A DNA stretch of 34,426 nucleotides, from NCBI GenBank assembly GCA_000934665.2, contig JYFJ02004156.1, positions 1 through 34,426 on the forward strand. The letters run 5' to 3'. Below the pieces are notes generated by a model. That model saw only the letters and a list, made by a program, of their open reading frames with translations, was not told the origin of the DNA and did no database searches. Shown one piece after another: positions 1 through 34,426 of the stretch. The translations under genes were made by a program, and so were the position numbers. Source of the stretch: Catajapyx aquilonaris (lineage: Eukaryota). Each line of letters starts with the position of its first letter. The first letter of the stretch is position 1.

Positions 1-117
1 TGTCTATGAACCCCCTCTAGATGGCGTTTCCGGACACGGTTTCCTATGTAAAAAATACTTGTCTTGGTCCCCTCTATTACCCCTGCAAGTCTTTGCAAAG
101 TTACAATAGACACCCTG
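1..117. mobile_element. Right end of a Tc1/mariner-type non-autonomous element, truncated by the window start
   Basis: Ends in CACCCTG|TA, the same terminus as the complete TA|CAGGGTG...CACCCTG|TA elements at 11181 and 14938. Confidence 0.6.
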
Positions 118-119
118 TA

Positions 120-371
120 TAATATAATACCTAGAGGAGGTACTCCCTATCCTTTTCCATTAGACAGGCTGAGGTAGCGGCCATCTTGTTGGAGGTAATA
201 TTGTTGTTCTAACAGTTGTCTAGCAACTGGGACAACAACCAATAATGACAACTGGGCGACAATTAGTTCAATAATGTCAGGTGTCCGCCATCTTGTTGGA
301 GGTAATATTGTTGCCTGCATTTTTGCCTGTCTCACATTTCAGCCCGAGTGCCTCCTCTAGGTATTATATTA
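120..371. mobile_element. MITE with ~26-bp TIRs in a TA context
   Basis: AATATAATACCTAGAGGAGGTACTC (121-145) is inverted at 346-370 with 1 mismatch. Internal 26-bp direct repeat CCATCTTGTTGGAGGTAATATTGTTG at ~181 and ~287. Confidence 0.75.
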
Positions 372-680
372 TATAATAGCAGAACTCTTTGGTTTTTACT
401 CAAAGACGTTCAAAGTGCTTTTCCCCGGCAGTGGTGCCAACAGGTCGGAATATTCTTGTCTCCCGCATTCGGCACATAAAGGCCCCCTTTCTCCACCTAG
501 ATGGCCTACAGCCGCCTTGCAAATGTTTTCCGTCGTGTCTGCGGTAAATTCAAAATCAACTTCCTCATGTCGCAATCAACCAGGCATTTTAGTATACTCT
601 TCGATTGGCACCACTCGCCTCAGAGGCCACGCCCCGGTTTTCCTGCCAATTTTGAAGGCATTTTAAAATATGCCGTAATT

Positions 681-962
681 AAGAGGAGACATGGTGGTCT
701 ATTGGTTACGCCACTGGCCAGCCAAGCGGGAGGCCAGGGTTCAAATCCCGTCTCCATCACCTCTGCTTGGCCGGGTCTTTTTCCGCTTTTCACCCGACAT
801 GCCGGGGCAGAATTGCACTCCCTACTCAGCCCAGGGCCAGGAGAAATGGTCTGGTGTATTTCACAAAGTCAGAAATGACTAAAATTACAGCGCCCTCCCT
901 TGGGAACCTCCCCTTCCCCCCAAGAGGGCTCCGCCCTATCACTGGTTTAAAAAAAAAAAAAA
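681..962 (+). mobile_element. tRNA-derived SINE (tRNA-Gly-like head) with poly(A) tail
   Basis: A box TGGTCTATTGG and B box GGTTCAAATCC. GGAGAC/GTCTCC acceptor-like stem. A-tail 948-962. 11-bp TSD ATGCCGTAATT at 670-680 and 963-973. Confidence 0.88.
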
Positions 963-2925
963 ATGCCGTAATTTATCCAGTAATGTCATTTTCATGCAAC
1001 AGGGTGATGGAATGTGTGTTTACAGGCATTCGTTAGCTATTTATGAACAAAAATCCAAAATCCCAGACCAAGGCTAGGACCCCATTGCCTGCTGATTGGG
1101 GAAAGTGGGTAGAGCTGTATTACTTGGATTCTCCTCCTTGGAAGAAATTGTAGTTAAGTTTTTAATTGAAATATGTCAATTCCTCTATCCTGGCATACCA
1201 CATCTAACAGACCTAGAGAATGAAGTTTGAAATCGAAAAGGTTGACATCTGGCTGCCAGCATGAGAAACATTTTATGGGGTTTGACCCTGAATCTGAGTA
1301 CCAGGACCTATTTTTAAGGACCGAAGTTTGATGAATGGCTGTTGTCCTGAATGAGAGTTGGCACATATCTGACTTCTCGGATGTGTGGCTGGTCATGATG
1401 GATCCACAGAAATAACGGAAAAGTGCATCTGAGAGGTTTTAGCAAGTACTAAATTTATTCTTTTGTCGGTATCAGCAAGAACTGGTGCATGGTGCATTGG
1501 TTGGGTGGGGTAGAAAATGAATTTTATTTGTGGGGAATCCTGAGGTGGGAGCACTGATGACAGAAGTGCATTAGTGTTATGGGGGACTATGTTGAGAAGT
1601 TACAATAAATTGGTGACCATGGAAAAAGTCTTTCTGGTTGAGGCCGAGAATTCGATGACTGACCCTTGTATGTGTTAGCAAATTGTTTATTGGCATGATG
1701 GAAAATCTACTGATGTAGGCTGTTTGTGAGAAATATTACATAATCACCTGCATTGTAAGGATATACAAACTTACCCAATTATGTCTTGAATTTTAAAGCA
1801 TTTAATTTCCCTTCTCTAGCACCAGTGTCATTTGATTACTACTGGCAACTCCAGATATACGCATTTACATTTTGCTCTTATGTGGCTGTTTGGCAGTTTC
1901 TGAATTATGTATGTAATTGTGAAACTGGTTAGTTTGAATGACTGACTGGGGTTCTTGGCTATTTTTACTGCTAACATAAAGGGCCCTGGAAATTTGAGGA
2001 TATTTACCCTGTCAGGACCCAGGCATTTCCATCAGCACCATGAAAAAGGAAGTGATATTGTATTTAACCCTAATAAGACGGGCGTCACATATGCTGTGAC
2101 AGTGGCTTTAAATAATTCTGCTGGCGAAACTATAGCGTTTTCCCACTATGTAAACGTGGTTTCTGTGTGGCTTTTTAAATTTTCTCCCACGTAAAAAATT
2201 GAGCACTACAAAACCGTGCATAAATAAGCCGGATTAACCACATTAACTTGAATGAAATCATCTTTTTGCGGCCACTGAAAAAAAAAACCTTAAAAACAAA
2301 TCCGACCTTGACCGGCAAATTTTCGGCATACATAGTTGCCCCCAAACCTCCTCAAGAGATTCCACCCTAAAATCAGTGCAAAAGATGATTCAATAGTTTT
2401 AAAATGAATAAATAATGTTGTAAATGCCAATTAGCGGCTGGCGGCCTTCTGCGCAACTCCTGCCTTCTGCACAACTCCTGCCTGCCATCCGTCTTGATGC
2501 AGGGCGCATGCCCAGCACTGTTTATGAACTGCTGTGATGTTTATGTTCTTGAGCAGTTGTGTGTTTATCAACACAGCTTGCTTGATCCAGGCCTGTGCCG
2601 TAATTCATGCTATGTGCTTATGTACTGCTTTGTTCAGAGGTGCCAAGGCTACATACCGAGAAAAACAAGTAGCAGTTCTGTTAACGTAAAAAAATCTCAC
2701 TGTAAAGCAATAAGCCTTACCTATATTTTGCCGCTGCTATAAGATTATTTGTTAACAGGTGCTAATGTTAGGTTAACAATTTTTTTTTAAAGTTGTCATG
2801 AACAAGACGTATGTGGCATACATGATTATTGCAAATTATACTCAAGAAACTTAGCCTATTTAGCAAAACAGGGGTAAGGGTCTTTAACTGTTCATTATTA
2901 ACAATGAAATAAATTTCACCCTTTT

Positions 2926-3935
2926 CTAATCCACTTGTTCAATAGTAAAGTCCATCTCTTGTCCATAACAGTCAATGTCATCTTCAAAATCAAGTCCTGG
3001 TTCAGAAACAAATGTGTAGAAATACTCAAGTTCCTTGGGTACTAAGTCCATGAGCTCTTTCAGATCTGCAAGTTTTGCAGTACTTAGTGCTTTACCATTT
3101 TGCCACAATAATGGCAGACGCCCAGAGAACAGAGACTGTGTCGGCCTTCCCCTCTGAACCTTAGCAATGTTCACAACCTGAGGTTCTTCTAACTTGACAT
3201 TCTTCATTATTAGATGGTATGGTTCATCTTTTTTTTTTTTTTTTTTACACACTTTGTGCTAGGGCCATGGGCCCTTATAGGGGGGTGGATTACCACCATT
3301 TTCCTTCAACTTTCTTATTATTTTCTTCTAACACCGGTGCAAGGATGAAAGGACAAGAGGTAAGAATAGGGATTTTCGGGGAGGGAACATGGGTGCAAGT
3401 GCACGTCTGAAAACGGGTCATGTGCTGTTCCCCAGGAGGTTAGGTTGCCAGACACCTCCTTGGTGCAGGTCAGAGGCCCTCCCTGACGCAGGTGAAAGGA
3501 AAGTTCCCCAGGCGGGGATCGAACCTGGGGCCTTTCACACAGCAAGCTGAGACGTTACCATCATGGCCACCACACCTCCCCGATATGGTTCATCTTTGGT
3601 GAGAACAATCTCATGAGTTTTGAGGCAGTTGATCGGTTGTTTGCTGACGTGTACCTTCCTGTTGGTGATGGATGCTTCTAGTGGGGCAACAGACAAGAAG
3701 TTGTTTTTTAAATCCGATTGACTGTGAATTTGTTGGTGCGGCGACATTCTTTCAATACATTCATGTAACCCACATCTGTGTATAGCCCCTGGACAGATTT
3801 CAATGCGCACTCAACATTGCCAAACTCCGCATCATTGGGGAGAAAGCTGTGACTGCTGGTTGGTCCTTGCATGAGGTTGTGTTCCTGGAGGCTGACATTT
3901 GCAATTCTGTGGGTTACGTGGTTAATGAAAAACAA
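2926..3935 (-). pseudogene. Decayed DNA-transposon transposase, C-terminal part (Sola-like), interrupted by a SINE
   Basis: Collinear frameshifted pieces SHSFLPNDAEFGNVE, ITNRK...TKDEPY and (after removing the SINE) HLIMK...LSTAKLADLKELMDLVP...FY. The HSFLPxDxxFGxxE motif is recalled from Sola-type DDD transposases, so the superfamily call is tentative. Confidence 0.65.
3232..3583 (-). mobile_element. tRNA-derived SINE with poly(A) tail
   Basis: Minus strand shows an A-box-like TGGCCATGATGG and B box GGTTCGATCC. T-run 3229-3245. 14-bp TSD TATGGTTCATCTTT at 3218-3231 and 3584-3597. Confidence 0.9.
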
Positions 3936-4535
3936 GGATCGGCAATTTGGACGATGTGGGTTACCAAATTTGTCAACAGATCGCAGAAAAATGCAGAGGT
4001 GGTATACATGATTATTGCTAAATGTTGGGGACCACTTTGAGCACTATGCACGATGGTTACTGGAATTTTTACGATTTGTGGGTTACATGGTTACTGCATA
4101 ACACCGTCAAGATGGCCTCAGGATCAAGCCTCGACACTATATGATCTTATTCACTAGTGTTTTCAAATCTAGTCCCCCAAGTCCCAACGAAAGCGAATTT
4201 TTTGCAGATACTTGCAAAAAACGCATATTTCTTGTTGGAGATTGGTAGCCATTGCTTACCAATAAAACGAGGTCCCAAGCAATTTGGCATTCCATTTCAC
4301 AAACCTATCGACACAATAGTTTGGTGTTTCCTGACCTAGCACTAGCCACTTATTGATTACCTCCAATGCTTAGAGCATCTCCTGTCAGGTGACCCTATGC
4401 GACAACTTCTCCATAGTAGCTTGAACATTGGAGATTTTGCACTGGAAATTGTTATGGAACATGTAACTGTTTTTGTTGTACATGAGGACTACCTGTTTAT
4501 TGTACTTCTCTGTCTTACATGATGTTCAATTTCAG

Positions 4536-4640
4536 CATGCTGCAAAAAGTGGAGAAGACAAATCAAATGGAGATGAAAAAATTGCAGAAGAGCAAAGGGA
4601 TGCGGCTGTAACCTCCATGAAGCCTTTAGTAACCGTCAAG
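4536..4640 (+). CDS. C2H2 zinc-finger gene, internal coding exon (HAAKSGEDK...PLVTVK)
   Basis: TTCAG acceptor and AAG|GTGGGT donor; 105 bp; phase 0, in frame with the next exon. Confidence 0.65.
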
Positions 4641-4747
4641 GTGGGTGATAGTGTGCCCCCTGAACTCATTAGTGAAATGATTATTGCTAATTGGATCCTG
4701 TGGTTTATTGCTTGGTATATTATGACAGTTATGTTTTGTTTTTGCAG

Positions 4748-4873
4748 GAAACAATGGTACCTTTTGTTTTGCTAGATAAGCTGCTCCTGTGCAAGAAATG
4801 TAATGCCACGTTTGTTACTAAAAAGGAGTTAGAGGAGCATAAGCTGAAGAGACACTCCAATCAGGATACATTG
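4748..4873 (+). CDS. C2H2 zinc-finger gene, internal exon with one finger (CKKC...HKLKRH)
   Basis: TTTTGCAG acceptor and TTG|GTAAGA donor; 126 bp; phase 0, joins in frame to 7589. Confidence 0.8.
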
Positions 4874-5675
4874 GTAAGATGTTTGTTATGTCATAAAGGA
4901 TTTATTCCAGGTTAGATTTACTGTGTGGCATGATGATTTTTATTGGAGGATGTTCATAATGTAATACTAGATGAAAAATGAAACTCTGTTTTTAAATATC
5001 TGTTGTGAATAGTGGAAACCTTGCTTGAAAATTGACAATTACTACTAAATTCATGGTGGAAGACGGGGGAGGAGACGAAGGTGGAAACAATTGCGAGTGT
5101 CAAGTGCAAACCTGATGAACGCAACCTTCGAGTACGATGGGTTGCCTACCCACCAGGCGCAACACACTAAAGGTGGAAACGGCCGTACCTCTGTACGGGG
5201 GCATTTCCGGACATGGGTACCTAAGCTCAAAATACTTGCCTATGGGTCCTCTACCCACCCTGTGACTTTTGCCAGAGTTACCGTGACCACCCTGTAGATC
5301 TGATTGCATGGAATATCGCATGTATGCCCATAAGAGACGCGTTGTGTGCTTGTGAAAGTGATAGAGCAATTGGAATTGGGCTACTGAGACTTGGGCTGTG
5401 GAACCATTTTCCTTCCCAAGTAACACAACTTATACGATATTTCAATCACCGGCCAAGAGACTGATGAAACATGGCCGCCCCTCCGGCGGCCTAGTGTTGT
5501 AGGTTAAATCATCGCTGTCTCCTAGCCTGATAACCACGACGCAGAACTTTATTTTTGTTACGTTCAAGTTAAGCCTTTTGGAGGACCTATGTGTATTGGG
5601 ATTAGTTTACCTCCCACCTTATAAAAGTTTCGGTACAGTGCTCGAAGAATTAATGGAGGTAGCAGCCCCACTTAA

Positions 5676-6146
5676 CCCTTAACTACGTAGGTGGAGCCTG
5701 AGAGGCTCCAAGCACTATTTAAACGCATGTAACTTTTTCATCGAATTTTATTTTCCCCTGTCCTTCCGTGACTTTGTCAGACAAACCTTCCTAAGCATGA
5801 AAAGGAAAGAAAAATTTTTTTAGTCCCTGTTGTTTGGTTTAAAAAAATTCGTAACGAGGAACAGGTCCCTCCTGGACTCTATACTGGCTCTACCTATGCA
5901 GGTGAAGACTGAGCGGCTCAAGCATGATGTAACCTTTTAATTAAGAATTTTTTCCTGTCGGAATATGCTGACTCAGCGTGTGATTTTTATTTTATCGGAA
6001 GCCTAATGATCTGAACTGCACTCTCTGTATGTGAAAATTCCAATATAACAAATTAGTTGATAAGCAGAAATTTAAATATACCGTTGGAGCCTCTCAGGCT
6101 CCACCTACGTAGTTAAAGGTGTTTCACCCATCTACGTAGTTAAGGG
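5676..6146. mobile_element. piggyBac-type non-autonomous element
   Basis: TTAA|CCCTTAACTACGTAG...CTACGTAGTTAAGGG|TTAA. Subterminal inverted repeat containing the palindrome GGAGCCTGAGAGGCTCC at ~5693 and ~6085, set back by a spacer on the right end. Confidence 0.88.
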
Positions 6147-6245
6147 TTAACAACCCTAATACACCTATTATACTTCTGGGAGACTATAATGCACGTCTGG
6201 CTAATAAGAATCCGGAAATCGTGGAGCTAGGATCAAACTGGAAGC

Positions 6246-6534
6246 GGGGAGGCGGAGTGGTGCTGCGGTAACGTATGCGCCCATGGATGTTAAGGTCCCA
6301 GATTCAATCCCAACCCGGGGACACCCCCTTCATCTCGTGCAGAGTTCAGGGTCACCTCTGGCTTCGTCTCGGGTGGTATTTCAGATGCACTGCACCTTGC
6401 ACATCCCCTCCTGTCATCCTGCCTGTGGGCCTGGGCGGTATGCTAATGTACTATGTATACACCAACAGCTAATAGTAAAGGTCTATGTGATATACCCTGA
6501 TGGGTGAAAGCATTACCCAACCAGTTATTATATT
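6246..6534 (+). mobile_element. tRNA-derived SINE, family B (internally deleted copy)
   Basis: Head GGGAGGCGGAGTGGTGCTGCGGTAACG shared with the copies at 12812 and 19381; body also shared with 14577. TTA tail. TSD AAACTGGAA(G/T)C at 6235-6245 and 6535-6545. Confidence 0.87.
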
Positions 6535-6951
6535 AAACTGGAATCTAACGTTACTAAGAAACTCCATGGACCATATCTTAAACACTAGAGGTTCCCAATT
6601 GTTACAATTCATCAACCAACTATAGTATTGTGCATGGAAAAAAATATTTTATACTTGCCCTATTGGCCAGCGCTTGTCCAACACCTAATTTAAAAATTTC
6701 TCCATACTATCTATGTAAAACGGAAATTTTGGACCAAGATCACCCTGTTGACGGTACATGTAAGTTTAACAGAAACTAAAATCTAGAGGTGATTGCTGTG
6801 TTGCTGGTAGCGAAGGGGTTAATGCACTTAATGTGACTGAGGAAGTAGCAGGGCTTTGATCTTCCTCTACAGAGCCTACATGGCTGTTTTTTTTTTCTTT
6901 CTTTCCTTCTTGTTTTTTAAGTTTATTTACTTGGTCAGGTGGTGTAATTAA

Positions 6952-7469
6952 CCCTTTGATGGCGGAGTTTTTTGGCCATTTTAGTCTCTTTATGAAAAAA
7001 AAATCTAGTAGGAGTAATATTAATGAAAAACACTATGCTCCAATATTTAACATTTCAACTCGTGGTGGTCCTTTTGAATGTAAAATGCCGAAAAAATTCA
7101 TCTACAGGGTGGTCCAGAAAAAAAATTAACGTGCAATTAACTTGAAACTTAATTAAATTTATTTAAATTTTTAACGTCACTATAAAATTGTTACTGTGGT
7201 TACATAATACTACTAAAACACTGTACTTTGAGAAATTACTACGAGTCCAGACGTCGCATGTTGTCAAAAACTTTCAGGTGGGAGGGGGTATGCTTAGCTC
7301 CCGCTGGGAGGCGGGAAAACTGATTACCATACGCCATGATGGTTGAGCCCCCTTCCACGAGGTGGTAGGAGCAGTTTGAGCCTCAAACTGCGCCATTTTT
7401 GTGTAAACTCTAGCACTCCCAGTTCAAAAACCAGCAGGACATCATATGATGTCCGTAGCCATTAAAGGG
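6952..7469. mobile_element. piggyBac-type MITE
   Basis: TTAA|CCCTTTGATGGC...GCCATTAAAGGG|TTAA; 12-bp TIR with 1 mismatch. Confidence 0.8.
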
Positions 7470-7588
7470 TTAAATGTCAGTGTGTTCTGGGAAATACTTC
7501 GCAGATCATTGGGGTACTGGTGTCCATTGTCCTAATATACTCTACATACTTGTCAACATGCCACATTAAATTTTTTTCTCCCTTTCAG

Positions 7589-8617
7589 GAAAATAGCAAT
7601 GTTTCTGCAACAAGATTAAGAACGTCACAGAAGCCTTTCCTATGTGATATTTGTGGAATTCAGTTTAAGAAGGAATCAGCTTTTAGCTACCATTGGGAAC
7701 GCCACAATAGAAAGGAGCGGCACAATTGCCCAAGTTGTGAAAAGTCATTTTCATCTATTGTGAGACTGCAAGTTCACATGGCAGTCCACTCGAGCAATGG
7801 AAGAATTGTGTGTCGTAATTGTGGTAAGACGTACAGCACAGAGGGTGGATTCTACAAGCACATAAAACTGCATGATAATGGCATTGGTGGCCTAGAGTTC
7901 AAGAGTGAGCCCGCTATTGCTGAGGAACCGCGCAATTGTATGATATGTGGCAAGTTTTTCCCATCCGATTCAAGCTTACAAATTCACTTGGCTTCTCATA
8001 CGAATAGTACCAATGTTGTTTGTCACATATGTAACAAAGCTTGCACCAGCAGGGGTGGTTTTTACAAGCATATTAAATTACATACAAGGTGTCATGTTTG
8101 TAGAATTTGCGACAAGCCCTTCATGTCAGATTGTGCACTGAAACGTCATGAACAGGTACATGCAGATGAGCGACCGTTTGCTTGTAATGTTTGCAGTAGT
8201 ACCTTTAAAACTATCCATCACTTACAACGCCATCACATTTTTCAACACACCAAGCAAATGCAGCGATTACAGTGCCATTTGTGTGACTGTAGTTTCAAAT
8301 ATAAACAGAGCATGACCTATCACTTGAACAAGCACATGGGCATCGAAGCTGAAAAAAAGTTTCCATGCAGCATCTGTGGTGTTGCTTTTACAAGAATAGC
8401 TTATTTAAATCGCCACAGCTCCATTCATAATGGCCAAAGACCATTTACATGTGACATTTGTGGCAAGCAGTTTCGTTTGAAGGGTGGCCTGAAGCAGCAC
8501 CAGGTCATTCACAAGCAGAAGAAACCCCATAAATGCCGTAAATGTGGAAAACGGTTTATGTTTAAGAGTTCTCTTTGCCATCACCGTAGAACCCACGACA
8601 GGACTGGTAAATTATGA
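7589..8617 (+). CDS. C2H2 zinc-finger gene, terminal exon with 11 tandem fingers
   Basis: 11 CxxC-x12-HxxxH(H) motifs with ERPF/QRPF/KKPH linkers. Polypyrimidine tract and CAG acceptor at 7588, in frame. TGA ends at 8617. Confidence 0.95.
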   Translation, partial: ENSNVSATRLRTSQKPFLCDICGIQFKKESAFSYHWERHNRKERHNCPSCEKSFSSIVRLQVHMAVHSSNGRIVCRNCGKTYSTEGGFYKHIKLHDNGIGGLEFKSEPAIAEEPRNCMICGKFFPSDSSLQIHLASHTNSTNVVCHICNKACTSRGGFYKHIKLHTRCHVCRICDKPFMSDCALKRHEQVHADERPFACNVCSSTFKTIHHLQRHHIFQHTKQMQRLQCHLCDCSFKYKQSMTYHLNKHMGIEAEKKFPCSICGVAFTRIAYLNRHSSIHNGQRPFTCDICGKQFRLKGGLKQHQVIHKQKKPHKCRKCGKRFMFKSSLCHHRRTHDRTGKL

Positions 8618-8924
8618 ATTGTTGCATTTGTTGGAACTTGGCAGGAGTGATGTAGAGCAGTAGAGGTATACATTTATGGCATTTATTCGGTTTCTTGTGC
8701 TTGTGAATGACCAGAGCATGACTGGAAATTAATTAACAGGCAGGATGTAGAGGTTTACATTTTGTTCATTTTTGAGATTGATCTTTCTTGTGAATGACCA
8801 GAGCATTATGTGAAGAAACCCATGGGCATAGAAGCTGAAAAAAAAGTTCCCATGCGGCACGTGGTGTTGCCTTTACAAGAAATGCCTATGTAGATTGACG
8901 TAATTATGTGGTATGGCTAAATGG

Positions 8925-9412
8925 TGGCATATATAGATGTGGCGAGGGGGGTGGAGAAACAAAGGGGGAATGTGACCGCACCATCGCCCTAAGACGGCCC
9001 GAGCCCGCCGCTTGGAGCTGTTGGACACTGCATGGGGGACACTCGGAGATGGACAACTCGGGAGCATGCTTTCAAGTGTGGGACAAGTCAGAGCACTATG
9101 ACCGGAGCCATGTGTCATCTATTGCCACAGGCAGTTTTAAAAAACCATCGCCCTCAATGTGATAGAGTTCCAAGCAAGGGAAAAATGGCGGCACTTTTGC
9201 ACCTGAAAGAGATGGCGAGGAACCAGTGAGGATGGCAACTTCCTGAGACCTTTCAGTCTTTCAGAGTCCTAAGCATAGTGCTCTGACTTGTCCCACACTC
9301 GAAATCAAGCTCCCGTGTTGTCCATCGCCGAGTGTCCAGCATGCAACGTCCAACAGCTCCAAGCGCATCAGGCTCAGGATGGTGTGATGGGGAAGTCACA
9401 TTCCCCTTTTTG

Positions 9413-9446
<34 letters not shown>

Positions 9447-9485
9447 NNNNNCCCCCTCCGCGATGTGGGTGACATCTATATGCCA
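8925..9485. repeat. Foldback/MITE-like element with ~175-210-bp imperfect inverted arms
   Basis: 8925-9100 is inverted at 9274-9485 (e.g. GTGTGGGACAAGTCAGAGCACTATG / CATAGTGCTCTGACTTGTCCCACAC). The right arm holds a (TC)n run and an N gap. Confidence 0.8.
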
Positions 9486-9487
9486 GA

Positions 9488-9717
9488 GTCGCTACTGTAA
9501 TAAATGCTCAAGTAAAGTGATAATTAAGTAATTTATTATCTCCCTTTTTTAAATAAAAAAAAGTGTGAAAATATATAAAAATAAAAAATAAAACCTTCGG
9601 TTCAGTTAACGTTGGGGTCGGGGTGGCATTGTCTGCCCTCCCCTCCAACGTCACAGGTGCTTGGCGCAGTATAGCCATTGCTGCTGTTGCGCCATTAAAC
9701 CTTCAATCAATCAATCT
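9488..9717 (+). mobile_element. 5'-truncated non-LTR retroposon with (TCAA)n tail
   Basis: 14-bp direct repeat ATCTATATGCCAGA at 9474-9487 and 9718-9731; ends GCGCCATTAAACCT(TCAA)3. Confidence 0.75.
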
Positions 9718-10011
9718 ATCTATATGCCAGATAAAATTGTAATCACCGGATCTTCAAAACTCAGCAAAGGTCATCTCTGTATGTGTTACCGTTTTTGAAT
9801 AAAAAAATACGCGCAATGGCTTGACTCAACCCTCGTATTTTACTTGGAAAGAAATTAAGCTCAATTTGATTTTTTGGGGAGAGGTACCTTTTTAAAAAAT
9901 TGAATGTTTGTGTCTTTTACTTCAAAAAGAAAATAAAGGCCAAGGTGATTTTTTGGGAGATATTTTTTTTAAAGTGAACCTTTCATTTATTAATATTACA
10001 GATATTATTAA

Positions 10012-10754
10012 CTCCTTCGCTACCAGCTAGGCCAAAAACGCCAAGATTTTTTCTTATGCCTAATCTGAAGATACGGACAAGATATTTTAAAATAATAACA
10101 GCTATGTAATAATTACCCATTCATGGAAAACACTATGAATGTGTTGCGAACAATATATTTTACTCGTCTAGAAGTCCCCAAATTAATTCCAAAAAGACCG
10201 CCTTAAAAACTGTAAATTAGAGTACTACTGGCTAACTGTTAGGCTGATTTAATTATGAAATACACTGAAGTATACAGAAAAACAACCTCGAGAACCATGC
10301 CCGAGGAATTTTCTGAAATCGTCGTACTTTGTGAGAAATAAATTAATACTTATTTGCAGCCTGCTGGCTCTTCAGAAAACTCTCATTCAAATTTTTTTCT
10401 GAAGAGTTAAAAAGATGCAAATAAGTATTAATTTATTTCTGGCAAAGTATGACGATTGCATCAAATTCCTCTGGCACAGTTCTCAAGGTGATAGTTCCAT
10501 ATAGGTATTTAGCATATTTCATAATTAAATCAGTGTAACAGTTGGCCGGTAGTACTCTAATTGAGAGCTTTTACGGCTGTCTTTTTGGAAATTAATTTAG
10601 GAACTTCTAGAGGAGTAGTAGAATTGTTCCCAACACAGTGTTATCCATGAATGGGTAAATATAGCTGTTATTATTTGTAAAATATCTTGTCTGTATCTTC
10701 AGAGTAGGCGTAAGGGAAAATGTAGGCATTTTCGCCTTAGCCGTAGCGAAGGGG
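10012..10754. mobile_element. Fully palindromic piggyBac-type MITE (~365-bp arms)
   Basis: TTAA|CTCCTTCGCTAC...GTAGCGAAGGGG|TTAA. The arms are complementary up to the centre at ~10385. A lone terminus of the same family lies at 6802-6822. Confidence 0.88.
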
Positions 10755-10910
10755 TTAAAACTACCTACCAGTGTGCCTGAAGTATAGAACCAGCGAAATC
10801 TGTAACCATCAAGCTATTGACCAAAGTGAAGGACTGAGGGAGTGTGCCTTGATCTTCATGATGGAGTAGGTGGTTCCCTTTTCAAAACAGGCTGACAGTG
10901 GGATTGGTCA

Positions 10911-11175
10911 CAGCATGCTTCACAATTTTGTTCGTTGCCGACCCCAGAAAATGGTCTTGTCAAATTCGCCACCCCACTTGTAAATTCAACCCTACACTCC
11001 CCTCAGTGGTAGTCAGTGACAATAATGGCTAAATTAACACATCTTCTCATTTACAGGTAACTTATATACTCATTTTGTAAAGCGCATTATTTTGTTACCC
11101 TACCTTGTGGCCCCAAATACATTATTATGTTGGCGACCCCAAATGGGGTCGCCACCGATAGTTTGGGAAGCACTG
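10911..11175. mobile_element. hAT-like MITE remnant
   Basis: Right end AGTTTGGGAAGCACTG with a subterminal GCGACCCC...GGGGTCGC hairpin; degenerate left end CAGCATGCTTCACAA. No TSD found. Confidence 0.45.
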
Positions 11176-11180
11176 CTCTA

Positions 11181-11604
11181 CAGGGTGTATCTGAACTCAG
11201 TGCCGCGACGTATATGACTGCCTTCCTAGCCACCATGTAGCCACTTATGTAGATGAGTCATTATGTCTGGGCAGCGTCATTACTGAGATACACTCATTAG
11301 CGATTTTTGCCTAATCGCTCCTTCTGACTTTTAAATAGAATTTTCTGGTGTAACTAGCCAAAGAGGCCTTACCACCTGTGGGCAACAAACCAACAAAGTC
11401 CCGCCCCCAGACCTTCCAGAGCCTTCTGACTGGGGGAGGGTTCGATGGGTGGCCTAACCGACAGGATATTTTGTACTACATGTTTGCGGCCAATTATCTC
11501 TGTAATGCGGCGGCCAGACATAATGACTCCTATACTTAAATCGATCCTCTGGTGGCTAGGAAGGAAGTCATATACGTCGGGGCACTGAGTTCAGATACAC
11601 CCTG
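11181..11604. mobile_element. Tc1/mariner-type MITE
   Basis: TA|CAGGGTGTATCTGAACTCAGTGCC...GGCACTGAGTTCAGATACACCCTG|TA; ~55-bp TIR plus an inner inverted block. Confidence 0.9.
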
Positions 11605-11803
11605 TATGCACTATGCAACAGAACTTGCACATTCTCTCAGGCCTTACTGGCCCATTTTTCACCATAGTATTATTTTAGTATCGCACCAGAAGCATTCCAA
11701 AAAATTTGAAAAGGATCAAAATTTTGGAAATTTACTTTGGTTATGTCAGCATAATTATGGCCATTCCCAGGTTATACTGTATAGTTGACACACTGCACTG
11801 TAT

Positions 11804-12253
11804 TATTTATTTATTTATTTTGTTTTACCCCGTGATATGCCTACATGGGCCCTGTTGGGGCTGGTACACCACCATCAATTTTCTTGTGTTATTTTTATTT
11901 CCTCCAGTGCAAGGGGACAGGATAGGGATAATGAGGGGGGGACACTGGTGCAGGTGCAATGTCTCAAGTTGGGGGTCGTGTGCAGTCCCTCAGGGGGCCC
12001 GTTCGCCAAGATGATCCCCTAGATGCGGGTCAGAAACCCCCACCGACACCGCACCTCCTCATGGACGGGACAAAGATAGGAAAGGAAGGAAGCGGCTGTG
12101 GCCTATTATTTAGGAAGCAACCCCTGAATTCTCCTGGGGTGACCGTGGGAAACCACAGAAAACCACCGTTAGGATTGCTGGCCCCAGGACTCGAAACCAG
12201 GACCTCCCGATTAGCAGTCGAACACCTTAACCACTTCACCAAACTGCTTCGGT
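11804..12253 (-). mobile_element. tRNA-derived SINE, family C (Lm1/Talua-like core)
   Basis: Minus strand shows A box TGGTGAAGTGG, B-box-like GTTTCGAGTCC and core GGTTTTCTGTGGTTTCCC...GGCCACAGCCGCTTCCTTCC. (TAAA)n tail. 14-bp TSD ACACTGCACTGTAT at 11790-11803 and 12254-12267. Confidence 0.9.
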
Positions 12254-12508
12254 ACACTGCACTGTATAAGGATAGTGATGAAAAGTATAGTTCAGCATTG
12301 TTCTCCCACCACCAGGCTATATATTTTTCATATGGGAAGACTACAGTTAGTAGGAATAGGTAAGGTTACATAAGCGTGGACATGTAATGTGGTTGCTAAA
12401 ACACGAAATGAGGGACGAAAATTAAAATCTACCCTGCCCCAATCACTATCCTTACAGTGATTCTGCTATATACCAGCATATGCCACTTAAAAAGTCAGGT
12501 TATTTTTA

Positions 12509-12812
12509 AAAAACCAAACAAACAAACAAACAAACCTGTGCTGGGCCTTATGGGGGAACCTTTTTACGAATCGCCCCGGTCCAAGGGCAGGGTGACTGGG
12601 AGGGGATGTGCAAAGTGCAAGTGCAATGTCTCAAACGGTACATTTTGTGAACTCCGCGGGTGGATTAGTTTGTCGGAGATTCCACCAGAGACGAAGCCAG
12701 AGACGACCCAACTCCTCACGAGATGAAGGGGGGGGAGACCCCAGGCGGGGATCGAACCTGGGACCCTTCCATCCTTGGGCGCATATGTTACAGCAGCGCC
12801 ACTCCGCCTCCC
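12509..12812 (-). mobile_element. tRNA-derived SINE, family B variant with (TTTG)n tail
   Basis: Reverse complement matches the head and body of the 6246 and 19381 copies; B box GGTTCGATCC; different 3' end. Confidence 0.85.
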
Positions 12813-12973
12813 TTAATACAGTATAATAATGTAGTTAATAGTAAAAGATTCTAGATGTGGGCTAGCATTGTCCAAGAGCAGCAGGCTGTCGATACATGCC
12901 TGTTTAGCCAAGTACAAATGAGTAGGCTACCTCAGTTGCAAAAACCTACAAATCCACTTTTCAAAAATATATA

Positions 12974-13270
12974 CAGGGTGGTCCAACTTCAAGTGTCGTT
13001 TTATAACGGCGATTAATAGCAGTGGTTTTGCGATGACGTAACAGCGACGTGTAAAATGTCCCACTTCGGCGCCATCGAAAATATTAGCTGCCAATAGCAG
13101 CACACATGTAATCAATCCTGTTGCTGGGTTGACCTGGAAAAAAGGAGGTGCACACATGACCTGCGATGCGCCTGGGTGAAATTGGTGACGCCCAAGGCAC
13201 CAGATGGACCATGGACCTGTAATGCAATGGGGAAGCCCGCAAACGAAACACAGCTAATATTTTCGATGGC
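12974..13270. mobile_element. Tc1/mariner-type left end with an internal 20-bp inverted repeat
   Basis: TA|CAGGGTGGTCCA start. GCCATCGAAAATATTAGCTG (13071-13090) is inverted at 13251-13270. No right TIR seen. Confidence 0.4.
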
Positions 13271-14189
13271 AACACATCCTGCATGAATTCCGTATGCAAA
13301 ATTTGGAAGTGCAGACTGCTGAGAACATCAGAGAAATTACTGCTTTGCTGGTTAAGAAGACACTGCATATGGAAGTTCTTCAAACCCAATAAGCTGCTAT
13401 GATGTGTAATTAATGATTACTAGTACTGAGTCAGGCCGTACTATTTTCTCTCATTCAGACCCATGTTCATGGGTAGCGGAGTCCACCAATTTATTGCACA
13501 GCTCTGGCACGTGGCAGCGTTGCCACGTATTCAACACAATGATTTCATGGGATTACATGCACATTCATTCCAATAATATTGTCCGTAATCATTGTATCAT
13601 ACATTGTCTAATTGGAATGCAAGACAGTATGATTGCCACATCTCATGAGCACATTCTGACTACAAATTAATTATGACTTGAAGATTTTTTTTACATATTT
13701 CCAATATGGAGGATTCTGAAGGGACAAGGTGATCATAATTTGCTGTGTGCTGTGATTCGAAGGTGATTGGCTGATTTTGGTAGCTGATACACGAAACTTG
13801 GTTCATGATTTGTGCATGATGTTGGTATGGGTGTTTTCCAGCTTAAGCTACCTTTTAAATTGTGATTGCCGTTGAGCCCCTTTGGTGAGAACTGAGGTTC
13901 ATAGATTTTGCTTGCCCATGATGGGATCAAGACACTGTCTATTTTGAATGTGTACTTTCTTAGTAGTAAATGCTGAATTTCTTAAAATAAAGGATAACTG
14001 CAAAATGCAATCAGCTGAAACAAGTACTTCAATAACCACTGGACATTATAACAAAGACAGGTTCTGATGATGTGTGCGTCGGCTGGAGAAAGAATCTGAC
14101 ACTGAGGAAGAAGATAACTTACAAGAGCAAACCAGGTTTATTCCAGACTAGTAAAGAGAAGCAGAAGCTGACTAGTCGTGAAATACTTT

Positions 14190-14560
14190 CATCTGATGAT
14201 AGGCCATACCCATGCAGTGATTGTGACGAGAGGATTGCCAAAATGAATGGGTTAAATGAACACCCTGTCCTGACCATCTTGATGTGAGAGGCTTTACTCA
14301 TGTGACATAATTAAGTGACAAGAAATTTGCTAGGAAGGATCACACAGAAAGTCACAATAGGACTCACACAAGAGAAAAGCCATTCCAGTGCCAAGTGTGC
14401 GAAAAAGGTTTTTCTTCCAGTTCTAGTTACTGCAGGCATGCTTGGCTTCACAAGGGATTGAAACCATTCCCTTGCACCAGTTGTGGCAAAAGATTTGCAT
14501 TTTCACCTGACTTGCAAAGACCTGATTCCTCATTTGATAAAGGCGAAAAACGATGGAAAG
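14190..14560 (+). pseudogene. Decayed C2H2 zinc-finger exon
   Basis: DRPYPCSDC..., KKFARKDHTESHNRTHTREKPFQCQVC...HAWLH, LKPFPCTSCGKRF. Frameshifts, stops and lost His ligands; cut off by a SINE. Confidence 0.8.
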
Positions 14561-14576
14561 AAGCCCTCCTTACGTC

Positions 14577-14873
14577 ACGTATGCGCCCACGGATGTTAAG
14601 GTTCGATCCCAGCCCGGGGACACCCCCTTCATCTCGTGCAGAGTTCAGGGTAACCTCTGGCTTCGTCTCGGGTGGTATTTCCAACAGACTAAACCACCCG
14701 GGGGAGTTCACTAAAATGGCCACGTTTAAGACATTTCATTGCACCTTGCACATACCCTCCTGTCATCCTGCCCGTGGGCCCGGGCATTTCAAAAATATGG
14801 TCTATGTACTACAAGTTACAATAAAGGTCTGTGATGCATACCCTATATAGGGTCAGGCACTACACAAGAATTA

Positions 14874-14935
<62 letters not shown>
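14577..14935 (+). mobile_element. SINE family B, 5'-truncated, long (TTA)n tail
   Basis: Homologous to the 19381 copy from ACGTATGCGCCCACGG onward; (TTA)n at ~14875-14935. Confidence 0.87.
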
Positions 14936-14937
<2 letters not shown>

Positions 14938-15842
14938 CAGGGTGATCCAACTCTGTGGCACCAGTGGTTGGAAAAATCGCGCAAGCTGCTTGTTTATAAG
15001 CAGGTCGTTGCTAAGAGATGCTTTCTGGCTCTTTCTGGAGAATCGGGAATAGCACCTGCTGATATTAGGTCTAATGCCCATGTAACAATATTAATGAGGG
15101 AAAAAAGGGTCATCCGTGGGAAACAGGCTGTTCTGGTGTTCGCTGGAGGGTCTCACATGAGGTCACTAGCTGCCAAACCACAGGCCCAATCCGTCGGAAC
15201 TGGACAGACCCGGGTGTGTCAATAAATAGGCCTTCTGGTCTGTTCATTGTTGGCCGCAGTTGGCGCAACCGAGACAGGTCAACAGGCAGCGTTGTTACCA
15301 GTAAATAAATAGTTCTTGTAGAGTCAGGACCAGGACATGCCTTACTCAGGGGGCCTGTTTGAGGGCCGCCCAAAAGCTTCTAGAGTTCTAACAGTACAGT
15401 CTGCATTGGGCATTCTCTCATTAATTGGTACATGTATGGGCATTGGACCTAATCTCAGCAGGTGCTAAGACTGGTAACTAAACAACGCTGCCTGTTGACC
15501 TGTCTTGGTTGCGCCAACTGCGGCCAACAATGAACAGACCAGAAGGCCTATTTATTGACACACCCGGGTCTGTCCAGTTCCGACGGATTGGGCCTGTGGT
15601 TTGGCAGCTAGTGACCTCATGTGAGACCGTCCAGCGAACACCAGAACAGCCTGTTTCCCACGGATGACCCTTTTTTCCCTCATTAATATTGTTACATTGG
15701 CATTAGACCTAATATCAGCAGGTGCTATTCCCGATTCTCCAGAAAGAGCCAGAAAGCATCTCTTAGCAACGACCTGCTTATAAACAAGCAGCTTGCGCGA
15801 TTTTTCCAATAACCACTGGTGCCACAGAGTTGGATCACCCTG
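14938..15842. mobile_element. Young Tc1/mariner-type non-autonomous element with ~365-bp near-identical TIRs
   Basis: TA|CAGGGTGATCCAACTC...GAGTTGGATCACCCTG|TA. The two 85-aa mirror ORFs in the arms differ at only 2 residues. Confidence 0.93.
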
Positions 15843-16089
15843 TATAAATAGTTAGGAAAGCCACGACAAGACTCTTCTCCCTATGTTTTTTGTACGCTTT
15901 GTGGCATACACTGATTTGAAAACATTATTCGCACCGAAGGAATACCGGCGACAAAACAAACCAACAGTTGATTGACTGATCTTCAAAGGAAGCACGCTGT
16001 CTCTCACATGATCTGACATGGGGCACAGTCTACGTATAACTTAAAAAGTTAATAGCCAAACTATATGCAATGATCAAAGTAACAACTTA

Positions 16090-16095
16090 TTTATT
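16090..16095 (-). promoter_or_regulatory. Candidate polyadenylation signal of the LRR gene
   Basis: AATAAA on the minus strand ~155 bp after the stop codon. Confidence 0.5.
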
Positions 16096-16250
16096 GCTGT
16101 AACTGAGATATTTACAAATCATATTTCCGATATGCTATCAGGTGTTTCCAACAACACAGTTCAAACTTGTCAGAAGCCTTGTAACATGTCAAACGTGATC
16201 CTAGCAGTTGCGGCTGAGGAATTTCTCTTATCAGTGATTTAATCTTCATT

Positions 16251-17749
16251 TCAAAGGACACTGAGTTCGATGAGACACTTTCCTTTCATTCCAGAGTACT
16301 CGGCGAACTTCTCCACAACCACTTCTTCGTCTTCCATGAGACCACAAAATTCTATGCTGAGGACCCGTAATTCATCTCCTATGAACTGATTTATGATAGG
16401 CAGAATTGCGAGGGTGAACTCCGAGCTGGTCAGGGTCATCTTCTGCATTCGCTCCATTTTGTTGTAATGCAGAATCGACTGGAAGGTTGCGTCGTCTAGA
16501 GTACCCACCATGTCCAGATTTAAGGATGCTAAATCGTAGCAAAATGACATTAGATAGTGCAGATGATCAGCGTCTAGGGAGTTGGTCCAATCGCAAATGT
16601 CTAAGATCTTGAGAGCCCGAAAGGGAGTGTCCTTCATCCCCAGTTGCATCATTGGGTTACGTCCCACTAATCGGCAACTGATCAGATCCAACCAGAGAAG
16701 GTTTGGGAACACCTTCCACACTTTCTCCAAGTCGACCTCTGAGCAGGACTCAAGGCTGAGAGTCTCCATATGAGGAAGATAGAAGTTGTTGGGACTCAAA
16801 GCCTCTTCCACATTCTCGATGCCTTCAAGCCTTATGGACGTGAGGCGAGTCAGGAGGGGATCCATATCTAACACCTGCTGGGGTGTGGAGGCTGTCAGGA
16901 GGAGCGTCTTAAGATGAAGCAAGTTGTTGAGTTGAGTGAGGGGATGGTCTGGCATTTTGATGCTCAGGTATTCCACCATAGGAAAATGGTTTACCAATCT
17001 CTCTAGTAGGCTAGGCTCAGCCAAACAGGTGTCGAGCTTCCTTACGGAGTATCTGTTCCTGCAACTCACCAGGACCTGCTCAAACAATTTGTCTGGGAGC
17101 CTCATGGACTCCAGCTGGGGAACTGTGTCGAGGACAAATATGACGTCTTCCGCTTGCGTGACCTGGTCCTGGAAATTCACGTGGACCCGAGTGAGGTTTG
17201 TAAACGTCCCTAGGAATACAGTCTGTTCCCCTGATAGTCCCCAAGGGAATTTGAGTGCCTTCAGTTGAGGGCAGCATTGATTGAGGATCGACAAAAAGTC
17301 ATGGTCTTGGTCATCACTAGCCACATAGGTGGGAATCCACAGAGTTTTGAGGTTTACGAGGAAAAGCAGGTTTTCCCTAAAGAGACGGGTCAGCTCTACA
17401 CTCGAGACAGCGATGTAGAGGTGTTCTACTTCCTTCATGACGATGATGTTCTTCAGGACTTCCCTGACCATTAGTACACTAATATTCCAAGCTCTACCAA
17501 GGTGCAGGTGTTTGCACTTGGGGTGAAATATTCCGTCCATGCTGAAATATTGCGAGGGATGACTGCCAATGACAGCTGGCGCTTGAACAATTAATGACTT
17601 GGTGTACATGTCCGCGAAGTGAGCTGGGATATCATTTACCCAATTCTGAAGTTGCCACTTCCATGTTGCAATTAGGGTACAGGCGTGTCTCACCAGACGG
17701 TCAAGCTTGATTAAGCTGAGATATCCTAATGGTCTCGGTAGTGTGTTTC
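16251..17749 (-). CDS. BC-box/LRR protein, coding exon 2 (about 14 LxxLxL repeats)
   Basis: Uninterrupted frame with repeats such as LVNLKTLWI, CPQLKALKF, LPHMETLSLESC and FPNLLWLDLISC; acceptor TTTTGTCTGCAG. Confidence 0.9.
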
Positions 17750-17811
17750 CTGCAGACAAAATGCGATTGCTCAGTAGTATTACACCTTCGTCACAGTGGC
17801 ATCATCCTTAC

Positions 17812-18037
17812 CCCATCGCTCCTCTGCCGCCTGTTGACCAATGTTAGAGACAAGACGGCCGTACTGCTGCATCTGCCACACGTACATGCGAGCAGCATGT
17901 GGAATGGGTGTATCCTGCAGGAGTTCTGACCAATGATCCATCCACAAGTTGATCATAACGCATTGATCCAAGACAACACGGGCAATCTTACTGATGCACA
18001 TCTCCTCCAGAGTGCTTGGCTGGAACCTTGGGGGCAT
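17812..18037 (-). CDS. BC-box/LRR protein, coding exon 1 (MPPRFQPSTLEEMCISKI...)
   Basis: ATG at 18037. Donor G|GTAAGG opens a 62-bp phase-1 intron (17811-17750) that restores frame and gives 574 aa. TLxxxCxxxI matches the Elongin BC-box consensus. Confidence 0.85.
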
Positions 18038-18041
18038 CGTG

Positions 18042-18504
18042 CTACAAGAAGGATGAGAAGCCTTAAGGTGGTTTCAAAGCAAATGGCATAAGATAGTGTG
18101 AGTAACTCACACTATCTTATACCATTTAGTTGTTCTCACCTTCTTTGGGCAATCTACACCTCCTGGAATTTCATCAACCTGATTCAAAGACCAGAATATC
18201 TTCGAGTGCCTTTGATAGCTGTAGTCGAGGAACAGACGTACGAGTAATTGCCGCACAGCAAGAGAAGTCTGCTGCAATGCGTCTATTGCTCCATGAAAAC
18301 TCCGTTTGACTAGCAACTATATAAACAATGGGTCCAAACAGACAGTAGTAGCCAATCTCAGTAGCGTAGCCAAGGGCTACTTATGATGTATTTGCATGCA
18401 GATTGCCAACAAATTATCGTGCATGGCGCTGATATGGATGATGTGCAGCTAAACAGATTGGACCCTCACGGGCATCGTCCTACAAGAAGGAAGAGAAGCC
18501 TGAA
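18042..18504 (-). pseudogene. Degenerate paralogous first exon plus intron of the LRR family (tandem unit 1)
   Basis: Same acceptor CTTCTC(A/T)TCCTTCTTGTAG followed by xACG ATG CCC. Translates MPVRVQSV*LHIIHISAMHDNLLAICMQI. Donor AAG|GTGAGA at 18139. Confidence 0.65.
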
Positions 18505-19378
18505 CCCTTAACTTGCAACGTGGGGTCCTTTTCGGACCCCAGGGTATACTTATGTCACCACCCTGAAGCATGTTTTTGTCAAAATGATAAGTCCCACACC
18601 TATATTCCTGAAATATACTATTTGACAGCTGAAAAAAAATTATGCGCGACGAAAAAAAATTCTAAAGGGTGTTGGGTCATTCCATGTCAATTCAGTAAAT
18701 TTTCAGAAAATTTGCGGTTCGATCCCTTTCGATTTTGTTTAAAGTGTGTAGCCATGCAGGAGTTAATGCCAAATCCAAAATTGTACAATCCTGGAGTTAT
18801 ATTCCACCGAGATGACAATCTCAACAATGTACACACACCGCCACAATTATATTCCATTGTTAAACCATTACATTGTATACCTACATGATATATATCAAAT
18901 GAAAGGTAATGAACAGGAGAATGTTCTGGTGAAATAAACTTTGATCGAATATTTTATTTTAAATTATTTAAAAAATAAAACGCACCATCTCAATTTACTC
19001 TATATTTCGGATGGCCGTAAATCCCCCCAATATTTGTGCAATCTGCTTTAAATTTGGGCAGTAGCACTTATGGGAGGATATACATCTGTCTGTAAAATAT
19101 GTTCGTTCTAGGTGAAATGGTCTTGAAATAAAAAAAATCTGAATATTAGAAAATTCACAAATTCGACAATTTCATCAATTTATTTCTCTATGTGGAGCTG
19201 AACCGATCGATATCAACAGATGCGCAAGCTCAAGAGCGTTCTAGTCATATCACTAGAATGCTCCTGATCTTGCGCATCTGTTGATATATAAAACGCCGAA
19301 ATCTGATGATCCCCACATAAAGAAAAATTGATGAAATATGATATGATGATGATGATAATGCTTATATGCACATATGCA

Positions 19379-19709
19379 TAGGGAAGCGGAGTGGTGCTGC
19401 GGTAACGTATGCGCCCACGGATGTTAAGGTCCCGGGTTCGATCCCAACCCGGGGACACCCCCTTCATCTCGTGCAGAGTTCATGAGTCGCCTCTGGCTTC
19501 GTCTCGGGTGGAATTTCCTTAGACTAATCCACTCGGGGGAGCTCACAAAACGACCACATTTCAGACAAGGCACTGCACTTGCACATCCCCTCCTGTCATC
19601 CTGACCGGACCCGGGCGCTTCAATAATAGGATTCCCAAAGTTGTACCAATGTTAAAATAAAGGTCTGGATGAAAACCCCTAGGGGTACGCATATCACCCA
19701 ATTATTATA

Positions 19710-19780
<71 letters not shown>
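19379..19780 (+). mobile_element. SINE family B, full length, (TTA)n tail
   Basis: A-box-like TGGTGCTGCGG and B box GGTTCGATCC; 17-bp TSD TTATATGC(A/C)CATATGCA at 19362-19378 and 19781-19797. Confidence 0.92.
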
Positions 19781-19786
<6 letters not shown>

Positions 19787-20040
19787 GCCCATATGCAAAA
19801 ACTCTTTACTTCGGATATTCGCAACCCACCTTGTTTCTGGTACATTCTTGACATTCGGATAAGAGAATCTTATTCAAGGTTCATTTCCCATGGACAGTTG
19901 ATGTGATAGGTCAAGCAGTCTTGGAAATAATACATTCCGAATGTTACAAATGTCGAAACTTGTCGAATTTCGAGGCAATTTTCTCGATGTGAGACTGGAC
20001 TGATGATGACATTTGACATGCCAATACCTCAGAATATTGT

Positions 20041-23000
20041 ATTAATAATAAATAATAAACTTAAATAATAATAAGTGGCCTAAGTCAGTAAGTAGCCTAA
20101 GTAGCAAGTAAGTAAATATTTATTACCTGCTCGGGCCAAGCCCATTTGCAGGGGGCAGCACCCCTATTACAATATCAATGTAGCCAATGTCACATGAATT
20201 TTATAAGTAGCAACAACAAAAACAAGGTGGCAATAATGTCAGCACTGTAAACGGATAAATTGTGTAGGGGGAATACATGTGTATAAAGCAATTATAAGTC
20301 GCGTCAAAAGCTAGTGTACAGTGAACCTGACAAAATAAAGAGCTTCACAAAATACTGTCTGCATGGAGTAGGAGTTTGGACGCATGGACAAAAAAAAAAA
20401 ATAATACAGTTGGAAAAGAGCTAGTTCAGGGATGCCATGAAGTCTGTGCATCTTATCTGGGGGGGACTTTAGGCCTGTTGAAAAGGTGTTTGCTTCTGGC
20501 AGTTTTGAAAAATGGGCATGAATATAAAATATGATGGAGATTAAGGCGATCGGGGGGATAACATATTGAGCAGTCTTCTTTAGGATCAATTGGGAACTTA
20601 TATCCTTGCACCAATAAATAAAGTGATTCATTTCGCAAATTATAGTCTAGTAATTTGAATCGGTAGGTTATACAGGAAATAGGTTTTTCGTTGGGGTGAA
20701 TTTTTCACCTCAGCGTAGTTGCTGTACCTAGTGGACTCTGCCAGATCTGTGTAATCTTTCTGTATAGTGCTATCTATAAATTGCGTCAAAAGACCGTTAG
20801 CTACAAAGATTGAAGCATGAAGGGTCATCTGTCCAGTTATTCCATGAGGTCCCAAACCCCGCAAGAAGCTGCTCGACTTTGTTTAGCTAATTCACCTTGG
20901 TTCGCGATCTATTATTGGCCATGTAAAGGAAGCATTGTTTAGGCAGATTCTCTGGTTCCATCGTCGATAGCCGGATCAACCATTTAAGCTACAATTTAAA
21001 CACGTTTACAGAAAGTGGTTTGCATCCAGTTTCTAGCCGAATAAAGCAGTTAGCTGAATTGTAAGGGAGAGACAGAAATTTCTTTATAAAAAATAATTGC
21101 AGCCTCTCAATATCCTGTAGATTGTCTAAACCCCAGAAATGGGCGTTGTATAGCATAATCGGAGCTATTTGGGCAGTAAACAATTTTAATGCGACCGAGA
21201 GACGACGGACTTTTAGACTAACTAACGTAGGCCATAAGGCAAAAATAGCTGATTTGCTTTTCTCCAGGAGATGGTCAGCCGCCCTACGGAATTTGCCTGC
21301 AGAAGATAAAATGACACCGAGGTATTTGTACGAAGTTACGATATCTATAGGACTATCTTCCCAGTAGAATGACGTAGATGCAGGCAAAATACCTCCCGAC
21401 CTAAATACTATTACCTTCGTTTTCGTTAAATTGACTGATAATCGGGACTTCGATAAGTAGGTGACCAGGACATTTATTAAACGCTGTAGATAGATGGCAT
21501 TCGAGGCCATAATTACGATGTCATCAGCAAATTGTAAAAAATGCACATCTTCTCTATTAGGTCCAAGATTCACCCCAGGAACTCCCGTATCTACAAATGC
21601 CAATTTTAAGTCAGCCATAAAAATATTAAACAAGGTCGGTGACATAACATCTCCTTGGAGCACTCCTTTTGAAGCCGGGATCTGGGTTGTAGCAGAATCA
21701 GAAACTATTGTAGCATGACGGCAAATTTGTTGAATTAGCCTTAAAATTTTTCCCTTAATCCCGCATGCAGCCAACTTACTTCAAAGAATCTCATGATGTA
21801 CATTGTCGAACGCCTTGGACAGATCAACAAAAAGAGTAAACAACTTGCCCTTGGTTGGGGTTATGTATTTTTGAATAAATGTTAATAGCGAGAATAATTA
21901 TATTATGATCTGTACAGCATCTACCCGGTCGGAAACCCGCCTGTTCTTCTGGTATAAGTTCATGCAGCAAGGTCCACTTATTTATCCGCAGGGTGAGCAA
22001 TTTAGTTAACACTTTCAGGACAGTTATTGAGTAAAGCGATCGGTGTGTAGTTTGCCGGATTTGTTGGGTCCCCTCCTTTAGAGATCGGAATGATCTTAAT
22101 CTGCGCCCATAGGGTTCAGAATGTCTGAATAATCGTATATTATTCAACGCCTTGTTATACATCTGGAGCAAAGCTAATCGAATCTGAGTAGCAGGTATAT
22201 TTAATATTTGGTTTGATATATTATCATTACCCGATGCGGAACGCATGTTTAAAGATTTCAGAACGTTACAAAGCTCGGCAGATGTGAATTGATCCTCTAA
22301 TATCGAGAACTGCATTCCATCTAATACCGTTAGAAGCAAGGCATTATCTGAGTGTTGATAAAAGGTCGCCAAATATCCCATCCAGGCCGTTGGGTCCAAT
22401 TGGTGCCTAATATGAGGGTTCGATTTTTTAAATGAGGTTCCAGAAATCAGAGGAGTTGGGAGCCGTTAATAATTTATGGATCGTATAGCTGCATAGTAAA
22501 TTTTCTTTTTCGCGGAGACGAAGTTTTTATGTAGTTTTGCCTTCTTGAGATAAGATTCCCGGTTTAGAAGGGTGGGGGCTCTTTGCCATTTCGTCAGGCT
22601 GAGTTTCAGTTCTTCTTTTGATACCTTCAGTTGATCGTCGAACCAAGGTTTATGATATCGTCTCTTATACTGAGTAGAAATTTGGCGATATATACCCTCT
22701 TCGCGCAGTAAATCCAAAATATTAGTTGTGAATAGAGTCGCCGCATCGAGATCAGCCATCGGCTCTTTAGGGGGAAAGTTTGTTTTGCCTGGAACTCATT
22801 GCTTTTCATTTTACTGTGCTCTTTGGGATAGGATAGGGACGGAAGGAAGCGGCTGTGGCCTATTAATTACGGAAGCAACCCCCGAATTTTCCTGGAAGGA
22901 TGGGGGAAATCACAGAAAACCACGGTCAGACTTGCTTGCCCCGGGATTTGGTCCCATAGGACCTCCCGATTAGCAGTCGGACACCATAACCCCTCCTCCA

Positions 23001-23110
23001 AACTGCTTCGGTTATGCTTCGGTTGTATTACTAATAGACTCACCATGATATTACTGGTCTTTATGTCAGAGTGCACTCTGAAGCTCATAACGAGGCATTC
23101 TCTTCGTAGT
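20041..23110 (-). mobile_element. 5'-truncated, frameshifted LINE (RT with a C-terminal CCHC; RTE-X-like)
   Basis: Collinear pieces KPWFD, SASGNDNI, EEQAGFR, GVLQGDVMSPTLF, QFADD, YKYLG, IRLETG and CSIC...HILYSC; TTA-rich 3' tail. Clade call tentative. Confidence 0.92.
22826..23011 (-). mobile_element. SINE family C, 5' half only, inside the LINE
   Basis: Homologous to 12070-12253; lacks the 3' domain and tail; no TSD seen. Confidence 0.82.
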
Positions 23111-23835
23111 AGAAAATTCGTAACATTCGGAATGTGTTATTTCGAAGACTCCTTCACCTACATAACATCAACTGTTCATGGGAAATGAACCTTTAATAAG
23201 ATTCTATCATCCGAATGTCAAGAATGTACCAGAAACAAGGTGGGTTCGAATATCCAAAGTAAAGAGTTTTTGCATATATGTGCATATAAGCATCATCATC
23301 ATCATATCATATTTCATCATTTTTTTAAAACTTTATGTGGGGATGGCAGATTTCGGCGTTTTATATATCAATAGATGCGCAAGATCAAGAGCATTCTAGT
23401 GATATGACAATAATCGTTTGCCGACAAATGATAAGGTCGTGGGGAGTTTTTACTTGCCATGCTTATATGCATGAATATGCATGGCAAGTAAAAATTCACC
23501 ACGACCTTATTATTCGACGGCAAACAATTATTTTCGTATCACTAGAATGCTCTTGATCTTGCGCATCGATTGATATATGAAATAAAACGCCCCTCGGTCC
23601 AGCCCCACATAGAGAAGAGATCGAGCCACAGCCATTTCCTGAATTGACATGGAATGACCCAGTTAACGTCATTTAAACGTTCGCAAGTCGTCTAGGGGTC
23701 CAAAAAGGACCCCACGCTGCAAGTTAGCGACCAGTTTTTTCCGACCCTAAGTAGACACGGCAAATTCATGATGTAGCAAGCATAAAAAATTGCGCAGGTG
23801 TAAAAAAAATTCATCCCTGTATAGTATTGTACATG

Positions 23836-24013
23836 CAGTGAAACCTGTCCATAACGGATCCTGAGAATAACGGAAACTTGTCTATTGCGGATTTTTCCTG
23901 GGAACGGGCTTATCCACAGTGCCTCATGAATTCCGTGTTGAATGTAAAGGAAACCTGTCCATTACGGAAAATGTTAGGGTTCCGTGCGATTCCGCTATAC
24001 AAAGGTTTCACAC
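23836..24013. mobile_element. Degenerate pogo/Tigger-like MITE
   Basis: CAGTGAAACCT...AGGTTTCAC termini with internal AAACCTGTCCAT(A/T)ACGGA repeats. Confidence 0.55.
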
Positions 24014-24241
24014 CAATGGGGAGTCAAGCGTTAGTCAACCAGATTCAGTTTCATTTCTGCAACATGATAAGGAGACTGCTTGGCTATTACAGTTGCTGGG
24101 TCACAAACGTGGGATACTGGTAAACAGTACCTAAACAGCGCCTCATGAGTCAACCAAAGGTCACAGGAGGTCAATTTTTTTAAAAATCTGTCACTTATCG
24201 TCCCAGCCAAATTTAGGAAGTTTTTACATTTTCATGTTCTT

Positions 24242-24525
24242 GTCTTCAATAAGGTGTGGGGACGGAAACAGGTGTGTTACTGTAACTCTGCGGACGTTGT
24301 GGGGACATTTTAGGTCCCCACAGGGCAAAACTGCTTCACACACGAGAATATTACCGTTATAGTGGGGACATGTCCCCACTATTTCGTTTTGCAGGGTATC
24401 ACAAAAGTCCATTTCTCTCAGCCTAGGTTACTTAGGGTAGGGTAGGTTAGGTTAGGTTAGGTTAGGTTAGTTTACACTCGCTTTGTAAAGTTGTCTTTTT
24501 CACTTCCCCACACCTTAGTGAAAAC
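24242..24525. mobile_element. Small TIR element containing a (TTAGG)n array
   Basis: 21-bp TIR GTCTTCAATAAGGTGTGGGGA / TCCCCACACCTTAGTGAAAAC with 2 mismatches; TTAGG repeats at ~24424-24470. Confidence 0.7.
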
Positions 24526-24637
24526 CGGTCTGTGTGGTTTTGTTAGTGTAAGTTTGTAGTCGAAAAAACGACGTGGTGTCCAAAAAGGACCCCACGTTGC
24601 AAGTTAAGCATGGCTAAATGAGGTTGCAAGTGAAGGG

Positions 24638-25056
24638 TTAAGGTGGTTTCAAAGCAAATGGTATAAGTGTGAGCTGCTTTGGGTAGTCTACACCTCCTGG
24701 AATTTCATCAACCTGATTCAAGGACCTGAATCTCTTCGAGTGCCTTTGATAGCTGTAGTCGAGGAATTTAACAGACGTACCAGTAATTGCCGCACAGCAA
24801 GAGAAGGCTACTTCAATGCGTAGGTTTTTCCGTGAAAACTCCGTTTGACTAGCAACTATAAACAATGGGTCCAAACAGACCGTAGCCAATCCCAGTAGCG
24901 TAGCCAAGGGCTACTTATGATGTATTTGCATGCAGATGGCCAACAAAATATCATGCATGGCGCTGATATGGATGATGTGCAACTGAATAGACTGGACCCT
25001 GACGGGAATCGTCCTACAAGAAGGAAGAGAAGCCTTAAGGTGGTGTCAAAGCAAAT
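24638..25056 (-). pseudogene. Second tandem copy of the degenerate LRR first-exon unit
   Basis: Highly similar to 18063-18500; ATG mutated to ATT at 25009; donor region deleted. Confidence 0.65.
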
Positions 25057-25797
25057 GATATTACTATCCGTCTATTTAGTATAGGTCCCTGTGTTTGACT
25101 AGAAGCAACTCTCCAGAAGAATTAATATTTTATATCGTTGGAAAGCTTGTTGAAATCCACGTTACATATAATTATATGCAAGTTGGTTTCCTATCATCAG
25201 TGTGTAATTTTTTATCGCAAGAAGAAGGCGGAAAGGTGTCATTTTTTGGCTAGTTGCCGACGTCACGCCGCATAATGAATATCTTTCTGACACTTCTCGG
25301 ATACCAAAAAAACCCTCCTGTGAACCCTGGATTGTGCAAATCTTTGTCTATCTAATGTTATATTTAAAACTTAGCAAGCGCCATTTGTGTAATCATAATT
25401 TAGTTAATTGCACGTCTCTGTTACCTCAGCCATTTATAATCCGAATTACTTCGCGAATGCATCGACGGCAAGCTAGAAATGTGCGTGATAAAATTAACCC
25501 GTGCTCTATGACACTAGAAAATTTAAAAGTATTGGTTTATTAAGTTTAATAGGATAAGTACCCAGCCCGCTTTCAGGTGGGAATATACGGCGATACTTTT
25601 AAATACTTTTAAAAATTTTAATGTAATAGAGGACGGTGTCATTTTATCATACACATTTCTGGTTTGCCGTAGATACATTCGCACAGTAATTTTAAATAGT
25701 ACCTTCAATGTCAGCCAGTGTTGTTGTCAGGTGTTGTTGTCATTGTTGATATTACATGATTGTTGGGGATAACCTTTTTTCATATAATTATTAAAGT

Positions 25798-26087
25798 TAT
25801 CAGGATGGGGGTTGGCCAAGTATGTGAGTGTGTGGGGGTGCCGCGGTGGTGTGGCTGCGCGCGCCGGTGTTCCCCCCCCCCATCCTGATGTTCCTCCCAC
25901 CGGGAGTTGTTGTATACTCCGGAGTGAGGGAAAAAGGGCAGTTGGTGGCCGGGCTCGGCGGGAGCCGGTCCTTCTTTGTATTGGACTGAGTGAAAATACA
26001 TTGTGGTCCTGAATTCCTGGATCTTTCCTTGTAGGTAGAACCCCTTTCAGAGAGCTAGTTGGGCCAGGCTCAGGCAAGAGTCTGATA
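25798..26087 (+). repeat. 5' LTR (290 bp, TATCAG...CTGATA)
   Basis: Direct repeat of 32549-32801 with terminal inverted hexamers. Confidence 0.93.
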
Positions 26088-26088
26088 A

Positions 26089-26103
26089 TGGCGCACAACG
26101 TGG
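26089..26103 (+). promoter_or_regulatory. Primer-binding site, tRNA-Lys(CUU)-like
   Basis: TGGCGCACAACGTGG, one base after the LTR; 14/15 match to TGGCGCCCAACGTGG. Confidence 0.85.
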
Positions 26104-26177
26104 ATTTTTCCGGGTAAAGATTACCCGGAGATCCGGAGATTTGGGACGGTAGGTTGCGACCCATAACTGCTCGCAGG

Positions 26178-27541
26178 ATGGCGAGTGGACATGGGCAGGG
26201 TGATGGTGAGGGGTTAACTGAGGCTCAGTTGGCCGATAAGGAGACGCAGTCTGAGAGGGATGATGTTCATTCCCAGGACGGTGTTGTTGGTACCGGATTG
26301 GCCGCGGCTGATCCGGACCAAGAAATGCGGGTGCTGCTCGGTGTAAATGCCGATGCAGATCCGGCTGCGTTGCTTGCAGCATTAAAGGCCAAGTTACTGG
26401 GGAGTACGGTGACTGGCCTAGGCAGTGATGGCGGCCCTGGGGGTGCCCCCCAGGGTACGCTAGAGCAGGGCGGGAATGATGGGCAGGCACCTATCAATCC
26501 GCCGGGGCAGAGCTCGACGCAGGGTGTCGGGTTGCCTGCAGGCCAGGTGGCTGCACCAGCCGTAAATGCAGTTGTCACTCCGGTGCAAGTAGCAACCGGG
26601 GTGGAAAAAAAGTTGTCGGTGCGCGCAGCACCTGAACTTTTTTTTGATGGAACAACGGCCAAATCGGCTTTTGTTTTTCTACAGGAAATCGACAGATACT
26701 GTCGTGTCCTGAAATGCACTAGGCTGCAGGTACTGCAGGATGTACTACCTAGCGCACTTGATGGTCATGCTTTATTTTGGCATGGCTGGAGTTACACGGT
26801 CCATTTGAGGACTGGGACACGTTCGTGTCGGCATTCAGGGCTGAGTTTGAGTGTGTGGGATACACACACAAGCTCCGACAGGAAATGGAGAGGAGGACTC
26901 AAGCGAGTGCTGAGCCACTTTCTCATTTTTTGACGGCCATGAATGGGTACTTCGAGCAGGTCAAGCCTGAGGCTGATCAGCTGGAGAGGGTGCAGTTCAC
27001 GATGCGAAGGTTGCATCCAGAGCTGCGAAATTATTTTCGCGGAAGGACGTTCCAGTCCATCCGTGAATTGGCACAGGCGGCGCCTGCGGCCATGGAGGAT
27101 TTGGTGATCAATAGATCATGGGTGCCTCCAGTGGATGCGAGTGCGTCAGTGGCACCGCAATTGGCATGGTCGGACTCCGGTACAAGGAGTGGCCAGGGGG
27201 TGGGCATGGCGAGTGCAGTCATGAACACACATGCAGGGGGTGATCAAATGTACGGTTGCCCGATGTTGGAGTTCAGTAGTCTGGACCCCCATGGATACAG
27301 CAGGTACGCACCTGGTGTAAATGCGCCCGGAAACGGACGCGGTCAAAGCGACCGGAAGCCGATGCAGGCTGGGTCGCAACAAGGGTCACGTGGTCGTGGC
27401 CGGGGAGGGTCTGCTCAGGGGCCCAGGAGGTGTTGGATATGTGATTCTGATCAGCACCTGAAGATAGATTGCCCGCAGGCCGGGCCAATGCCGTCGGCAC
27501 GTGGCGGAAAAGGTCGTGGAAAAAACGACGACGGGCGGTAG
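26178..27541 (+). pseudogene. gag: gag (capsid plus CCHC zinc knuckle) with one frameshift near 26775
   Basis: FFDG...FLQEID capsid motif, RTQ...EP, CWICDSDQHLKIDC; split over two frames. Confidence 0.9.
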
Positions 27542-30500
27542 ATTGCCGGAAAAAGCAGGCTAATTTACCGCCTTTGTACAAAAATCTCCCGGAATCGCCG
27601 GACAATGACGATGGGGAGTGGCGCCCAACTGAACCATTGATGAGGATTAGCATCCTCGGAGGTGAATTTGATGCGCTATTAGACACAGGGAGCACTGTAT
27701 CGCTAATAGGCCATCAAGTAATTGCATTGTGCAAAACACGCAATGTGGTAGTGAGAGATGAAAAATGCAAGTTGCATTTAGCTTCAGGGCAGGTGCAAAC
27801 ACAGGGTACAGTGACCTTGTGGGTGACCTGGCCTGGGGGGAAGCGGAAACAAAAGTTCTTGTTGCTACCCTCTTTGTCCAAGGAGGTTATCTTGGGCAGG
27901 AATTTCATGGCGGCGACTAATTTGTCCGTTCACGTGAAAGAAAAGGGGTGGACAGTGGGCCTGCAGCCACAACGGGTAATCCCGTTCAGCAGGCCACTCG
28001 AAAGTGCAGAGTTAATGATGACTGACACTTATGACCCCCTGGCAAAACTGGTTGAAACCGTTGACCTGGGGGAGTCGGATAAGACCCTTTTACATGCTGT
28101 ACTGAGCAAGTACAAACATGTGCTGACCGACAAATTGGGTTGCACTCATTTGGTTGAATTGGAGGTGGACACGGGAGGGCGAAGGCCCAGGGTGTACCAC
28201 CCCCGCCCGACTCCACCCAGAAAAAGGGTGATAGTTGATGGCATAATTGATCGGCTCATTCTGGATTAGGTCATTGAACCGGCGACGCCATATGCGACGC
28301 CCAGTCCGATAGTAATAATCCCAAAGAAATCGGGGGGCTACAGGTCATGCTTGGATCTGAGGCAATTGAATAAATTGGTCTTGAATCCGGACTGTTATCC
28401 ACTGCATCGTCCAAGTGACATTTTCGCGCATATTGGCGATAGTGCATTTGTGACTTCTTTGGATATAGGGATGGCTTATCATCAGATTCCAGTCCACCCG
28501 GATTCTAGAGATTTACTGTCCTTCAGTAGTCATCGTGGCGTCTGGAGATATCGGAGAGTGGCGTTTGGGCTCAGCAGCGCGGGGTCGGCCTTATCTAGAG
28601 CGGTGACTATCGCTCTAGGGGGTCAGAATTGGCGGCATGTTTGCCATTTCAGCGATGACATATATGTATATAGAATATAGTCAGTCCCTTGAGGAGCACA
28701 TTCTTCATTTAGGACAGGTGTTGAACGCTTTGGGAAAAGCGGGATTCACAATCAGCCTGTCAAAAGTGCAGTTATGTAGGACGGAGCTGGCAATATTGGG
28801 TTTTGTTTGGCGCGAGGGGAAGATTGCACCCGATGCCAGCAAAACAGAGGCGATCCGGAATTTTCCGGTTCCAAAAACGGTCAGGCAGTTGAGGTCATTC
28901 TGCGGATTAACTTCGTTTTATCGCGAACTAATCCCCAGATACGCCGACTCAACGACCTACTTAAGAAAATTACTTAAGAAAGATGCAATTTTCCGGTGGG
29001 ATGGAAATTGCGACAGAGATTTCAATGAGTTGAAACAAAAGCTGGTGAGTGTTACGGAACTCACATTACCAAAGCCGGATTCTGAGTATATTATACACAC
29101 GGATGCGTCAGGCTTTGCCATATCTGGTATTCTCCAGATTAAAAGTGACTCAGGCCAGCTGATGCCTGTGGCCTTTTTCAGCCGGGCGCTGAAGGGGGCG
29201 GAGTTAAACTATTCGGTTAGTGACAAGGAGGCACTTGCCATATACGAATCAGTTATGAAGTGGCGGGAGTATTTGGAGTACTCCAAGTTCGTGGTATTCA
29301 CAGACCACGCCCCCCTCGTTTATTTCGATAAGCTCATTAGCCGTTCCGGAAGGATTGGCCGTTGGAGTCTTAATCTCCAAGGTTTGGATTATCAAATTAA
29401 ACATGTCGCGGGGAAGGCGAATGCGGCAGCTGATTGCATCTCGCGGATGTATGACCATCCCACATTGCCAGATAAAAGAGTGGAACCGGATCCCACGTGT
29501 GAAAAGTTGGCCGGAGGGGCTGACGCAGTGGGAGGTGCTCGCGCCGAAATTCAAGGCGGTCTGGTGGCGGCCGTTATGGCGGTCGATGAGTCAGTACCTG
29601 TCAAGGGTGGTGATGAGGGGACTGGGGGCATTGATCTCAAGGAATTGCTGGAATGTCAAAAAGTTGACGCAGATTTAAAAGCGCTGCGGGAGCACCTACA
29701 AGGGGCCCGCGGGGCGGAAATGGACGCAGGTGCCATTGCGAGACTTAAGACGGACCAGCACATGTACCTGATCAATAATTCCGGGCTCATTGCTGAGTAT
29801 ATACCCGGGGGTGAACAAGCTGGCAATTCGCCGGATTATAACCCGTTCAAGGTCATTGTTCCTCTGGCAATGAGGGACAAGGTCATGCGTGCTTATCATT
29901 CCGACAATAAGGTTGGACACTGGGGATCGTACCGTACGATCAAACGCATGAGGCACCTGTTTTCTGGGATCGGACAGAAAAAGGATGTCATGAACTTTAC
30001 GAAGCGATGCGACCTCTGCCAGAGGACAAAAGTGGACAGGTGTAAACCGCTAGGGTTGTTGCAACCAAGCGAGCCACCTGTCCAAGCATTTGCCGACATT
30101 GCCACTGACGTCATCGGCCCCCTGGTGCGCAGTAAAGGGGGCAAGAAATACATACTTGTTATCGTATGTAAGCTGTCAAAATGGTTTGAGGCATACCCTT
30201 TAACGAGAGTATGCGCTCGGAAGGTTACTGAATGTTTGGTAGACTTCTGTACGCGTCATGGTTACGCGCAAAGATTAATTGGTGATAATGCCAAGTATTA
30301 CCGTGGGAAAATATTCATGTCAACATGTCAGGCTTTGGGCATAAAAGCATCGTTTTCGAACGTATACAGCCCATGGCAAAACATGACAGAAACGGTAAAT
30401 AGCCAAATTAAACGGCTGTTAATCGCTTACACTCATGATCATCATGATTGGTGTAAAACATTGGGGTCGGTAATGTACGCGTGGCGCACATCACCTTCCT

Positions 30501-30961
30501 TTGTGAGCGGCTACTCCCCAGCGGAATTAGCAACAGGGAGACAGTTCCTCCTCCCGTTCGAGTCGCAATATCTGAAGGCAGCAGATAATGCATCGGAGGA
30601 GCAGGTGCGAGATTACGCAGACGGTCTAAAACTCCGTATGGCGAAATCAATTGCATTTGCACGTGCCCGCATTATTGCGGAACGGAAGAAACAGAAAAAA
30701 TATTATGATCGCAAACGACGACATGGCATTTTTAATGTTGGTGATTTGGTACTGCGTAAATGTCACGCGCTATCAAACGCGGCGCAGGGGTTCACACGAG
30801 CTCTTGCGCTTAAGTATGATGGCCCATACGACGTGGTTAAACGTGTGCATGATGTTTCATACATGTTGCATAACCCGGTCACGAAAAAGGTTTTCGGGCC
30901 AATTCATATTTCGGACTTAAAGAAATATGTACCCCCGCGGGGTGGTGTTGCGGCAAAGTAA
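27520..30961 (+). pseudogene. pol: pol (protease, RT, RNase H, integrase) with an in-frame stop at 28267-28269 and a frameshift near 28675
   Basis: LLDTGS; LDIGMAYHQI and FSDD; HTDASG, DKEALA and TDH; HHCC zinc-binding, D-D-E and GPY motifs. Confidence 0.95.
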
Positions 30962-31706
30962 GGAGCGGTGCGTACTGTGGAGTTGCTTGTAATTTCTTTC
31001 TCCTCCCTGTCGGGTGGAAGAAAAAAAAAGCCATCTGAAAAAAAAGAGGATGGTGGGGATGCGGGTTCACACGCATTTTGGCTGTTGAAAAAAAAGGGTT
31101 GACGCCCTTGAACGACAAGCTTCTCTTTTCGGGACGAAATTAGAGGCAACCTGTTTTTGGGGTAGGGGGAACCTTACCAGGAACCAGGGGGGGGTGGCTG
31201 GAGAGGGGGGCTCCCAGCCACAGTCCTGTTTACAGGATATCGATAAGCCGAGGAAGGACGAAGCCCTGCGGCATATGATTGTGGGAACAAGGGTCGAGGC
31301 CCTTGACCCGCGATTACCCCAAACCTGTACGCATGGAAAGGAAAGGGGATACTTCGGGGTAGGGCAAGGCCTTATCAGAAGGAAGGGTAGGGTGTCAGGT
31401 GGACATCCTAACCGCACCCCCGCATTTTAGGAGTCGAAAAAGGGTGGTTGACCTGTTTGACTTCTGGAAGGAAGGGGGAGAAGAAGCCGTTGAGAACGGC
31501 AGGTGTCCTCCGGATACATTTCGGAGGGTGACTCGATGATTCAGAAGTCGTTTCTGGACCACTTGTCACCCCTTTTTCTTCTTTATTTGCTTATTGACGA
31601 ATAAGAAATAAGGGGGAGGGGCGAGCTTGGTCACCACGGAGGAGTGGGTTGATATAGCTCGTTTCTCAGCATCCTCGTCTCACTTGCAAAGTTGCTACTG
31701 AGCAGG

Positions 31707-32426
31707 ATGGCTGGCACCATGGCTGGAGAAAATTCCGGGTCCAAGAAGACTTACAGCGGGGCCGCCAAGGGGCAGCGCGGGGGCGGTGGCAAGAGAGGGC
31801 CATCTTCCTCCCGGGAGCGGGCTCCTTCCCGGGGCCGGGGAGGGAAGCAGAGGAAGGAGGGGCGATCTGTTTTGGTGGGCCACACTTTTGTGGAGCGGGA
31901 CTTTCCGTTCTCCAGGAGGGCGGTGGCCCGCGAGATCGCCAAGGACCTGCCCTGCTCACACCCGAGGGAGGGCACGGCGCCAGCGGGGACCAGTTACCGG
32001 CCTGCAGAAGAGGAGGAGAGGGCCGACGACGGATCTGGCCCGGTCCTGGTCCTGGTGGAGCCGGAGGAGCCCCTGGTGCATAACTTGGCACCGGGGGCCT
32101 ACCTCAAGTGGAGGAAGACCCAGATGTTTGCAGCGAGAAAGAGGCTGGAGGAGGAGAGGCGCCTGGTGCAACAGGAAGAGCAAAGGGCGTCCCTCGCTTT
32201 ACTCGGCATCTCGCCAGGAGGACCTGAGGTATCTCCTGAGATGCTGGTCGGCCAGGTTACCAGCATCGCTCTGCAGTATCGTATGGAGGTGCATCGGCTG
32301 CGGGAGTTGGCGGAGGGGAGGAAGCAGCCACCACCGACCCCGGGCCGGTTCCTGGACGAGGACGGCGGGAACGTAGAGGAGATGGAGGATCAGGAGGAGG
32401 AGGCCATTCTCCGCGATCAGGAGTAG
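31707..32426 (+). CDS. Retrotransposon ORF3, 239 aa, unknown function, not env-like
   Basis: Intact sense ORF between pol and the PPT; ATG in CAGGATGG context; GC-rich third positions; basic N-terminus, E/R/Q helical centre, acidic tail. Confidence 0.72.
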   Translation: MAGTMAGENSGSKKTYSGAAKGQRGGGGKRGPSSSRERAPSRGRGGKQRKEGRSVLVGHTFVERDFPFSRRAVAREIAKDLPCSHPREGTAPAGTSYRPAEEEERADDGSGPVLVLVEPEEPLVHNLAPGAYLKWRKTQMFAARKRLEEERRLVQQEEQRASLALLGISPGGPEVSPEMLVGQVTSIALQYRMEVHRLRELAEGRKQPPPTPGRFLDEDGGNVEEMEDQEEEAILRDQE

Positions 32427-32536
32427 CGGGGGCCGGTGTTGAAGAAGAAAAAAAAGGACAAAGGGACGTGCAGTTGCCAGTGTGTGCTGGGTCTTGCTTT
32501 TGTATGCATGTCCATGTGTGCTTTCGCACTTGTATT

Positions 32537-32547
32537 GGCGGGGGGAA
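32537..32547 (+). promoter_or_regulatory. Polypurine tract
   Basis: GGCGGGGGGAA just before the 3' LTR. Confidence 0.8.
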
Positions 32548-32548
32548 T

Positions 32549-32801
32549 TATCAGGATGGGGGTTAGCCAAGTATGTGAGTGTGGGGGGGGGGGGTNTCCT
32601 GATGTTCCTCCCACCGGGAGTTGTTGTATACTCTGGAGTGAGGGAAAAAGGGCAGTTGGTGGCCGGGCTCGGCGGGAGCCGGTCCTTCTTTGTATTGGAC
32701 TGAGTGAAAATACATTGTGGTCCTGAATTCCTGGATCTTTCCTTGTAGGTAGAACCCCTTTCAGAGAGCTAGTTGGGCCAGGCTCAGGCAAGAGTCTGAT
32801 A
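32549..32801 (+). repeat. 3' LTR
   Basis: Matches the 5' LTR except for 2 substitutions and a collapsed GC-rich segment at the N (32596). Confidence 0.93.
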
Positions 32802-33048
32802 AAGTAAATGCTTTTAAATTTAATTTTAAATGTTTGTAAGGCAATACTCTCCTTGCAAACATTGAATGATGCATATCACATGGGCTAGGGATATTTATTT
32901 ATGGTGTTAGCATAAAAATCAGAGCATGCTGGCATACATAGAGGGACAAGACACATGGCCTCTATATTTTGTGTAGCCCTTACGGAAAATATTTTCCCGC
33001 CAGATTTATGTCTGTTAATTGCCTAACAGAGAGTAGCGTAGGTATATT

Positions 33049-33382
33049 GGGGCCGTCCAGACGGGCCAACCTTAGCCGCGGCCAGCCGCGGCTGGTCGAG
33101 GCCGCGACGGTTCACACGGCAACGGCAACGGCCAGGCCACGGCTCAGAAGTTGGCCAAGTTGGCCGACTTCCTGGAAGTTGGCTCGCTGCTTGGCCACGG
33201 CTTGGCCACTGCTTGGCCTCGGCGACGGATACTGCGCGTCACTTGTTTTTCGTCGCTGCCATGACTACCGGCCACTATTACAAATGCGGGTGGCTGTTAA
33301 ATATGTGCCCGTCTGAACGGGTACCGTGGCCAGCCGTGGCTCCGCAAGCCGGGTCCGACGCCAGGGCCGCGGCCAACCTTAG
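33049..33382. repeat. GC-rich MITE-like fragment (possibly PIF/Harbinger)
   Basis: CCGTCCAGACGGGC is inverted as GCCCGTCTGAACGG at ~33307; many GGCC(A/G)CGGC repeats; termini uncertain. Confidence 0.4.
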
Positions 33383-33962
33383 GATGTGTAGGATTAGCTG
33401 CCACTGCATTATAATCCGACTTTGTTACTTTTGTCTTTAGTAAGCTGAGACAAAAGTCATTGCAAAAGGTTCCAGTTCTGGGAGAATCACCCACAGAGAA
33501 ATGAGCTGTGACAGTTTTAGTGTACGTTTCATCCCTCAACAAATTGCCTCAAAGAGAGACTTAAGGGGGGTTCACACTAGTTGACGGGAGCATACGAAAA
33601 GAACGATCCGAAAGAGTGGACCAATCAGAGCCCACTTGAGGATGACGAAAAGTGAAAGGGATTACGAAACGGAAAAGTCGGGAGAAATCAACTTTTGACG
33701 GACACAGAATACGGAATACGTAGGCTTACGGACCTATCCACCAATGGAAGAGCCAGGAATGCGGCAGGGGTGTGGCGAGCGAAAGTGAAAGGGAAAGCCG
33801 GCAGCGCCTCTGGCGGGGACAGGACGAAGGACATCAGTCGGGAGTCGAGACCCAGGGGGAGCGGGCCTCGGGAGATGGGAGAAGAGAAGGGTATGATACC
33901 GGTCCGAAGAGAGGGAGAGCCATAGGGAGATCCGGCTTCCTCCCCGAGAATTCAAGCACAGC

Positions 33963-34330
33963 GTATTCTTTTTTTTTTTTTGTCCATGCGTCCAAACTCC
34001 TACTCCATGCAGACAGTATTTTGTGAAGCTCTTTATTTTGTCAGGTTCACTGTACACTAGCTTTTGACGCGACTTATAATTGCTTTATACACATGTATTC
34101 CACCTACACAATTTATCCGTTTACAGTGCTGACATTATTGCCACCTTGTTTTTGTTGTTGCTACTTATAAAATTCATGTGACATTGGCTACATTGATATT
34201 GCAATAGGGGTGCTGCCCCCTGCAAATGGGCTTGGCCCGAGCAGGTAATAAATATTTACTTACTTGCTACTTAGGCTACTTACTGACTTAGGCCACTTAT
34301 TATTATTTAAGTTTATTATTTATTATTAAT
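33963..34330 (+). mobile_element. Second, heavily 5'-truncated copy of the LINE (3' UTR only)
   Basis: Reverse complement of 20041-20408, with about 2 substitutions outside the T-run. Confidence 0.92.
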
Positions 34331-34426
34331 GTCGCGCCTCAGCAATATACATGCCTACTTATTTTATGCATTTATTTTATGTTGTTGCACATTTTGTATC
34401 CAACCCTCCACTTTTCCCCCAACCCT

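Follow-up and report, generated by a model that had tools for sequence, protein, structure and literature searches.

An orphan non-env open reading frame downstream of pol in a young Ty3/gypsy element of Catajapyx aquilonaris

Structure of the element hosting ORF3

The window, that is, the whole 34,426-nt stretch of DNA analysed here, contains a Ty3/gypsy element in which the LTRs, the TSD, the order of the pol domains, the primer-binding site, and the polypurine tract are all present. Its features are given below; a slash within lowercase and uppercase letters marks a putative splice boundary.

25797-32802, + strand: Ty3/gypsy LTR element hosting ORF3
25792-25797, no strand assigned: left copy of the TSD direct repeat TAAAGT (5-6 nt; right copy at 32800-32805)
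25797-26088, + strand: 5′ LTR, 292 nt (repeat families, alignment, and empty-site joint; exact ends ±1-3 nt)
26089-26103, + strand: primer-binding site TGGCGCACAACGTGG, directly 3′ of the 5′ LTR
26114-26154, + strand: leader with two putative donor-like sites, cgg/GTAAAG at 26114 and acg/GTAGGT at 26149 (sequence match)
26178-27541, + strand: gag (weak Retrotrans_gag match, PF03732, E = 0.0018; CCHC knuckle)
27519-27525, + strand: slippery heptamer A AAA AAC, candidate site of a −1 shift from gag to pol (X XXY YYZ rule)
27451-30961, + strand: pol, with protease, RT, RNase H, and integrase with an SH3-like end (Pfam, frames)
30958-30963, + strand: putative donor-like site aaa/GTAAGG overlapping the pol stop codon (sequence match)
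30962-31706, + strand: non-coding spacer, 745 nt (stops in all three frames; no codon periodicity; very stable predicted fold; repeats with hairpins)
31660-31705, + strand: putative acceptor-like sites, cgtttctCAG/C ending at 31669 and ctactgagCAG/G ending at 31705
31707-32426, + strand: ORF3, 239 aa (ORF calls, shuffles, periodicity, AF2 model, and composition)
32537-32547, + strand: polypurine tract GGCGGGGGGAA, directly 5′ of the 3′ LTR
32548-32802, + strand: 3′ LTR (repeat families, alignment)

The 5′ LTR begins and ends with TTATCAG...CTGATAA, not TG...CA. The 3′ LTR is 99.5% identical to it over 206 nt and 95% over 42 nt, and is 33-37 nt shorter at a G run containing an N at 32596. Sister contigs were obtained from four DNA runs of one sample, from which the number of copies cannot be counted, and they cover 30 of the 30 bins of the element. 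Each of the four runs has a contig that represents the empty site: it passes directly from 25791 to 32800, leaving out 7008 nt, and 6 letters are shared at the joint. Near-identical LTRs (99.5%), this empty site, and contig identities that range from at least 99% to below 90% indicate that the insertion is very young and that the family has been mobile recently, apparently until now. Elsewhere in the window, a C2H2 zinc-finger array and LINE fragments were found, and a 516-aa ORF outside the element (16254-17801, − strand) had no match among 8000 candidates scored.

The frames of gag and pol overlap at 27451-27541. Slippery heptamers for −1 shifts are known to follow the rule X XXY YYZ, and given the canonical heptamer in the overlap, the change of frame from gag to pol is probably no lesion. 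The Pfam families along pol occur in the order RVP, RVT_1, RT_RNaseH, Integrase_H2C2, rve, and SH3_Tf2-1, with integrase last; its C-terminal end has an SH3-like domain and no chromodomain according to Pfam. The pol stop codon lies at 30959-30961. An earlier note on this DNA had placed a 239-aa sense ORF where errantiviruses carry env, and ORF3 was indeed found in this position on the + strand, 745 nt 3′ of the pol stop codon and 121 nt 5′ of the 3′ LTR (32548).

Coding signature and predicted protein of ORF3

From stop to stop, the ORF3 frame is open for 257 codons, a length attained in 0.36% of cases when the 774-nt stretch was shuffled 5000 times with dinucleotides preserved, and in 0.7% when the whole pol-to-PPT stretch was shuffled (P = 0.0036-0.007). 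The composition of ORF3 is periodic by codon position (chi2 50.5, p = 3.8e-9), with a GC content of 0.68, 0.50, and 0.77 at positions 1, 2, and 3, respectively, while the adjoining spacer gave p = 0.35. This periodicity is significant only from ca. 31923 onward (p = 0.31 in window 31683-31922 and p = 0.08 in window 31803-32042). The ORF3 region is G-rich with 16% T, and no G-quadruplex motifs were found in ORF3. Another sense frame (31702-32376) runs without a stop for 224 codons, so the region is poor in stop codons generally; the third sense frame is open for 141 codons. A frame that is open by chance in this G-rich, T-poor stretch and is never translated could share these properties, and the ESM recognition score of ORF3 (2101) is low, falling below the 2300 reached by 91 of 100 proteins of known families. 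However, both the rarity of such a length in the dinucleotide shuffles and the classical form of the periodicity (G-rich first, lower-GC second, and GC-rich third position), which is absent from the spacer, make a chance frame very improbable. ORF3 is more than a chance frame and carries a coding signature.

The codon usage of ORF3 differs from that of gag and pol. GC-ending codons account for 76% in ORF3 versus 50% and 53% in gag and pol (p = 5e-13 and 6.5e-9, respectively), and GC3 is 0.77 versus 0.51-0.60. Such usage is compatible with a special role, but equally with an origin that is foreign or recent.

The earlier note had described a Gly/Arg/Lys-rich N-terminus, a charged helical segment, and an acidic tail; a basic RG-rich N-terminus, a helical middle, and an acidic tail were indeed found, and the peptides quoted there are all present. 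Residues 1-60 carry charges of +14/−3 (pI 11.8), the RG-rich basic stretch comprises residues 21-50, an acidic segment lies at residues 101-128, and the C-terminal tail is acidic. The protein has one Cys. In the AF2 single-sequence model, residues 1-128 are predicted to be disordered, mostly with pLDDT < 50, and two to three charged helices follow, predicted at residues 129-165 (pLDDT 77-89), 177-202 (pLDDT 74-82), and 223-234. The mean pLDDT of the model is 57.8, and no globular domain is predicted. One loose, weak match to an export-signal pattern occurs at residues 180-189 (LVGQVTSIAL). In a complex prediction for self-association of residues 120-239, the control scored as high.

ORF3 is a non-env ORF. 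In line with the earlier claim that it lacks a signal peptide and a transmembrane stretch, the maximum Kyte-Doolittle mean over 19 residues was 0.91 and the mean of residues 1-25 was −0.93, as judged by this simple hydropathy measure and not by SignalP or TMHMM. A degraded remnant of an errantivirus-type env would share with ORF3 the position between pol and the 3′ LTR and nothing else. It is hardly conceivable given that ORF3 has no signal-like N-terminus or hydrophobic stretch, that no Pfam env family was found at E ≤ 1 and no viral structure matched, and that stops interrupt every frame of the spacer, where coding periodicity is absent too.

Searches for relatives of ORF3 gave no match. No Pfam family, env families included, was found at E ≤ 1, and no protein was matched in a word-indexed search that covered lengths 131-419 among 5.8 billion proteins, in a full HMMER scan of 1.84 billion representatives, or among PDB sequences at E ≤ 10. 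The ESM Atlas provided no usable match, Foldseek against BFVD and PDB gave no match at E ≤ 0.001 with the low-confidence model as the query, and locus and contig scans of metagenome and viral collections contained no ORF3 loci. Since no relative was found in any search, the conservation of ORF3 is traceable within one sample alone.

Two candidate relationships were rejected. A duplicate of gag was not recognizable by BLASTP against both gag halves (best E = 0.42), and the two starts have only a 10-mer in common; the best local likeness is RG-rich, APSRGRGGKQRK against APGNGRGQSDRK, and is not significant at this E value. The third ORF of one distant relative (pol 32% identical) showed no homology to ORF3 either (best E = 1.8). 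As a precedent for ORF3, that ORF is likewise transmembrane-free and stands after a non-coding spacer of ca. 660 nt and before a purine tract.

Integrity of the frame and expression signals

Frame analysis gave the lesion counts claimed earlier, namely one in gag (a frameshift inside 26762-26933), two in pol (an in-frame stop at 28267-28269 and a frameshift inside 28619-28680), and none in ORF3. The earlier note had read an intact ORF3 beside broken gag and pol as evidence, but this contrast has no weight. It is uninformative because, at the gag-pol rate of 3 lesions per 4784 nt, ORF3 with its 720 nt would be expected to have 0.45, for which the probability of finding none is ca. 0.64, as the caveat in the same note that a short ORF may be lesion-free by chance had anticipated. 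Both the gag and the pol frameshift regions differ in length from the sister contigs. Since the insertion is also very young, the breaks look private to the present copy.

ORF3 belongs to the element family and is present in diverged sister copies rather than being a private insert. Contigs cover 31626-32166 at ca. 3%, 5%, and 18% difference from the window, and therefore the ORF3 region appears to have been carried through a long family history. The signals on the integrity of the frame in these copies are mixed. The most diverged ORF3 contig has 66 differences in 372 nt with only 3 gap letters and a net change of +3; spacer contigs at 9-11% difference have 18-22 gap letters in 194-352 nt. 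Two closer contigs (31646-32166) show net length changes of +1 and +2 letters, so the ORF3 frame would be broken in them unless the changes fall in the 61 nt 5′ of the ATG. Additionally, three contig joints in or at ORF3 skip 354 nt (start lost), 78 nt, and 146 nt (stop lost), giving 3 joints in the 720 nt of ORF3 versus 7 in the 4784 nt of gag-pol among the joints listed.

The net changes of +1 and +2 and the three deletion or replacement joints are what would be expected if ORF3 were a useless passenger or relic, either a coding sequence captured from a host or mobile gene or an old accessory gene that is drifting, and were open because the copy is young. The sharply different codon usage, the N-terminal third without periodicity, and the chance expectation of an intact ORF3 beside broken gag and pol (P ~0.64) agree with such a passenger, and a review on plant elements reports that some additional ORFs originate by transduction (PMC7264820). 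However, no host or other source gene was found in the protein, PDB, metagenome, or viral searches. The same review describes transduced ORFs as typically occurring in one or a few copies (PMC7264820), whereas the ORF3 contigs span ca. 3%, 5%, and 18% divergence, and the most diverged of them keeps a net length change of exactly 3. The start context of ORF3, moreover, is exactly that of gag. We therefore consider a passenger doubtful, though a serious candidate.

The best explanation, which we hold tentatively and at a probability slightly below even, takes ORF3 as a true accessory gene specific to this Ty3/gypsy lineage, one of the additional ORFs of non-env type. The identity of the start contexts of gag and ORF3, which the earlier note had pointed out, is real: the 34-kb window contains the 10-nt sequence GCAGGATGGC at two places only, the ATGs of gag and ORF3, against an expectation of 0.05, and at least two matches occurred in 0 of 100 shuffles. 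It has a purine at −3 and G at +4. The DNA around the two starts has nothing in common beyond this 10-mer, and 31600-31712 contains no other ATG besides the ORF3 start. The gag-identical context suggests that ORF3 is integrated in the expression scheme of the element.

As the earlier note had stated, donor-like GTAAAG and GTAGGT were found in the leader, at 26114 and 26149. The pyrimidine-rich CAG acceptor that it had placed at 31660-31669 is present there as CGTTTCTCAG, but it is unremarkable given that acceptor-like sites are frequent, with 24 comparable YAG sites in the 6458-nt internal region (ca. 1 per 270 nt). At position 31662, all sister contigs listed have G instead of T. Among the DNA contig joints listed, none connects a leader or pol-stop donor to an ORF3 acceptor; these joints are DNA and uninformative on splicing either way.

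The donor-like aaa/GTAAGG sits exactly on the pol stop codon. The 7-kb element has just 10 GTRAG sites in all, this one included, and a predicted junction from 30958 to either 31669 or 31705 would place pol in frame with ORF3. ORF3 might accordingly be a facultative C-terminal extension of Pol and its integrase, with the 712-748-nt spacer as an intron. The chromodomains of chromoviruses have a chromatin-tethering role in integration; for the present integrase, whose end is SH3-like and lacks a chromodomain, a disordered basic and acidic tail could tether integration complexes to chromatin in a similar role. Either acceptor-like site would restore the frame of ORF3, but a fit of this kind arises by chance in one case of three. 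ORF3 also starts at an ATG of its own, whose strong context matches that of gag exactly. Such an extension is unlikely.

The spacer (30962-31706) is predicted to fold more stably than its shuffles (z −7.08 on the + strand and −5.02 on the − strand) and has internal repeats with hairpins (31091/31286, 31156/31353, and 31072/31421). However, the whole element folds stably, with all 44 of the 300-nt windows at z ≤ −0.85 (median −3.3). No Rfam family scored above its gathering threshold; a 20-nt match to HIV-1 SL4 at 27132 stayed below it (score 27.4 versus gathering 31).

Possible role of ORF3 and comparison with known systems

The earlier note had proposed that ORF3 encodes a nucleic-acid-binding regulator, which would come from a spliced subgenomic RNA and might serve in RNA export, transactivation, or anti-silencing. 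If ORF3 is an accessory gene, it may encode an RNA-binding regulator. The basic RG-rich part would bind the RNA of the element itself, like the RG-rich flanks of the gag zinc knuckle, and the helices could serve in self-association or contact with a host factor. ORF3 would then act post-transcriptionally on the unspliced genomic RNA and affect its export, stability, or packaging. The message for ORF3 would be a subgenomic mRNA with the leader donor at 26114 or 26149 spliced to the acceptor at 31669 or 31705. The ORF3 AUG would be the first AUG 3′ of that junction, in the same strong context as in gag.

A narrower form of this role involves the spacer. Together, ORF3 and the 745-nt hairpin-rich spacer might be a pair of the Rev/RRE-like or CERV-like kind that has evolved independently within a Ty3/gypsy element of an animal. 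A spliced leader-to-ORF3 mRNA without the spacer would encode ORF3, the RG-rich arm would bind the repeated hairpins of the spacer, the helices would oligomerise, and the unspliced genomic RNA would thereby be carried or protected; the unusual codons would then reflect a gene that was recently captured or arose de novo. We consider this pair rather unlikely. Rev and Rex of complex retroviruses are small proteins with a basic Arg-rich nucleic-acid-binding stretch and helices, encoded near the 3′ end. Export adaptors of this type also have an oligomerisation region and a leucine-rich export signal, and their structured response element is confined to unspliced RNA. At the level of motifs, ORF3 resembles them in size, basic Arg-rich stretch, helices, and 3′ position. 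A highly structured RNA also lies just 5′ of ORF3 and would be intronic to the putative leader-to-ORF3 mRNA. In contrast, there is no homology, the Arg-rich part of ORF3 is of the RG/RGG type and probably disordered, not helical, its single export-signal-like match is weak, and stable folding extends over the whole element, not the spacer alone. With the env of errantiviruses, ORF3 has only its position in common, as it has no signal peptide, membrane anchor, or env family match.

Extra genes in LTR retrotransposons bear on how simple elements acquire retrovirus-like regulation or new host interactions. To our knowledge, a role has been established for only a few of them, in animals most clearly for CERV. 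Here, several useful features come together: a young, apparently mobile family, an orphan ORF with distinctive codon usage and a gag-identical start context, and a highly structured non-coding spacer beside it. If transcripts and constraint between copies bear it out, ORF3 would provide a second case, and a tractable one, of an accessory regulator in Ty3/gypsy elements of animals; otherwise, it would be one more family-specific ORF whose use is unassigned.

The general statement of the earlier note that extra ORFs occur in some gypsy lineages agrees with precedents in plants, bdelloids, and Cer1 (PMC7264820, PMC5408684, PMC10309623). In plant Ty3/gypsy lineages, additional ORFs (aORFs) lie between pol and the 3′ LTR, and the review counts an aORF as conserved when the majority of copies, or all of them, carry it rather than one or a few (PMC7264820). 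As described there, aORFs resemble ORF3 in place, sense strand, non-env nature, family specificity, an often unassignable function, and presence in many copies; the aORFs belong to plant hosts, whereas the C2H2 zinc-finger array and LINE fragments of the window point to an animal host for ORF3. LTR elements of bdelloid rotifers also have non-env ORF3s (PMC5408684). Those ORF3s are recognisable enzymes (GDSL esterase and DEDDy exonuclease), whereas the present ORF3 is mostly disordered and has no detectable relative.

In C. elegans, the element Cer1 encodes the orphan protein CERV through a spliced mRNA, and export of the genomic RNA of Cer1 requires this protein (PMC10309623). CERV and ORF3 are alike as orphan, non-env extra proteins of Ty3/gypsy elements with a helical part, which in CERV is a hairpin or zipper. 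The expression of CERV from a spliced mRNA and its action on the unspliced RNA of its own element correspond to our favoured working model for ORF3. On the other hand, CERV has 517 aa and five exons, three of them in the gag frame, and folded domains H, M, and G with a Cys-rich loop, whereas ORF3 is a single ORF of 239 aa after pol, with predicted helices, disorder, and one Cys. No likeness between ORF3 and CERV emerged from the library searches or the predicted model. While its role itself is a guess, ORF3 is an orphan case of a known class, the extra genes of LTR retrotransposons.

Structure and age of the element

The window contains one full-length Ty3/gypsy LTR retrotransposon on the + strand, organized as follows.

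25797-26088, +, 5′ LTR (repeat search and LTR alignment)
26089, +, primer-binding site (PBS)
26178-27541, +, gag (weak Retrotrans_gag match, CCHC knuckle)
27451-30961, +, protease, reverse transcriptase (RT), RNase H, and integrase of pol (Pfam)
30962-31706, +, spacer of 745 nt
31707-32426, +, ORF3
32537-32547, +, polypurine tract (PPT)
32548-32802, +, 3′ LTR (repeat search and LTR alignment)

Identity between the two LTRs is 99.5% in a 206-nt stretch and 95% in one of 42 nt. They differ in length by ~33-37 nt at a G/C-rich run (G run) holding or adjoining an N at 32596, a difference that may reflect an assembly gap. The LTR termini are TTATCAG...CTGATAA, a 7-nt inverted repeat, instead of the usual TG...CA. 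The 6-mer TAAAGT lies on either side of the element, and each of the four DNA runs of a single sample has a contig in which 25791 is followed directly by 32800, with six letters shared. This joint is the empty target site; therefore, either the sample is polymorphic for the insertion, or the insertion is very recent and postdates a duplication of this locus.

This polymorphic or very recent insertion is nonetheless a copy with three gag/pol breaks. The lesion count of the earlier note was reproduced: gag has one frameshift, and pol has one frameshift plus an in-frame stop. The gag-to-pol frame change is probably a programmed shift and not damage, because it coincides with a canonical −1 frameshift heptamer (A AAA AAC, 27519-27525) inside the gag/pol overlap, 14 nt before the gag stop. 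Both frameshift regions differ slightly in length from the sister contigs (other copies of the element, sequenced in the four DNA runs), so these breaks seem to be confined to the present copy. The intactness of ORF3 beside broken gag and pol, pointed out in the earlier note, did not hold up as an argument: three lesions in 4784 nt predict 0.45 per 720 nt, and the probability of none is ~0.64. This contrast is uninformative on selection on ORF3, and the element copy is also very young.

On the − strand, the host DNA contains C2H2 zinc-finger arrays at 7466-8617 and 14311-14850 (only the former confirmed by Pfam) and non-LTR RT fragments at 20989-22465, which together suggest an animal host genome. 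A leucine-rich, repeat-like open frame of 516 codons (16251-17801, − strand) had no Pfam match and no homolog among the 8000 candidates scored.

Coding signature and protein features of ORF3

The frame reported at 31707-32426 was confirmed; between its flanking stops it runs open for 257 codons, a length reached by 0.36% of 5000 dinucleotide-preserving shuffles of the 774-nt stretch and by 0.7% of shuffle trials of the whole pol-to-PPT stretch. Its GC content at codon positions 1, 2, and 3 is 0.68, 0.50, and 0.77 (chi2 50.5, p=3.8e-9), a signal equal in strength to that of the N-terminal half of gag; codon-position periodicity was absent from the spacer (p=0.35). In 240-nt windows, periodicity was significant only from ~31923 on (p=3e-4 to 6e-6) and not in the first third of ORF3 (p=0.31 and 0.08). 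The region has only 16% T, and the other two sense frames are open for 224 codons (31702-32376, overlapping ORF3) and 141 codons. The 224-codon frame, whose translation is W/R/G-rich and whose codon-position pattern is atypical, probably just reflects the shortage of T. Because periodicity is significant only from ~31923 and low T accompanies other open frames, the coding evidence is firm for about residues 75-239 but soft where the RG-rich start lies. Of the codons of ORF3, 76% end in G or C (177/232), versus 50% of those of RNase H-integrase (362/729, p=5e-13) and 53% of gag (213/400, p=6.5e-9). Thus, the codon usage of ORF3 is unlike that of the remainder of the element.

The non-env character claimed for ORF3 was borne out: its maximum Kyte-Doolittle 19-residue mean is 0.91, with no hydrophobic stretch, and its N-terminus is hydrophilic. 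On these sequence features, ORF3 is not an envelope protein. Residues 1-60 carry RG/RGG repeats (charges +14/−3, pI 11.8), and residues 101-128 and 203-239 are acidic. In a single-sequence AlphaFold2 model (mean pLDDT 57.8), residues 1-128 are unstructured, and helices are predicted at 129-165 (pLDDT 77-89), 177-202 (74-82), and 223-234. No relatives of ORF3 were found in Pfam, in a word-indexed search of 5.8 billion proteins, in a full scan of 1.84 billion representatives, in ESM Atlas or PDB sequences, in metagenome and viral contig scans, or, using this model of mean pLDDT 57.8 as the query, by Foldseek on BFVD and PDB. An origin of ORF3 as a copy of gag was rejected on comparison of the two.

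Other copies are represented by summarized Logan contigs of the four DNA runs, all from a single sample that is probably the one used for the assembly. The 197 contigs of run X1 comprised 57 at identities of at least 99%, 39 at 95-99%, 47 at 90-95%, and 54 below 90%; the family has multiple copies, which vary in age.

Sister contigs and joints in the ORF3 region
Sister contig, 31646-32166: 14 differences, 1 gap
Sister contig, 31646-32166: 27 differences, 2 gaps
Sister contig, 31626-31997: 66 differences, 3 gaps, net +3
Joint, 31694 to 32049: skips 354 nt, removing the ORF3 start and disordered half; sequence between the sides marked unknown
Joint, 31856 to 31935: skips 78 nt in frame within ORF3; sequence between the sides marked unknown
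Joint, 32362 to 32509: skips 146 nt, removing the ORF3 stop; sequence between the sides marked unknown

Gap letters were far more frequent in contigs of the spacer (22 per 352 nt in one, 18 per 194 nt in another) than in those of ORF3, which favours constraint against indels in ORF3. However, the two closer ORF3 contigs are net +1 and +2, which counts against such constraint; these changes would break the frame unless they fall within the 61 nt before the ATG. The variable part of ORF3 is the same N-terminal third that is without periodicity.

Start context, candidate splice sites, and RNA folding

The start context that the earlier note described as shared, GCAGGATGGC, occurs only at the gag and ORF3 ATGs (expected 0.05) and is not due to chance. 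The likeness is confined to this motif with no further extension, and both starts have a purine at −3, G at +4, and CAG immediately before G-ATG. The proposed acceptor at 31660-31669 is present; however, it is not evidence of splicing, since the 6458-nt internal region has 24 sites of equal quality, and any one position would have such a site no more than 40 nt away with a probability of ~14%. At 31662, G replaces T in every sister contig listed there, shortening the pyrimidine run. The donor-like leader sites, GTAAAG at 26114 and GTAGGT at 26149, were also found. There is no ATG from 31600 to the ORF3 start; therefore, a putative mRNA spliced from the leader would have no AUG between the junction and that of ORF3. 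A 9-codon upstream ORF (26088-26117) has its ATG across the LTR/PBS junction and its stop overlapping GTAAAG.

Another donor-like site, aaa/GTAAGG at 30958-30963, overlaps the pol stop codon, and a predicted splice from it to 31670 or 31706 would instead fuse integrase in frame with ORF3. Either acceptor-like site would place ORF3 in the integrase frame, which lends support to a rival view of ORF3 as an extension of integrase, although being in frame is a 1-in-3 event.

The non-coding spacer folds far more stably than its shuffles, with z-scores of −7.08 on the + strand (−319 versus −256 kcal/mol) and −5.02 on the − strand. It contains diverged internal repeats (31072/31421, 31091/31286, and 31156/31353), each with a short hairpin (AAAAAGGGTTGACGCCCTTGA at 31091, AACAAGGGTCGAGGCCCTTGA at 31286) of the general form AAGGGTYGASGCCCTTGA, and matched no Rfam family. 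Stable folding extends beyond the spacer: each of the 44 element windows of 300 nt (+ strand, 25797-32547, dinucleotide shuffles) had z of −0.85 or below, with a median of −3.3. The lowest values were reached in two places, the leader with early gag (−7.15) and the spacer (−6.51). ORF3 (−2.4 to −3.3) was similar to pol. The 18 control windows of flanking DNA had a median z of +0.15, with three below −3. By these predictions, the folding of the whole element looks like genome-scale ordered RNA structure. The flanking windows 23400-23699, 9000-9299, and 33000-33299 have unusually stable folds (−7.9, −4.1, and −3.7) and probably hold inverted repeats or other mobile elements.

Comparison with known third ORFs

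The interpretation in the earlier note is partly supported, as far as it concerns a third ORF other than env that has a coding signature and a start motif in common with gag; the spliced RNA and regulator role proposed there are putative. The best reading is that ORF3 is a lineage-specific accessory gene of an already known class. From composition and layout, its RG-rich arm may bind RNA, its helices could mediate self-association or contact with a host partner, and the protein would act on the unspliced RNA of the element.

A scan with the RNase H-integrase part yielded two metagenome contigs, L001 and the degraded L002. The pol of L001 is 32% identical to that of the window and is preceded by gag and followed by a ~660-nt stretch without periodicity and a same-strand ORF of 1168 aa (6455-9958). 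This third ORF is strongly periodic (chi2 158), lacks both a hydrophobic stretch (maximum 1.13) and a Pfam match, and has an acidic start and a long, charged, coiled-coil-like end; a purine-rich tract directly follows its stop. It likely lies inside its element, whose LTRs are off the contig. It bears no likeness to ORF3 (best E 1.8) and was rejected as a homolog. Judging from this one case, third ORFs that are not env may be a recurrent feature of this branch of Ty3/gypsy elements.

The family seems to have been active recently, and ORF3 is an orphan that has a distinct codon usage; the structured RNA adjoining it offers a concrete, testable Rev/CERV-like hypothesis. Additional ORFs of plant elements are most often located between pol and the 3′ LTR (PMC7264820), and ORF3s other than env, of various kinds, are found in bdelloid elements (PMC5408684). 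CERV, the extra protein of the C. elegans Ty3/gypsy element Cer1, is described as an orphan protein made from a spliced mRNA and required to export unspliced genomic RNA (PMC10309623). ORF3 stands outside the CERV family, differing in size, exon structure, and domains, but CERV is its closest functional model.
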